In this document: positions 1 to 42,870 of the stretch, one piece after another
Numbering within the stretch: position 1 is the stretch's first letter
Layout: every line of letters begins with the position of its first letter
From: Candidatus Alectryocaccobium stercorigallinarum
Lineage (GTDB): Bacteria; Bacillota; Clostridia; Lachnospirales; Lachnospiraceae
Length of the DNA stretch: 42,870 nt
Assembly: GCA_018713465.1 (NCBI GenBank)
Contig: DVOP01000025.1
Coordinates: 1 to 42,870 of the forward strand
Reading direction: 5' to 3'
Position numbers and translations under genes: made by a program
Notes under the pieces: generated by a model
Seen by the model: the letters and a program-made list of their open reading frames with translations, nothing else
Databases searched by the model: none
Told to the model about the DNA's origin: nothing

Positions 1-1
1 A

Positions 2-367
2 CCGCTTTCAAACATACTTTACGGAAAGGACATATATTACACTACGGAGGAATACAGGCTGCAGCTGCTCAATTTGATATATTTTCTGGAAAATTACCCG
101 TCGTTTAATTTTCTGCTTATGGACAGCCTGCCGTTTCCGGATATAGAAATATATGTTTCGATGAATTCGGACGCATTCATCATACAGTGCAGCCTTCAAT
201 CCGCGCTGAAGATAGAGGAAGATTCAATGAGATCGGCGTTCTATCACTACATAACCAATATCAAAAACATAAACACCGCTATAACAAGACAGGAAACAAT
301 AGAAAAGCTCCGCAAGGTAGCGGACGAACTTAAGCAAAGCGAGGTAAAAAATGACACTGATATCTAA
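2..367 (+). CDS. hypothetical protein, 3' fragment (the gene starts upstream of the window)
   Basis: Frame 2 is open from base 2, through the listed Met at 74, to TAA at 365-367. The stop overlaps the next gene start by 17 nt. No recognisable family motif. Confidence 0.35.
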
Positions 368-1466
368 GAAAAACCGTTTTAAGATAGATTCCTTTAAATT
401 CGAATACGGCAAAGCTCTTCCTGTACAGACCGGATATGAAACATTCGGGACACTTAATGAAAATAAGGACAACGCCGTACTGATAGTCCACTTCTTTTCA
501 GCTTCAAGCCACTGCGCCGGAAAATACAGCGAATCCGACGAGCTCCCGGGCTTCTGGGACGGACTTATAGGACCGGGCAAGGCTATCGATACGGATAAAT
601 ACTTTGTCATATGCTGCGACAACCTGTGCAATGTCGGATTTAATAATCCTGGCGTTATTACAACCGGACCGGCTTCGATAAACCCCGAAACCGGAAAAGA
701 ATACGCCCTTAGCTTTCCCGTTCCGACCGTGCTCGACGTCGTAAATATGCAGAAGCAGCTTCTTGAAAGCCTCGGCATAACTCATGTTCACGCCATAGCG
801 GGTCCGTCGTTCGGAGGAATGACCTCATACCAGTGGGCAATCGCATATCCCGATTTCATGGATATGATAATTCCCGTCATCAGCACTCCGGTACTTCCGG
901 TGCTCGGAGCATTCGCCCCGCTTCAGCACTGCATACGCGCGGCGCAGCTGGATCCTAAATGGAATAACGGAAATTATTATGACAAGGCTGAAAAGCCCGA
1001 CGAATGCCTTCACCTCTGCCTGCAGATGATGAATGTTGCGGCGTTTTACCCGTATTTCTACGAGGAGACATACAAAAGAAGTGTAAACGACACGGACTGC
1101 TATTACGACATAACAAAGATGGCTTCGTTCGAAAAGGCCTTATATGACGCCGTAGCGGTAAGCGTTCCCAACGTGGATTTGAATCACTGGCTTTACACCT
1201 GCAAGATGTGCATGAATTTCGATGTGACACAGCCGTACGGCGGCGATATCGACAAGACCTTCAGCCGTATCAAGACGAAGGTCCTCGCTATACCGTGTGT
1301 TCAGGATTCACTGCACCCGGCGTGCCTCGTCGAGCCTTATATAAAGAGAATGCAGGAGCTCGGCGTAGACGCGCAGTGCTATACGATAAACAGTATGCTC
1401 GGGCATATGGGAGGAATACTGGAGACGCATTTGTTCGCGGATAAGGTCAGAGAATTTATAGGGTGA
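351..1466 (+). CDS. metX: homoserine O-acyltransferase, MetX family (alpha/beta hydrolase)
   Basis: 371 aa. The N-terminal pattern ([29 protein letters not shown]) and the nucleophile elbow GPSFGG are typical of the MetX family. GAGG lies 6 nt upstream of the ATG. Confidence 0.75.
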
Positions 1467-1677
1467 AATTTATGTAATCCGCAAAATTATTTCTCTCTTA
1501 GCAGTCGTCCGCCTCAGCCATAACCGCCCGATGCGCTCACATATATCCATTTCGCCGTCGGGCATGTCTTCGGCCTCCTTTGTGCAATAAGTTCGAAATA
1601 AATTTTGCGGCTTTAAATTTCTTCGTAACTACGAGCTCCTATCACAGCACAAGGCGAAAATATATAATTTTATGTAA

Positions 1678-1688
1678 TACTACTTTAA
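1678..1688 (+). repeat. upstream copy of the 11-nt direct repeat TACTACTTTAA (second copy at 1729-1739)
   Basis: Exact 11-mer repeated 51 nt apart in the AT-rich region upstream of the 1779 gene. Confidence 0.5.
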
Positions 1689-1721
1689 AGCGGTAATGTT
1701 TGTGTTAATCATTGACATTAC

Positions 1722-1750
1722 TACTTTAACGTAGTATTATTTTTATATAG
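1722..1750 (+). promoter_or_regulatory. sigma-A type promoter, TTGACA-17 nt-TATTAT
   Basis: TTGACA at 1722-1727, a 17-nt spacer, TATTAT at 1745-1750. It sits about 29 nt upstream of the ATG at 1779, with AGGAGG at 1766-1771. Confidence 0.65.
1729..1746. promoter_or_regulatory. operator-like palindrome TACTAC-N6-GTAGTA overlapping the promoter spacer and -10 box
   Basis: Perfect 6+6 inverted repeat at 1729-1746. Its left half is the second copy of the 11-nt direct repeat. Confidence 0.4.
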
Positions 1751-1778
1751 ATAAACAGCTATGGCAGGAGGTGTTCGT

Positions 1779-2630
1779 ATGACCGATATAAATACATTGA
1801 ATATCGTTGGTGATAAAAAAGAAAAGAATACGGCGGTTTCTGACAACGTGGCAGAAGCTCTCTTCTCTCTGCTCGACGACAGCGGAAACGAAGTAATATT
1901 AGATGAGAACGGCCAGATACCCTCGCTTCAGATAAGCGGAGGCGGCCTTATCCCGCTTAAGGAATGGGCTGCGCGCAACGGCATATCTCCCGCTACTGCA
2001 AGACAAAAGGCAGGACGAGGAGCATTTTTGACCGCGAGAAAGGTCGGCAGAGACTGGATGATATCGGCCGCGGAGCCTAATCCCGACCACAGGATAAAGC
2101 TGCCCCAAAAAGAAAAGCTTTCCCCGAGCGACCCGGTGTATATGTACAAGCTTCTTAATTATCTCTACCGGCTCAACCTCGGAAATCTTCCTGATACTGT
2201 AAACGAAAACAAATCGCATATAAATTACTGTAAGCGTCTTTTTATGCAGATAAGAAATAATTTCAGCGGCAACACCCTTAAGCTGTTCGACCTCATATGC
2301 GATAAAATGGCCGTTCAGGAGGGCGCGGACGCGTATTATATCCCTCACGAGGAAATAATGTCCGTGCTTGACGACGAAGCATGGCATACCGAAAATAACG
2401 GCTCTTCATCAAACAGCGCCGTTACGATAGACTTTAAAGATTATCTGAACATATTGAAAAACACAGCGTCAGACATGCTCAGCCGCTGTGTAGAGCTTAA
2501 AGTCAACCACCAGACACAGACAGTGTTCATGCCGTGGTATCATTCCTTAAGCTGGGAGAACACACGCCAGGGAGGACTGTATTTTATACCGAATAATTTC
2601 TTTAAAATGATAATCCTCGAGCTGAACTAA
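1779..2630 (+). CDS. hypothetical DNA-binding protein: excisionase/MerR-like HTH plus a C-terminal domain of unknown function
   Basis: 283 aa counted from the ATG at 1779, which has AGGAGG 7 nt upstream. The ORF-track start at 1761 has no RBS. The segment LKEWAARNGISPATARQKAGRGAFLTARKVGRDWMI looks like an HTH_17/excisionase motif. The rest has no motif I recognise. Confidence 0.6.
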   Translation: MTDINTLNIVGDKKEKNTAVSDNVAEALFSLLDDSGNEVILDENGQIPSLQISGGGLIPLKEWAARNGISPATARQKAGRGAFLTARKVGRDWMISAAEPNPDHRIKLPQKEKLSPSDPVYMYKLLNYLYRLNLGNLPDTVNENKSHINYCKRLFMQIRNNFSGNTLKLFDLICDKMAVQEGADAYYIPHEEIMSVLDDEAWHTENNGSSSNSAVTIDFKDYLNILKNTASDMLSRCVELKVNHQTQTVFMPWYHSLSWENTRQGGLYFIPNNFFKMIILELN

Positions 2631-2687
2631 CCTGCTCTGACATGAGCCCAAATATAACATCTTAAAAACTTATTACACACAATTTAC

Positions 2688-2720
2688 AAGACGGCGATAG
2701 ATTCGCCGTCTTGCTTCTTT
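2688..2720 (+). terminator. rho-independent terminator
   Basis: AAGACGGCGA (2688-2697), loop TAGAT, TCGCCGTCTT (2703-2712), then GCTTCTTTT. Confidence 0.75.
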
Positions 2721-2758
2721 TAACATATAAATAAAGTTTTCAGAACCGGGAGGACAAA

Positions 2759-2923
2759 ATGTATAAAACGATCGTTATAAAATACACCCCGCACACAAAG
2801 GAAATGGCTGCCAAAATCGAAGAAGCCGCAAACAAAATGGAGAAGTCAGGCTATGAGCTCGTCACATTTTCAATAACGCCGTCTGCAAAAGCGATACTTA
2901 TGTTCAAAAAAGCCGATGAATAA
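2759..2923 (+). CDS. small hypothetical protein, 54 aa (MYKTIVIKYTPHTKEMAAKIEEAANKMEKSGYELVTFSITPSAKAILMFKKADE)
   Basis: ATG at 2759 is preceded by GGGAGG (2749-2754). The frame is open to TAA at 2921-2923. It is below the 60-aa cutoff of the supplied ORF track. It looks like a small alpha/beta domain (DUF4177- or Cse60-like by eye only). Confidence 0.45.
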   Translation: MYKTIVIKYTPHTKEMAAKIEEAANKMEKSGYELVTFSITPSAKAILMFKKADE

Positions 2924-2935
2924 TTACCAAATAAA

Positions 2936-7561
<4,626 letters not shown>

Positions 7562-7593
7562 AAAATCTTCCTCCGAATGCGTTCAGACTGTTG

Positions 7594-9693
7594 TCAGTCT
7601 ACGCTGAATAAAATATCTCCGTATGTCGGAAACGGCCAGAAGCTCTTTGCCGTAAGCTTTTCAGCTTCATCACACGGTACCCTGAGCTCTCCCATAGCCG
7701 GAAGCACGGTATCGCGTATCATCTCCGATTCGTCGATTATATCCTTCGCGTCCGCCAGCTGCATGACCGCCCTCTTAAGGCAATCCGATCCCTTATAGAT
7801 CTTAAGCGCGAGCTCGGAAAGCTTCTTGACGAGAGTCTTCTCAAAATCGCAGGCGATATCAGCGTCGAGAGATTTTTTCACTGCCGCGGTCCTTGCGACA
7901 GCCTCCGAATATGATTCTACCGCCGGAAGTATCTGCGTTTTTGCCATATCCGCCATAGTATTTGCCTCTATGACTACCGTCTTGCAGTAGTTATCGAGCA
8001 TGATGTCACATCTCGATTTCAGCTCCGCTTCGGTAAATACCTTATGGCGTGTAAGCATTTCCATGTTCTTTTTATCAAGTAAATGCGGCATACAGTCCGC
8101 CGTAGTCCTGTAATTGCAAAGGCCTCTTAATTTCGCCTCTTCTATCCACGACTCGTCATATCCGTTTCCGTTGAATATGATACGCTTGTGATCCTTTATC
8201 GTCTTTTTGATCATGGCATGAAGCGCTGTTTCAAAATCCTCCGCTGCTTCAAGCCTGTCGGCGTATATCCTTAAGGATTCCGCAACGGCCGCATTTAACA
8301 TCATGTTCGCGCACGCGATACTGTTTGACGAGCCGAGCATTCTGAACTCGAACTTGTTGCCGGTAAAGGCGAACGGCGAAGTCCTGTTGCGGTCGGTATT
8401 GTCTCTTGTAAATCTCGGCAGGACGTCCACGCCTAATTTCATCTTTTTCTTTTCAACGCCGTGATATTCAGCGTCGTTTTCTATAGCGTCGAGTATCCCT
8501 TCAAGCTCATCGCCTAAAAATACCGATACGACAGCCGGCGGCGCTTCGTTCGCTCCGAGCCTGTGGTCATTTCCTGCTGTCGCGACCGAAAGCCTTAAAA
8601 GATCCTGATAGTCGTCGACCGCTTTGATGACCGCGCAAAGGAAAAGAAGGAACTGCGCGTTTTCATACGGAGTTTCGCCTGGCGAAAGCAGATTTACGCC
8701 GTCATCGGTAGAAATCGACCAGTTGTTGTGCTTTCCGCTTCCGTTCACTCCCGCAAACGGCTTTTCATGCAGCAGGCAGACAAGCCCGTGTCTGTTAGCC
8801 ACCTTCTGCATTATCTCCATAGTAAGCTGGTTATGGTCTGTAGCTATGTTTGTTGTAGTATATATAGGCGCGAGCTCATGCTGGGCCGGAGCCACCTCGT
8901 TGTGCTCGGTCTTTGCGTAAATACCTAATTTCCAGAGCTCCTCGTTCAGGTCTGCCATATAAGCCGCCACCCTCGGTTTTATGACTCCGAAATAATGGTC
9001 GTCCATCTCCTGTCCCTTAGGCGGCTTTGTTCCGAACAGCGTTCTGCCGGTAAATTTAAGATCCGGTCTTTTCTCATACATTTCCCTTGTTATAAGGAAA
9101 TATTCCTGCTCCGGACCTACCGAAGAGCTTACATGCTTTGAAGTCGTATTTCCGAACAGCCTTAATATCCTCAAAGCCTGTCTGTTGAGCGCTTCCATTG
9201 AACGCAGAAGCGGTGTTTTCTTGTCGAGCGCCTCGCCGCCGTATGAGCAGAACGCAGTCGGAATACACAATGTCTTTCCTTTTATAAACGCATATGACGT
9301 CGGATCCCACGCCGTATAGCCTCTCGCCTCAAATGTAGCGCGAAGTCCGCCGCTCGGGAACGAGGACGCGTCAGGCTCACCTTTTATAAGCTCCTTTCCG
9401 GAAAACTCCATGATAACTCCGCCGTCAGGCGCCGGAGTGATAAAGCTGTCGTGCTTTTCCGCGGTAATTCCGGTAAGCGGCTGGAACCAATGGGTATAGT
9501 GCGTAGCTCCTTTTCCGATAGCCCATTCCTTCATAGCCTCTGCGACAGCGTTTGCTACTCCTATATCCAGCTTCATACCCTCGTCAATGGTCTTTTTCAG
9601 AGAATTATATACTTCCGCAGGCAGAGTCGCTTTCATCTGTCTGTCGTCAAAAACCATGCTTCCGAAATAATCTTTTACAATAGTGTCAGCCAT
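7594..9693 (-). CDS. glnN: glutamine synthetase, type III
   Basis: 699 aa counted from the ATG at 9693 (GAGGAGGAATTATTATG). The size of about 700 aa and the N-terminal YFGSMVFDD...[12 protein letters not shown] are typical of GS-III. The 37-codon upstream extension in the ORF track covers the leader terminator, so I do not use it. Confidence 0.92.
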
Positions 9694-9763
9694 AATAATT
9701 CCTCCTCGAATATTTTCAGCTGTCCGCCGGAAAAGTCTGCTGTATATATTTTTTCCGGAAAAC

Positions 9764-9801
9764 AAAAAAAAGCGCCTCCGATGCCTTTGCATCGAAGACG
9801 C
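9764..9801 (-). terminator. intrinsic terminator inside the glnN 5' leader
   Basis: On the minus strand: GCGTCTTCGATGC-AAAG-GCATCGGAGGCGC, a 13-bp stem including 2 G-U pairs, followed by T8. Confidence 0.8.
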
Positions 9802-9810
9802 CATTGCCTT
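9795..9810 (-). promoter_or_regulatory. 5'-proximal hexaloop hairpin AAGGC-AAUGGC-GUCUU (candidate antiterminator / ANTAR target)
   Basis: 5-bp stem with a 6-nt loop carrying A at position 1 and G at position 4. The loop and 3' arm occupy the first 7 nt of the terminator 5' arm. The core GCAATGGCGT is shared with the two other leaders. Confidence 0.6.
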
Positions 9811-9821
9811 AACATGCTAAC

Positions 9822-9850
9822 TGTATACACCTATACTTGCATAATGTCAA
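9822..9850 (-). promoter_or_regulatory. sigma-A type promoter for glnN, TTGACA-17 nt-TATACA
   Basis: Minus-strand TTGACA at 9850-9845, a 17-nt spacer, TATACA at 9827-9822. The hairpin starts 11 nt downstream. Confidence 0.6.
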
Positions 9851-9944
9851 GCACATTTGTTTATAATTTTGATATTTTGCAATTTTGAACATTAAAAAAT
9901 TCATTTTGAATTTGATTTTAGTAATCTTTTCGAGTAATATGATA

Positions 9945-9973
9945 TTGACAAACAGCATATACAGGTATATAAC
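9945..9973 (+). promoter_or_regulatory. sigma-A type promoter for the glutamate synthase operon, TTGACA-17 nt-TATAAC
   Basis: TTGACA at 9945-9950, a 17-nt spacer, TATAAC at 9968-9973. It diverges from the glnN promoter, with 94 bp between the two -35 boxes. Confidence 0.65.
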
Positions 9974-9984
9974 TTTTGAGTAAA

Positions 9985-10000
9985 TGAGCAAAGGCGTTCA
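9985..10000 (+). promoter_or_regulatory. 5'-proximal hexaloop hairpin UGAGC-AAAGGC-GUUCA (candidate antiterminator / ANTAR target)
   Basis: 5-bp stem with hexaloop A1/G4, starting 11 nt after the -10 box. It overlaps the basal 11 nt of the terminator 5' arm. Core is GCAAAGGCGT. Confidence 0.6.
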
Positions 10001-10048
10001 TTTCAGCGCAGATAAAATCTGCATTGAAATGGGCGTCTTTTCTTTTTT
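9990..10048 (+). terminator. long intrinsic terminator inside the glutamate synthase operon leader
   Basis: Positions 9990-10013 pair with 10017-10040. That is 24 positions with 1 mismatch and a few G-U pairs, loop AAA, followed by TCTTTTTT. Confidence 0.8.
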
Positions 10049-10088
10049 AATATTCTACCCGGAAATTATTTTGAAAGGAATCATTATT

Positions 10089-11180
10089 ATGGTAAGAGAA
10101 GGCGATGTCCGCATTCCTTCAGGCTGTGCTATCGCAGCTGTGATATCACGCGAAGGAAAGCTTATGACCGGCGAAAAGATAACAGAAGCCATGAAACCCA
10201 TGCACGAACGCTCCAACGGACTTGGCGGCGGATTCGCAGGATACGGGATATATCCTGAATATAAAGATTTCTATGCGCTCCACGTCTTTTTCGACGATAA
10301 AACGAGCCGGAACAACTGCGAACAGTTTTTAAAAGATCATTTTGAAATAGTAAAGGCTGAGATAATCCCCACGCGCACTATTCCGGCGATAACGAACGAG
10401 CCTCTTATATACAGATTTTTCCTTAATCCGTTAAAAAGCGTGCTGGCGTCGCTCCAGCTTGATGAAAACGAATATGTCGCCCGCGCGGTCATGCGCATAA
10501 ACACTTCCATAACAGGTGCGTATGTATTTTCAAGCGGCAAGAACATGGGCGCGTTCAAGGCGGTCGGATATCCCGAGGACGTAGGCGTGTTCTACAAGCT
10601 TGACCAGTACGAGGGCTACAGCTGGACTGCCCACGGCAGATATCCTACAAACACTCCCGGCTGGTGGGGAGGCGCCCATCCGTTTACACTGCTCGACTAT
10701 TCTGTGGTGCACAACGGCGAGATATCCTCATACGACGCCAACCGCCGTTTTATAGAAATGTTCGGATATAAGTGCACGCTTCAGACGGATACAGAAGTTA
10801 TTACCTATATAATGGACTATCTGATAAGAAAACAGAAGCTTACGCTTAAGGAAGCCGCATCAGTAATTGCCGCGCCTTTCTGGAGCACGATAGAGAACAA
10901 ACCCGAAGATGAGAAGCGCATACTCAAATATTTAAGGACCGTATATTCAAGCCTTCTTATCACCGGCCCGTTTTCCATCGTATTCGGTTTCACCGGAGGC
11001 CTTATGGCGATAAACGACAGGCTTAAACTTAGAAGCATGGTGACCGGTGAAAAGGACGACAAGGTATTTATCGCAAGCGAGGAGGCCGCGATAAGGATCA
11101 TGGAGCCGTACGCCGAGAACATCTGCTACCCCGCAGGCGGCGAACCGGTAATAGTCAGAGTAAAGGACGGTGCATATTAA
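10089..11180 (+). CDS. glutamate synthase subunit, class-II (Ntn) glutamine amidotransferase domain (GltB domain 1-like)
   Basis: 363 aa counted from the ATG at 10089 (AAAGGAA 8 nt upstream). A 12-residue propeptide precedes Cys (IPSGC/AIAAV), and the VVHNGEI motif is present. The in-frame ATG at 9984 lies inside the leader hairpin, so I do not use it. Confidence 0.8.
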   Translation: MVREGDVRIPSGCAIAAVISREGKLMTGEKITEAMKPMHERSNGLGGGFAGYGIYPEYKDFYALHVFFDDKTSRNNCEQFLKDHFEIVKAEIIPTRTIPAITNEPLIYRFFLNPLKSVLASLQLDENEYVARAVMRINTSITGAYVFSSGKNMGAFKAVGYPEDVGVFYKLDQYEGYSWTAHGRYPTNTPGWWGGAHPFTLLDYSVVHNGEISSYDANRRFIEMFGYKCTLQTDTEVITYIMDYLIRKQKLTLKEAASVIAAPFWSTIENKPEDEKRILKYLRTVYSSLLITGPFSIVFGFTGGLMAINDRLKLRSMVTGEKDDKVFIASEEAAIRIMEPYAENICYPAGGEPVIVRVKDGAY

Positions 11181-12688
11181 TGAGCGGAATCAATTACATA
11201 TATCCCGAATTCGAAGTTGTCAGGAACGACAGCCGCTGCATAAGGTGCAGGGTGTGCGAACGGCAGTGCGCGAACGAGGTGCATTTTTATAATAAGGAAA
11301 ATAATATAATGCTCAGCGACGAAGCAAACTGCGTAAACTGCCAGAGATGTGTTTCGCTCTGCCCGACACGCGCTCTTAAAATAGTAAAAAGCGACTGCCG
11401 CTTAAGGGAAAACGCGAACTGGGACAACGATACAATAAAAGAAATATACAAACAGGCTGAAAGCGGCGGCGTCCTGCTGTCTTCAATGGGAAACCCGAAG
11501 CCTTTTCCGGTTTACTGGGATAAGATACTTATAAACGCCTCCCAGGTCACAAACCCATCTATCGACCCGTTAAGGGAGCCGATGGAAACAAAGGTATTCC
11601 TTGGGAAAAAGCCGTCCAACATAGAAAGGAACAAGGACGGAAGCATTAAAACGGCTATAAGCCCCCAGCTTGAGCTTTCAATGCCCGTCATGTTCTCGGC
11701 GATGAGCTACGGCTCGATAAGCTACAATGCGCATGCTAGCCTTGCAAGAGCCGCTACCGAGCTTGGTATCTACTATAATACCGGCGAGGGCGGTCTTCAT
11801 GAAGATTTTTATGTGTATGGGCCGAATACGATAGTCCAGGTAGCGTCAGGCAGATTCGGCGTACACCAGAATTATTTAGAGACCGGCGCGGCGATAGAGA
11901 TAAAGATGGGCCAGGGAGCAAAGCCCGGCATAGGCGGCCATTTGCCCGGTGCAAAGATAGTCGGAGACGTTTCAAAAACAAGAATGGTGCCCGAGGGCGC
12001 AGACGCGATCTCTCCCGCCCCTCACCACGATATATATTCTATCGAAGACTTAAGGCAGCTTGTTTTATCCTTAAAAGAAGCGACAAATTATAAAAAGCCT
12101 GTAATAGTAAAAGTCGCCGCGGTACACAATATAACCGCCATAGCAAGCGGTATCGCAAGGAGCGGCGCGGATATCATCGCGATCGACGGCTTCAGGGGCG
12201 GCACAGGCGCGGCTCCTACAAGGATAAGGGACAACGTGGGGATCCCTATCGAGCTTGCACTCGCAAGTGTGGATAAACGTTTAAGAGACGAAGGAATACG
12301 AAATAACGTGTCTCTTGTCGTCGGAGGAAGCATACGCAGCGCGTCAGACGTAGTAAAAGCCGTAGCTCTCGGCGCGGACGCATGTTATATAGCGACATCG
12401 GCCCTTTTAGCTCTTGGCTGCCACCTGTGCAGAACGTGCCAGAGCGGAAAATGCAACTGGGGTATCGCCACACAGCGTGCGGACCTCGTCAAAAGGCTGA
12501 ATCCCGATACAGGCAGCCGGCGGCTCGTAAACCTGCTTACGGCATGGAACCATGAGATAAAAGAGCTCATGGGCGGCATGGGAATAAATTCAATAGAAAC
12601 TCTGCGCGGAAACAGACTGATGCTGCGCGGCATAGGATTAAATGAAAAGGAGCTTGAGATATTGGGTATCTCACACGCGGGAGAATGA
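11180..12688 (+). CDS. glutamate synthase subunit, FMN/Fe-S central domain (GltB domain 2-like) with an N-terminal 2x[4Fe-4S] ferredoxin module
   Basis: 502 aa. CxxCxxCxxxC appears twice near the N-terminus. The segments KMGQGAKPGIGGHLPG, SPAPHHDIYSIEDL and IDGFRGGTGAAP are typical of the GOGAT synthase domain. TAATG overlap with the upstream gene. Confidence 0.88.
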   Translation: MSGINYIYPEFEVVRNDSRCIRCRVCERQCANEVHFYNKENNIMLSDEANCVNCQRCVSLCPTRALKIVKSDCRLRENANWDNDTIKEIYKQAESGGVLLSSMGNPKPFPVYWDKILINASQVTNPSIDPLREPMETKVFLGKKPSNIERNKDGSIKTAISPQLELSMPVMFSAMSYGSISYNAHASLARAATELGIYYNTGEGGLHEDFYVYGPNTIVQVASGRFGVHQNYLETGAAIEIKMGQGAKPGIGGHLPGAKIVGDVSKTRMVPEGADAISPAPHHDIYSIEDLRQLVLSLKEATNYKKPVIVKVAAVHNITAIASGIARSGADIIAIDGFRGGTGAAPTRIRDNVGIPIELALASVDKRLRDEGIRNNVSLVVGGSIRSASDVVKAVALGADACYIATSALLALGCHLCRTCQSGKCNWGIATQRADLVKRLNPDTGSRRLVNLLTAWNHEIKELMGGMGINSIETLRGNRLMLRGIGLNEKELEILGISHAGE

Positions 12689-13122
12689 AAAGAGTATATG
12701 CAGATGAAAAATGGTGTCTCGGATGCCATCTATGTGAATATAATTGCGCTTTTGCCAATTCAAACCAGAAATATATGGCTATTGCTCTTAAAGATAAAAC
12801 CATATACCCTAAAATACACGTCGAAGAGGCAGGAGGAAAGAGCAGCATAACCTACGCTCTGTCATGCCGTCATTGCAGCGACCCGATATGCGTAAAAAGC
12901 TGCATATCCGGAGCGCTTTCCAAAAACGACGGCGTTGTTCAGATAGACCAGGACAAATGCATAAAATGCTTTACTTGTATGCTCGTCTGTCCGTACGGCG
13001 CGATCAGCAAAGGCGAAAACCAGGTTGTACAGAAATGCGAGCTCTGCCTGTCAAATACATGCGGTTCTCCCGCATGTGTATCAGGCTGTCCTAACAACGC
13101 TCTGATATACGAGGAAAGGTAA
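12685..13122 (+). CDS. 4Fe-4S dicluster ferredoxin-like protein
   Basis: 145 aa with several Cys clusters (CLGCHLCEYNC, CRHCSDPICVKSC, CIKCFTCMLVCP, CELC...CVSGCP). ATGA overlap with the upstream gene. Confidence 0.85.
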   Translation: MKRVYADEKWCLGCHLCEYNCAFANSNQKYMAIALKDKTIYPKIHVEEAGGKSSITYALSCRHCSDPICVKSCISGALSKNDGVVQIDQDKCIKCFTCMLVCPYGAISKGENQVVQKCELCLSNTCGSPACVSGCPNNALIYEER

Positions 13123-13126
13123 AAAA

Positions 13127-14374
13127 ATGAAACAGTATGTAATTATAGGAAACGGCGTGGCCGCAGCCGGCTGTATCGAGGGAATAAGAAGCGTAGATAC
13201 AAAATCAAGGATCGCGGTTGTTTCTGAAGAAAACCGCCCTGTATATTGCCGTCCCCTTATCTCCTACTATCTTGAAGGAATGACGACGGCAGAAAAGATG
13301 ATGTACCGCCGCGATGATTTTTATGCCGCCAACGGCTGCGACGTAATATACGGCAGGAAAGCCGTAAAGCTTGACCCGGATGCAAAAAAAGTGTATCTTG
13401 ACGACGGCTCGGAATACCCGTATGACAGCGTGTGCATCGCAGCCGGCTCATCCCCGGTTATTCCGCCGTTTGCCGGTATAGATACGGTCAAAAACAAATT
13501 TACATTTATGACATTGGACGATGCCCTTGCGCTGGAAAATGCTTTAGCGCCAAACTCAAAGGTACTCATCGTAGGTGCCGGGCTTATCGGGCTTAAATGC
13601 GCCGAGGGTATAAGCGGGCGCGTCGCCTCGATCACGATATGCGATCTTGCTCCGAGGATACTTTCAAGCATTCTCGATGATGAATGCGCGCATATGATGC
13701 AGGAAGCTATGGAGCGCCGGAATATAAGCTTCATGCTTTCCGACACTGCCGTAAAATTCGATAAAAACAAGGCTTATATGAAAAGCGGCAAAGAAATAGA
13801 TTTCGATATTCTTATATTGGCCGTCGGAGTAAAGGCGAATACGTCTCTTATCAAAGACGCCGGCGGCGCGGTAAACCGCGGGATAATCACGAACAGCCGC
13901 ATGATGACGTCTATTCCGGGCGTATACGCGGCCGGCGACTGTACTGAGGGCTTTGACTTTTCCTTCGGCAGCACTCGGATCCTTGCGATACTTCCAAACG
14001 CCGTAATGGGCGGCCGATGCGCGGGCGCAAACATGGCCGGAGGACATGAAACCTTCGAAAATGCTATTCCGATGAATTCTATAGGATTTTTCGGAATACA
14101 CGCCATGACTGCCGGAAGCTATTTTGCAGAAGCCGACGGAGGCGAAATGTATGAAGAAAAAAACGGCTGCGGCATACGCAGGCTTTTTACAAAGGACGGA
14201 TATCTCACCGGCTTTATCATCATCGGTGATGTTGAACCTGCAGGAATATATGTGAACCTTATAAGAAACCGCATACCTCTTTCGGAAATAGATTTTGACC
14301 TCGTCAAAAGATCGCCTTCGCTTGCGGCATTTTCCGATAAATACAGAAATGAAAAATTAGGGAGCGTAGTTTAA
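13127..14374 (+). CDS. NAD(P)/FAD-dependent pyridine nucleotide-disulfide oxidoreductase family protein (probable electron-input subunit)
   Basis: 415 aa. N-terminal dinucleotide fold YVIIGNGVAAAG, a second fold VLIVGAGLIGLK, and the GVYAAGDC motif. Confidence 0.85.
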   Translation: MKQYVIIGNGVAAAGCIEGIRSVDTKSRIAVVSEENRPVYCRPLISYYLEGMTTAEKMMYRRDDFYAANGCDVIYGRKAVKLDPDAKKVYLDDGSEYPYDSVCIAAGSSPVIPPFAGIDTVKNKFTFMTLDDALALENALAPNSKVLIVGAGLIGLKCAEGISGRVASITICDLAPRILSSILDDECAHMMQEAMERRNISFMLSDTAVKFDKNKAYMKSGKEIDFDILILAVGVKANTSLIKDAGGAVNRGIITNSRMMTSIPGVYAAGDCTEGFDFSFGSTRILAILPNAVMGGRCAGANMAGGHETFENAIPMNSIGFFGIHAMTAGSYFAEADGGEMYEEKNGCGIRRLFTKDGYLTGFIIIGDVEPAGIYVNLIRNRIPLSEIDFDLVKRSPSLAAFSDKYRNEKLGSVV

Positions 14375-14375
14375 T

Positions 14376-15098
14376 ATGAAAACGATAAACGTATCAGAGC
14401 TCGACCATAAAGAAATAAACGAACAGCTTCGCGCCGCACATTGCGACTGTACTCTTTTCGGCTGCATAGGACAGCGTTTTATAGGTGCGGGACTTTCAGA
14501 AAACTCGATAATCATAGAAGGAACTCCCGGAAACGCACTCGGCGCATATCTTAACGGCGCTCACATTTATGTAAAGGGAAACGCGCAGGACGCCGTAGGC
14601 GATACAATGAACAACGGCGATATAATAATTGACGGCTGCGTCGGGGACGCCGTGGGATACGCAATGCGCGGAGGCTCAATCTTCATAAAGGGAAGCGCGG
14701 GTTATAGAGCCGGGATCCATATGAAGGAATATAAGGAAAAAGTACCGAATCTCGTGATCGGAGGCTGTGCCGGCAGCTTTTTGGGCGAATATCAGGCCGG
14801 CGGCAGGATAATTGTACTCGGCCTTGACTGCGGCGATAAGCCTATAGTCAGCAATTTTCCCGGAACCGGAATGCACGGCGGGAAAATGTATCTGCGCTCA
14901 GACTGTAAAAACATTATCTTCCCCAAGCAGGTAAACGCCTCTCCTGCCTCAGCTGACGACTTAAAGGATATCGAGCCGTATATCAGAAATTTCTGTTCGT
15001 ATTTCAACGCAGACTATGATATGATTATTTCATCAGATTTTACGATCATTACTCCAAACAGCAGCAACCCATACAAGCAGATGTATGTAGCCAACTGA
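14376..15098 (+). CDS. GXGXG-motif protein (GltB domain 3-like beta-helix subunit)
   Basis: 240 aa with a repeating G-x-G pattern (IIEGTPGNALGAYLNGAHIYVKGNAQDAVGDTMNNGDIIIDGCVGDAVGYAMRGGSIFIKGSAGYRAG). Confidence 0.85.
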   Translation: MKTINVSELDHKEINEQLRAAHCDCTLFGCIGQRFIGAGLSENSIIIEGTPGNALGAYLNGAHIYVKGNAQDAVGDTMNNGDIIIDGCVGDAVGYAMRGGSIFIKGSAGYRAGIHMKEYKEKVPNLVIGGCAGSFLGEYQAGGRIIVLGLDCGDKPIVSNFPGTGMHGGKMYLRSDCKNIIFPKQVNASPASADDLKDIEPYIRNFCSYFNADYDMIISSDFTIITPNSSNPYKQMYVAN

Positions 15099-15118
15099 TA
15101 TGATACAAGGGTTACAAA

Positions 15119-15154
15119 GTAATGCATATTTCTGCTTGCATGAATATGCATTAC
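15119..15154 (+). promoter_or_regulatory. 11-bp perfect hairpin in the GOGAT-glnA intergenic region
   Basis: GTAATGCATAT (15119-15129) pairs with ATATGCATTAC (15144-15154). No U-tract follows. It competes with GCTTGCA(15134-15140)/TGCAAGC(15157-15163) and with CTGCTT(15132-15137)/AAGCAG(15179-15184). Confidence 0.45.
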
Positions 15155-15224
15155 CTTGCAAGCCGAACAAGCATGAGGAAGCAGCTATTTTTCAAAGAAA
15201 AATGAGCGATTCCGAATGATTGTA

Positions 15225-15256
15225 GTATTGCGGGAGCACGAAGTGCAGAGCAATAC
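15225..15256 (+). promoter_or_regulatory. composite hairpin 45 nt upstream of the glnA start
   Basis: GTATTGC(15225-15231)/GCAATAC(15250-15256) encloses GCAC-GAA-GTGC. No U-tract follows. Confidence 0.4.
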
Positions 15257-15301
15257 GTAGTATCATCATAAAAATCGATTATTAAGAAAGGCAGAAATAT
15301 A

Positions 15302-16513
15302 ATGAATTATTCCAAGGAAGAAGTGCTCCAGTTTGTCCGTGAGGAAGACGTTAAATTTATCCGTCTTGCTTTCTGCGATGTATTCGGAAGACAAAAGAAT
15401 ATTTCCATCATGCCGGATGAGCTTCCGCGCGCTTTTGAATACGGTATAGCGTTTGACGCGTCGGCGATCAAAAGCTTCGGCGATGAATTAAAAAGCGATC
15501 TTCTGCTTCGCCCGGATCCGGAAACTCTCGCATTTCTTCCGTGGAGACCGGAGCATGGAAAAGTCGTACGCATGTTCTCGTCCATAACCTATCCCGACGG
15601 AACGCCGTTTGAATGCGATACTCGCGCCCTGCTTAAGAGCACCGTTGCTCAGGCTCAAAACGCCGGCTATACCTTTTCCTTTGGCTCCGAGCTTGAATTT
15701 TATCTTTTTGAGCTCGACGAAAAAGGAAATCCTACAAAGATACCGTACGATGAAGCCGGCTATATGGATCTTGCCCCTGAGGACAAAGGCGAAAACGTAA
15801 GGCGCGAAATATGCCTTACCCTTGAACAGATGGGAATACGCCCCGAAAGCTCCCATCACGAGGAAGGACCGGGACAAAACGAGATCGACTTCAGATATTC
15901 AGACGCGCTTTCGGCGGCCGACAATGCCATGACCTTTGAAACAGTCGTAAAAACGATTGCCAACAGAAACGGCCTGTGCGCAGATTTCTCGGCAAAGCCG
16001 CTTAAAAACAGACCCGGAAACGGATTCCATATAAATTTTTCAGTCAAGCCTGATGACGGTTCATTTGATAATCTCATGCACACGATTGCAGGCATACTTG
16101 ACAAAATAAGCGATATGACCGTCTTCCTCAATCCGACGGAAAATTCATACAAACGTCTTGGAAAGGCGAAGGCTCCCGGATATATCGCATGGTCACATAA
16201 AAACCGTTCTCAGCTTATCCGCATACCCGCCGCGTTTGGCGAATACAAAAGAGCCGAGCTTCGTTCGCCTGATCCAAGCGCGAATCCGTATCTCGCTTTC
16301 GCGCTGCTTATATATGCAGGTCTTTATGGTATCGAAAATAAGCTGGAGCTGCCGCAAAGGGCGGACGTCAATCTGTATAAAGCCGACGACAGGATACTTT
16401 CAAAGCTTAAAAGGCTTCCCGAAAACATCGAGGATGCCCGCAAAGCTGCCGCGAACAGCGATTTTATCAAGGAGCACGTGCCTTCAAAGATATTAGATAT
16501 ATACTGTCGCTGA
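15302..16513 (+). CDS. glnA: glutamine synthetase, type I family (short form, 403 aa)
   Basis: Beta-grasp N-terminus (VKFIRLAFCDVFG). Catalytic motifs GSELEFYLF, SHHEEGPGQNEIDF, NGFHINFS, NSYKRL, RIP and AELRSPD are present. It is collinear with GS-I but ends about 40 residues earlier than the usual 440-470 aa. Confidence 0.88.
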   Translation: MNYSKEEVLQFVREEDVKFIRLAFCDVFGRQKNISIMPDELPRAFEYGIAFDASAIKSFGDELKSDLLLRPDPETLAFLPWRPEHGKVVRMFSSITYPDGTPFECDTRALLKSTVAQAQNAGYTFSFGSELEFYLFELDEKGNPTKIPYDEAGYMDLAPEDKGENVRREICLTLEQMGIRPESSHHEEGPGQNEIDFRYSDALSAADNAMTFETVVKTIANRNGLCADFSAKPLKNRPGNGFHINFSVKPDDGSFDNLMHTIAGILDKISDMTVFLNPTENSYKRLGKAKAPGYIAWSHKNRSQLIRIPAAFGEYKRAELRSPDPSANPYLAFALLIYAGLYGIENKLELPQRADVNLYKADDRILSKLKRLPENIEDARKAAANSDFIKEHVPSKILDIYCR

Positions 16514-16553
16514 TACGCTTAAAGTTTAAGAATGATTCAAAAGGAGGGGAAAG

Positions 16554-17138
16554 GTGGATCTTAAAGAACAGATTTACAGTATTCTGATAGTTTCCGCGTC
16601 AGAAAATATTAATAACGCCCTTTTTTCCCTCCTTCCGGAATCAAAATACGGCCCTGTCCGTACCGTATCAGACATCAGCGCCGCCAAAAGAGCATTTTTG
16701 GAGCGCAATTTTGATTTTATTATAATCAACTCGCCTCTTCCCGACGATTCGGGAATAAGCTTCGCGATAGACTCGAGCGACTCCAAAAACACCGTGGTGC
16801 TGCTTCTTGTACGCTCCGAGCTGTACGAGGAAACAAGATTTAAGACAGAAAAGTTCGGTGTTTTTACGCTTGCGAAGCCTTCGTCAAAATCGGTCATCTC
16901 CCTGGCTTTTTCGTGGATGTCAGCAACAAGGGAAAAACTGCGCAAGTATGAAAAGAAAACGCTCACAATAGAAGAGAAAATGAAAGAGATACGTATCGTC
17001 AACCGAGCTAAATGGATACTTATTTCCGAGCTGAAGATGAGCGAGCCTGACGCGCACCGTTATATCGAAAAGCAGGCAATGGATCAGTGTGTTTCCAAAA
17101 CACAGATAGCTGAAACTATAATAAAAACTTATTCATAA
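16554..17138 (+). CDS. ANTAR-domain RNA-binding antiterminator with a degenerate (pseudo-)receiver domain
   Basis: 194 aa. GTG start with AAGGAGGGG 4 nt upstream. The C-terminal segment IRIVNRAKWILISELKMSEPDAHRYIEKQAMDQCVSKTQIAETII matches the ANTAR pattern. In the N-terminal CheY-like fold, the acidic pair is replaced by Ser-Ala (ILIVSASEN) and the phospho-acceptor Asp by Asn59 (FIIINSPLP, codon 16728-16730). Confidence 0.85.
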   Translation: MDLKEQIYSILIVSASENINNALFSLLPESKYGPVRTVSDISAAKRAFLERNFDFIIINSPLPDDSGISFAIDSSDSKNTVVLLLVRSELYEETRFKTEKFGVFTLAKPSSKSVISLAFSWMSATREKLRKYEKKTLTIEEKMKEIRIVNRAKWILISELKMSEPDAHRYIEKQAMDQCVSKTQIAETIIKTYS

Positions 17139-17150
17139 TGCCGAAAACCT

Positions 17151-17188
17151 TAAAAACAAGGAGCCCCCGCGCGGGGCTCCCTCTTTTT
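17151..17188. terminator. bidirectional rho-independent terminator between the convergent ANTAR and carB genes
   Basis: GGGAGCCCC (17159-17167) pairs with GGGGCTCCC (17173-17181). TCTTTTT follows on the plus strand and TTGTTTTT on the minus strand. Confidence 0.85.
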
Positions 17189-17196
17189 CGGCTTTT

Positions 17197-18051
17197 TCAA
17201 TACTCAAATTCTCCGGTAAATACCGTTACCGCCTCGCCGGACAGTACTATCCTGTCGTCGCTGTAATTTACCGTCAGATCGCCGCCGAGCAGCTTTACGG
17301 TTATATCCGTGTTTTTCTCACAATACCCGTTCGCTACCGCTGCCGCTGCCGCCGCGCACGCGCCGGTACCGCATGCAAGAGTCTCTCCGTTGCCTCTCTC
17401 CCACACCCGCATTCTTAACGTCGTCGAATTCACAATGCGTACAAATTCCGTATTTATGCGCTCAGGGAATATTTCGGCATGTTCGAATTTCGGCCCAATG
17501 TCTTCTGTCTTTATATTATTTACCGAATCCAAAAAAACTACGCAGTGCGGGTTTCCTACAGAAACGCATGTGACCTTATATTCTTTTTTATCTATCTTAA
17601 GCGGATAACCGATCATCTTTTTGGCGTCGCATACCGCCGGAAGCTCTTTTACGTCAAAGCTCGCCCTGCCCATGTCTGCAGCTACCGTATTTACCTTTCC
17701 GTCCCTCACATATGCGCGGATCTTGTGCACGCCGCTCGCCGTTTCTATGTTCATAAATTCACTGCGTATATATCCGTTGTCATAGAGGTATTTTGCAACG
17801 CAGCGGATACTGTTGCCGGCCATTTTCCCCTCTGAACCGTCTTTATTGAATATGCGCATTTTAGCGTCGGCTTTCGCGGATTTTTCAATAAGCACTATCC
17901 CGTCGGCCCCTATGCCGTAATGCTGCTGGCAAAGCGTTACGCACAATGATTCCGGACACGATATCTCGTTGTCGAAATTTTCGATATAAATATAATCATT
18001 TCCGCACGAATGCATCTTCGTGAATTTTATTTTCGTACGCCACATTCGCAT
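17197..18051 (-). other. DapF-like domain of the CarB fusion protein
   Basis: Motifs FTKMHSCGNDYIYI, IFNKDGSEGKMAGNSIRC, GNPHCVVF and ERGNGETLACGTGACA, about 284 aa in total. No stop codon and no SD-like sequence separates it from the CarB part. Confidence 0.8.
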
Positions 18052-21000
18052 GTCGTTAAGGTCTACAAGCTCCGTATTATCGAGGCTGTAATGGCTTATG
18101 AGCATATTTGCGAGCGCCTCGGCTGTATCAAGGCTCGTAAGACACGGTATTCCAAGCTGCATTGCCTTTATATGCAGTTTTTTAAATTTTTTTATCGTTT
18201 CCGCCGTCACTGCTCCCGCGTAAATAATATAGTTTATCTTTCCCTCGCTCATAAGATCGAATATCTCATCGCTCTTATCGCTTCCGGCGACGGTAACGAC
18301 GTCTATATCCATCGCCTTTACAGCCGCCGCTGTTTCTTTTGTCGCATACATGACCATTCCGATATCCGAGAATTTTTTAGCTATCGAGAAAAATTCCTGA
18401 CAGTCGTTTTCCGAAACAGACAGAAATACGCCAATTTTTTGACGGCCGGTTGAAACGGGGACCGCAAGCCCTGCCGCCGTAAGCCCCTTGAACAGAGCTT
18501 CCTCGGTGGATTTCCCGATCCCGAGCACTTCTCCCGTGGACTTCATTTCAGGTCCTAAAAGCGCGTTGACGTCGTATAGCTTTTCAAACGAAAATACCGG
18601 CACCTTTACCGCATAATACGGCGGAGTCCTGTAAAGTCCCGTGCCGTAGCCAAGATCAGTCAGCCTGGCTCCGAGCATGACTTTCGAAGCAAGGTCGACC
18701 ATAGGCACGTTCGTTACCTTGCTTATGTACGGAACTGTCCTTGAAGCGCGCGGATTTACCTCGATAACATACAGCTCGTCCTTATATATGAGATACTGTA
18801 TATTTACAAGCCCCTTTGTCTTAAGCGCAAGCGCTAATTTTTCAGAGACATCGCATATCTTTCTTAAAAATTTGTCGCTGAGATTATAAGGCGGATAAAC
18901 CGCGATGGAATCCCCCGAATGTATGCCCGCTCTTTCGATATGCTCCATGATACCGGGTATGAGCACGTCTTCGCCGTCCGATATAACGTCCACCTCCAGC
19001 TCGGTCCCCGGCATGTATTTATCTACAAGCACCGGGTTATCTATACCCTGCGCAAGTATCGCGGACATGTATTTTTTTGTGTCCTCTTCGGTATTGGCTA
19101 TAGTCATGTTCTGGCCGCCTATAACATAGCTCGGACGCAAAAGCACCGGATAACCCAGCGTCTTCGCCGCCTCGAGCGCTTCCTCCAGCGAAGCTACCCC
19201 GGCCCCTTTTGGCCTTCTTATCCCGAACTGCTCAAGAAGGGCGTCGAACCTCGCCCTGTCCTCAGCTATATCGATACTTTCCGCCGAAGTACCGAGTATC
19301 CGTATTCCCTGCTTATCCAAGAATTCCGTCAGCTTTATCGCCGTCTGTCCGCCGAACGCCACGACGACGCATATCGGCTTTTCGACCTTGATTATGTTCA
19401 TCACATCTTCCGGGCAGAGCGGTTCAAAATAAAGCCTGTCCGCCGTGTCATAATCCGTAGACACTGTTTCCGGGTTGTTGTTTACTATAACTACGTCATA
19501 TCCCATATCCCGCAGTGTCCATACGCAGTGTACCGAAGAATAGTCGAATTCTATACCCTGCCCTATCCTTATAGGTCCGGAGCCAAGCACCATTACGACC
19601 GGCTTTCCTGAACGCTTAAAGCTTCTCGCTTCGCATATCTTATCTGCCGACGAATAAAAATACGGGGTTTCCGCGTCAAATTCCGCACCGCACGTATCAA
19701 CCATCTTGTAAACAAAGTCAAACCCGGGAAGCTGTTTTACTCCTGTAAGGGCGCTTATCGCGCTGTCGGTATAGCCGAGCTTCTTCGCACGATTATAATC
19801 CTCGTCCGATATGCTGCCATATCCGTCATTAAGCTTCAGTTCAAAGCCGGCAAGGCCTTTTAATTTATATAAGAACCATTCGTCTATCTTCGTTACGGAG
19901 TGTATCTCGTCGACTGATACGCCTTCTTTTAAGGCCTCAAATACGGTAAAAAGCCTCCTGTCGTTCTGGTCGTGAAGCCTTTCCGTCACAGGGCGATCAT
20001 CTAACGGCTCGGCGTTAAGTGTCTCAAGTCCTGTTTCCGCTCCCCTGACCGCTTTTAAAAGAGCCATTTCAAAACTTCCGGCTATAGCCATTACCTCGCC
20101 CGTGGCTTTCATCTGCGTGCCAAGCTTCCGGCTGCTGCCCGCGAATTTATCGAACGGCCACTTCGGCAGCTTCACTACGACATAATCAAGCGTAGGCTCA
20201 AAGCATGCGCATGTCTTTCCGGTTATATCGTTTTTTATCTCGTCGAGATAATATCCCAGCGCTATCTTCGTTGTTATCTTCGCTATAGGATATCCCGTAG
20301 CCTTGCTTGCGAGCGCTGACGAGCGTGACACCCTCGGGTTGACTTCAATGACCGCATATTCAAAGCTTTCAGGATCCAGCGCGAACTGGCAGTTGCAGCC
20401 GCCGACTATATTAAGCGCCGTTATCATTTCGAGCGAAGCGCTCCTTAACATCTGGTATTCCTTATCCGCGAGGGTAAGCGCAGGCGCGACTACGATACTG
20501 TCGCCGGTATGCACTCCTACCGGATCAAAATTTTCCATCGAACAGACGGCTATTACGTTTCCGGCCGCGTCGCGCATAGTCTCAAATTCTATCTCTTTCC
20601 AGCCCGCTATACTCTTTTCCACAAGTATCTGGGTTATGGGCGACATATCAAGACCCGTCCTTGCTATTACTGCAAGCTCGTCCTCATTTTCCGCAATTCC
20701 TCCGCCGCTGCCTCCAAGCGTAAACGCAGGGCGCACTATTACAGGATATCCTATATCCCTTGCCGCCTTTAACGCCTCCTCCAGCGTATTCGCGATTTCT
20801 GACGGAACTACGGGCTGGCCTATGCTCTTCATAGTTTCCCTGAAAAGCTCCCTGTCCTCGGCCCGGTCTATCGCTTCTATATCTGAGCCTAAAAGCCTCA
20901 CGTTATATTTTTCTAGGACCCCGGCCTTGCCAAGCTGCATGGCTATCGTCAGTCCTGTCTGTCCCCCGAGTCCGGCAAGTATCCCGTCAGGCCTTTCTTT

Positions 21001-21237
21001 TGCGATTATCCGTTCGACGGTTTCGGCGTTCAGCGGCTCGAGATATATCTCATCGGCCATAGCCTTATCGGTCATTATAGTAGCGGGATTTGAATTTACA
21101 AGCACGACGTTTATGCCCTCGTCTTTTAACACCCGGCACGCCTGCGCCCCGGCATAGTCAAACTCGGCGGCCTGTCCGATAACTATCGGTCCCGAACCTA
21201 TGACAAGGACCTTTCGTATACTTTTATCCTTTGGCAT
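17197..21237 (-). CDS. carB: carbamoyl-phosphate synthase large subunit fused in frame to a C-terminal DapF-like (diaminopimelate epimerase fold) domain
   Basis: Single 1346-codon ORF. Residues 1 to about 1062 are full-length CarB (VLVIGSGPIVIGQAAEFDYAG..., a second ATP-grasp VMVLGSGPIRIGQGIEFDY..., and the MGS-like tail). Residues from about 1063 to 1346 carry the DapF motifs. The start overlaps the carA stop (TAATG). Confidence 0.9.
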   Translation of the reverse strand: MPKDKSIRKVLVIGSGPIVIGQAAEFDYAGAQACRVLKDEGINVVLVNSNPATIMTDKAMADEIYLEPLNAETVERIIAKERPDGILAGLGGQTGLTIAMQLGKAGVLEKYNVRLLGSDIEAIDRAEDRELFRETMKSIGQPVVPSEIANTLEEALKAARDIGYPVIVRPAFTLGGSGGGIAENEDELAVIARTGLDMSPITQILVEKSIAGWKEIEFETMRDAAGNVIAVCSMENFDPVGVHTGDSIVVAPALTLADKEYQMLRSASLEMITALNIVGGCNCQFALDPESFEYAVIEVNPRVSRSSALASKATGYPIAKITTKIALGYYLDEIKNDITGKTCACFEPTLDYVVVKLPKWPFDKFAGSSRKLGTQMKATGEVMAIAGSFEMALLKAVRGAETGLETLNAEPLDDRPVTERLHDQNDRRLFTVFEALKEGVSVDEIHSVTKIDEWFLYKLKGLAGFELKLNDGYGSISDEDYNRAKKLGYTDSAISALTGVKQLPGFDFVYKMVDTCGAEFDAETPYFYSSADKICEARSFKRSGKPVVMVLGSGPIRIGQGIEFDYSSVHCVWTLRDMGYDVVIVNNNPETVSTDYDTADRLYFEPLCPEDVMNIIKVEKPICVVVAFGGQTAIKLTEFLDKQGIRILGTSAESIDIAEDRARFDALLEQFGIRRPKGAGVASLEEALEAAKTLGYPVLLRPSYVIGGQNMTIANTEEDTKKYMSAILAQGIDNPVLVDKYMPGTELEVDVISDGEDVLIPGIMEHIERAGIHSGDSIAVYPPYNLSDKFLRKICDVSEKLALALKTKGLVNIQYLIYKDELYVIEVNPRASRTVPYISKVTNVPMVDLASKVMLGARLTDLGYGTGLYRTPPYYAVKVPVFSFEKLYDVNALLGPEMKSTGEVLGIGKSTEEALFKGLTAAGLAVPVSTGRQKIGVFLSVSENDCQEFFSIAKKFSDIGMVMYATKETAAAVKAMDIDVVTVAGSDKSDEIFDLMSEGKINYIIYAGAVTAETIKKFKKLHIKAMQLGIPCLTSLDTAEALANMLISHYSLDNTELVDLNDMRMWRTKIKFTKMHSCGNDYIYIENFDNEISCPESLCVTLCQQHYGIGADGIVLIEKSAKADAKMRIFNKDGSEGKMAGNSIRCVAKYLYDNGYIRSEFMNIETASGVHKIRAYVRDGKVNTVAADMGRASFDVKELPAVCDAKKMIGYPLKIDKKEYKVTCVSVGNPHCVVFLDSVNNIKTEDIGPKFEHAEIFPERINTEFVRIVNSTTLRMRVWERGNGETLACGTGACAAAAAAVANGYCEKNTDITVKLLGGDLTVNYSDDRIVLSGEAVTVFTGEFEY

Positions 21238-22316
21238 TATTTATTCCTCCTCATCAGATCAATAAATTTTCCGAACAGAAAACCTGTGTCTTTCGGTCCG
21301 CCGCAGGCCTCCGGGTGGAACTGCACTGTAAAGCACATTTTTTCCGGATATTCCATTCCCTCGCAGCTCATATCGTTCGCATTATAAAAAATCTCTCTTC
21401 CCACACCTCTTAAGCTTTCGGAAACTACCGCGTAGCCGTGGTTCTGGCTTGTTATATACGTTCTGCAGCCGTATACCTCTTTTACAGGCTGGTTCGCGCC
21501 TCTGTGTCCGTATTTGAGCTTTATCGTCTCTCCGCCCATCGCCAAGGCTGTAAGCTGATGTCCTAAGCATATGCCGAACACCGGTACTTTTCCCAAAAGT
21601 TTTTTTATCTGTTCTATGCTGTATGAGTTGTCCTTCGGGTCTCCCGGGCCATTTGAAAGCATTATCCCGTCCGGGCAGCCGGCCAATATATTTTCCGCCG
21701 GAGTATCGTATGGCACGACTTTGACATCACAGTTTAAATTTTGCAGAGAGGTTATTATATTTTTCTTCGCGCCGTAATCTATAAGCGTAACATCGTACAT
21801 TTTATGTCCTTTCGCAGGAAAGACTGATATGCCGCTCCTGCTGACCTGCGCCACCACATCGGACGCCTTATATCCTGATAAGCGGCTTTTTATACTGCGA
21901 AGCTCCTCATCGGAGATCCCTGAGCATATCGCCGCGTTCATTACCCCTTCTTCTCTTATTATCTTTGTAACGGCCCTCGTATCTATGCCGCATATCCCCG
22001 GGATATCGTTATCTTTTAAAAATCTGCCTGCCGTATCCTCACATCTGAAATTCGACGGCGTTTCGCAGAGCTCGCGCACGATATATCCTTTAAGCGCGCA
22101 CTTCCCTTCAAAATCTTCCTTCGTTATCCCGTAATTTCCAATAAGAGGAAAGGTCTGCATAACTATCTGACCCGCATAGCTCGGATCGGTAAGCGTTTCG
22201 GTATATCCGGCCATGCCGGTCGTAAAAACAAGCTCGCCTACAGTATCCCTGTCTGAACCTATGCGCTCCCCTTCAAATATTTCTCCGTTTTCCAATATTA
22301 AATATGCCTTAGACAC
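21237..22316 (-). CDS. carA: carbamoyl-phosphate synthase small subunit (glutamine amidotransferase)
   Basis: 359 aa counted from the GTG at 22316 (GGAGG 5 nt upstream). N-terminal SKAYLILENGEIFEG, plus triad GATase motifs GICLGHQ and the HP of FHPE. The ATG at 22346 in the ORF track has no RBS. Confidence 0.92.
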   Translation of the reverse strand: MSKAYLILENGEIFEGERIGSDRDTVGELVFTTGMAGYTETLTDPSYAGQIVMQTFPLIGNYGITKEDFEGKCALKGYIVRELCETPSNFRCEDTAGRFLKDNDIPGICGIDTRAVTKIIREEGVMNAAICSGISDEELRSIKSRLSGYKASDVVAQVSRSGISVFPAKGHKMYDVTLIDYGAKKNIITSLQNLNCDVKVVPYDTPAENILAGCPDGIMLSNGPGDPKDNSYSIEQIKKLLGKVPVFGICLGHQLTALAMGGETIKLKYGHRGANQPVKEVYGCRTYITSQNHGYAVVSESLRGVGREIFYNANDMSCEGMEYPEKMCFTVQFHPEACGGPKDTGFLFGKFIDLMRRNK

Positions 22317-22342
22317 GACGACCTCCAAATTACAGCATTGCA

Positions 22343-22380
22343 GCATTAAAAACCGCAGCGAAAACAGCGGTTTTTAATGC
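22343..22380 (-). terminator. 14-bp perfect hairpin between amt::PII and carA (probable, possibly leaky, terminator)
   Basis: On the minus strand: GCATTAAAAACCGC-TGTTTTCGCT-GCGGTTTTTAATGC. The T5 run lies inside the 3' arm, so a shorter CCGC/GCGG+T5 form would behave as a terminator. Confidence 0.5.
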
Positions 22381-22409
22381 TTACAGATGATTCCAATTTA
22401 TTACTATAT

Positions 22410-22778
22410 TCAGTTATCTTCAGGATTCAGGTCCTGAAGCGCCTGATATCCGTGTTCTCCTGTACGGATCTTTACAACGTCCTCGACGTCATAAACAAAT
22501 ATCTTTCCGTCTCCGTATTTTCCGGTATACAGACATTCGCGAACCGCTTCTATAAGCGTATCTACCGGTATCATGCTTACTACGACCTCAAGCTTGATCT
22601 TCGGAAGAAGACGTGAATCAACAGGATTTCCCCTGAAGTATACGGAATGTCCCTTCTGATATCCGTATCCGAGCACGTTTGTAACCGTGATTCCCGTAAT
22701 GCCAAGATCGTCAAGCACAGTCTGCAGCTGAGGAAATTTATTCTGATTGATAATAATGCTTACCTTAGTTATCTTCGC
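22410..22778 (-). other. PII signal-transduction domain of the Amt fusion protein
   Basis: KITKVSIIINQNKFPQLQTVLDDLGITGITVTNVLGYGYQKGHSVYFRGNPVDSRLLPKIKLEVVV...GKYGDGKIFVYDVEDVVKIRTGE. This has the PII beta-alpha-beta pattern, a short T-loop and the C-terminal GDGKIFV motif. Confidence 0.8.
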
Positions 22779-24188
22779 TCCCGCCGTTTCGTGATGTTCT
22801 ACAGGAACGGCTTTATCCACGCTTACCGCCTCTGTCATGTCAGAGTCAGCAGTATATGAAGCGGCTGCTTTTCCATATTCTTTTTCCAGTTCAGCGACGA
22901 TATCGCTTCTGTGTTCATAAGACTCTGCAACTCTTACAAAATCAGGATAAGCGATGTTTCCATGCTCTCCGATATCAAGACCCTGTATCTCTTCCTCGCT
23001 CGAAACACGTATTCCCATCGTCGCCTTGATAAGGAGCCATACGACGGCCGACGCCGCGAATGTAAAGCCGCCTATCGCGGCAATGCCTATGAGCTGTACT
23101 CCGAGAAGTCCGAAACCGCCGCCAAAAAACAGGCCGTTAGTTGTTGAAAGCGATGTGACTCCCTCCTGCGCGAAAAGCCCTACGCAGATAGTTCCGAAAA
23201 CGCCGCAGCAAAGATGTACGGACGTAGCTCCGACCGGATCGTCTATTCTGCAGCGGTCAAAGAATCCGACCGCAAATACTACAAGTATTCCGGAAACTGC
23301 GCCTATCAGGATAGAAATCTCAATGGAAACGTACGCACAGCTGCCGGTAATTCCTACAAGCCCGGCAAGACAGCCGTTTATTGTCATGCCAAGATCCGGC
23401 TTTTTGAGCACTATCCACGAGGTTATAGTCGAAGTAAGCACCGCGACTATTGCCGAGGTATTTGTTGTCAAAAGGATATGCATAACGTCCGTCGGATTCT
23501 GGAAGCTCATTGTAGAGCCCGGGTTGAATCCGAACCAGCCGAGCCAGAGAACGAAAAGTCCAATGACCGCAAGCGACATGCTGTGTCCCGGTATAGCTCT
23601 CGGCTTCCTGTCTTTTCCGTATTTTCCAATTCTCGGCCCAAGCAGCATAGCTCCGGCAAGAGCTGCCCAGCCGCCTACCGAGTGAACGACCGAATCGCCC
23701 GCGAAATCCATAAACCCAAGATCGGCGAGCCAGCCGCCGCCCCATACCCAATGGCCTACTATCGGGTAAATAACAAGCGTAAGCACGAATGAGAACACTA
23801 TGAACGAAACATATTTAACGCGCTCCGCTACGGCTCCGGAAACGATCGTCGCCGCCGTGCCGCAGAACACAAGCTGGAAGAAGAACTTGCCCCAGAACGG
23901 AACGCTTGACGTCAGCGTGCCGTCATAAAACGAAAGATCCTGTCCTCCTAAGATGAACAAATGCTCTGTTCCGATTATCGGGTTATCGCCTCCGAACATT
24001 ATGCCCCAGCCTAAGAGCATAAATCCGAGCGATGAGACCGCAAACACGATAAAGTTCTTTGAAAGAATATTTACCGTATTCTTTGATCTCGCAAAGCCCG
24101 CTTCGACGCTGGCAAAACCGAGGTTCATAAAGAACACCAAAATAGCCGCCAGAAAGACCCATAAAGTGTCGATCAAAGAAAATTCCAT
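22410..24188 (-). CDS. amt: ammonium transporter (Amt family) fused to a C-terminal PII (GlnB/GlnK-like) domain
   Basis: 592 aa counted from the ATG at 24188 (AAAGAGGGG upstream). Amt motifs are present (FASVEAGFARSKN; twin His in DSVVHSVGGW and SVHLCCGVFG). A linker of about 60 aa follows, then a PII fold. Confidence 0.9.
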   Translation of the reverse strand: MEFSLIDTLWVFLAAILVFFMNLGFASVEAGFARSKNTVNILSKNFIVFAVSSLGFMLLGWGIMFGGDNPIIGTEHLFILGGQDLSFYDGTLTSSVPFWGKFFFQLVFCGTAATIVSGAVAERVKYVSFIVFSFVLTLVIYPIVGHWVWGGGWLADLGFMDFAGDSVVHSVGGWAALAGAMLLGPRIGKYGKDRKPRAIPGHSMSLAVIGLFVLWLGWFGFNPGSTMSFQNPTDVMHILLTTNTSAIVAVLTSTITSWIVLKKPDLGMTINGCLAGLVGITGSCAYVSIEISILIGAVSGILVVFAVGFFDRCRIDDPVGATSVHLCCGVFGTICVGLFAQEGVTSLSTTNGLFFGGGFGLLGVQLIGIAAIGGFTFAASAVVWLLIKATMGIRVSSEEEIQGLDIGEHGNIAYPDFVRVAESYEHRSDIVAELEKEYGKAAASYTADSDMTEAVSVDKAVPVEHHETAGAKITKVSIIINQNKFPQLQTVLDDLGITGITVTNVLGYGYQKGHSVYFRGNPVDSRLLPKIKLEVVVSMIPVDTLIEAVRECLYTGKYGDGKIFVYDVEDVVKIRTGEHGYQALQDLNPEDN

Positions 24189-24219
24189 AATAACTACCCC
24201 TCTTTCCAAAAAAATGTAC

Positions 24220-24257
24220 AAAAAAAGCAAAGGCGCTTCTTTCGAAACGTCTTTGCT
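24220..24257 (-). terminator. intrinsic terminator inside the amt::PII 5' leader
   Basis: On the minus strand: AGCAAAGACGTTTC-GAAA-GAAGCGCCTTTGCT, 13 pairs plus one A/C mismatch with a GNRA tetraloop, followed by T7. Confidence 0.8.
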
Positions 24258-24260
24258 TCG
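24243..24260 (-). promoter_or_regulatory. 5'-proximal hexaloop hairpin CGAAGC-AAAGAC-GUUUCG (candidate antiterminator / ANTAR target)
   Basis: 6-bp stem with hexaloop A1/G4, starting 9 nt after the -10 box. It contains the whole terminator 5' arm. Core is GCAAAGACGT. Confidence 0.6.
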
Positions 24261-24269
24261 TTTGTCCGT

Positions 24270-24298
24270 ATTTTAGAACATGTTTATAAATATGTCAA
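24270..24298 (-). promoter_or_regulatory. sigma-A type promoter for amt::PII, TTGACA-17 nt-TAAAAT
   Basis: Minus-strand TTGACA at 24298-24293, a 17-nt spacer, TAAAAT at 24275-24270. Confidence 0.65.
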
Positions 24299-24330
24299 GG
24301 ATTATTTGTATATTTTGCTTTGAAACATAT

Positions 24331-24359
24331 TTGACACCTCAATTAGCCTATGCTATCAT
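24331..24359 (+). promoter_or_regulatory. sigma-A type promoter, TTGACA-17 nt-TATCAT
   Basis: TTGACA at 24331-24336, a 17-nt spacer, TATCAT at 24354-24359, 22 nt upstream of the ATG at 24382. Confidence 0.6.
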
Positions 24360-24381
24360 CGGCATTGAAAGGAACTCAGAT

Positions 24382-25227
24382 ATGAATAATACTATAACTG
24401 CTGCAAACAAACCGCTGTTCTTGAGGATACTCCAGGGCATTTTAGTCGGCACAGGCGCCGTCCTTCCGGGAATATCCGGAGGCGTCCTCTGCGTCGTTTT
24501 TGGAATATATAAACCGCTGATGGAATTCTTCGGGAATCCTGTAAAAAGATTCAAAACCCACGCCGCGACGCTTATCCCGTTCGTAATAGGCGTAGTTATC
24601 GGATTCCTCGGCGTCGCGAAGCTGCTTGGATATCTTCTCAATAAATATCACGACCCGTCGGTATGCCTTTTTATCGGGCTTATCTGCGGCATGTTCCCGG
24701 CGCTGTTCCGGGAAGCCAAAAAGCAGGGTCAGCCCAAAGGCTGCCATATACCGATGATGATATCCTTTGCGGTCATCTTATCCCTGCTCATATTCCTTAA
24801 GGTCTTGTCGGTGGAAGTCACGCCAAACATCTTATGGTATATGTTCTGCGGCTTCTGCCTCGCGATAAGCATAATAGTTCCCGGAATGAGCTTTTCCACC
24901 CTGCTCATGCCCCTCGGACTTTATACGCCGTTCGTGAGCGCACTTGGAGGCCTGAAGTTTGATATAATCATACCGGCGCTTATCGGAGTAGTGCTTACCG
25001 TCGTTTTCCTTTCCAAGGGAGTGGACAAGCTTTTCGAAAAACATTACGCGTACGCGTATTACGGCATAATAGGCATAGTATCGGCCGCGACGATAATGAT
25101 AATTCCGTTTAAAAGTTTTACTGTTTCAGTTGAAAGCGCCGCTGCCAATATAATATGCGCCGCTGCGGGTGTTATCGCGGCTCTCGCGCTCGATAAATTC
25201 AATTCAAGCGTAACAAAACCAGATTAA
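24382..25227 (+). CDS. DUF368-family integral membrane protein (polyprenyl-phosphate transporter-like)
   Basis: 281 aa counted from the ATG at 24382 (AAAGGAA upstream). Polytopic, with GAVLPGISGGVL near the N-terminus and a second IVPGMSFSTLL repeat, which is typical of DUF368. Confidence 0.7.
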   Translation: MNNTITAANKPLFLRILQGILVGTGAVLPGISGGVLCVVFGIYKPLMEFFGNPVKRFKTHAATLIPFVIGVVIGFLGVAKLLGYLLNKYHDPSVCLFIGLICGMFPALFREAKKQGQPKGCHIPMMISFAVILSLLIFLKVLSVEVTPNILWYMFCGFCLAISIIVPGMSFSTLLMPLGLYTPFVSALGGLKFDIIIPALIGVVLTVVFLSKGVDKLFEKHYAYAYYGIIGIVSAATIMIIPFKSFTVSVESAAANIICAAAGVIAALALDKFNSSVTKPD

Positions 25228-25263
25228 AAAGCTGTGGCCGATATGGCCGCAGCTTTATTTTTT
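25228..25263. terminator. bidirectional rho-independent terminator
   Basis: AAAGCTGTGGCC (25228-25239), loop GATAT, GGCCGCAGCTTT (25245-25256), then ATTTTTT. It overlaps the stop codon of the convergent minus-strand gene. Confidence 0.8.
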
Positions 25264-25983
25264 CATAAATTTCCTTATGGCGTTTTCGTCGTTTCCCGGA
25301 AACGATTTGTGTATCTGACTTACTATCCTTTCGAACGAGGCTTCAGGCTCTTCAGCATAGCCTTTGGCTACGGCGTCGTACCCTACAAGCTTTTCAGGCG
25401 GCGTGTATACCGAGATAGCCCACCCGTATTCGCGTCCGTCCTTTTTTCTCTTTCTCCTCCTCAGGTCCTTTACGACAAGATATCCCTGCATCTGAAGCTC
25501 TGAAATCGTGCCCTCGAAATTTTTCTCTCCGCCGCTTCCAAATCCGCATTTTTCCTTTATCTCGAAAGAAAAAAGCTCGTCGTGCTCCAAAAAGATGTCC
25601 ATTACCTTTTTCTCTCTGCGGCCAGCAAGCTCGTCGTCCCAGAGCGCGTCAAAATCATATCCGTCGCGCCTGTAATTCGCGAACGCGGGAAACCAGTCCC
25701 ATGAGATAAATCCTGCTTTCCTACCGAAAAATTTGCCGTACGCAACCTTACGGCTCCTCGCGATAATAGCTCTCCACTCCCACGGGTCTTCTTCCTCGAT
25801 ACCGCTCCACCAATACAGATCGGAGACATGCTCTTCTGCAGAAAAGCCCTTTATCCCGTTGGCAAAAAGCGGCAGAAAGCCGACCTTATCGATATAAGCT
25901 ATAAGCTCATCGGGAGTCTTTATCCTGTCGGGATCGTCCCAATCAAGTCCGTGCATTATCCATTCGCCGTTTTCAAGAGCCAT
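25255..25983 (-). CDS. hypothetical cytoplasmic protein, possibly AlkZ-related / winged-helix family
   Basis: 242 aa counted from the ATG at 25983 (AAAGGAG upstream). The Trp-rich pattern (LYWWSG..EDPWEWR, FISWDWFPAFANYRRDGYDFD) recalls AlkZ-related proteins. This assignment is from memory only. Confidence 0.5.
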   Translation of the reverse strand: MALENGEWIMHGLDWDDPDRIKTPDELIAYIDKVGFLPLFANGIKGFSAEEHVSDLYWWSGIEEEDPWEWRAIIARSRKVAYGKFFGRKAGFISWDWFPAFANYRRDGYDFDALWDDELAGRREKKVMDIFLEHDELFSFEIKEKCGFGSGGEKNFEGTISELQMQGYLVVKDLRRRKRKKDGREYGWAISVYTPPEKLVGYDAVAKGYAEEPEASFERIVSQIHKSFPGNDENAIRKFMKK

Positions 25984-26036
25984 AAAAACTCCTTTCCCGA
26001 AATGTGCCTGTTGTTCCGGCCGCTGCCGCAAGAACG

Positions 26037-27422
26037 TTATTTTTTTTCGTCGTCTTTAAGCTTTGCATATTTTCTGCTCGGCCTGTAATATAAAACCGCA
26101 AAAAACAACATCAAAGCGGTCGAAGCGAGGCTTATCGGATAAACATTCATTATTGTCTGGAAGGTCGGGCTTTGCGGGAATACAAATTGTATCCATGTGA
26201 TACGTATTCCGCAAACGCCGATTATCGTAAGTACCGCCGGTATAAGCGAAATGCCAAAGCCCCTTAAATATCCCGACATAACTTCATAAAGCAGGCTGAA
26301 TATATGGGCGATAAGTATCGTCATCAGCCTTATATAACCTGTAGCCACGACCTCGGGGTCGTTATTGAATATCGCAAGAAGCGAATGCCCGAAAAATAAG
26401 ATAAGCGTTATTGCCGCTCCAAGGGCGATAATGCCCTCGCCGATACAAAGCAGCATTGTCTTCCTGCACCGCTTGAGCTCTCCTGCGCCGAAGTTCTGCC
26501 CTACAAAGGTAGTGCACGCCTGACTGAACGAATTCAGTACGTCATACGTGATAATTTCCAGATTGTACGCCGCGCTCGAAGCAGCCATCACGACAGTTCC
26601 AAGGCTGTTGATAGACGACTGCACTACTATGTTTGAAACGGAAAATACCGCGCTTTGTATCCCTGCCGGAAGCCCTATCCTCAATATCCTCTTAAGGCTC
26701 ACCACGTCTATTTTAAGATTTTTAGGGTCTACATGAATGACCTCTTTAGACTTGACGAGCTTCCTGTATAAAATAACCGCGCTTACCGCATTTGATATGA
26801 CTGTGGCTATAGCGACTCCGTTTACCGTCATCTTAAATACGATAACGAAAAACAGGTTCAATATAACATTCAAAACTCCCGACGTGGCAAGAGCTATCAG
26901 CGGAACCCTTGTTTCTCCCACGCTTCTGAAAATGGCCGCTTCAAAATTGTAGAGAAGTATGACCGGCATTCCGGCAAGATATATCCGAAGATAAAGCAAA
27001 GCCAGCGGAAATACGTCTTCGGGAACCTGCAGTATACCGAGTACCGGAGCGGCGACAAGTTCTCCTATCACCGTAACTATCAGGCCTCCGAAAATAGCAA
27101 CGACTATCGAGGTATGGACCGTTTTGTTTACGCTCGCCCTGTCTCCGTGTCCGATAGCGTGCGCGATGACTACATTCGCTCCAAGCGCGATACCGATAAA
27201 CAGATTTACTATCAGACTTATAAGCGCGCTGTTCGCCCCGACCGCAGCAACCGCGGCGGTACGCTCCGCTCCTGTAAAGTTCCCGACTACAGCAATATCA
27301 GAAGCGTTGAACAGCTGCTCCAATATCGCCGTCGCCGCAACCGGAAGCGCAAACTGCGGGATCTTGTTCCATATCGACCCGTGGATCATATCTATCTGGT
27401 GCGATCCAGACCTTGCTTTCAA
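26037..27422 (-). CDS. MATE family efflux transporter
   Basis: 461 aa and about 12 TM segments. The N-terminal IWNKIPQFALPVAATAILEQLFNASDIAVVG is typical of MATE. TTG start with AAGAGG upstream. Confidence 0.88.
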   Translation of the reverse strand: MKARSGSHQIDMIHGSIWNKIPQFALPVAATAILEQLFNASDIAVVGNFTGAERTAAVAAVGANSALISLIVNLFIGIALGANVVIAHAIGHGDRASVNKTVHTSIVVAIFGGLIVTVIGELVAAPVLGILQVPEDVFPLALLYLRIYLAGMPVILLYNFEAAIFRSVGETRVPLIALATSGVLNVILNLFFVIVFKMTVNGVAIATVISNAVSAVILYRKLVKSKEVIHVDPKNLKIDVVSLKRILRIGLPAGIQSAVFSVSNIVVQSSINSLGTVVMAASSAAYNLEIITYDVLNSFSQACTTFVGQNFGAGELKRCRKTMLLCIGEGIIALGAAITLILFFGHSLLAIFNNDPEVVATGYIRLMTILIAHIFSLLYEVMSGYLRGFGISLIPAVLTIIGVCGIRITWIQFVFPQSPTFQTIMNVYPISLASTALMLFFAVLYYRPSRKYAKLKDDEKK

Positions 27423-27544
27423 TTAAAACGCCTCTTTTCCGTAAATAATTTTTTGACCGCGATTCAGTATATGACTTTAAAACCAGAAATTCAAGCATAT
27501 AAATTTTGTTTTTTACCGGATATGCATTTTGTTTTTTTACGGGT

Positions 27545-28909
27545 TCATATCTTTTTCCGCTCAAGCCTCACGACACATTCACAATGTACGCTCATCGGGA
27601 ACATATCAACCGGCTGGACACGGACAGGTTCGTATCCTTTTTCCTTCATAAACTTCAAATCCCTTGCGAGCGTCGCCGGGTTGCAGCTTACATATACTAT
27701 CCTGTCCGGCGCGATATCGGCTATCGTCGAAAGCGTTTTTTCGTCGCAGCCTTTTCTTGGCGGGTCGACGATCACAACATCGGCCTTCTTTAACCCGTTG
27801 GCATACAATTCTGGCAGAACGTCTTCTGCAGCGCCGGCGTAAAATTCAGCGTTTTCAAGACCGTTCAGCTTCGCGTTCTCTTTCGCGTCCTCTATCGCCT
27901 GCGGAATGATCTCTATGCCGTAAACCTTTTTCGCGTTTCGCGCGGCATACAGTCCTATCGTTCCGATACCGCAGTAAAGGTCGATAATGGTCTCGCTTCC
28001 TGAAAGCGAAGCAAATTCAACTGCTTTGTCATACAGCTTTTTTGTCTGCTCCGGGTTTACCTGATAAAACGAAAGCGGCGAAATATGATATCTTATATCG
28101 CCGATCATATCTTCTATATATTCCCTGCCGAAAATACTGACGACCTTATCACCGAGTATAACATTGTCGCGTCTCGTATTGACGCAGTACGATATCCCGG
28201 TTATCTCTTTATGCGCCGACATCTTTTCGAGGAGCTTATCCGCAAAAGGCAGCTTCTTTCCGTTTATGACAAGGCAGAGCGCCGTTTCTCCTGACGCAAA
28301 TCCTTTCCTTAAAAAAATATGCCTGACAAGCCCCTTTCCGCTTGCCTCATCATACGGACGTATACCGTTTTCATTCAGCCACTCCAAGACCGAAGCCGTT
28401 ATGCCTCCGAAATCTTCAGGACTTAAAAGACAGTCATCGCATTTTATTATCTCATGCGTCCTTTCGGCGAAAAATCCGCATACCGCCTTGCCGTCCTTGT
28501 CCATACCGACAGGGTACTGCGCCTTATTCCTGTATCTGAATATATTTTCAGCTCCTATAGTGTCGCAGACTTCTATATCCGAAAAACCGCCTATCCGCCT
28601 TAAGCACTCGCGCACCTTTGTCTTCTTGAACTCAAGCTGCGCGGCGTAATCCATGTTTTGCAGCTGGCAGCCGCCGCACCTTTTATACACCGGGCACGCC
28701 GGTTCGACTCTGTAAGGCGACCTTTCTATAAATTCAACTATCCTCGCGAACCCGAACGTCTTTTTCACTTTTGTAACGACAACTTTCACTACGTCGCCCA
28801 TAACGGCGTGGCGCACAAAAAGAGGGAAGCCCGAAGTCTTCCCTATTCCTTGTCCGCGATCGTCCTGATCAGTTATTTCAATTGTAAAAACATCATTCTT
28901 ACTTATCAT
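27545..28909 (-). CDS. rlmD: 23S rRNA (uracil-C5)-methyltransferase, RlmD/RumA family
   Basis: 454 aa. An N-terminal TRAM-like domain, the Fe-S Cys cluster (CPVYKRCGGCQLQ), a SAM fold (IDLYCGIGTIG) and the catalytic VSCNP motif. Confidence 0.88.
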   Translation of the reverse strand: MISKNDVFTIEITDQDDRGQGIGKTSGFPLFVRHAVMGDVVKVVVTKVKKTFGFARIVEFIERSPYRVEPACPVYKRCGGCQLQNMDYAAQLEFKKTKVRECLRRIGGFSDIEVCDTIGAENIFRYRNKAQYPVGMDKDGKAVCGFFAERTHEIIKCDDCLLSPEDFGGITASVLEWLNENGIRPYDEASGKGLVRHIFLRKGFASGETALCLVINGKKLPFADKLLEKMSAHKEITGISYCVNTRRDNVILGDKVVSIFGREYIEDMIGDIRYHISPLSFYQVNPEQTKKLYDKAVEFASLSGSETIIDLYCGIGTIGLYAARNAKKVYGIEIIPQAIEDAKENAKLNGLENAEFYAGAAEDVLPELYANGLKKADVVIVDPPRKGCDEKTLSTIADIAPDRIVYVSCNPATLARDLKFMKEKGYEPVRVQPVDMFPMSVHCECVVRLERKKI

Positions 28910-29855
28910 TTTCCACAGTCGTCTTTCTGATATTAGATTCCAGAAACTTATTATATCCGAGCCAGTCGGTCTTCACCGAGCTGTCCTCCACGATCTCGCG
29001 CATAGTTTCCATTCTCGCGTCGGTAAGATCCGCAAGACTAAGCGCAAGCGCTTCCGCTATAGCCGGCTTTTTAGGAGAACCGAATTCAAGCTCGCCGTGA
29101 TGTGATAAAATACAGTGCTCAAGTTCGTTCGCCAGTATCTCCGGAAATCCGTCTATTTTTGAAATAGCGTCATGCACCATCTGATAGCCGATTATAACGT
29201 GTCCGACAAGCTGCCCTTCGTCGGTATAATCATTCATCGGAAACGGCGAAAGCTCTTTCGTCTTTCCGATATCATGGAAAAGCGCCGCCGATATAAGAAG
29301 ATCATAATTCAAGAAAGGATAAGTCTTCGTATAGATATGGCAGAGCCTTACAACGCCGAAGGTATGCTCCAAAAGTCCGCCGATAAAGCCGTGATGGACG
29401 CTCTTTGCAGCGGAGCTTTTTTTGAACGTTTCGATAAAGCCCTCGTCTTCTACAAAAAAGCTGTCGACAAGCTTCTTAAGATACGGATTCTGTATCTTTT
29501 CAATATAATCGCAGAGCGCCTTATACATCGACTCCGGCGAATATCTGCTGCACGGCATATAATCCGCAACATTGTATTCCACCTCGTTCGGCACCCTTAC
29601 CCTGCGTACCGAAAGCTGCAGCGAGCTGTTGAAAAGGCTCACTTCGCCCATTATGTCTATATATTCTCCGGTCTCAAAATCTTCTATTGCCGGGCTGTTC
29701 GTATCCCATATCTTCGCGTCTATAGTGCCCGTCTTGTCCTGCAATACCATGTTATAATACTGCTTGCCGTTTTTAGAAACGGCAGCTATCTTTGATTTGC
29801 AGAAATATATTCCTGATATCTTGTTTCCGTCTTCAAAATCTTTTATAAATTTCAT
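28899..29855 (-). CDS. yhaM: 3'-5' exoribonuclease YhaM (OB-fold + HD domain)
   Basis: 318 aa. An N-terminal OB fold (NMVLQDKTGTIDAKIWD) and an HD domain (HHGFIGGLLEHT, LFHDIGK, SHHG). Confidence 0.85.
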   Translation of the reverse strand: MKFIKDFEDGNKISGIYFCKSKIAAVSKNGKQYYNMVLQDKTGTIDAKIWDTNSPAIEDFETGEYIDIMGEVSLFNSSLQLSVRRVRVPNEVEYNVADYMPCSRYSPESMYKALCDYIEKIQNPYLKKLVDSFFVEDEGFIETFKKSSAAKSVHHGFIGGLLEHTFGVVRLCHIYTKTYPFLNYDLLISAALFHDIGKTKELSPFPMNDYTDEGQLVGHVIIGYQMVHDAISKIDGFPEILANELEHCILSHHGELEFGSPKKPAIAEALALSLADLTDARMETMREIVEDSSVKTDWLGYNKFLESNIRKTTVENDK

Positions 29856-31171
29856 TAAATCTCTCCAAGCTGGAGCGTCAGCTCTATCGGCGTGTAGCCT
29901 CCGGCCACCTGTCTCATCACCGATATATTTACCGCCGTTCCGGGTTCATATGTTTTCAATAATTCGATATACTGCTCCATTGACATTATCTGATTTCCGT
30001 CAACGGCAGTGATTATATCATATTCCATCATTCCTGACATCATAGCAGGCGAATTTTCAGCAATCGAAGTAACGATTATACCTCTCGGGATACCGGTCTC
30101 CTCGTTTATCTGCTCCGTTACGCTGCTTCCTCTGACTCCCGCATACGCCCTCGCTTCGTTATTCGAAAGCGTTTCTATAAGGTCCCTTATTCCGGAAATG
30201 GACAGCGCTGTCATCGTCGTACTGCTTACGGCGTCGGCCTTTTCGGAGGTTATTCCGATCACATTGCCGTCAAGATCCAGTACGATACCGATACCCTGCG
30301 AACCGTCCGGAATATTAGTCGTAAGTATCCTGTACTCCGTATCATACAGTGAAATTATATTTGAGGAAGACGTTACCGAACCGTACGCGATATAATCGTC
30401 ATAGCCGTCCGGATTGCCTATTACGATTATAGGATCTCCTGTCCTTACCATAGACGATGTGCCGAAAGACGACGGAGCCACATTCGAAAGTATCTCCTCC
30501 GGAATACCCTCTTTTTCGACCTTGATAACGGCAAATCCCGTATTCGGGTCGCTTCTTTGCAGCGCGCCGTTCGCGCTGTATTTATCTTCAAAGGTAACGC
30601 GGATATTTGCGACATTCTCGATAATATCATAATATGTCAGGATATAAAACTCATTTTGGCTTTCGGCCACGATGAGTCCTATGTTCATCTGCTCGTTTTC
30701 ATACGACTCGTTGAAATAATCAAGCTGGCTCGTTATTCCGGTCACTGTGACCAGCGATTTCTGCGCTTCCGCCGCTATGCCGTGCATTTGCGAATACAGC
30801 TGCTCGTATTTATCAAGCGTCAGATCTGTATCATATATTATCTCGGTCACTATCTCGGATTGCTCCGACGTCTCTTCCGATGATGAAACGGAAGTATCCG
30901 AGTTTTCCGACGGCGAATTATCCGAAACATCTTTATCAGATGAATCGTCTTCGATAGAAACCTTCGGGTCATCGGCGTCCGGGCCGCCTATGGCAAAGCT
31001 CACTCCCTTATAAGCAAACGCAAAAATAACGCCGGCCACAAGCGCTGCCGCCGCCGCTACCGCGATAACATATATGGCTTTTGTCACCAGAGATTTTTTG
31101 CTTTTCTTTTTCTCTTTTACTACTTCTTTAATAAATTCAGGATCTTTATTTTTGTCATTTCCGTTTTCCAT
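29855..31171 (-). CDS. membrane-anchored HtrA/S1C-like protein with a C-terminal PDZ domain
   Basis: 438 aa. One N-terminal TM helix, an acidic Ser/Asp/Glu-rich linker, a trypsin-like core (IVIGNPDGY, DGSQGIGIVLDLDGNVIGI) and a PDZ domain (GIIVTSIAENSPA...DIITAVDG). GGAGGA lies upstream. Confidence 0.7.
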   Translation of the reverse strand: MENGNDKNKDPEFIKEVVKEKKKSKKSLVTKAIYVIAVAAAAALVAGVIFAFAYKGVSFAIGGPDADDPKVSIEDDSSDKDVSDNSPSENSDTSVSSSEETSEQSEIVTEIIYDTDLTLDKYEQLYSQMHGIAAEAQKSLVTVTGITSQLDYFNESYENEQMNIGLIVAESQNEFYILTYYDIIENVANIRVTFEDKYSANGALQRSDPNTGFAVIKVEKEGIPEEILSNVAPSSFGTSSMVRTGDPIIVIGNPDGYDDYIAYGSVTSSSNIISLYDTEYRILTTNIPDGSQGIGIVLDLDGNVIGITSEKADAVSSTTMTALSISGIRDLIETLSNNEARAYAGVRGSSVTEQINEETGIPRGIIVTSIAENSPAMMSGMMEYDIITAVDGNQIMSMEQYIELLKTYEPGTAVNISVMRQVAGGYTPIELTLQLGEI

Positions 31172-31313
31172 CCCAAATCCTCCGATTAAAGCTGATTTAT
31201 TTTAGCAAAGTTATATGAACAATTTATGAATATATGTTATATATATGCTTTCCTAAGTTAAAACAATGGTGTAAAATAACACTGAATAGTCATACATGAA
31301 AGGCAATATATAA

Positions 31314-33695
31314 TTGAACGGCAAAGTTTTAAAAACTCTTGAATATAATAAAATAATCGACAGGCTTGAATCGCACGCGGACAGTGAAAGCGGAAAGACT
31401 CTGTGCCGTACCCTGCTCCCGTCGTCGGATATCGAGCTGATACGCACTATGCAGGCCGAGACCTCGTCTGCACTTTCACGCATTTTAAAGAACGGAAATA
31501 TTTCTTTTTCGTCCGCGTATGACCTTAATATACAGCTGAAACGCCTCGAACTCGGCGGCGTATTGAACGCGTCCGAGCTTCTTAAGGTATCGGCTCTTTT
31601 AGAAAACGCGGCGCTTGTAAAAAAATACGGCAAGAAAGACAGAAATTCAACCGAAGACGACTGTCTCGACGCGCTGTTCGATTCCATCGTTCCCGTTGAA
31701 AAGCTCTCCGCCGAAATAAGGCGCTGCATAATCGACGAAAACGAAATAAGCGATTCCGCGAGCCCCGCGCTTTCAAAAATACGCAGGAGCATAAAAAACA
31801 CCGAGGGCAGGATACACGCCCAGCTCAACAGCATGCTCAACAGTTCGGTCAGGACTTATCTTCAGGATTCAGTCATAACCATGCGCAACGGCAGATACTG
31901 TATTCCCGTCAAATCAGAATACCGCTCCGCCGTTCCCGGAATGATACACGACCAGTCGTCCTCCGGCTCTACCGTTTTTATAGAGCCGATGGCGGTCATT
32001 AAGCTGAACAACGATATACGTCAGCTTGAAGCCGACGAAGAAAAGGAAATCGAAGCGATATTGGCTTCATTGAGCAGGGACGTATTCGAAAGTTCCGGAA
32101 TAATAAAAACAAACTCGGAGCTGCTTATAAAACTGGATTTTATTTTCGCAAGAGCCTCTCTCGCGCTTGAAATGAACGCCGTGGAACCGGTTTTCAACGA
32201 GAACGGCTATATAAACTTAAAAAAAGCAAGACACCCGCTTATCGATAGGAAAACTGTAGTTCCTACAGATATCCGCATAGGCGATGATTTTGACCTGCTT
32301 ATAATCACCGGACCGAATACCGGCGGAAAAACCGTCGCTTTAAAAACTATCGGACTTTTGACGCTTATGGGACAGTCGGGACTTCACATACCCGCTCTTT
32401 CCCAGTCGCAGCTTACTGTCTTCGACGAAATATACGCCGACATCGGCGATGAACAAAGTATCGAACAATCTCTCAGTACGTTTTCATCTCATATGAAAAA
32501 CGTCATTTCAATAATAGAACAGGCCAATGAAAGATCGTTCGTGCTGTTCGATGAATTAGGCGCCGGTACAGACCCTGTAGAGGGAGCCGCTCTCGCCCAG
32601 TCCGTCCTTGAGTTCCTGCACAAAAGACATATACGTACTATCGCGACGACCCATTACAGCGAGCTAAAGCTCTACGCGCTTTCAGCCGCCGGAGTTGAAA
32701 ACGCCTCATGCGAATTCGACGTCCAGACGTTAAAGCCCACATACCGCCTGCTCATAGGAATACCCGGGAAGAGCAACGCCTTTGCGATCTCCGAAAAATT
32801 AGGGCTTCCATCGCATATAATAGAAAACGCAAAGACACTCATCAAAGAACAGGACGAATCATTCGAGGACGTTATATCAAAGCTTGAAAAAAGCCGTGTC
32901 GAGCTCGAACGCGAGCAGGACGAAATAAAGCGTCTTAAGGCCGAGGCCGAAAACATTCGTAAAAATCTCGAAACCAGAGAAAAAGAATTTACGGAAAAAA
33001 GATCTGATAAAATACAGAAAGCTAACGAAGAAGCGTTCGCCGTACTCAAAGAGGCAAAGGACTACGCCGATTCGATAATGCGGCTCTTCCAGAAATCAGC
33101 CGCCTCCAACCCCAAAGTGCGCGAGCTTGAAAAAGCGCGCGATTCATTAAGGGATAAAATGAACAAGGCCGCCGGAGGCATGAGCATACAGCCCGAAAAG
33201 CAAAAAGCCGGAAAACAGCTCAAGCCGTCGGATATACAGGTCGGTGAAAGCGTCCGCGTTCTCAGCATGAACCTTAAAGGCACGGTGTCCGCAAGGCCGG
33301 ACAGCAAAGGCTATGTGCTCGTTCAGATGGGAATAATGAGCTCAAAGGTGCATATCTCCGACCTTGAGATAATCGACGAAGACGGCCCAACTAAGCCGGG
33401 CTTTTCAAAAAACAGCGGCGGCGGAAAACTGAAATTTTCCAAGTCTCTGACGGTATCTCCCGAAATAAACCTTATCGGCAAAACGGTAGACGAGGCCATA
33501 GCACAGCTCGATAAATATCTCGACGACGCATATATGGCCCATCTTTCGGAGGTGCGGGTAGTCCACGGAAAAGGCACGGGGGCTTTAAGGAACGGCGTAC
33601 ACGCTTTTCTTAAAAGCCTGTCGACCGTAAAAGAATTTCATCTGGCCGCCTACGGCGAAGGCGACGCCGGAGTTACAATAGTCAAATTCAAATAG
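31314..33695 (+). CDS. mutS2: endonuclease MutS2 (MutS domain + C-terminal Smr)
   Basis: 793 aa with a TTG start. Walker A ITGPNTGGKT, DELGAGTDP, and an Smr tail (VRVVHGKGTGALR). Confidence 0.92.
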   Translation: MNGKVLKTLEYNKIIDRLESHADSESGKTLCRTLLPSSDIELIRTMQAETSSALSRILKNGNISFSSAYDLNIQLKRLELGGVLNASELLKVSALLENAALVKKYGKKDRNSTEDDCLDALFDSIVPVEKLSAEIRRCIIDENEISDSASPALSKIRRSIKNTEGRIHAQLNSMLNSSVRTYLQDSVITMRNGRYCIPVKSEYRSAVPGMIHDQSSSGSTVFIEPMAVIKLNNDIRQLEADEEKEIEAILASLSRDVFESSGIIKTNSELLIKLDFIFARASLALEMNAVEPVFNENGYINLKKARHPLIDRKTVVPTDIRIGDDFDLLIITGPNTGGKTVALKTIGLLTLMGQSGLHIPALSQSQLTVFDEIYADIGDEQSIEQSLSTFSSHMKNVISIIEQANERSFVLFDELGAGTDPVEGAALAQSVLEFLHKRHIRTIATTHYSELKLYALSAAGVENASCEFDVQTLKPTYRLLIGIPGKSNAFAISEKLGLPSHIIENAKTLIKEQDESFEDVISKLEKSRVELEREQDEIKRLKAEAENIRKNLETREKEFTEKRSDKIQKANEEAFAVLKEAKDYADSIMRLFQKSAASNPKVRELEKARDSLRDKMNKAAGGMSIQPEKQKAGKQLKPSDIQVGESVRVLSMNLKGTVSARPDSKGYVLVQMGIMSSKVHISDLEIIDEDGPTKPGFSKNSGGGKLKFSKSLTVSPEINLIGKTVDEAIAQLDKYLDDAYMAHLSEVRVVHGKGTGALRNGVHAFLKSLSTVKEFHLAAYGEGDAGVTIVKFK

Positions 33696-33718
33696 AAGTT
33701 ATAACCCGGAGGGTCAAA

Positions 33719-34429
33719 ATGCTTAACAGACAAAAAGTATTGATAGTAGACGACGACAACAACATAGCAGAGCTTATCTCGCTGTATCTTACAAAAGAAT
33801 TCTTCGACTGCATGATAGTAAACGACGGCGAAGAGGCGCTCAATGCTTTTTCCACCTTCACCCCCGATATCATACTGCTCGACCTTATGCTTCCCGGCAT
33901 AGACGGCTACCAGGTATGCCGCTCCATAAGGCAGATATCGAACACCCCAATAATCATGATGTCCGCGAAAGGCGAGGTCTTCGACAAGGTGCTCGGTCTT
34001 GAGCTCGGCGCCGACGACTATATAATAAAGCCGTTCGATTCCAAGGAAATGGTCGCAAGAATAAAGGCGGTCTTAAGAAGATACAGCGCCGCCTCTCAGC
34101 CCAAGGAGCCGGCTCCAGCCGAAAAGGGCAAATATGTGGAATATCCCGACCTGAAGGTCAGCTTGTCAAACTATTCCGTTACATACAAGGGCAAGACGGT
34201 CGACATGCCGCCAAAGGAGCTCGAACTGCTCTACTTCCTCGCTTCATCACCGAATCAGGTGTTCACGCGCGAGCAGCTTCTGGACAATATATGGGGATAT
34301 GAATATCTCGGCGATACGCGTACCGTCGACGTGCATATAAAACGTCTGCGCGAAAAAATAAAGGATCACCCCAACTGGTCGCTGAGCACCGTATGGGGCG
34401 TCGGATATAAATTTGAGGTTAAAAATTAA
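33719..34429 (+). CDS. OmpR-family response regulator
   Basis: 236 aa. A canonical receiver (VLIVDDD, ILLDLMLPGIDG, KPF) and a winged-helix output domain (TVDVHIKRLREK, VWGVGYKF). Confidence 0.92.
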   Translation: MLNRQKVLIVDDDNNIAELISLYLTKEFFDCMIVNDGEEALNAFSTFTPDIILLDLMLPGIDGYQVCRSIRQISNTPIIMMSAKGEVFDKVLGLELGADDYIIKPFDSKEMVARIKAVLRRYSAASQPKEPAPAEKGKYVEYPDLKVSLSNYSVTYKGKTVDMPPKELELLYFLASSPNQVFTREQLLDNIWGYEYLGDTRTVDVHIKRLREKIKDHPNWSLSTVWGVGYKFEVKN

Positions 34430-35847
34430 TGAAGCATAAGCTTTCTTTAAAATTCATCTTTCTGTATATCGCCATAGCCGTCGCTTCCTTTATCCTGATA
34501 TCGACGCTCGGCAGCTCTCTCGTATGCAAGTGGATAATCTCAAACGAAAGCTTCGGCATGTACGAGACCGCTAACCAGATAGCCGACCAGTATCATAACA
34601 AGTCGATATCCACAAAGAGCGAGACCGATTATTCCGCGTTGGACATAATAGCGGTCAAAGACGATATTCAAGTTCAGATAATAAGCAGCACGGGCTCGGT
34701 CTACCTCGACACGTCCAAAGACTACGCCGATGACTATTCATACGCCATAGCCGATTTCGACCCGTCCGAATTTGATTCCGGATACTATGTTATCGGGGAT
34801 TTTTTCGGCACGTTCAGCGAAGACACGATGAGCGTCCTTGTTCCCATCGCCTCAAATATGTCGATAAGGGGATATGTCGCGGTCCATATGCCGATGAGCG
34901 AAGTATACGCGGAACGCGAATCCATACTTCTGAACCTGCATATCGTCGAAGTCACTATCCTGCTGTTCACCCTGTCGATAATCATAATGATGAACATATG
35001 GATATTTAAACCCGTAAAGAAAATCACTTTAGCCGCCCGGCAGATAGCCGCCGGAAATTACAAGGATAAGCTTGTCATAAAGCAAAACGACGAAATGGGA
35101 TATCTCGCGGAAACGCTCAACTATATGGCGTCCGAGATGAACGAAGCAAGCGAAAACCAGCACAAGTTCATCTCCAACGTCTCCCACGACTTCCGTTCGC
35201 CCCTTACGTCTATAAAGGGATATGTCGAAGCAATAAAAGACAAAGTCATACCGTACGAAATGCAGGATAAATATTTAGACATTATCCTGTCCGAAACGAA
35301 ACGCCTTACAAAGCTTACACAGGAGCTTCTTTCGCTTGATAATATAGACAGTCGCGTCCGCAAGATGAACTATACGGACTTCAACATAAACAAGCTTATA
35401 AAAGACACCGCGCTTTCGTTTGAAATAACATGCCTGAACAAAAACATAACGTTCAAGCTTTCGCTTGAAGGCAGCGAACTGATGGTAAACGCCGATTACG
35501 GCAAGATACAGCAGGTTATGTACAACCTTATCGACAACGCGATAAAATTCAGCCCTAACGATTCAACAATAGACATCGAAACGACATACAGGAATAAAAA
35601 AGTATACGTTTCGGTAAAGGATCACGGGATAGGCATATCCAGCAAGGATCTGCCGAAGATATGGAACCGCTTCTACAAAGCCGATTCCTCAAGAGGAAAA
35701 GACAGGACCGGATCAGGTCTCGGACTTTCCATAGTCCGGGAGATAATCCAGTCCCATGATCAAAAGATAACCGTCGTCAGCACCGAAGGCGTCGGCACCG
35801 AATTTTACTTTACATTGAACGCTTCAGAATCGAATGATGAAGATTAA
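34429..35847 (+). CDS. sensor histidine kinase (2 TM, HAMP, HisKA, HATPase_c)
   Basis: 472 aa. H-box FISNVSHDFRSPLT, N-box YNLIDNAIKFS, and G-boxes DHGIGI / GSGLGLSIV. The start overlaps the response regulator stop (TAATG). Confidence 0.92.
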   Translation: MKHKLSLKFIFLYIAIAVASFILISTLGSSLVCKWIISNESFGMYETANQIADQYHNKSISTKSETDYSALDIIAVKDDIQVQIISSTGSVYLDTSKDYADDYSYAIADFDPSEFDSGYYVIGDFFGTFSEDTMSVLVPIASNMSIRGYVAVHMPMSEVYAERESILLNLHIVEVTILLFTLSIIIMMNIWIFKPVKKITLAARQIAAGNYKDKLVIKQNDEMGYLAETLNYMASEMNEASENQHKFISNVSHDFRSPLTSIKGYVEAIKDKVIPYEMQDKYLDIILSETKRLTKLTQELLSLDNIDSRVRKMNYTDFNINKLIKDTALSFEITCLNKNITFKLSLEGSELMVNADYGKIQQVMYNLIDNAIKFSPNDSTIDIETTYRNKKVYVSVKDHGIGISSKDLPKIWNRFYKADSSRGKDRTGSGLGLSIVREIIQSHDQKITVVSTEGVGTEFYFTLNASESNDED

Positions 35848-38800
35848 CTTAACATTTCAAATAACGAGATCTGGTCGGATTCGGGCAGATCTTTTAATAT
35901 GCCTATCTGAACGAGATAATTAATTACCGTTTTGCTTATCTTCGTCCTGTTCCTGAAGTCCTCCTGCGAGATGAACCTGCCTCTTGCGGCTTCCGCTGCC
36001 ACGGCGTCGGCAGCCTTGTCTCCAAGTCCGTCTATAGAATCAAGCGCCGGAAGCAGCTTTCCGTCCTTTATCTTAAACTTGTGCGCGTTTGACTCATATA
36101 CGTCCACCGGCGCAAAGTCAAAACCTCTCGCATACATTTCCCTTACTATCTTCATATCGCGCAGTGTATCCTGCTCTTTTTTCGAAAGCTCGTTTATGCG
36201 CGCGGTGTAGTCTTCAATGTACTGCAGCAGCCTCTCGCGTCCCCTGCACATTATGTCGTAATTAAAGGCGGACGCCCTTATCGAGAAAAACGCCGCATAA
36301 TAAGCCAGCGGATAATATATCTTATACCACGCTATCCTGTACGCCATCATAACGTATGCCGCGGCATGCGCTTTCGGGAACATGTATTTGATCTTCTTGC
36401 ACGACCATATATACCAGTCCGGAACGTCGTGCGCTTTCATCTCTTCTTCCCACTCGTGCTTAAGACCCTTTCCTTTTCTGACGCTCTCCATGATCGTAAA
36501 GGCCAGCTCGCTTTCAAGCCCTTTTCCGATGAGATATATCATTATATCGTCACGCGTACATATGGCCGTAGATATTGTGGCGTTGCCCTCGGCAATAAGC
36601 GTTTTGGCGTTGCCTATCCAAACGTCCGTGCCGTGCGAAAGGCCCGATATCCTTATAAGGTCTGAAAAAGATTCCGGCTTGGTGTCGAGAAGCATTTGTA
36701 TAACGAATTCTGTTCCGAACTCGGGCACTCCTAGACACCCGAGCTGGCAGCCGCCTATATCCTTTGGAGTTATGCCAAGCGCCTCCGTCGACTTGAAAAG
36801 GCTCATTACCTTTGGCTCGTCGAGCGGTATATCCTTCGCGCTCGTTCCGGTGAGGTCCTCGAGCATTTTTATCATCGTAGGATCATCGTGTCCGAGTATA
36901 TCGAGCTTCAGAAGGTTCTCATCTATCGAGTGATAATCAAAATGCGTCGTGATTATGTCGCTCGTCATATCGTTGGCCGGGTGCTGTACCGGCGTGAACG
37001 AGTTTATATCCTCCCCGTGCGGAAGGACTATTATTCCGCCCGGATGCTGTCCGGTCGTTCTTCTTATCCCTGTGCAGCCCTTAACTATCCTGTCGGTCTC
37101 ACAGCCGCGCTTGGCTATGCCCTTTTCCTCAAAATATTTTTTGACAAAACCGTACGCCGTCTTTTCCGCGAGCGTGCCGATAGTTCCGGCGCGGAAGGTC
37201 TGTCCCTCTCCGAAGATGACCTCGGTATACTTGTGGGCGTTGCTCTGATACTCTCCCGAAAAGTTAAGGTCAATATCAGGCTCTTTATTTCCCTTGAATC
37301 CGAGGAAGGTTTCAAACGGGATATCAAAGCCCATCTTCTTAAGCGGGTGTCCGCACTTCGGACAGAGCTTATCCGGCATATCCACGCCGCAGCGTCCGGC
37401 GTATGAAAGCACTTCTTCGGATTCAAAATCCACATAATGGCACTCCGGACACAGATAGTGGGCGCTCAGCGGATTTACCTCCGTTATACCCGCCATCGTC
37501 GCAACGAACGAAGAACCTACCGAACCTCTCGAGCCTACAAGATACCCGTCGTCGTTCGACTTCCATACGAGCTTCTGCGCTATTATATACATAACGGCGT
37601 AACCGTTTGAGATTATGGAATTCAGCTCCCTTTCAAGCCGGTCTGTCACAACCTTAGGCAGCTCTTCCCCGTATATCCTGTGAGCCTCGTCGTAGCATAT
37701 GCGGCGCAGATCCTTGTCCGAATTTTCGATGACAGGCGGGAACTTTCCCTTCCTTATCGGAGATATCTTCTCGCACATATCCGCGATAAGCTGAGGATTC
37801 TTTATAACGACATTGTTCGCCTCTGTCTCGCCCAAATAAGAAAATTCGTCCAGCATTTCCTGAGTCGTATGCAGATAAAGCGGCGCCTGGTTGTCCGCGT
37901 CCGAATATCCCTGCCCGAACATGATGATACGTCTGTATACCTCGTCGTCCGGATCGAGGAAATGCACGTCGCCGGTAGCAACGACCGGCTTATTGAATTC
38001 TTCGCCGAGCCTTAAAATCTTTTTATTTATATCCCTGAGATCGTCCTCAGACATAACGCTTTCGGTACGTTCGTCCTTGATAAGGAAAGCGCTGTTGCCT
38101 ACAGGCTGGATCTCCAGATAATCATAATAATCGACTATAGAACTTATCTCCTGCCCCGAAGCACCTCTTACGATGGCCGAATGGAGCTCTCCCGACGCGC
38201 AGGCTGTTCCGAGGATAAGACCCTCCCTGTATTTCGTAAACACTGATTTCGGAACAAGCGGGTGCCTGTAAAAATATTTCAAATGCGATTCCGAAATTAT
38301 CCTGTAAAGGTTGACTCTTCCGATCTCGTTTTTAACGAGCACCACCGCGTGGTTGGAATGCAGATGTCTTATGGCGTCGGCCGAAAGCACCGCTTTTTCA
38401 TTCAGCGCCGTAAGATCCGTTATATCCTGCTCCGCAAGCATTGCACAAAGCTTTATAAATATGTTGGCCGTTGCCTCGGCGTCGTCCACCGCCCTGTGAT
38501 GGTTTCCAAGATGGACGCCCAAATGCTTCGCTATCGTATCGAGCTTGAACCTTGAAAGCCTCGGGAGCAGATACCTTGAAAGAGATACCGTATCTACAAC
38601 GGTAGGCTCAAAATCCAAACCGAGATCCGCAGCGTTTTTCTTTACAAACGAGCAGTCGAAGCCCGCGTTGTGGGCCACAAGTACGGCGCCGTTACAAAAC
38701 TCCAAAAACTCCGGAAGTATGTCTTCTATCGTACGGCTTCCTACTACCATAGAATCATTTATCCCCGTCAGCTGCTCGATACGCAGCGGTATCGGAGTCT

Positions 38801-40310
38801 CAGGATTTACAAACGTGGAATATCTTCCGACTATCTTCTGTCCTTCGACTTTTACCGCCCCTATCTCTATTATTTTAGAACTGTCGGGTGAAAATCCCGT
38901 CGTCTCAAGGTCAAATACGACATACGTATCGTCGAGGCTCTGTCCCTTGGGATTTTGTATGAGCTTCTTTGTGTCGTCTACTATGTAGATCTCGCATCCG
39001 TATATGACTTTAAACGGCGACGATATCTTTTTAAGCTCGTCCTTGGAAACCTCGGGGTGCTCCTTCGCGTAGTTGTCCCTGTATTTCTTATCGATATCCT
39101 CCATCGCGTGGTTGGCGTCCGGGAAAGCCTGTACAACGCCGTGATCTGTAAGCGCGATAGCCGGGTGTCCCCATTCATACGCGCGCTTTACAAGGACAGC
39201 AGCGTCCGTAACGCCGTCCATATCGCTCATCTTGGAGTGGCAGTGCAGTTCTACCCTCTTTTGAGCGCTCAAGTCTTTCCTTGTCTCCTTAAACGGAGCG
39301 GTCTCCTTTATTCCCGAAACGAAAGAGATATTGACCTCGTTCGTGAACGAATCCATCGAAGCCTTGCCCTTTATCTTAAGTATCTTTCCTTTTTTGATTT
39401 TAGGCGCTACTTCGTCGTATTTTTCCGGATCGAGGAACATTTTTACCTGTATGGAATCGGTATAATCCGTGACCGAGAATATAAAAAGCTTTTTCCCACT
39501 CTTAAGGTCGCGGCTGTCTGTATCCATTACCTCGCCTTTTATGACGACGATACCCGGACTTTCGTCAAGGTCGCATATCTGCACCGAATCCTCTTTTATA
39601 TCATATCCGTACAAGACATCGGGATCCTGTTTATCCGCTTTTCTTGAATGCTTTACCGGCTTTTCCGCCTCTTTATCTTTTGCGGCTTCCGCCTCGGCAA
39701 CCTCGCCCGCAGCCTCGTTTACTTTCGCATGAGAAACTATCTCTTCGACACGGGCGCGAAGCGCCTCGTCCTCTGATCTGTCGGCAGCGCTTTTGCCATT
39801 ATTTTCATAATACTTTATTTTCAGTTCAATATCAAAGCCCGCCCTGCTGCGGAAAACCTCGTACAAAAAGTCCGTAAGCTCGGCCTCCATACCGCCAAAC
39901 AGAGCGCTGCTTTTTATTTTCAAAGTTATTTCCGTATCATAAAAATCAACCTCGGCATCATTTAAAATATGGGCGAGCACATGGCTTTTTTCGCCAAGCT
40001 CATATACCATACTGCGCCTGTAGTTTTCAAAAAAAGTCTCCGGCGTATACTGGCTTGACAATATGAAACGCTCGTGGATATAAACCGATATCCGGTAGCC
40101 TTTAAAAAGCTGCCTTTTAATCAGTTTCTCGAGCTTGTACAAATGCGCTTTATGTATCCACTGGTGTGAACATATATAAATATTGAGCGCGTCCTTATCC
40201 CTGTTCAGGCACACTCTTTCAACTTCTATAAAATCGGTTATCCTCGAAAGCTTTTCGTCAAGCTCCACGTCGCGGAATACCTCTTTAAACTTCTTAAAAC
40301 CATTTGCCAT
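35844..40310 (-). CDS. polC: DNA polymerase III PolC-type alpha subunit
   Basis: About 1488 aa. A PHP domain interrupted by a DEDD exonuclease (VVFDLETTGF, HNAGFDCSF, HRAVDDA), then the Pol III core. I chose the ATG at 40310; an in-frame TTG at 40325 is possible but would overlap the ispG stop. Confidence 0.93.
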   Translation of the reverse strand: MANGFKKFKEVFRDVELDEKLSRITDFIEVERVCLNRDKDALNIYICSHQWIHKAHLYKLEKLIKRQLFKGYRISVYIHERFILSSQYTPETFFENYRRSMVYELGEKSHVLAHILNDAEVDFYDTEITLKIKSSALFGGMEAELTDFLYEVFRSRAGFDIELKIKYYENNGKSAADRSEDEALRARVEEIVSHAKVNEAAGEVAEAEAAKDKEAEKPVKHSRKADKQDPDVLYGYDIKEDSVQICDLDESPGIVVIKGEVMDTDSRDLKSGKKLFIFSVTDYTDSIQVKMFLDPEKYDEVAPKIKKGKILKIKGKASMDSFTNEVNISFVSGIKETAPFKETRKDLSAQKRVELHCHSKMSDMDGVTDAAVLVKRAYEWGHPAIALTDHGVVQAFPDANHAMEDIDKKYRDNYAKEHPEVSKDELKKISSPFKVIYGCEIYIVDDTKKLIQNPKGQSLDDTYVVFDLETTGFSPDSSKIIEIGAVKVEGQKIVGRYSTFVNPETPIPLRIEQLTGINDSMVVGSRTIEDILPEFLEFCNGAVLVAHNAGFDCSFVKKNAADLGLDFEPTVVDTVSLSRYLLPRLSRFKLDTIAKHLGVHLGNHHRAVDDAEATANIFIKLCAMLAEQDITDLTALNEKAVLSADAIRHLHSNHAVVLVKNEIGRVNLYRIISESHLKYFYRHPLVPKSVFTKYREGLILGTACASGELHSAIVRGASGQEISSIVDYYDYLEIQPVGNSAFLIKDERTESVMSEDDLRDINKKILRLGEEFNKPVVATGDVHFLDPDDEVYRRIIMFGQGYSDADNQAPLYLHTTQEMLDEFSYLGETEANNVVIKNPQLIADMCEKISPIRKGKFPPVIENSDKDLRRICYDEAHRIYGEELPKVVTDRLERELNSIISNGYAVMYIIAQKLVWKSNDDGYLVGSRGSVGSSFVATMAGITEVNPLSAHYLCPECHYVDFESEEVLSYAGRCGVDMPDKLCPKCGHPLKKMGFDIPFETFLGFKGNKEPDIDLNFSGEYQSNAHKYTEVIFGEGQTFRAGTIGTLAEKTAYGFVKKYFEEKGIAKRGCETDRIVKGCTGIRRTTGQHPGGIIVLPHGEDINSFTPVQHPANDMTSDIITTHFDYHSIDENLLKLDILGHDDPTMIKMLEDLTGTSAKDIPLDEPKVMSLFKSTEALGITPKDIGGCQLGCLGVPEFGTEFVIQMLLDTKPESFSDLIRISGLSHGTDVWIGNAKTLIAEGNATISTAICTRDDIMIYLIGKGLESELAFTIMESVRKGKGLKHEWEEEMKAHDVPDWYIWSCKKIKYMFPKAHAAAYVMMAYRIAWYKIYYPLAYYAAFFSIRASAFNYDIMCRGRERLLQYIEDYTARINELSKKEQDTLRDMKIVREMYARGFDFAPVDVYESNAHKFKIKDGKLLPALDSIDGLGDKAADAVAAEAARGRFISQEDFRNRTKISKTVINYLVQIGILKDLPESDQISLFEMLS

Positions 40311-40315
40311 CTGTT

Positions 40316-41365
40316 TTACTTCCAATTGTCAAGTTCGTATTTCAATGCCCCAAGCAGCTCGCTTTCCGGCATTTTCCTTATTATCTCACCCTTTTTAAAT
40401 AGCAGGCCTTCGCCTTTGCCGCCCGCGATCCCGAGCTCCGCCTCGCGCGCTTCTCCAGGTCCGTTCACCGCACAGCCCATCACCGCAACCTTTATATCAT
40501 ACGGATACTGCTGTACCATATCCTCAACCTGCATGGCAAGCGAAATGAGGTCTATCTGTGTGCGTCCGCATGTAGGACAAGCGACGACGTCTATCCCGCC
40601 TTTTCTAAGACCCAGCGTTTTTAAGATAAGCTTCGCGGTTTTTATCTCTGCGACAGGATCCGCGCTCAAAGAAACACGGATAGTATCTCCTATGCCGTTA
40701 TAAAGCAGGACGCCAAGGCCTATGGCTGACTTTATGCTGCCCGCAAACGCCGTACCCGTTTCGGTTATCCCGATATGCAAAGGATAGTCGATATGCTTTA
40801 CAAGCTCCTCGTGCGCCTTTATAGACATAAGCACGTCCGAAGACTTAATGCTTACGACGAGGTTCTCATATCCGGCCTTTTCTATCATACGGACCTTATC
40901 GACCGCGCTTTCAACTAACGCTTCGGCGCATACGCCGCCGTATTTTTCAAGCAGCTCTTTTTCGACCGAGCCGCTGTTGACCCCGACTCGTATCGGGATA
41001 TTTCTCTCTTTAGCCGCGTCAGCGACCGCCCTGACGTTTTTTTCTCCGCCGATATTTCCTGGATTTATGCGTATCTTATCCGCTCCGGACTCTATCGCCG
41101 CGATCGCCAGCTTATAATCAAAATGTATATCGGCGACTATCGGTATCGATATACGCTCTTTTATGCCGCCTATCGCCTTTGCCGCCTCCATCGTCGGAAC
41201 GGCGCACCTTATTATCTCGCAGCCGGCTTTTTCAAGCTCATGTACCTGAGCTGCCGTCGCTTCTATATCTTCCGTTTTAGTATTTGTCATCGACTGGATA
41301 AGGACGGGATTTCCCCCTCCTATCACACGGCCGCCTATTTTTATTACTCTTGTATTTTTCCCCAT
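40316..41365 (-). CDS. ispG: 4-hydroxy-3-methylbut-2-en-1-yl diphosphate synthase
   Basis: 349 aa. Motifs IGGGNPVLIQSMTNT, RINPGNIG, and the Fe-S cysteines CPTCGR...GCAVNGPGE. Confidence 0.95.
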   Translation of the reverse strand: MGKNTRVIKIGGRVIGGGNPVLIQSMTNTKTEDIEATAAQVHELEKAGCEIIRCAVPTMEAAKAIGGIKERISIPIVADIHFDYKLAIAAIESGADKIRINPGNIGGEKNVRAVADAAKERNIPIRVGVNSGSVEKELLEKYGGVCAEALVESAVDKVRMIEKAGYENLVVSIKSSDVLMSIKAHEELVKHIDYPLHIGITETGTAFAGSIKSAIGLGVLLYNGIGDTIRVSLSADPVAEIKTAKLILKTLGLRKGGIDVVACPTCGRTQIDLISLAMQVEDMVQQYPYDIKVAVMGCAVNGPGEAREAELGIAGGKGEGLLFKKGEIIRKMPESELLGALKYELDNWK

Positions 41366-41401
41366 AACTTATGCCTTTTTCCTCCTGCGCCGAGGCGTAT
41401 T

Positions 41402-41899
41402 TTACATTGAACGTTTCCGGCTGTACGTATAAAAAGAATAACCCATATCGCCGGACAAAAATGTCTCACTGCGCTTTTCTACTTGCCATTCTTTGTTTTC
41501 ATCAAGATCCGGAAAATACGTATCCGCCTCGAAAGCCTTGTCTATTTTTGTGATATACGCCGTATCGCACATTGAAAGAAGCATTTCATATATGCTGCCG
41601 CCGCCTATGACAAAAATATCTGACGAGTCGTATTTTTTAAGCTCGGCTTCCAGCTCGTCCATATCGTGGACGATGACCGCGCCGTCTTTAGAGTATTCTT
41701 TATTTTTTGTAAGCACAATGTTGACCCTGTTCTTAAGCGGCCTTCCGCCCGGAAAACTCTCAAGAGTCTTTCTTCCCATAACGACTATCTTGCCCGATGT
41801 CGTCTCGCGGAAAAACTTCATATCCTCCGGTATAGAAACTAATAATGAATTGTCTTTGCCTATTCCCCAGTTTTTATCTACTGCAGCGATAAGATTCAT
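41402..41899 (-). CDS. folA: dihydrofolate reductase
   Basis: 165 aa. Motifs IAAVDKNWGIGKDNSL, MGRKTLESF and FVIGGGSIY. Confidence 0.92.
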   Translation of the reverse strand: MNLIAAVDKNWGIGKDNSLLVSIPEDMKFFRETTSGKIVVMGRKTLESFPGGRPLKNRVNIVLTKNKEYSKDGAVIVHDMDELEAELKKYDSSDIFVIGGGSIYEMLLSMCDTAYITKIDKAFEADTYFPDLDENKEWQVEKRSETFLSGDMGYSFYTYSRKRSM

Positions 41900-41916
41900 T
41901 GCGGTTCTCCTTATAT

Positions 41917-42765
41917 TTAAATAGCAATAGGAATATTTTCGACCTGCGGCCCGAACTTATAATCCTCGACTTTTACATCGTCCATTGTAAAATCATAGAA
42001 ATTCTTGATATCGGGATTCAGCGTGACTTTTGGCGCAGGATATGTCTCACGGGTTATGAGCTCCTTAATTATCGGAACATGCCTGTCGTATATATGCGCA
42101 TCCGCGATCACATGCATTAGCTCTCCGGCTTCCATGTCCGAAACCTGCGCTATGGCCATCAAAAGCAGCGCGTACTGGCATACATTCCAGTTATTAGCGG
42201 CAAGTATATCCTGTGAACGCTGATTCAAAACCGCGTTGAGCGTAAGACGGTCGTGACCCGGCTTTTGTTCGGCGTTGAACGTCATAGAGTATGCGCACGG
42301 ATATAAAGCCATCTCGCTTAGATCCTGGTGTACGTACATATTCGTCATTATCCTGCGGCTGAACGGATTATTTTTAAGGTCAAAAAGCACTCTGTCGACC
42401 TGATCCATCATGCCCTCTTTATATTTGTGCTTAACTGCCATCTGGTAGCCGTATGCTTTTCCAATAGAACCGTTTTCGTCCGCCCATTCGTCCCAGATAT
42501 GGCTTTTAAGATCCTTGATATTATTCGACTTTTTCTGCCATATCCAAAGCACCTCGTCGAACGCCGACTTGATAGCTGTCCGTCTTAACGTTATAGCGGG
42601 AAATTCCTTTGTCAGATCGTATCTGTTTACGACTCCGAACTTCTTTATCGTATAGGCGTACGTTCCGTCCGGCCATTTCGGACGTACCTTCTCGCCCTCG
42701 GTGCTCGTCCCGTTTTCTATAACATCTTTGCACATATCAATAAAAAGTTTATCAGCGTAACTCAT
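41917..42765 (-). CDS. thyA: thymidylate synthase (ThyA, long form)
   Basis: 282 aa. EVLWIWQKKSNN, LYPCAYSMTF (catalytic Cys) and NQRSQD are present. AAAGGAG lies upstream. Confidence 0.93.
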   Translation of the reverse strand: MSYADKLFIDMCKDVIENGTSTEGEKVRPKWPDGTYAYTIKKFGVVNRYDLTKEFPAITLRRTAIKSAFDEVLWIWQKKSNNIKDLKSHIWDEWADENGSIGKAYGYQMAVKHKYKEGMMDQVDRVLFDLKNNPFSRRIMTNMYVHQDLSEMALYPCAYSMTFNAEQKPGHDRLTLNAVLNQRSQDILAANNWNVCQYALLLMAIAQVSDMEAGELMHVIADAHIYDRHVPIIKELITRETYPAPKVTLNPDIKNFYDFTMDDVKVEDYKFGPQVENIPIAI

Positions 42766-42821
42766 GCGAACTCCTTTATATACGTTTTAAATTTCCAATA
42801 ACAAGTCTTCCTCGAGAAAAG

Positions 42822-42850
42822 ATTATAACACACAAGATGTAGGTTTTGAA
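42822..42850 (-). promoter_or_regulatory. sigma-A type promoter for thyA-folA, TTCAAA-17 nt-TGtTATAAT (extended -10)
   Basis: Minus-strand TTCAAA at 42850-42845, a 17-nt spacer ending in TGT, TATAAT at 42827-42822, 56 nt upstream of the thyA ATG. Confidence 0.6.
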
Positions 42851-42870
42851 TTAGCATAAATAACTATATT

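Follow-up and report, generated by a model that had tools for sequence, protein, structure and literature searches.

Carbamoyl-phosphate synthetase (CPSase) is a textbook example of allostery and of how multi-domain enzymes evolve. Eukaryotic CAD has the order GATase-CPSase-DHOase-ATCase, yeast Ura2 includes an inactive DHOase-like domain, and CPS1 an inactive glutaminase-like domain. In all of them, further enzyme folds are joined in frame to the CPSase; those that are catalytically dead, in Ura2 and CPS1, have been kept for structure or regulation. DapF (EC 5.1.1.7), which epimerizes diaminopimelate (DAP), is an antibiotic-target enzyme with a well-understood two-thiol mechanism. Its catalytic pair consists of Cys73 and Cys217, and E. 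coli DapF additionally activates RppH by binding, that is, by a non-catalytic action (PMC6061791).

In the window (the whole 42,870-nucleotide stretch of DNA analysed), the ORF listing gave a single minus-strand ORF with an ATG start that combines CarB with a DapF fold (Table 1). Its product matched the CarB equivalogs PRK05294 (1439.8 bits, cutoff 599, profile positions 1-1046 of 1058) and TIGR01369 (1420.9 bits, cutoff 1027). A Pfam-type search returned the CarB domain order, with CPSase_L_D1 and CPSase_L_D2 twice each, CPSase_L_D3 at 419-498 and MGS at 950-1034, and the mean column conservation of the CarB part was 0.87. Like bacterial CarB (E. coli, PDB 1BXR/1JDB), the protein has both ATP-grasp units, the oligomerisation domain, the MGS-like domain and an adjacent upstream carA. 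The CarB part is a complete CPSase large subunit, and presumably an active one, to judge from the HMM scores and the conservation. Unlike E. coli CarB, it does not stop at the usual end after the allosteric domain (about 1060-1075 aa), and 280 more residues run into the DapF fold. These matched the DapF equivalog TIGR00652 over residues 1070-1344 (cutoff 114.65, profile positions 1-268 of 270) and contained two stretches of DAP_epimerase (PF01678). The fold is full-length, with 45-50% identity to solved DapFs (1BWZ/2GKE from H. influenzae, 2OTN from B. anthracis), and differs from DapF in being joined to CarB instead of standing alone at ~280 aa. The DapF fold announced as complete in the preliminary description is indeed so, but its active site is not, because the Cys73 position is Ala1140.

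Two other assignments were rejected. The profile for a bifunctional DapF/glutamate racemase (NF038284) gave 119.1 bits, below its cutoff of 350. As for a multi-enzyme CPSase of the CAD/Ura2 type, there was no in-frame DHOase or ATCase, DAP_epimerase was the sole extra domain, and the likeness is architectural only. Furthermore, the partners in CAD, Ura2 and CPS1 belong to the same pathway, whereas the window's fusion is bacterial and draws its partner domain from the lysine/peptidoglycan pathway.

Table 1. Features of the carB::dapF locus (positions in the window)
Feature	Position	Strand	Remarks
Promoter-like site TTGACA-17-TAAAAT	24270..24298	-	11 of 12 matches; upstream of amt::P-II
amt::P-II fusion gene	22410..24230	-	first gene of operon
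carA (small subunit)	21237..22346	-	TAA stop overlaps carB ATG (TAATG); GAGGAGG SD upstream
carB::dapF-like fusion ORF	17197..21237	-	1346 aa + TGA stop at 17197-17199; codon check
CarB part, residues 1 to ~1065	18043..21237	-	two preATP-grasp/ATP-grasp units, oligomerisation domain, MGS-like allosteric domain
E. coli K954 equivalent = Cys946	18400-18402	-	just outside MGS core
MGS-like allosteric domain core, residues 950-1034	18136..18390	-	PF02142, 32.8 bits
E. coli K993 equivalent = Gly985	18283-18285	-	
Junction, residues 1047-1069 (...SHYSLDNTELVDLNDMRMWRTK)	18031..18099	-	gap-free, same length in all fused lineages; no stop codon, no SD
DapF-fold domain, residues 1070-1346	17200..18030	-	TIGR00652, 274.9 bits; 235 bits to PDB 2otn
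Clade-specific Cys motif C1094-PESL-C1099-VTL-C1103	17929..17958	-	invariant in 121/121 close homologs
Ala1140 (GCC) at catalytic Cys73 position of DapF	17818..17820	-	alignment, codon check
Cys1289, equivalent of catalytic Cys217, retained	17371..17373	-	
Bidirectional intrinsic-terminator-like hairpin	17158..17182	.	directly after fusion's stop codon; shared with convergent ANTAR regulator gene

The fused gene is the last of its operon, with no conserved downstream partner, and no DAP-pathway neighbours were found at the window's locus. With its stop overlapping the carB start, carA is translationally coupled to carB::dapF. In the alignment, residue 1038 of the fusion pairs with residue 1046 of E. 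coli CarB, which has 27 more residues after that point; therefore, the natural CarB end lies at about residue 1065 and the linker has at most ~4 residues. This shifts slightly the end at about residue 1062, with no linker, that had been proposed initially, the last Met of the CarB tail being 1063. The junction Met codons are M1063 (18049-18051) and M1065 (18043-18045), and no Shine-Dalgarno sequence was found at these positions in 67 fused loci: the median anti-SD duplex energies were -3.3 and -0.2 kcal/mol, whereas true carB starts gave -9.3 and randomly chosen sites inside carB gave -3.0. The absence of internal ribosome-binding signals noted before thus extends to the whole set, and the gap-free, protein-level conserved junction and the unbroken frame likewise uphold the view that the DapF part is made as a C-terminal extension of CPSase. 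The product is most simply one polypeptide of about 150 kDa. The AlphaFold model of the fusion (pLDDT 70, pTM 0.52) had pLDDT < 50 at residues 1055-1066 and no usable interdomain interface, so it gives structural coupling no support.

At least 120 protein clusters, and some 70 species in GTDB, have the same unbroken fusion with identical junction length, which answers the earlier call to inspect orthologues; among the 80 GTDB species representatives that match best, about 70 have it. The carriers include many gut Clostridia, some Treponema and Gracilibacteraceae; many of the carrier species are abundant gut/rumen Oscillospirales, and the 66 GTDB fused loci divide into 56 from Clostridia, 8 from Treponema/Spirochaetaceae and 2 from Gracilibacteraceae. 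The frame is unbroken in all junction-spanning loci not cut by a contig end, except for one frameshifted relative (L050). Two cultured isolates and one HiFi complete chromosome are among the carriers, and their open frames, together with the ORF and the HMM matches, bear out the original observation that carB reads without a stop into the DapF fold. A literature search found no paper describing a CarB::DapF fusion. The architecture is undescribed in this sense but not rare, since many GenBank, RefSeq and UniRef entries contain it, always named just "carbamoyl-phosphate synthase large subunit". By the yardstick of the preliminary description it thus counts as widespread in databases, though under no name of its own. 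Annotation and metabolic reconstruction (GapMind, SEED-type lysine pathway calls) may miss the fused DapF because of this name, or may wrongly credit Cys-less genomes with DapF activity. For the CPSase and DapF families alike, a conserved and widespread bacterial CPSase with a DapF fold would represent a new architecture.

In unfused relatives the gene order is dapF-pyrG-dapL; in the fused ones it is carA-carB::dapF, and some of these loci continue with dapL or pyrG. The identical junction length in Clostridia, Treponema and Gracilibacteraceae argues for a single origin. We suggest that the fusion formed once, in a Clostridia ancestor with dapF directly downstream of carA-carB and adjoining dapL and pyrG, and was then passed on vertically and, to Treponema, horizontally. 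Basal lineages such as Ruminococcus sp. FC2018 have kept both catalytic cysteines, and their domain is probably a true DapF.

Cys73 is present in all five solved DapFs aligned, including H. influenzae 1BWZ. In the set made up of the window protein plus 120 close homologs, this position is Ala in 118 and Gly in 3, and the 66 GTDB fused loci have A30 C18 G13 S4 F1; standalone DapFs keep Cys in 110/110 cases, against only 18/67 fused ones (104/104 standalone representatives and 6/6 standalone loci; Fisher p=2e-27). The Ala codon GCC is two substitutions away from a Cys codon. The trees, which are neighbour-joining and without bootstrap support, show at least 14 state changes at this position, and hence repeated, independent losses of Cys73. 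The rest of the pocket has been retained. N64, G74, N75, N157, H159, N190, E208, R209, C217, G218 and T219 show about 100% conservation in each of the fused groups. Among the window protein and its 120 close homologs, the DAP-binding residues N11, N64, N75, N157, N190, E208, R209 and G218 occur in 121/121 and G74 and T219 in 120/121 each. The dimerisation aromatic (E. coli Tyr268 equivalent) is Tyr or Phe in all groups, so the fused domain has, like DapF, all DAP-binding residues, Cys217 and this aromatic. Purifying selection acts on the DapF part, whose dN/dS was 0.07-0.29 for pairs lacking the Cys and 0.10-0.14 for pairs that have it. The clade-specific cysteine motif (Table 1) is absent from fusions keeping Cys73. 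Where Cys73 has gone, the DAP-pathway neighbours tend to have gone too: dapL or pyrG follows the fused gene in 6/15 Cys loci vs. 1/41 non-Cys loci (p=9e-4). Such repeated loss of a single Cys only in the fused context, under purifying selection, is a natural experiment on the way from enzyme to pseudoenzyme or regulatory domain.

The allosteric domain has changed as well. Of the E. coli-type UMP/IMP site (K954, T974, T977, K993, N1015, T1017), T974 and T977 are kept. Unlike E. coli CarB, the window's clade has no equivalents of K954 and K993, which we take from the CPSase structural literature to be the UMP/IMP phosphate-binding lysines, and the 1013-1018 loop reads IYAGAV in the window protein vs. 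ISTSxKGR, Y/A/G replacing loop residues. These changes were found only in the window's clade, and Cys73-retaining relatives keep both lysines. The UMP/IMP site defines the mode of regulation, not membership of the CarB family, and a CPSase without K954 and K993 might just be an unregulated one of the arginine type.

Based on the above results, we consider it rather probable that the protein as a whole is an active CPSase with a DapF-derived pseudo-epimerase domain kept as a non-epimerase module. With the Cys73 general base replaced by Ala in the window's lineage, canonical two-thiol epimerisation would be impossible for the domain; the invariant DAP pocket, the retained Cys217, His159 and Glu208 and the purifying selection suggest that it survives on the CPSase allosteric domain, probably as a binding or regulatory module. 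A catalytic link of carbamoyl-phosphate synthesis to the lysine/peptidoglycan pathway is therefore unlikely in the window protein, but plausible in Cys-retaining relatives with dapL downstream. The most likely role of the module would be that of a sensor of a DAP-type ligand, modulating or organising CPSase through dimerisation or through a clamp that moves from open to closed. More specifically, and as a tentative proposal, LL-DAP, meso-DAP or a related cell-wall/lysine precursor may bind and shut the clamp, the signal crossing the linker-less junction to an allosteric domain that has no UMP/IMP site. If so, carbamoyl-phosphate (pyrimidine/arginine) supply would be tied to cell-wall precursor status by a previously unknown allosteric input. 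E. coli DapF acting on RppH is similar in that a DapF fold regulates another enzyme via protein-protein contact, apart from epimerase activity; unlike the fusion, it binds its partner, an RNA pyrophosphohydrolase, non-covalently and is still an active epimerase (PMC6061791).

The strict retention of Cys217, His159 and Glu208 could also mean that chemistry, and not just binding, is still selected. One such possibility, which we regard as unlikely, is a bifunctional enzyme in which water or some other group stands in for the Cys73 thiol and LL-DAP is still epimerized, the fusion only ensuring co-expression of two nitrogen-rich biosynthetic steps. The DapF equivalog score, the invariant binding residues together with Cys217, His159 and Glu208, the dimerisation aromatic, the selection on the domain and the dapL adjoining Cys-retaining relatives are consistent with it. 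However, different lineages have Ala, Gly, Ser or Phe in place of Cys73, with no shared chemistry, no alternative thiol was consistently present in the aligned fused groups, and every standalone DapF has kept the Cys. A C73A/C217A mutant of DapF has no detectable activity (PMC6061791). Moreover, the Cys-less loci have lost their DAP-pathway neighbours, and Treponema retains a Cys-less domain even though Spirochaetaceae peptidoglycan uses L-ornithine (PMC3814087).

It is also improbable, and ranks next, that the domain is a purely structural relic serving CPSase folding, solubility or oligomerisation (e.g., by DapF-type dimerisation) without any ligand, as the inactive DHOase-like domain of yeast Ura2. 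The zero linker and fixed junction length, the dimerisation aromatic and the selection across the entire domain agree with this, but a scaffold alone does not explain the near-100% invariance of eleven polar pocket residues at otherwise ~50% identity. Doubtful, and placed after the relic, is a neofunctionalised enzyme that, with Cys217 as its single base, catalyses another reaction on a DAP-like substrate, for instance an elimination/dehydration or a one-way exchange of protons, by analogy with proline-racemase-family dehydratases in which one Cys is replaced. The strictly kept Cys217, His159 and Glu208 and the new invariant cysteines of the window's clade would fit, but residues as varied as those at position 73 do not point to a tuned new active site, and there is no supporting pathway context because the fused gene ends the operon. 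To our knowledge, no DapF-derived activity of this type is known. Finally, that the fusion is an artefact (a missed stop, a frameshift, a chimeric assembly or DapF made from an internal start), which its unusual architecture and the frameshift in the DapF part of L050 might suggest, is extremely improbable and effectively refuted already by the identical ORF in independent ENA and Logan assemblies, by more than 120 clusters of 74-99% identity that are all fused, by ~60 GTDB loci (isolates and the HiFi chromosome among them) with a single open frame of 1314-1463 codons, and by the conserved, SD-free junction.

Other DapF fusions were also found, namely an aminotransferase-DapF (P0198, 687 aa) and a GNAT-DapF (P0234), in both of which, as in CarB::DapF, DapF is joined to a second enzyme in one ORF. 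Unlike in CarB::DapF, DapF in P0198 is C-terminal to a small enzyme, the partner being Aminotran_1_2 (Pfam), and this aminotransferase may belong, like DapL, to the DAP pathway.

The carB frame of the window is a single ORF starting with ATG and ending with TGA, in which Pfam domains follow in the order CPSase_L_D1 (twice), D2 (twice), D3, MGS and two DAP_epimerase stretches. The NCBIfam CarB equivalog was matched over profile positions 1–1046 of 1058 (1440 bits), and the DapF equivalog was matched by residues 1070–1344 over positions 1–268 of 270 (275 bits, cutoff 115). Thus, the carB frame runs into a complete-length DapF fold, as the preliminary description had claimed, and its coordinates for the internal Met codons and the stop were right by codon check. 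The product is one polypeptide with an intact CarB. Based on the alignment, residue 1038 corresponds to residue 1046 of E. coli CarB, which has 27 more residues, so the natural CarB C-terminus would lie near residue 1065. In related genomes, standalone DapFs begin with MK followed by IPFTKMHG, two residues ahead of aligned position 1070. Consequently, the two parts are joined directly, but the "no linker" reported earlier has to be read as a linker of about four residues or fewer. The junction-spanning sequence (...LVDLNDMRMWRTKIKFTK...) aligned without gaps across 121 close sequences, and the junction length and the motif TELVD(I/V)N..R.....F.KM were identical in all fused lineages.

Features of the window and of two GTDB loci
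Feature	Sequence	Positions	Strand	Description
carB::dapF	window	17197-21237	-	1346 codons
Stop of carB::dapF	window	17197
Internal Met codons	window	18051, 18045
Cys1078 codon	window	18004-18006	-
C1094-x4-C1099-x3-C1103	window	17929-17958	-	N-terminal subdomain of DapF-like part
amt::P-II	window	22410-24230	-	606-aa ORF; Ammonium_transp 23-428, P-II (GlnB/K-like) 488-592
Glutamine/ammonia-handling genes	window	2936-24230		about 21 kb
Clostridiales-1 RNA (RF01699)	window	15101-15265	+	Rfam 106.5 bits, gathering score 48
L050, frameshifted fusion	JAFWPR010000099.1	about 6200-7046		142-codon frame left at 3' end
L073, glnA to dapL	CAJFOJ010000010.1	2933-10413		Ruminococcaceae MAG

ENA and Logan contigs from independent assemblies encode an identical protein. 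When 5.8 billion protein clusters were searched, the 120 best clusters (sources NCBI, ENA, JGI and Logan) all carried PF01678, with 74–99% identity and 99–100% query coverage. Their length was 1339–1357 aa, except for four clusters (P0060, P0062, P0081 and P0115) of 1500–1512 aa with an extra PF00988 (CarA N-terminal domain) stretch ahead of CarB, which could reflect fusion to a carA fragment or wrongly called start codons. In addition, GTDB species representatives were scanned with a junction-spanning alignment, giving at least 600 matching stretches; about 73 of the best 80 loci, which were analysed, match straight across the junction. Every junction-crossing locus not ended by a contig edge contained one open frame of 1314–1463 codons, except L050, the sole frameshifted locus among those examined, where the frameshift lies within the DapF part, which is either pseudogenised or affected by a sequencing error. 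Among the carriers are two cultured isolates (Ruminococcus sp. FC2018 and Ruminococcaceae bacterium AM07-15) and a complete HiFi chromosome (OZ006985.1), together with MAGs assigned to Treponema/Spirochaetaceae (seven or eight) and to Gracilibacteraceae (two). MAG taxonomy follows the depositors' labels, of which the 'Treponema' label of locus L049 and one 'Selenomonadaceae' label look doubtful. Related genomes, where a check had been proposed, thus carry the fusion unbroken (at least 120 clusters and about 70 GTDB species). An assembly artefact or a missed stop is excluded by the independent contigs, the many fused clusters, the unbroken GTDB loci, the isolates and the HiFi chromosome.

The anti-Shine–Dalgarno pairing ahead of the junction Met codons had medians of -3.3 and -0.2 kcal/mol in 67 loci, compared with -3.0 kcal/mol at random internal positions and -9.3 kcal/mol at true carB starts. 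Since the junction pairing is at the random-site level and far below that of true starts, a separately initiated DapF is unlikely. No Shine–Dalgarno sequence was found at the junction in the 67 loci, in agreement with the reading of the window alone, and an internal start was rejected on this ground. The conserved Met1075 was dismissed as a start candidate because it is part of the KMHG motif present in all DapFs.

Catalysis by DapF relies on the thiols of Cys73 and Cys217, and replacing both with Ala (C73A/C217A) abolishes activity (PMC6061791). The window has M-A1140-G-N-S in place of the (S/M/Q)-C73-G-N-G of H. influenzae 1BWZ and four other solved DapFs, position 73 being assigned by alignment to 1BWZ native numbering, E. 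coli numbering and the same four structures. The Cys of GNSIRC was rejected as the catalytic residue: it is Cys79, and the Cys73 position is Ala in the E. coli and H. influenzae alignments. The Ala1140 codon, GCC, is two substitutions from any Cys codon. The DapF-like part, earlier called entire, is therefore a full-length fold but lacks the catalytic Cys73, which the preliminary description missed. Residue 73 was Ala in 118 and Gly in 3 of the sequences comprising the window and 120 close homologs. Fused Clostridia from GTDB had Ala (23), Cys (18), Gly (12), Ser (2) and Phe (1), fused Treponema/Spirochaetaceae had Ala (7) and Gly (1), and both fused Gracilibacteraceae had Ser. Examples of fusions lacking Cys73 are those of an Oscillibacter genome (WP_295866876.1), JAJBUU01 and a Treponema genome (WP_318690614.1); Ruminococcus sp. 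FC2018 (WP_081777235.1) and OZ006985.1 retain it. Cys was present in 6/6 unfused loci and 104/104 standalone 50%-identity representatives (P0127 was left out, since its sequence opens with the CarB tail MDINALRTHR, marking it as a fusion fragment), and retention differed strongly between fused and standalone proteins (Fisher p = 2e-27).

Residues N64, G74, N75, N157, H159, N190, E208, R209, C217, G218 and T219 were essentially invariant in every fused group, and the Tyr268-equivalent dimerisation position stays aromatic. Judging from these residues, the DapF fold keeps an intact binding pocket without the Cys73 base. No replacement thiol near position 73 was consistent across the lineages without Cys73 (Cys-less). 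DapF2 was rejected as the substitute epimerase, being reported only from Staphylococcus, Gemella and Peptostreptococcus (Ashniev et al.). The cysteines C1094, C1099 and C1103 are conserved in 121/121 close homologs, and fusions retaining Cys73 lack them; together with C1078, they could form a four-Cys metal or redox site.

The dN/dS of the DapF part (Nei–Gojobori) was 0.07–0.29 for Cys-less pairs and 0.10–0.14 for Cys-retaining pairs, only slightly above the values of the corresponding CarB parts. The Cys-less domain is under purifying selection, not in decay. In the full-length neighbour-joining tree (all trees were of this type, without support values), the window falls in a clade of approximately 30 species that is entirely Cys-less, and the remaining half mostly has Cys, which has been replaced independently by Ser, Gly, Phe or Ala at scattered points; parsimony gave at least 14 state changes at residue 73. 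Spirochaetaceae peptidoglycan contains L-ornithine instead of DAP (PMC3814087), and despite this a conserved Cys-less domain is retained in Treponema. Retention of Cys73 correlates with dapL or pyrG as the next gene (6/15 Cys73-retaining vs 1/41 Cys-less loci, p = 9e-4), and no conserved downstream partner was found in the Cys-less loci among the GTDB fusions.

The effector site was compared using the E. coli CarB alignment and residue roles from the CPSase structural literature, in which K954, T974, T977, K993, N1015 and T1017 of E. coli CarB bind the UMP/IMP phosphate and ribose. The Cys-retaining half of the tree has K954, K993 and a loop ISTSxKGRxPxxDS similar to the E. coli INTTSGRRAIEDS. 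Treponema fusions have K993 and the loop, with Arg, Gln or Lys at position 954. In the window's clade, both Lys positions are variable (the window has Cys946 and Gly985) and the loop reads IYTGAVKD, so the nucleotide effector site appears to be remodelled. This change and the three new invariant cysteines occur in the same clade.

Based on the above results, we lean towards the window protein being an active CPSase in which the DapF-derived domain has lost DAP epimerisation and is kept for a role other than catalysis. This domain would most likely bind a DAP-type ligand and modulate or organise the CPSase. DapF closes clamp-like on its substrate and dimerises, and the E. coli enzyme activates another enzyme by contact (PMC6061791). 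Residual or alternative epimerase chemistry, with C217 kept and Cys73 lost, is improbable, although it is the strongest of the alternatives. Slightly less probable is a purely structural relic in a domain under purifying selection; the dead DHOase-like domain of yeast Ura2 would be comparable. A new catalytic activity using a single base, such as the invariant C217, is a marginally weaker candidate still. An artefact or separate translation has almost no probability, given the independent identical contigs, the unbroken loci and the lack of a junction Shine–Dalgarno sequence in 67 loci. The AlphaFold model of residues 553–1346 had a pLDDT of 70 and a pTM of 0.52, with 80–90 in the DapF part and below 50 at residues 1055–1066; because of these mediocre overall scores and the low-confidence junction, it was not used to infer the CarB/DapF interface. 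A PDB search with the allosteric domain and junction alone gave no match.

The fusion gene is the last in the operon amt::P-II–carA–carB::dapF. The carA TAA overlaps the carB ATG, amt is preceded by a strong promoter-like site, and directly after the fusion stop codon comes a bidirectional terminator. The first gene of the operon, amt::P-II, is itself a second fusion. The surrounding region consists almost entirely of glutamine/ammonia-handling genes, namely those for a GATase_6/7 protein, pyrG, asnB, GSIII, a split glutamate synthase (GATase_2, Glu_synthase, Fer4, Pyr_redox_2 and GXGXG), glnA, an ANTAR regulator, carAB and amt::P-II. Rfam detected neither a riboswitch nor a leader around the operon, the sole match being the Clostridiales-1 RNA upstream of glnA. 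It lies between the genes for the GXGXG glutamate-synthase subunit and glnA, adjoins the ANTAR response-regulator gene and could serve as a leader that regulates the nitrogen cluster.

Where GTDB loci extended far enough upstream, they nearly all had carA–carB::dapF, with dapL or pyrG next in some. The closest unfused relatives have dapF–pyrG–dapL or dapF–dapL. Most simply, the fusion would have arisen when the carB stop codon was lost in an ancestor that had dapF directly downstream. Locus L073 (glnA–ANTAR–carA–dapF–pyrG–dapL) lacks carB and has a standalone dapF, with Cys73, directly after carA; here the carB part may have been lost secondarily, or the ancestral arrangement may have been different. 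The Gracilibacteraceae position in the DapF-only tree suggested several independent fusions, which were rejected because the identical junction length and motif across lineages argue for a single fusion event. Fusions of seven Treponema/Spirochaetaceae MAGs (L056, L060, L062, L064, L069, L071 and L076) are lengthened by insertions to 1395–1451 codons stop-to-stop, and that of WP_318690614.1 (Treponema) has 1389 aa. They form one branch among Clostridia sequences in both trees, its position differing, which suggests that the gene was acquired horizontally, already fused.

Many copies are present in GenBank PGAP, RefSeq and UniRef (e.g., WP_081777235.1, WP_318690614.1, WP_295866876.1, RHO51991.1 and MCD7860292.1), all named 'carbamoyl-phosphate synthase large subunit', with C-terminal fragments named 'diaminopimelate epimerase, partial'. 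No description of the fusion was found in open-access PMC and bioRxiv full text, and two amino-acid-pathway surveys discussing DapF variants do not mention it (GapMind 2026 preprint; Ashniev et al.). The earlier statement that no such CPSase is described thus holds for this literature, but databases contain many copies, named only as CPSase. As far as searched, the architecture is widespread and deposited, yet apparently undescribed, and the loss of Cys73 is likewise apparently unnoted. Other DapF fusions in the representative library were an aminotransferase–DapF (P0198, 687 aa) and a GNAT acetyltransferase–DapF (P0234, 427 aa); P0184 (687 aa) has a 400-aa N-terminal region without a Pfam match, followed by DapF.

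Follow-up and report, generated by a model that had tools for sequence, protein, structure and literature searches.

The window analysed here, a stretch of DNA of 42,870 nucleotides, carries a nitrogen supercluster composed of a purF-like gene, pyrG, asnB, GS-III, split GOGAT, GS, a gene for an ANTAR response regulator, a carB::dapF fusion, carA and a gene for an ammonium transporter fused to PII (amt-PII). The features relevant for this work are located as follows.

16554..17138, plus strand: ANTAR response regulator (Pfam ANTAR)
17158..17182, no strand assigned: bidirectional intrinsic-terminator-like hairpin (terminator scan; 10-bp stem, 7 GC pairs, T-runs on both strands)
17197..21237, minus strand: carB::dapF open reading frame, 1346 aa, stop codon included in the coordinates (ORF list and translation)
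18100..21237, minus strand: CarB part, aa 1-1046 (Pfam and NCBIfam matches, alignment to E. coli CarB)
18031..18099, minus strand: linker, aa 1047-1069, about 20 residues, containing SLDNTELVDLNDMRMWRTK and beginning where E. coli CarB ends
17200..18030, minus strand: DapF-fold domain, single-thiol variant, aa 1070-1346 (TIGR00652, PF01678, AlphaFold, Foldseek)
17818..17820, minus strand: GCC codon of Ala1140 (domain residue 78), at the position of H. influenzae Cys73 (alignment to solved DapFs)
17371..17373, minus strand: TGC codon of Cys1289 (domain residue 227), the retained second catalytic cysteine, H. influenzae Cys217
21237..22346, minus strand: carA, CPSase small subunit, whose stop overlaps the carB start (Pfam CPSase_sm_chain and GATase on the identical locus L001)
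22410..24230, minus strand: ammonium transporter fused to PII (Pfam Ammonium_transp and P-II), first gene of the amt-carA-carB::dapF unit
24298-24270, minus strand: promoter-like site 5' of the amt-PII gene

The hairpin is situated between the carB::dapF gene and the convergent ANTAR gene. An ANTAR gene adjoins dapF also in related clusters with canonical dapF, and the adjacency was found in loci L095-L097 and L092. The pyrG gene of the window is flanked by asnB and the purF-like gene, whereas pyrG of its relatives has dapF and dapL as neighbours. Neither a second dapF, nor dapL or any other gene of the DAP/lysine pathway, was found in the 42.9-kb window.

Architecture of the CarB::DapF protein

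The CarB part consists of two ATP-grasp halves, an oligomerisation domain and a MGS-like allosteric domain, as recognised by Pfam and NCBIfam, and it matches the CarB profile NF003671 over residues 1-1046 with 1439.8 bits (cut-off 599). All ATP-grasp residues checked in the alignment to E. coli CarB are kept (E215, N283, Q285, E299, N301, R303, E761, Q829, E841 and N843). Judged by the full-length profile match and the conserved residues of both ATP-grasp sites, this part is complete and intact. The nucleotide-effector pocket has diverged in the window protein (K954 to C, K993 to G, N1015 to Y, T1016 to A and T1017 to G in the same alignment). Loss of this effector site in step with the loss of the DapF cysteine described below was considered and rejected, as the divergence of the pocket is not clade-wide.

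The first DapF strand follows immediately after the linker stretch SLDNTELVDLNDMRMWRTK. The DapF profile TIGR00652 (cut-off 114.65) covers residues 1070-1344 with 274.9 bits in the full protein and gives 279.9 bits with the isolated domain, while PF01678 reaches 196.4 bits on the domain (cut-off 34.7). The AlphaFold model of the domain has pLDDT of 91.5. Its best Foldseek match is 9mro_A, DapF with aziDAP (TM 0.91, rmsd 1.7 A), and the top 26 matches are all DapF or DcsC. Profiles of three other families stayed below their cut-offs: bifunctional DapF/glutamate racemase of Chlamydia type (NF038284, 124.1 bits against 350), trans-3-hydroxy-L-proline dehydratase (NF047722, 15.1 bits against 550) and the proline racemase family (PF05544, 16.9 bits against 27). 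The domain resembles the proline racemase and trans-3-hydroxy-L-proline dehydratase family in fold only. When residues 930-1346 were modelled together, AlphaFold returned confident domains joined by a linker (model residues 121-128) with pLDDT below 50, and pTM of only 0.68. No fixed docking of DapF on CarB is therefore predicted, and the linker is apparently flexible in the model.

Replacement of the first catalytic cysteine

Two-thiol catalysis by DapF is textbook knowledge, and the enzyme is an antibacterial target. For its reaction, one thiolate and one thiol must face the C-alpha atom from opposite sides (PMC8142540). In the translated DapF domain of the window, IFNKDGSEGKMAGNSIRC stands at the first motif and WERGNGETLACGTGACA at the second. 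HMMER alignments to three solved DapFs (2otn, 9mro and 3ejx) place alanine exactly under the first catalytic cysteine ('gkmagnsirc' against 'gkscgnglrc') and the retained cysteine under the second one. The initial annotation had claimed that the first catalytic cysteine is replaced by alanine, that the conserved glycine at +3 is serine and that the second cysteine is intact. The alignments and the translation bear out all three points for the DapF domain, the second cysteine being Cys1289. The alanine codon is GCC and lies two substitutions from TGY, as had been stated; its position, previously given as 17817-17819, was one base off and is in fact 17818-17820. Profile alignment and structural comparison to DapF, proposed there as a check, gave a match to PF01678 and a Foldseek TM of 0.91, with alanine at the Cys73 position. 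Since four independent contigs encode the very same protein, sequencing error is excluded as the cause of the alanine.

A conserved cysteine that could replace Cys73 was sought in the DapF-domain alignment of the clade described below, and none was found. Relocation of the cysteine to the N-terminal motif (Cys16; HSCGNDY against HGLGNDF) was rejected: among 150 representatives of canonical two-Cys DapFs, where cysteine is common at this position, it holds C in 42, L in 39, A in 28, I in 12 and T in 7, and within the Ala clade C, T, S, N, L or A occur. Being variable in both, Cys16 is not a compensating change. The only frequent clade-specific cysteine (90%) is Cys32, located in the 'CPESLC' helix at the alpha-1 N-cap; its counterpart in H. 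influenzae DapF is Thr26, which we take not to be an active-site residue. Residue 81 may be S, N, A or C in the Ala/Gly clade. As far as can be read from the alignments, the L-face in this clade is left without a consistently available protein group. With alanine in place of Cys73 and no other conserved cysteine to replace it, the earlier claim that the canonical two-thiol mechanism would not be possible is supported.

With canonical DapFs (EC 5.1.1.7; for example B. anthracis 2OTN and cyanobacterial 9MRO) the domain has in common the two-lobed fold (TM 0.87-0.91), the full set of DAP-contacting residues and the second catalytic cysteine at a helix N-terminus, at a sequence identity of about 40-43%. 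The domain differs from them by alanine (glycine in some relatives) in place of the first cysteine, by attachment to CarB, by absence of dapL linkage and by clade-specific fixed changes: C25 to N, x56 to E, Q205 to R, G81 to S/N and the new 'CPESLC' helix. Substituted catalytic positions are also found in the H. influenzae mutants C73S (2Q9H) and C217S (2Q9J), which are among the Foldseek matches and whose overall structure is unchanged, and in the E. coli C73A/C217A double mutant, altered at the same position and without detectable activity (PMC6061791). Those engineered proteins are laboratory loss-of-function mutants, in contrast to the present domain, which is natural and selected across dozens of species.

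Distribution and origin of the Ala/Gly clade

The replacement is well established at the sequence level and reaches far beyond this one window. In the 120 database proteins closest to the window protein, the Cys73 position holds Ala 116 times, Gly 3 times and Cys once. Among 80 best-matching GTDB species representatives (one genome per species, best 80 loci, one locus per genome) the corresponding counts are 63, 13 and 4, and at 78 of the 80 loci dapF is in frame with carB or reaches the contig end. These loci belong to Oscillospiraceae, Ruminococcaceae, Acutalibacteraceae and Oscillibacter, as well as to Ca. Borkfalkia, Ca. Scatosoma, Ca. Gallimonas and Christensenella-labelled MAGs; the carriers all come from anoxic gut, rumen or digester samples. 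All four alanine codons are in use at the position (GCG 29, GCC 10, GCA 5, GCT 4), next to GGC 8, GGT 1 and TGC 3. Serine or threonine was never seen there in about 200 sequences.

Conservation was compared between approximately 200 Ala/Gly sequences and 137 canonical ones. The second catalytic cysteine is present in 99% of either group, its codons being TGC (54) and TGT (6), and synonymous turnover is visible at both the Ala and the Cys codons. The pocket residues N18, N69, G79, N80, N167, H169, N200, E218, R219, C227, G228 and T229 (domain numbering) are conserved to at least 80% in both groups, and C78 is the sole active-site residue that is conserved in canonical DapFs and lost in the Ala/Gly group. 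The DAP contacts of the H. influenzae enzyme, namely Asn11, Asn64, Gly74, Asn75, Asn157, His159, Asn190, Glu208, Arg209, Gly218 and Ser/Thr219, all recur in the window protein and are conserved across its clade; they were mapped to H. influenzae numbering by motif, and their roles are those that we presume for that enzyme. For pairs with unsaturated dS, omega of the DapF part is 0.03-0.09 and that of CarB 0.006-0.05. The ratio dN(DapF)/dN(CarB) is 1.38 in Ala-Ala pairs, 1.79 in Gly-Gly pairs and 1.28 in Cys-Cys pairs; the Ala-Ala value compared with the Cys-Cys value gives no sign of relaxed constraint. Omega, pocket conservation and codon turnover mark the domain as a selected functional entity and not a decaying one. 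On these comparisons, loss of Cys73 is a clade character, fixed and kept under purifying selection.

The Ala/Gly sequences form one clade in neighbour-joining trees, which are simple distance trees without bootstrap support. Its sister group comprises CarB::DapF fusions with both cysteines, together with the standalone P0119. Fusions of this Cys type are P0125 (1349 aa), L063, L077 and L086, with P0122, P0124 and P0144 as fragments. They share with the Ala/Gly fusions the architecture, the linker motif (NTEL-D-N), the bacterial orders and carA upstream; unlike these, they retain MCGN(G/A), and dapL comes directly after them. The gene for LL-diaminopimelate aminotransferase (dapL), which scores 507-536 bits on TIGR03542 (cut-off 364.7), immediately follows dapF at 4/4 Cys-type GTDB loci, three of which are fusions, compared with 0/76 Ala/Gly loci with dapL within 5 kb. 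This contrast probably reflects one evolutionary event.

Closest canonical standalone relatives lie in nitrogen-assimilation clusters. Their gene orders are GOGAT-dapF-pyrG-dapL-GS-ANTAR-gdh (L004), GOGAT-GS-ANTAR-dapF-pyrG-nadE-dapL (L095-L097) and pyrG-dapF-dapL (L094 and L083). In a related organism with canonical ANTAR-dapF-pyrG-nadE-dapL, GltB and PyrG are 79% and 74% identical to those of the window; one NCBI MAG with this arrangement, CALWPT01, is absent among the 80 assemblies of the GTDB scan. The supercluster of the window is of the same kind. Most other Ala/Gly species show a different setting: an OTCase-like gene followed by carA and carB::dapF was found in 49 of the roughly 60 loci whose upstream DNA was long enough. 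No conserved gene was found downstream of the Ala/Gly fusions, only lineage-specific synteny (membrane protein, NifS-like, ThiI-like).

Because the sister fusions retain both cysteines and dapL, the fusion seems to have started out with both enzyme activities, two-base epimerisation being abandoned later in one lineage. On the same grounds, the two-Cys fusions presumably combine genuine CPSase and DAP epimerase functions in one protein. Four steps make up the most economical history. A housekeeping dapF located beside dapL would first have been fused to carB, resulting in a working bifunctional enzyme encoded in the order carA-carB::dapF-dapL. One descendant lineage would then have replaced Cys73 by Ala (later by Gly in places) and dropped the dapL linkage, and this lineage would finally have radiated, so as to be spread now across Oscillospirales and Christensenellales of gut and rumen. 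The resulting ordered series, from standalone dapF-dapL through carB::dapF(Cys)-dapL to carB::dapF(Ala/Gly) without dapL, presents a clean system for the study of racemase repurposing.

The only real standalone Ala-type dapF is P0116/L092, which has 35 cluster members, lies directly after an ANTAR gene and is nested inside the clade. Four other candidates were rejected. P0012/L005 is a truncated argF joined to the last carB codons, P0101 is part of an intact fusion overlooked by the gene caller, P0022/L091 is split only by a scaffold N-gap, and P0087/L093 has an in-frame TAG in the linker and a carB frameshift. Truncated argF joined to a carB tail, with the DapF part intact, was found at two independent junctions, in L005 and, in frame, in P0123.

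Possible functions of the single-thiol domain

We propose, with a probability of roughly 40%, that the domain is a non-epimerising, DAP-binding module. It would be a neo-functionalised descendant of genuine DapF that has lost Cys73, the L-face base, and that still folds as closed DapF, keeping the residues which hold both ends of DAP together with the D-face thiol. Going by its pocket residues, the domain has very probably kept the ability to bind DAP or a very close analogue of it. Since one D-face thiol acting on plain DAP can only exchange a proton, a module that binds DAP without epimerising it is favoured. Binding would be stereoselective, the ligand closing the two lobes over the retained cysteine, and the module, attached to CPSase and expressed with it from arginine or nitrogen operons, would report or buffer the cell-wall/lysine precursor pool with no conversion. 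The domain may accordingly be read as a DAP sensor tying CPSase and nitrogen flow to cell-wall precursor supply. We infer all three components of this proposal: DAP as the ligand, absence of epimerase activity and a regulatory output.

The proposal is favoured by alanine fixed at the Cys73 position, the intact pocket, purifying selection, the DapF fold, the missing dapL linkage, ancestry from Cys-type fusions and the window pyrG, which stands without dapF and dapL neighbours. Precedents are the inactive E. coli C73A/C217A mutant and the role of E. coli DapF as a non-catalytic activator of RppH (PMC6061791). In the latter case DapF likewise acts by binding rather than catalysis, although it is still a full epimerase, with a partner and a biology that have nothing to do with CPSase. 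On the other hand, Cys227, His169 and Glu218 are conserved equally, as would be expected if the domain were a catalyst; in pure sensors the loss usually extends beyond a single catalytic residue. DAP control of CPSase is so far without physiological rationale, absence of epimerase activity is extrapolated from engineered mutants of other species, and the dapL contrast weighs less if it stems from one event. A single C73A mutant described by Koo et al. in 2000 is said to be inactive and yet to catalyse eliminations.

The initial annotation had suggested a ligand-binding or regulatory module that modulates CPSase. Its move away from ordinary epimerisation is strengthened by the distribution of dapL, whereas an obligatory allosteric role for CPSase is weakened by the flexible modelled linker, the two-Cys basal fusions, the free-standing Ala-type copy P0116 and the two argF-carB junctions that leave the DapF part intact. 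Linker and free-standing copy speak against tight coupling of an allosteric kind. Since the basal fusions are ordinary two-Cys enzymes, the fusion as such does not imply regulation. All these results are compatible with regulation in trans.

Of the rival explanations, the likeliest is a single-base enzyme with new chemistry, an alternative that the initial annotation had also raised and which we nevertheless regard as rather unlikely. Cys227 would abstract or deliver one D-face proton on a DAP-like substrate, for example in elimination from beta- or N-substituted DAP or in stereospecific protonation of a planar intermediate. Parallels for one-base chemistry are trans-3-hydroxy-L-proline dehydratase and arylmalonate decarboxylase, compared with their racemase relatives. 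In the former, Cys replacement turns an epimerase into a one-base enzyme; Cys-to-Thr converts it to a dehydratase, and single-Cys racemase mutants catalyse eliminations (PMC8142540), both of which serve as precedents here. The dehydratase has the fold of the superfamily (Foldseek 6r76 and 4k7g) and one of its two catalytic cysteines is naturally replaced, but it shares only 15-17% identity with the present domain, has Thr at the Cys position and acts on a cyclic imino acid. Foldseek returns dehydratase and PhzF folds also for the window domain, although the match to the dehydratase profile is negligible.

That exactly one catalytic residue changed, with the other catalytic and binding residues at canonical conservation and under strong purifying selection, fits such an enzyme, and the occurrence of Ala or Gly only, never Ser or Thr, suggests selection for an empty L-face. 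The standalone copy and the flexible tether point to autonomous activity. However, the pocket is identical to that for plain DAP, these organisms are not known to contain any natural DAP derivative that carries a suitable leaving group, Ala and Gly give no acid to help a leaving group, and a conserved partner gene downstream is missing.

It is also conceivable, but unlikely, that the domain is still the DAP epimerase of the organism, with the reaction unchanged, the fused gene as housekeeping dapF and a non-protein second base (ordered water or hydrosulfide) accommodated in the Cys73 cavity. This is the most economical account of why everything but Cys73 is conserved as in working DapFs, and the fused gene descends from dapF of a nitrogen cluster, not from an obvious extra copy. 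The lack of a second dapF in the window, the strict requirement for a small residue, as expected of a cavity, and the anoxic habitats of all carriers, with hydrosulfide abundant in gut and rumen, agree with it as well. Against it stand the lost dapL linkage, the very little room that Ala leaves for water or HS- beside C-beta and the absence of a conserved residue to position such a base, position 81 being S, N, A or C. We know of no natural racemase with a small-molecule base. An engineered Cys-to-Ala DapF, the double mutant mentioned above, is inactive (PMC6061791). The full claim, that these anaerobes have no DapF besides the Ala/Gly form and that this form works as an epimerase with water or hydrosulfide as the second base, is distinctly improbable; if true, it would represent a naturally 'chemically rescued' cofactor-independent racemase.

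An inert relic, kept as a structural or solubility appendage of CarB, is very improbable. In its favour, the catalytic cysteine is gone, the domain is almost always fused, and DapF would be dispensable if meso-DAP were made otherwise or LL-DAP walls were used, as in Christensenella, but the idea is disfavoured and contradicted by the selection data, namely the conserved pocket residues and second cysteine, the low omega, a rate relative to CarB matching that of Cys-type fusions and the synonymous turnover at Ala and Cys codons, and by persistence of the domain where carB is truncated or deleted (L005, P0123 and P0116). Christensenella species contain LL-DAP in their wall (10.1101/2020.11.14.383166), so that in some carriers at least, epimerisation may be needed only for lysine.

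No description of a CarB-DapF fusion or of natural Cys73 replacement in DapF was found in the literature searched. MAG records name the Ala-type fragments 'diaminopimelate epimerase'. As the single-thiol domain scores far above the equivalog cut-off used by annotation pipelines, equivalog-level 'dapF' annotation is unsafe in these taxa, and in the clade many automatic 'dapF' annotations probably stand for something other than a normal epimerase. For Oscillospiraceae, Borkfalkia, Christensenella-like and related gut taxa, metabolic reconstructions may thus credit lysine and peptidoglycan synthesis with an absent or altered activity.

Nitrogen gene supercluster and its RNA element

One 21 kb segment of the window codes for little else than enzymes that assimilate ammonia or use glutamine. 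Its members are a purF-like amidotransferase gene, pyrG, asnB, the gene of a type III glutamine synthetase (GS), a five-gene split GOGAT, a GS gene, an ANTAR response regulator gene, the carB-dapF fusion (whose DapF domain has Ala at the first catalytic Cys position), carA and amt-PII. A similar cluster of related organisms also includes canonical dapF and dapL. A Clostridiales-1 RNA motif (RF01699), matched over its full length at 106.5 bits (cut-off 48 bits), sits between glnA and the last GOGAT subunit gene and is adjoined by the ANTAR regulator gene. For the nitrogen cluster, this element could serve as the leader or as a target of anti-termination.

2936-24230: nitrogen supercluster
15101-15265, + strand: Clostridiales-1 RNA motif (RF01699)

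Effector pocket and clade-specific residues of the fusion

In the CarB allosteric domain of the fusion protein, the changed residues relative to E. coli CarB are K954->C, K993->G, N1015->Y, T1016->A, T1017->G and D1025->K, at positions where the E. coli enzyme binds UMP/IMP by its phosphate and ribose; most members of the clade of DapF domains with Ala or Gly at the first Cys position retain K/R and T there. In the DapF domain, coordinated clade-specific changes lie remote from the active site: canonical DapFs of Firmicutes commonly have a Cys25/Cys56 pair, which is Asn25/Glu56 here, and a new Cys-rich helix, "SCPESLCVTLC", has appeared (C32 in 90%, C37 in 59% and C41 in 70%). An interface, redox or metal role of these DapF changes is possible.

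18100-18450: CarB allosteric domain (aa 930-1046), effector-pocket residues replaced
About 17929-17977 and 17884-17886: DapF domain residues 25, 56 and 31-41

Free-standing, divergent and rearranged DapF

A genuine standalone Ala-type DapF, P0116, is encoded immediately 3' of an ANTAR gene (locus L092, 826-2228). It is nested phylogenetically within the fused clade; because its first ~45 residues resemble canonical DapFs (IDC..., LSDRHFGIGGDG), recombination may have contributed to this sequence. Two further architectures come from the representative library. P0193 joins a DapL-type aminotransferase and a canonical DapF in one protein. In P0145, a DapF of very divergent sequence is fused to CarB and likewise has Ala at the Cys73 position; it is placed outside the main Ala clade and may represent a second independent loss of this cysteine.

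At two independent junctions, the 5' part of an ornithine carbamoyltransferase (OTCase) gene runs into the carB 3' end, and the whole DapF part is preserved in both. The one in P0123 is in frame, giving OTCase_N (1-128), the CarB allosteric domain and a Gly-type DapF; the one in locus L005 (9414-10855) is out of frame, with a split ABC-transporter gene nearby. These junctions may be true carA-carB deletions or assembly chimeras.

Misannotation in a common gut species

In a species very common in human gut, whose protein is indexed in 154 collection blocks, the gene caller placed an 811-aa antisense ORF across carB and reported just the last 272 aa as "DapF". Pfam gave no match for the antisense ORF. 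The true gene in L007 is an intact 1346-aa fusion; the L006 copy is deleted or frameshifted.

L006, 4189-6624: antisense ORF across carB
L007, 1830-4265: antisense ORF across carB
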